A stretch of DNA of 11,044 nt, from assembly GCA_964610875.1 (NCBI GenBank), contig CAZSWP010000070.1, positions 1-11,044 of the forward strand, read 5' to 3'. Positions 1 through 11,044 of the stretch are shown here, piece after piece. A program made the position numbers and the translations under genes. This DNA comes from an uncultured archaeon. GTDB lineage: Archaea > Asgardarchaeota > Thorarchaeia > Thorarchaeales > Thorarchaeaceae. Within the stretch, counting starts at the first letter, position 1, and every line of letters begins with the position of its first letter. The notes under the pieces are model-generated. The model was not told where the DNA came from and made no database searches. It saw only the letters and a program-made list of their open reading frames with translations.

Positions 1-24
1 TTTGAATATGCACTCGAAATTTAT

Positions 25-728
25 CTTTCAACCCTACTTGTAGTCCGATTGGAACAATGTAGGAGTTGGATTTGCATTGTCAATCTGCAAGCTTTCAACC
101 CTACTTGTAGTCCGATTGGAACTTGACAGGCAGACTGTTTTTCAACTGTCCACGTATTCCTTTCAACCCTACTTGTAGTCCGATTGGAACTTTGTTGAGT
201 TTGTCGTTACTGATAGCACCAGTAATCTTTCAACCCTACTTGTAGTCCGATTGGAACCTCGGCGTTACGGCGTGATTCATCACCGCCGAAGAGCTTTCAA
301 CCCTACTTGTAGTCCGATTGGAACTGTCCTATCCCTGCTACACTCTGTCTGTGATGATAGACTTTCAACCCTACTTGTAGTCCGATTGGAACCTATAACC
401 GAGTCGAACTTCGTCTTCGCGCAGAAACCTTTCAACCCTACTTGTAGTCCGATTGGAACAGCGGAATGTTGATATTCTTGGCACTTCGCAAATGCCTTTC
501 AACCCTACTTGTAGTCCGATTGGAACATTAGGATGGTGAAGATTTCATCATCCAATTTTTTACTTTCAACCCTACTTGTAGTCCGATTGGAACCCGCGTA
601 CGAGCGCTGCCACGAGTTTCTTCGCCTTAACTTTCAACCCTACTTGTAGTCCGATTGGAACTTTGAGCACGTGCTGATTCGTTCAGACGTACAATAACTT
701 TCAACCCTACTTGTAGTCCGATTGGAAC
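25..728 (-). CRISPR. CRISPR array 1: 11 identical 31-bp repeats, 10 complete spacers of 36-37 bp; probably continues beyond the left edge
   Basis: CTTTCAACCCTACTTGTAGTCCGATTGGAAC starts at 25, 92, 160, 227, 294, 362, 429, 496, 563, 631 and 698. The reverse complement GTTCCAATCGGACTACAAGTAGGGTTGAAAG ends in the canonical -TTGAAAG 3' end, which implies minus-strand transcription with the leader beyond 728. Bases 1-24 are probably a partial spacer. Confidence 0.99.
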
Positions 729-870
729 TGGGCCTATTTTCATGCGTTTTTGTCAAAATAAGCCTTATGGGCCCCGCTACAAACAGCGGTTCTGGAAAAC
801 CTCCGGTTCTGCAAGAATGTCAGTTAGTGCTAATTCCATGCATTATTATGCAACTATATTGTATGAAGAA
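729..870 (-). promoter_or_regulatory. Putative CRISPR leader of array 1 (distal boundary approximate)
   Basis: Non-coding region abutting the undegenerated terminal repeat on the side predicted by repeat orientation. It contains a direct repeat CGGTTCTG at 787-794 and 804-811. Confidence 0.7.
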
Positions 871-1121
871 AAAGAACTTGATGATACATCATTGGGAAAC
901 CAAATCAGAGTTAGGAGAATGTATGTGTTTGAGTGAATTTCCCAATTCTGATACTGATATATGATATAAGGTAAGACAAGAAGTGCACCTTGACAAGCAA
1001 CCAACAGTTGCATCAGAATGTCGAAAAACGTAGCTAGAACATGAACTGCTGTTATATTTTAAATGCATTTCAAATGTGTAATCCGGGAGAGAATAATTAC
1101 GAGTAATCGAAAATTCGATAG

Positions 1122-1129
1122 TTTATATA
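1122..1129 (+). promoter_or_regulatory. Archaeal-type TATA box of the cas operon promoter
   Basis: TTTATATA about 55 bp upstream of the cas6 ATG (1183), followed by the SD-like AGGAGGAG at 1167-1174. Confidence 0.55.
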
Positions 1130-1182
1130 TCCAAACTGACCTAAAGTATATTAGAAGTATGACGTCAGGAGGAGATAGACTG

Positions 1183-1920
1183 ATGCGATTTCGAATTGAT
1201 CTTGCACCCTACAAGGAGAACGGAAGATCTCCACTCTTGGAGTATAATTATCAGCACCAAGTAGCGTCTATGTTTTATCATTTCTTTGATAACATCGAGC
1301 ACGAGGTCGGAGAAATTCATCACAAGAAGGGATACAAGTTCTATACCTTCTCAAGACTTGAAATACCAAGCAGAAAGGTGGTAAATGATGGTCTACTCAT
1401 GCTTTCTAATGATGCATATCTATGGTTCAGTTGCGTCGATGACAATGTAGCACTTCATCTTGCCAGAGAGATTGTGCAATCTAAGACGCTGATGATTGGA
1501 AATATATCATTTGCAGTTCTTGGGGTCCAGCTTGTTGAATCATTTCAGCCAACAAATGATGTCGTCTTCTCGACAATGTCTCCAATTCTATTGAGAACTA
1601 CAAGAGAAGAAAATGGAAGGACTCGATCATGGGACCTTGAACCTGGTGAACCTGAGTTTATTACAAGACTCTCAGACAATCTACATAGAAAATACGAGTT
1701 CTATTATGGTAAGAGGATTGATGGTAATCTTGCAGTTAAGGATGTTAAGCATGTCCGTTCAAACCGCATTCGAATAAAGGACACGTTTCATCGAGCAAAT
1801 CTAATGCATATCCATCTAGAGGGGGAACCAGAGTTACTCCAGTTCGCTTATGATTGCGGGTTGGGTGAGAAAAATTCGATGGGGTTTGGAATGGTACGTG
1901 TTGAACAGATTGGTGGGTGA
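1183..1920 (+). CDS. cas6: CRISPR-associated endoribonuclease Cas6
   Basis: C-terminal Gly-rich loop GLGEKNSMGFG; YKFYTFSRL and TMSPILL motifs. Start moved from 1063 to ATG 1183 (MRFRIDL) because of the upstream AGGAGGAG. Confidence 0.96.
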   Translation: MRFRIDLAPYKENGRSPLLEYNYQHQVASMFYHFFDNIEHEVGEIHHKKGYKFYTFSRLEIPSRKVVNDGLLMLSNDAYLWFSCVDDNVALHLAREIVQSKTLMIGNISFAVLGVQLVESFQPTNDVVFSTMSPILLRTTREENGRTRSWDLEPGEPEFITRLSDNLHRKYEFYYGKRIDGNLAVKDVKHVRSNRIRIKDTFHRANLMHIHLEGEPELLQFAYDCGLGEKNSMGFGMVRVEQIGG

Positions 1921-1926
1921 GGATCA

Positions 1927-3276
1927 ATGACACAAACTGACATTTCTATCACTCCTAATGAAAACAACCTTTTTGTGAGAACAGGTAATCCATTTGTTGA
2001 TGCAGGAATCGCAGCCCTCTGTGCTCTTTCTGATTGTTCAAAACCAGAAGAAATCACCTATGCAGACCTTGAAAAACAATTTACGTTCTTAATGAAAACC
2101 TTGACTAGGAAAGCGTGGAAAAAACCTATTCATGGTATTTTCTTTCCAAATGTTGATCTAGTCAACCCCTCGGTAAAAAATGGACCTGAACGATACAGAT
2201 CAAGAATGAACGATATACTTCATAGAGTATCAAGTAACAAAGGACAAGGCAACTGCGTAGCTTGTGGACGGAGAGATGGTGAACTCCTAGATAAGACGGG
2301 AGTTCCTTTGTTAGGTTCTCAGAAGTTCGTGAACTGGTTTCCATCCGGAAGCGTTGGAGAAGCATTTTGTCCTAACTGTACCATCGCAGTCCAGTTCATG
2401 CTCATTGGAGTTGAAAAAGTAGGTTGGCCTATGTTACTCCATTGTTCTGATTGGACTATACAGATGGCGTTTGCGAGAAGAATCAATGATAGACTAATGA
2501 TGATGGATGCAAAAAAGGAAGCCGGATTAGTTGATAGCGAATTCTCCAAACTTGCAGGTATCAATGCAATATACGATGCAATCATCAAAATCGTGACTGA
2601 CGAGTACCTGACTGAGGATATAGAAACTGGTACGAGTCTGAGATTCTATCATTTTACGAACTTTGGACAGAATCCGGAAATTGATTTCTATGATATTCCT
2701 AGTAGTGTCTTTCACTTCATGGTAGAGCTCTGCAGAAGTGATAGTCTGAGGGACTGGTATAAGATTGCGGCAAAGGGCATTGACTGGAAGGGCAAGAAGA
2801 AGAAACAGGATGTCCAAAAAAGGAAAACAAACAGACTCTATGAGAACCTAACAAAAGGGAGATCAATCTTGAGGTATTTCTTTGATAATGGGGGAGTACT
2901 TGGCGATTGGAAACTTGTTACATTATATCTAAGAATGGTGAGAGAAATGAGTGATAACCGAATTCAAGCAATAAAAGAAGTTGCAGATAGATTACTTGAG
3001 TATTGTCAATCTGTTGGAGATGCTAAATCAATCCAACGACTGCAATACGCTAGTAGCTATCGAGATTTTCGTTCCGCTCTTTTGAGAGTTCAGCAAGGGA
3101 TAGTCAAGAAGACTGGAAACCCACTACTTACTTTCGATGAGTATACCTTGGACCTTGCTCCAGAGGGAGGTGCAACTTGGAACGAGACACGAGACCTGCT
3201 ACTCTTTAGGATCCTGGAAAAGGGAGCCTCATGGATAGCAGGAATAAAAGAAGAACCGGAGGAAGAAGATGTATGA
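1927..3276 (+). CDS. cas8b: Type I-B large subunit Cas8b (Cst1/Cas8a1-like, CXXC-CXXC family)
   Basis: N-terminal TGNPFVDAG motif; CVAC...CPNC zinc-binding pair; HFTNFGQ motif; position between cas6 and cas7; GGTGA SD upstream. Confidence 0.9.
   Translation: MTQTDISITPNENNLFVRTGNPFVDAGIAALCALSDCSKPEEITYADLEKQFTFLMKTLTRKAWKKPIHGIFFPNVDLVNPSVKNGPERYRSRMNDILHRVSSNKGQGNCVACGRRDGELLDKTGVPLLGSQKFVNWFPSGSVGEAFCPNCTIAVQFMLIGVEKVGWPMLLHCSDWTIQMAFARRINDRLMMMDAKKEAGLVDSEFSKLAGINAIYDAIIKIVTDEYLTEDIETGTSLRFYHFTNFGQNPEIDFYDIPSSVFHFMVELCRSDSLRDWYKIAAKGIDWKGKKKKQDVQKRKTNRLYENLTKGRSILRYFFDNGGVLGDWKLVTLYLRMVREMSDNRIQAIKEVADRLLEYCQSVGDAKSIQRLQYASSYRDFRSALLRVQQGIVKKTGNPLLTFDEYTLDLAPEGGATWNETRDLLLFRILEKGASWIAGIKEEPEEEDV
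2947..3276 (+). CDS. cas11: Putative internally translated small subunit Cas11 (109 aa), in frame within cas8
   Basis: In-frame ATG at 2947, preceded by GGTGA (2937-2941) at 5-nt spacing. The product MSDNRIQAIKEVADRLLEY... looks all-helical. Confidence 0.55.
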   Translation: MSDNRIQAIKEVADRLLEYCQSVGDAKSIQRLQYASSYRDFRSALLRVQQGIVKKTGNPLLTFDEYTLDLAPEGGATWNETRDLLLFRILEKGASWIAGIKEEPEEEDV

Positions 3277-4289
3277 CAACTGTAATTCATGGTTTTGTTT
3301 TAATTGATGCTTGGGCCTCAGCATTAAACAATGCTGGTGCACAGCGATCAGAAAGAACTGATAATATTGTCAGAACCAAGGTGTTCTGGAGAGGAAAACA
3401 AGCTTACCCGTATGTGTCGGGTCAAGCTTGGAGGTTTTGGTGGAGGAGCACTCTTGAAGAGAAATCCGGCTGGGACCTTTCACCAATCAACCGAGAGAAA
3501 AAGATTGCATATACAGAAGCAGATCCACTCACTTATCCAGATGATGACATTTTCGGATACATGCGAGCTCCTAAGAAAGTAAAAGATGCAGCTGGTAAGA
3601 AAATGAAGAGTGAAACTCTTACAAGACTTTCTGCATTAAAGAACTCAGCTCTAGTATCAGTGAGCCCTCATAGACCAACGGAAGACTTTGGAACATTCTC
3701 TCGTTTTGAGGGTGATCCTGTACCATATGAACACGAGTTCTATTCTACTGTCATGAAGGGCATTTTTTCACTGGATATGGAGAGTGTAGGTGTGTTTAAG
3801 ACCCAAGCAACTGCAGGCAGTCAACATCTTCCCTCGAACTTTGCAATTCCAGAAGAACACAGCTCAAATTGTGAAAAAGATGAGGATTATATTGTATTGA
3901 AAAAGGATTTGCGAGTTAAAAGAGCCAGAGAAACTCTACAAGCAATTTATCATCTCTCAGGAGGTGCGATGCAAGCACGACATCTTACAAGAGTAGCTCC
4001 AAGCCTAGTCGTAGTAGGAGGTTTTTCAACTGGGACACATATGTTCAATCACCTAGTAGGTGAGAAGGATGGAGAACCAGAATTCAAATTCTCATCAATT
4101 GAGCAAATTCTTAGTGATTACGAAGAGGATAGACTCACACCCATCTATATCGGTCGTGAGGAGGGATTCATGGATAGTCTGAGTGACGATTTGAAGAAAT
4201 TACATGAAGCATATAAAGACAGAATAGTCATCGGCTCAGTCAGACAAGTCATCGATGCTCTCAGTGATAACCTAGATGCACTAGTATAG
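3273..4289 (+). CDS. cas7: Type I-B backbone subunit Cas7 (Cst2/DevR family)
   Basis: ALNNAG, YPYVSGQAWRFWWR, DDDIFGYMRA and PYEHEFY motifs. The start ATG 3273 overlaps the cas8 stop (ATGA). Confidence 0.95.
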   Translation: MTTVIHGFVLIDAWASALNNAGAQRSERTDNIVRTKVFWRGKQAYPYVSGQAWRFWWRSTLEEKSGWDLSPINREKKIAYTEADPLTYPDDDIFGYMRAPKKVKDAAGKKMKSETLTRLSALKNSALVSVSPHRPTEDFGTFSRFEGDPVPYEHEFYSTVMKGIFSLDMESVGVFKTQATAGSQHLPSNFAIPEEHSSNCEKDEDYIVLKKDLRVKRARETLQAIYHLSGGAMQARHLTRVAPSLVVVGGFSTGTHMFNHLVGEKDGEPEFKFSSIEQILSDYEEDRLTPIYIGREEGFMDSLSDDLKKLHEAYKDRIVIGSVRQVIDALSDNLDALV

Positions 4290-4295
4290 GAGAGG

Positions 4296-4952
4296 ATGGT
4301 TAAGATGCAGGCCATTCATGCTCACATAAGTAGCTGGACTGCTTCCTTTCGATATAGTGGATTTATGATTGGCATCCAACCCACATTACCAATACCTCCA
4401 CTTTCTACCGTCTACGGTCTGCTCTCAGCTGCAGCTGGACGTGTAATCACTCCCGAGGATACATTTCTTGCATACAAATTCACTAGTCAAGGGAACACTA
4501 TTGACTTAGAACGCATCGTAGAAGTTCAACCTGGTGCAGAGAGTAAAAGGAATGTTATCCGACGGGAAATATTGCTTGACTGCCACTTGGACCTGTATGT
4601 ACACCCAGACCTCTTTGAGTCACTCAAGAAACCATTCTATCCTATTCTCCTAGGAAGATCATCAGACCTTGCCAGCATAGATACAATAGATGAAGTTGAA
4701 CTTGAAAGCGTTACCAATTACGAAGGGTATTTTGGAGAGAGTATCTACACTAACCCTCCACAAGGATTTATTGAATCAACACTATACGCACTTCCAATAC
4801 ATTTCACTGATACCATCCCTCGACGAGCGATAGGAACTCGTCCGTTTGTAATGATACCTCATAGATATCATGCAAAGGGAAACGGAGTCCATGTGAGTGC
4901 AGATGAGACAGTTATGGAGCTCTTTTCAAATCAGACTCTCGGGTTGGGGTGA
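4296..4952 (+). CDS. cas5: Type I-B Cas5 (Cas5t)
   Basis: WTASFR...TLPIPPLSTVYGLLSAAAG N-terminal RAMP motif and LLGRSSDLA. Alternative start at 4305. Confidence 0.94.
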   Translation: MVKMQAIHAHISSWTASFRYSGFMIGIQPTLPIPPLSTVYGLLSAAAGRVITPEDTFLAYKFTSQGNTIDLERIVEVQPGAESKRNVIRREILLDCHLDLYVHPDLFESLKKPFYPILLGRSSDLASIDTIDEVELESVTNYEGYFGESIYTNPPQGFIESTLYALPIHFTDTIPRRAIGTRPFVMIPHRYHAKGNGVHVSADETVMELFSNQTLGLG

Positions 4953-4955
4953 TTC

Positions 4956-7217
4956 ATGGTTCTACTGGCGAAACCAAATGAATCACTACTAGATCACATT
5001 TTAGCAACATTAAGCGTTCTTGAAAGCTATTCCAGCTTGCGAGAAGTTCACAGACACTTACTAGAGGAAGATATCCATGAAGTAGTTGCACTCGCGCTCA
5101 TGATTCACGATGCAGGAAAAGCAGCCAGTGGGTTTCAAGAAGTACTCACGGAGAGACAAAGACGATGGGGATACCGACATGAAATACTATCAGCAGCTTT
5201 AGTTGATCTCCTAGATTTTGGCGACTCATTCATTGACCCACTTGATGTCGCATTGGGTGTGCTGACACATCATAAGGACATCGCAACATTGGATCTAAAA
5301 TATGGCACTTATCCTGTAGGAAGCACAGGTCATAAACGGTATCTGGAACGCACTGAGGAGATTAAGGATAACCTACCAGAGCTTGGACAGATCCTCAGAG
5401 AAATAGCTGAAACTATTAAGACCACTTTCCCCACAGCATCAAAAATACTTTCTACACTTCCTAGTGATACCTCTTATATTTTTGATTGTGTTCAACAAAA
5501 GGACCCACTCACACAGTACTTGCAAGAATATAGAAAAATGGTTCGAAAGCAAATGCTTACAGCTCGTGATATCAAAAAAGGCATGTTGATGAAAGGTTTA
5601 ATCACAGCATGTGACCATCTGGCATCAGCAGGTCATAACAGAATTAGGCATATCGATAGCAAAACAAATGTATGCCAGTATCAGTTCAATCCCTTTCAAG
5701 AGTGGTCCTCACAAACAAATGGATCGGCCATCCTAGTTGCACCAACAGGAACTGGAAAGACTGAAGCATCTCTTCTCTGGATGATGAAGAACAAGATGGC
5801 ATCAGAACGACTCTTCTACTTACTTCCAACAGTAGCAAGTATAAACATGATGTACACAAGATTACGAGATATTTTCTCTTTTGGGGATGCTAAAAAATAT
5901 GATCTTGTGTCAATGCTACATCACAAGTCCACATACTATCTCTACAAGTACTACTCTGATGAGGAATACTTGAAATCAAAAATCAAATATCAAGACTTGG
6001 CAGCTGTTGCAAGAATGATCTATTCACCTGTAAAGGTGACAACACCGTTTCAACCAATGAAGACAATTTTTGGAATCAAAGGATATGAGCGAGGTGTGGT
6101 TGAAGCTGTGGGAGGCCTCTTTGTAGTAGATGAGATCCATGCTTATGATCCTCATGTGACCGGTTTGATTGCGAGTATGTTATCAATAATGAAGACATAT
6201 GGCGCACAGGTCTTTCTGATGTCCGCCACATTTCCAAGATTCTTGCTTGATATATTCTCAAAAGATTTAGGGATTTTTTCTGACAGAATACGAATCGACA
6301 GAACTTATGATGACGAAACACGTCACTTAGTGACTGTACAATCTAATGATATCACATCAAATTTGGATTCTATAATTGATGTTGCAAAGAATGGAAGAAC
6401 TCTGATTGTATGCAATACTGTACGTAGGGCAATTGCGATATATCATACCCTTTGTGACCACCTTGACGATAAGAATGCTGTAATGCTACACAGTCGCTTT
6501 GCACTTCGTGATAGAGAAAAGAGAGAAATGGAGATTAGAGAAGCGGACATTGCAGTAGCTACCCAAGCCATTGAGGTATCATTAAACTTAGATTTTGACA
6601 GGCTATTCACCGAGCCTGCTCCCATTGATGCTTTACTTCAAAGATTTGGACGGGTGAATCGTAGAGGAAGACTATCTGATCCTGCGTCTGTAGTCGTCTT
6701 TGAGAGAGGAGGTGAATATGATCATCTCATATACAAAAACTATGAACGAGTGCATCGAACTGTAAATTCTCTCAGACGATATGGTGCAGAAGAAGGACTT
6801 CCACTAAGTAATGGTCTTGCTCGAGATTTGGTTGAGGATGTTTACTCAGAGGGTTTCACTGAGAAGGAGAGAGAGGAATATGAGCAAGCTAGATATGCAA
6901 TTGATCGTTTTTGGAAACGCCAACTTCCATATCATGAGGGGCATAAAGATGAGTTTTATTCTCTGTTCGAGTCAGTTGAGATAATTCCCAAGCATTATGA
7001 ACACCAAGTGGAAATACTCAAGGACATTCAAAGGATAGAAAGACGTAGCTATTTTGTTTCAGTACCAATTTGGACATATGCTAAATTAGAAGAGAAGAAC
7101 CTTATCAGGCGGCGGGATGATTATCTCATAGCGGAGGTGCCTTATGATGAAGAGTTAGGACTTCGCATTGATCTTCTACATAAACTCGAGGGGGGAGGAG
7201 ATGCTTTTGTCTTTTAA
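4956..7217 (+). CDS. cas3: Cas3 HD nuclease-SF2 helicase fusion
   Basis: HD domain residues (DH, HDAGK, RHE, HH, CDHLAS); helicase motifs [19 protein letters not shown] and [10 protein letters not shown]. Confidence 0.98.
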
Positions 7218-7749
7218 CACTTCATTCATTGCTGAACAACTATTATGGCATCAGGGAATCCGGGTGACAGGAACAATGGTCAACTATCTCCTTGTCTGTC
7301 AAAGAAAGCTCTGGTTGCACTCAAAGGGACTTGGCAGAGAACAGGACTCTGAGCTTGTCACCATAGGATCGATAATACATCAGGATTCATTTTCCAGAGA
7401 AAATAAAGAGGTTCTAGTCTTTGATCGCATAATGATTGACCACAGGTCCTTTGTGGATGGTATCGTTATTCATGAGGTGAAAAAGACAAGAAGTAAACCA
7501 GAAGCCGCACGTGCACAACTTCTCTTCTATCTGTACGAACTTCATAGACATGGAGTGAAGTGTAGTGGAGAACTCCATTTTCTGAGTTCAAGACGAAAAG
7601 AACAGATTGTATTTGATAATGAGATGGAAGAATATGTAGAAGGTCTCTTGGACAAGATAACAAAGGTACTCAAGATGGAAAGGTGTCCTGAAATTCCAGA
7701 AGGAGCACCATGCAGAAAATGTTCATATCGAGACTATTGCAGGATGTGA
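7201..7749 (+). CDS. cas4: Cas4 RecB-like nuclease with Fe-S cluster
   Basis: [13 protein letters not shown]...[13 protein letters not shown] and C-terminal [10 protein letters not shown]. Start probably ATG 7201 after a G-rich SD, overlapping the cas3 end; exact start uncertain. Confidence 0.95.
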
Positions 7750-7753
7750 TAGT

Positions 7754-8746
7754 GTGAAACGCAATCTGTATCTCAATGTAAATGGTCGTCTGCATAGAAA
7801 AGAATCAACCATCTTCTATTATACAAAGGAAGGAAGAAAGATAGTACCTGTTGAACAAGTAAAAGCAATCTTTGCTGTAGGACATATCTCAGTGACTTCT
7901 GGAGTGGTTTCTTATTTCAGTAAGCTTGGGATACCGATTCATTTCTTTGGCCACTATGGGCATTATGAAGGTAGCTTCCTACCACGTAGACGACTCATCT
8001 CTGGGTATTCTATTGTCAACCAGTCCAGAGCTTACTTGAATAGAGAAGAACGAATAACAATAGCTACTGCTTTTGTGAAGGCATGTATCAATAATATGCA
8101 ATCTGTTCTAAAGGACTATTCAAAACGTGTACAGTCAGTATCTACTCACCTAAATGTGCTCAGTGAACTTGAAAGTGAAACAACACCAGTATCGCAAATA
8201 TCTGTTCTTATGTCAATTGAAGGGAGGGCATGGGCAGAATACTATGGTGCATTCAATGACATCATAAAAGACTTTGATATGGGAACGCGAGTCAAACGAC
8301 CTCCAAACAATCCCGTGAATGCATTGATTAGTTTTGGTAACTCATTATTGTACTCAACAACAATAACACAACTCTATCACACACAGTTGGATCCCTCTAT
8401 TAGTTATCTTCATGAACCAAGTGCACGAAGATTTTCTCTTTCTCTTGATATAGCAGAAGTATTCAAACCGGGTCTTGTAGATCTTCTTATCTTCAAGCTT
8501 CTTAATCTCGGAACTATCCAAGAAGCACATTTTGACCAAGAACTAAATCGTTGTCTACTAACTCAAGAGGGAAGGAGGATATTTGTTACTGAGTTTGATA
8601 GTGTACTTAGGTCAACAAATAAACATCCAAAGTTAAAGAGACAAGTTTCCAATGAATACTTGATTCGGCTTGATGCATACAAGTTACTAAAGACTGTCTG
8701 TGAACGGAAAGTCTTTCGTCCATATCTCATCACCAGAGGAATGTGA
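7754..8746 (+). CDS. cas1: Cas1 integrase (type I-B)
   Basis: GTG start; IPIHFFGHYGHYEGSF, EG, RPPNNPVNALISFGNSLLY, YLHEP and LSLDIAEVFKP motifs. Confidence 0.98.
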   Translation: MKRNLYLNVNGRLHRKESTIFYYTKEGRKIVPVEQVKAIFAVGHISVTSGVVSYFSKLGIPIHFFGHYGHYEGSFLPRRRLISGYSIVNQSRAYLNREERITIATAFVKACINNMQSVLKDYSKRVQSVSTHLNVLSELESETTPVSQISVLMSIEGRAWAEYYGAFNDIIKDFDMGTRVKRPPNNPVNALISFGNSLLYSTTITQLYHTQLDPSISYLHEPSARRFSLSLDIAEVFKPGLVDLLIFKLLNLGTIQEAHFDQELNRCLLTQEGRRIFVTEFDSVLRSTNKHPKLKRQVSNEYLIRLDAYKLLKTVCERKVFRPYLITRGM

Positions 8747-8750
8747 TGAT

Positions 8751-9014
8751 ATGTATGTTATCATTGTATATGACATTGAAGTTCCAAGAATAAACAAGAT
8801 AAGGAAAATATTGAGAAAGTATCTCTTCTGGGTTCAGAATTCAGTATTCGAAGGTGCATTATCTGATAGCTCATACAAAGCTATGATTTCAGAGGTCAAG
8901 AAGGAATTGAAAAAAGATTATGATTCCCTAGTCATCTATAAGTGTAAATCACAGAAGGCTTTAAAACGTTCAGTCATTGGGAGAGACTTTCTTGAATCCG
9001 ATTTTGTGATCTAG
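8751..9014 (+). CDS. cas2: Cas2
   Basis: MYVIIVYDI...WVQNSVFEG...DSLVIY; 87 aa; directly follows cas1. Start moved to ATG 8751. Confidence 0.97.
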   Translation: MYVIIVYDIEVPRINKIRKILRKYLFWVQNSVFEGALSDSSYKAMISEVKKELKKDYDSLVIYKCKSQKALKRSVIGRDFLESDFVI

Positions 9015-9106
9015 AATTCTATACAATATAGATGGGTCGAGATTGTAGCAAAGTGTTTTTGTGAAGATACCTATACTCAAGATAGATTCTGAGAGAGGTA
9101 TAATCT

Positions 9107-10645
9107 ATGGATGACAGTATTATTGTAAGTGATATAGTACAGATACTAGAGGATTGCAAGTTGCCTCTCACTAAATTTCGAATAATGGATGAGCTACATA
9201 AAAGATCAATATCAAAGGGGTTCACTCCAGAAAAATGCAAGAGAATAATTGAAGATAGTATCCACAGAAGAGAAAGAAAATTTTACAGAACTAAGAAAAT
9301 TGGGAGAGGATTCAGATATGGTTTACATAAGTGGAAGTTCTCAACGATAGCAAAACAGGTCAGAAAAGCCATACCCGCATCCGAATTTGTCCAACGTAAA
9401 GAAATCATAGAACTCATGAGGGGAATACAAGAAACAATCGGTATACAACCAACTGATTTCTTGAAAATTCTTATTGTTGAGCGTACCATAAAAAAAGGTC
9501 GAGGAAGGACGTATATCCGTTTGAATGAGTATCCCCCAAGGAACCCCAGTGATGACTATTTGAAAAATGTAACATACATGTTATTACAACTATACCGAAA
9601 ACCACAAACTGCCTCATCAATCAAACTCCTGGCACAAAGATTTCAATTGGTTTCAATGTTAACGTCAAAGCGAATTACTCATGTGATTGAAGAAAGCATT
9701 GCAAACGAGGAATATCTTTTTTCGAAATTGCATACAGGACCTCAGGAATTTCATAAACGTTACACTGTCTATAGGGAAACAAGTCGAGATCTACGTGAGA
9801 AGATGTACGAAACAATAAGATGTGAACTAGAAAAAATGAGAATCTTTAATTTTGATGATATAGTGAGAGTCATTTCTGAAGTTGAAGGTAAGAATGGCGA
9901 GTCTGTCAAGGTTGGTAGAAAGAGAATAACCAGAATTCTCGATAGTTCATCATTTCATAAGATATCTCCAAAAATATATACATCAATCCCATGTGATTTG
10001 CACAATCAATCTAATTCAACAGAGCAACTTCTGATCCTTGCGAAAAACATGCAAGATTCCGAATTCCTAGGTTTTACAGCTGCAATGGTCTATCATTCAG
10101 GAGTGGATTTGAACCCATCAATCCCGCTCACACTCGCAGCGCAACGGACAAAACCGCGTGTATCACCACGAATTTTTCAACATCGAAGATTCATAAGAAC
10201 TGTGACTGATGACCTCAAACATTTTATCATTGATGGACACCTAGGGAATCATTCCATAAGAGTGTCAAGTAAAGAACGGACATTTGTGGATTGTATCGGG
10301 CAGATAGCGCTTTGCGGTGGATGGGGTGAAATTACAAAGCATCTCATGCGTTTTACTCATTTGGATGTTTCAATCATAATTGATTATTTGTGCGAGAAAC
10401 CTCAAGGGCATATAAGACGTGTTGGATTACTCCTCGAACTTGGACGTCATAATAGCATCGAGAATTGGTGTGTTAAAGAGGACCATCTTGAAACACTTGC
10501 AAGTTTTGTAAAAGGTTCATATTTGAGCTATCCCCAAAAATTATCAGCTAACGAGTCATACCAATTCACTCGATGGAAATATAGAATCAGTAATGAAATC
10601 TATAGCACTATAACATATCTTATGACTCATCTCAAGCAGAATTGA
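9107..10645 (+). CDS. Multi-winged-helix protein with C-terminal AbiEi-like (type IV TA antitoxin) domain
   Basis: 512-aa ORF with GAGGT SD at 9095-9099. The C-terminal FLGFTAAMVYH...IRVSSKERTFVDC...LCGGWGEI...LD...DY...RRVGLLLE matches the AbiEi CTD pattern. The N-terminal QILEDCKLPLT...KGFTPEK...F...YGLHKW resembles HARE-HTH. Confidence 0.72.
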   Translation: MDDSIIVSDIVQILEDCKLPLTKFRIMDELHKRSISKGFTPEKCKRIIEDSIHRRERKFYRTKKIGRGFRYGLHKWKFSTIAKQVRKAIPASEFVQRKEIIELMRGIQETIGIQPTDFLKILIVERTIKKGRGRTYIRLNEYPPRNPSDDYLKNVTYMLLQLYRKPQTASSIKLLAQRFQLVSMLTSKRITHVIEESIANEEYLFSKLHTGPQEFHKRYTVYRETSRDLREKMYETIRCELEKMRIFNFDDIVRVISEVEGKNGESVKVGRKRITRILDSSSFHKISPKIYTSIPCDLHNQSNSTEQLLILAKNMQDSEFLGFTAAMVYHSGVDLNPSIPLTLAAQRTKPRVSPRIFQHRRFIRTVTDDLKHFIIDGHLGNHSIRVSSKERTFVDCIGQIALCGGWGEITKHLMRFTHLDVSIIIDYLCEKPQGHIRRVGLLLELGRHNSIENWCVKEDHLETLASFVKGSYLSYPQKLSANESYQFTRWKYRISNEIYSTITYLMTHLKQN

Positions 10646-10878
10646 TGGATAATTGTTTGTTGAGCATCATTACAATGCTATTGAGTCCAACAATATCTGG
10701 ACTACTCTATTTGTAACATGTCATCTTTCAACCGTTCATTGTGAGCTGGACAGTTTGGGTCACTGGAGTCTTATTTGTCCTGATTTGGTTTTGATACATG
10801 AACTATGTACTGGTTCCATTCTGAAGTACATGAAATCCTGCAAAATATGTTCAGTTTTATCTTGAATTTTTGCATCTG

Positions 10879-11044
10879 CAGTGAGCACTACTGCGAGTCC
10901 AATTGAAACACCTAACACTGTAGAGGTTGTAAAACTAGACGAAGAACTTTCATTCCTACTTCTAGTCCGATTGAAACAGAAACCTTCACGCAGGGAAAGC
11001 AGTATCAGATCTTCTTTCAACCCTACTTCTAGTCCGATTGAAAC
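10879..11044 (-). CRISPR. CRISPR array 2 (trailer end; truncated by the right edge): 3 repeats, 2 spacers visible
   Basis: CTTTCAACCCTACTTCTAGTCCGATTGAAAC at 11014-11044; a 2-mismatch copy at 10947-10977; an 8-mismatch copy at 10879-10909. Spacers are 37 bp (10910-10946) and 36 bp (10978-11013). Confidence 0.93.

Follow-up and report, generated by a model that had tools for sequence, protein, structure and literature searches.

An AbiEi-family gene with an N-terminal extension between cas2 and a CRISPR array in a Thorarchaeota type I-B locus

Proteins of the AbiEi/COG5340 family, which combine a winged helix-turn-helix (wHTH) with a C-terminal domain (CTD), are antitoxins paired with DUF1814 toxins and are abundant in defence islands (PMC3985639, PMC3632139). 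In the AbiE/MenAT type IV toxin-antitoxin systems, the gene of the DNA-binding antitoxin and repressor forms a bicistronic pair with that of a DUF1814/AbiEii nucleotidyltransferase. The AbiEi protein of S. agalactiae acts both as the antitoxin and as the autorepressor of a type IV AbiE system (Dy et al. 2014, PMC3985639). AbiEi autorepression involves binding to paired repeats in the promoter of its own gene, and for S. agalactiae AbiEi these are two 23-bp inverted repeats (PMC3985639). Rv2827c of Mycobacterium tuberculosis is likewise a COG5340 protein, and the adjacent gene rv2826c codes for a DUF1814 protein (PMC3985639). The locus described here encodes a 512-aa member of this family, placed between cas2 and a CRISPR array of an archaeal type I-B system. 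Among archaeal DNA-binding proteins of multi-helical build that are linked to CRISPR arrays, Cbp1 and Cbp2 of Sulfolobales are multi-HTH proteins that bind CRISPR repeats; set beside the 512-aa protein by description, they provide a functional analogy only, and they differ from it in being small and unrelated to AbiEi.

The window analysed in this study is a whole contig of 11,044 bp (G000:C70) from a Thorarchaeota metagenome-assembled genome (MAG) of 3.75 Mb in 124 contigs, which is 95% complete and 5.8% contaminated. CRISPR array 1 (16-741) consists of 11 identical 31-nt repeats and is bordered by its leader (742 to about 900, minus strand), which aligns with the leaders of related Thorarchaeota loci and gives the reading direction of the repeats. 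On the plus strand, Pfam matches define a complete type I-B operon, cas6-cas8b-cas7-cas5-cas3-cas4-cas1-cas2 (1063-9014), of which cas2 (8700-9014; CRISPR_Cas2, E 5.5e-21) is the last gene. The 512-aa open reading frame (ORF; P0001), identified from the ORF list and its translation, occupies positions 9107-10645 of the same strand; it is co-oriented with cas2 and begins 92 bp downstream of the cas2 stop (9014), and 232 bp separate its own stop from the first recognisable, degenerate repeat of array 2 at 10878. The type I-B assignment, the orientation and spacing of the gene relative to cas2, its closeness to array 2 and a gap of about 230 bp in front of that array had all been given in a preliminary description made from the sequence, and each of these points is confirmed. 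A Shine-Dalgarno (SD)-like GAGAGAGG can be read from the sequence at 9091-9098 (plus strand), 8 nt upstream of the ATG of the ORF. Because the gene is co-oriented with cas2, lies only a short distance downstream of it and has this SD-like site, it could be transcribed together with the cas operon.

The 512-aa protein is a member of the AbiEi/COG5340 family, and residues ~233-500 form a complete AbiEi unit in which the conserved residues are kept, with a wHTH at aa ~240-295 (9824-9991, plus strand) and a CTD at aa ~305-500 (10019-10606, plus strand). This assignment comes from a PADLOC match, profile comparison, a fold match and conserved positions, and it is solid. The PADLOC AbiEi model PDLC02270 matched aa 242-492 over model positions 8-251 of 265 (E 2e-18), and hhalign aligned aa 225-512 end to end with 60 homologs (columns 24-276 of 287; probability 99.9, E 4e-31). 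An exhaustive phmmer search over 1.84 billion representatives gave 74 matches, all of which fell within query aa 226-500 and nearly all of which were proteins of 255-300 aa; at about twice this usual length, the 512-aa protein agrees with the earlier remark that AbiEi antitoxins are normally much shorter. The protein scored 15.0-17.2 bits against the Pfam model AbiEi_1 (PF09407), below the cut-off of 22.2, and did not match AbiEi_4 (PF13338); these two models match 41 and 24 of the 61 aligned sequences, respectively.

The AF2 model built with the family alignment had pLDDT values of 80-97 for aa 210-512 (72-91 in the wHTH and 86-98 in the CTD), and its wHTH region displays an H-H-strand-strand pattern. 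Foldseek found Rv2827c (1zel, E 1.1e-7) and S. agalactiae AbiEi (6y8q, E 5.7e-5) and no other significant match in the PDB. The family profile likewise reached 6y8q (7e-5), as well as AbiGI 9hlo (6e-5), and a single-sequence phmmer search of the PDB returned nothing relevant. Rv2827c, which together with rv2826c we take to be the MenA4/MenT4 pair, is thus the best structural match, with a TM score of 0.56 on the target, but it is only 295 aa long, is paired with a DUF1814 partner and shares ~11% sequence identity with the 512-aa protein. The S. agalactiae protein is matched end to end over wHTH and CTD and the CTD motifs are present in both, whereas the 512-aa protein carries 232 extra N-terminal residues and is not accompanied by abiEii, neither downstream nor elsewhere in the assembly.

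All nearly invariant positions of the family are kept in the 512-aa protein: Y291 and A326, and also E390, T392, D395, G404, G405, G440 and W490, whose columns show conservation in 90% or more of the 61 sequences. The motif positions of the CTD (E-R-T-x-V-D-C, GGW, R-x-G-x-x-L-E and the C-terminal W) are likewise present. The preliminary description had called the protein AbiEi-like and had placed CTD-like motifs at aa 318-495. Sequence, profile and fold bear out the family, including a structural match to the AbiEi CTD, and the motifs named there (ERTFVDC, CGG(W) and RRVGLLLE) indeed lie on nearly invariant columns of the family; the extent given was too narrow, however, as the homology spans aa ~233-500 and takes in the wHTH as well as the CTD.

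The N-terminal residues 1-232 (9107-9802, plus strand) are of a different kind. They are strongly basic (48 K+R against 28 D+E, net +20) and predicted to be all-helical. No match to this part was found in Pfam, NCBIfam or PHROGs (up to E 10, Pfam gave DUF noise alone), and no homolog among the 1.84 billion representatives, among the shorter proteins of a 5.8-billion set or in 400 genomes of the Asgard phylum, where the single weak match carries 10 stops. By these searches aa 1-232 are an ORFan, a seemingly lineage-specific extension of the AbiEi unit. Because the chance of an open frame of 232 codons in DNA of ~36% GC is ~4e-8 by our own estimate, the region is coding. The protein had previously been portrayed as a multi-HTH, HTH-expanded version of AbiEi. 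Neither HARE-HTH (PF05066) nor any other wHTH domain model matched aa 1-232, an hhalign comparison of aa 1-232 with the AbiEi wHTH profile gave nothing, and the AF2 models were unusable, with a pLDDT below 60 for aa 1-210 in the presence of the family alignment and of 36 for the N-terminus alone. Two weak signals favour the multi-HTH portrayal: an ungapped self-diagonal of 146 aa was the best of 160 offsets and was reached by 31 of 2000 shuffles (p ~0.016), and aa 187-216 have an in-register (S3/S4) similarity to the recognition-helix and wing region of AbiEi (z 2.6). BLASTP and gapped alignment gave no significant internal repeats in the 512-aa protein. Extra winged helices in aa 1-232 are therefore plausible but undemonstrated.

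The usual partner of AbiEi appears to be missing from this genome. The AbiEi profile matched the 512-aa gene alone in the MAG (E 3.5e-43), and the AbiEii model (PF08843), which does find AbiEii in relatives, had no match in the 95%-complete assembly. A cleaned AbiEii profile built from relatives also failed to match the MAG, an unfiltered hmmsearch with the AbiEii profile over its 23,178 stop-to-stop ORFs reached an E-value of 0.54 at best, and no AbiEii or remnant of it was found by profile in any frame of 9000-11044. One candidate orphan AbiEii, at G000:C56:6553-7482 (E 2.6e-31), was rejected as a radical SAM enzyme, the profile that detected it having contained a radical-SAM row. The statement that no AbiEii toxin follows the gene is thereby upheld, whereas the suggestion of a toxin encoded elsewhere, for which a genome search for orphan abiEii had been advised, was not supported by that search. 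As far as a 95%-complete MAG can tell, the 512-aa protein is an orphan AbiEi.

The homologs are found in a different setting. Among 85 other genomes of the same archaeal family, the AbiEi profile gave 22 matches, and in 17 of these a PF08843 match lies within ~400 bp, in line with the expectation that AbiEi is usually paired with AbiEii; the exceptions are one AbiEi in G392, two in G398, one in G012 and a pseudogene in G004. AbiEii is absent by profile too at the G012 locus, so a toxin-less AbiEi is not unique to the studied genome. Of the closest metagenomic homologs, those whose context could be read (P0004, P0005, P0007 and P0008) adjoin AbiEii in four of four cases, and together with the 17 family homologs they suggest that the 512-aa gene descends from a toxin-antitoxin (TA) system. 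No family AbiEi (0/22) lies on a contig that carries a related cas1. The homologs thus largely neighbour abiEii rather than cas genes, the opposite of the cas linkage that a dedicated Cas accessory gene had been expected to show. The full 512-aa architecture has no second example among the 1.84 billion representatives, the 5.8-billion set and the 400 phylum genomes and, as a singleton, it does not allow recurrent cas linkage to be demonstrated.

Related type I-B loci of Thorarchaeota allow the position of the gene to be compared directly. In G013, G004 and G012, an array follows cas2 at a distance of ~100-200 bp and no gene lies between them; in G015 cas2 is not succeeded by an array, and the contig of G347 ends too soon to tell. 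None of these five loci contains an AbiEi. Across six related loci, the AbiEi and AbiEii profiles matched nothing less than 8 kb away from cas1, and they likewise matched nothing on the other two contigs of the studied genome that carry arrays. The gene-free gap between cas2 and the array in G013, G004 and G012 points to the gene being an insertion into this gap that is specific to the studied lineage. Positions 10715-10840 were also considered as a duplicate of the cas2 3' end and adjacent intergenic region, that is, a target-site duplication at which a three-way MAFFT alignment had hinted; this candidate was discarded, as 243 of 500 shuffles scored as high in pairwise local alignment.

The polarity of the arrays further defines this position. 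The 160 bp beside array 1, taken on the minus strand, align with leader sequences from G013, G004 and G012, with blocks such as AACCGGNGGTTTT and CCATAANNCTTATTTTG conserved, and the leader motif of array 1 occurs nowhere else in the window or the genome. Degenerate terminal repeats occur at the same repeat end in array 2 of this contig (10878 and 10946), at C77:7812, at C103:243 and in the relative G004. Array 2 (10878-11044, minus strand) runs off the contig; its repeat at 11013 is near-consensus, in contrast to the degenerate ones at 10878 (66%) and 10946 (84%). Taken together, the conserved leader and the polarity of the degenerate ends indicate that the arrays are read on the minus strand of the window, and by this polarity the 512-aa ORF faces the trailer (old) end of array 2, not its leader. 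At the G004 locus, too, cas2 is succeeded by the trailer end of an array, but the gene is absent, in support of an insertion specific to the studied lineage.

Two direct repeats of ~32 bp lie immediately upstream of the gene. Copy 1 (9002-9033, plus strand) overlaps the cas2 stop and copy 2 (9057-9087, plus strand) ends 20 bp before the start codon; the two copies are 55 bp apart and share the pattern TTTTGTGA-N7-10-TATAC-N-ATAGAT, and each is a candidate operator or promoter element. In the 3.75-Mb assembly the composite motif occurs twice, both times upstream of the 512-aa gene, as expected of a pattern derived from these copies, and a search of the whole assembly found it neither at the cas6 promoter nor in the array leader. 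A weak 11-nt inverted repeat (82%) is also present at 9022-9047. Because autorepression by AbiEi is established and paired repeats are found upstream of this gene, we infer that the gene is probably autoregulated, and the two direct repeats, a single repeat pair, may serve as the operator of the 512-aa protein. The arrangement differs from that of the S. agalactiae operator, in which the repeats are shorter (23 bp) and inverted, whereas here they are direct, 32 bp long and spaced 55 bp.

From these results, the most likely interpretation is that of a stray gene of TA origin that encodes a DNA-binding protein and has come to lie in a defence locus. More specifically, we propose, with a probability of about 0.58, that this is a toxin-less AbiEi-family gene with a new N-terminal extension that encodes a solitary, self-regulated DNA-binding protein with no dedicated CRISPR role. 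The 512-aa protein would bind DNA through its AbiEi winged helix, probably aided by the basic N-terminal part, and its likely targets would be the two direct repeats just upstream of its own start codon, so that binding there would make it an autorepressor like AbiEi. In the absence of a toxin in this genome, it would work as a regulator on its own, and it may also serve as an 'anti-addiction' antitoxin that neutralises AbiEii-type nucleotidyltransferases arriving on mobile elements. Its place beside cas2 would in that case be a product of the general tendency of defence and TA genes to cluster. Codon usage is host-like (among 1344 long ORFs of the genome, the codon adaptation index ranks at the 60th percentile, and both halves are within range), and in this comparison the GC content is 37% against 41.3 +/- 2.8%. 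The retention of all conserved CTD residues in a protein that has no toxin would lack an explanation if the CTD serves toxin neutralisation only, and this counts against the proposal of a solitary regulator.

The same residues are what would be expected if the protein were a working antitoxin of an AbiEii-type toxin supplied in trans, from the missing ~5% of the genome, from beyond array 2 or from a resident plasmid or virus. An assembly that is 95% complete in 124 contigs, with this contig ending inside array 2, leaves room for such a toxin gene, and complex formation between the AbiE antitoxin and its toxin is not needed (PMC3985639). We nevertheless hold this to be unlikely, as neither the Pfam model nor the close-relative profile detects an AbiEii, even in the unfiltered search, and as partners, where present, lie within ~400 bp of the antitoxin gene and mostly directly downstream. 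Loss of the toxin could instead have left a functionless remnant of an AbiE cassette, fused by accident to an upstream frame and now decaying. Such decay does occur in relatives, in which an AbiEi copy with 3 stops (G004:C12) and split AbiEii genes (L032, L035) are found, and besides being toxin-less the 512-aa protein has a lower family-profile score (147 bits) than most full-length family homologs (160-268 bits). Yet its 512-codon frame is uninterrupted in AT-rich DNA, codon usage remains host-like in both halves, every conserved family residue is retained, and an SD-like site and structured repeats precede the gene, all of which makes a decaying remnant very improbable.

The reading favoured in the preliminary description was that of a protein co-opted to serve the CRISPR-Cas system itself, as an accessory or regulator that is expressed with the cas operon and either controls transcription of the cas genes or arrays or couples immunity to an abortive response. 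Several features of the locus favour it: the start in the same orientation 92 bp downstream of cas2, preceded by an SD-like site, the location between cas2 and an array, the combination of DNA-binding domains with a basic extension, and the lack of a toxin partner. The comparative evidence does not lend it support. The architecture is a singleton, the related I-B loci do not contain the gene, none of the 22 family AbiEi shares a contig with a related cas1, the upstream repeat motif is missing from the cas6 promoter and the leader region, and the array end that flanks the gene is a trailer rather than a leader. The main text of a survey of CRISPR-linked genes, moreover, mentions neither AbiE nor antitoxins (10.1101/270033). 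On this balance we regard a dedicated CRISPR role as improbable. In a more specific form of the idea, the N-terminal half would consist of extra winged-helix modules and the protein would, by analogy with Cbp1 of Sulfolobales, be a multi-site DNA reader of the cas2-proximal repeats or of the array and its trailer, tuning transcription of the I-B locus or the array; it would then be a lineage-specific CRISPR regulator recruited de novo and born from a TA gene, a proposal that we consider highly doubtful. Only if the protein did control the I-B locus would it represent a new kind of CRISPR regulator, and since the gene is a singleton in an uncultured MAG, this can at present be neither generalised nor readily tested.

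If, on the other hand, the gene encodes a solitary self-regulated protein, as we favour, it would provide a modest case study of what becomes of an antitoxin gene after toxin loss: the antitoxin would have survived, kept its core, gained an N-terminal region and persisted as a solitary regulator in an Asgard defence locus. It would also be a warning against taking every gene wedged into a cas locus for a Cas accessory gene. Extensions in front of an AbiEi unit are also found elsewhere in the phylum. AbiEi proteins of 400-412 aa, encoded in five Asgard genomes (G006, G399, G141, G018 and G095), carry 110-155 aa before the AbiEi unit; these extensions differ from that of the 512-aa protein in being unrelated to aa 1-232 (hhalign probability 0.08), and their genes differ from the present one in that AbiEii then follows in all five, although it is split in two cases. 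The occurrence of N-extended AbiEi in five genomes indicates that N-terminal accretion on AbiEi recurs in the Asgard phylum.

The leader of array 1 (window 742-900, minus strand), compared with that of the loci L014, L015 and L017, adjoins the array and is common to Thorarchaeota type I-B loci, its conserved blocks being AACCGGNGGTTTT and CCATAANNCTTATTTTG. Relative to the window's cas genes, reading of the arrays is on the opposite strand. The array following cas2 in two other Thorarchaeota genomes (G012 and G013) lies in the other orientation, with its leader adjoining cas2.

Another contig of the Thorarchaeaceae genome under study, C77 (L009), terminates in a repeat identical to that of array 1, and the start of its array (7812-8580) is marked by a degenerate trailer repeat at ~7812. 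Because of this shared end repeat and the degenerate trailer repeat, the C77 array probably belongs to array 1 as its distal portion. The region upstream of the C77 array (1-7689) holds a RAMP-superfamily (type III-like) gene (319-1437, minus strand) and a gene for a 569-aa protein (5980-7689) with a CARF-like GGT motif at the C-terminus; judging from these neighbouring genes, the I-B array may thus be common to the I-B system and a type III module. A third array fragment, on contig C103 of the same genome (L010, 41-272), carries the repeat variant TCTGATTGGAAC, in which one base is changed. Its trailer repeat, at 243, is degenerate, and the gene after this fragment encodes a 923-aa beta-helix/NosD-like protein.

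Within the cas operon, cas8b and cas7 overlap by 46 nt (window 3231-3276), cas3 and cas4 by 50 nt (7168-7217) and cas1 and cas2 by 47 nt (8700-8746). These long overlaps depend on choosing the longest ORF for each gene, and translation of cas7, cas4 and cas2 probably begins downstream of the starts so chosen.

The database proteins P0025 (548 aa), P0034 (895 aa) and P0017 (744 aa) each match the AbiEi CTD over two or three stretches and look like complete AbiEi units fused in tandem, a route of enlargement that differs from that of the window's 512-aa AbiEi protein. Two Asgard genomes have an N-extended AbiEi gene whose downstream AbiEii gene is divided between two ORFs, of 126 and 133 aa at L032 (G141:C76, 3001-3885) and of 139 and 152 aa at L035 (G399:C5, 2906-3799). 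These split genes may be decaying toxin genes, or may be read in another way, for example through a frameshift.

A radical SAM gene (367-374 aa, 69% identity between the two genomes) is conserved in G011, another genome compared, and in the genome under study. In the former it immediately precedes the AbiE pair (L003, 218-1318), whereas in the latter it is located elsewhere (contig C56, 6397-7524), adjoining IS (DDE transposase) and glycosyltransferase genes.
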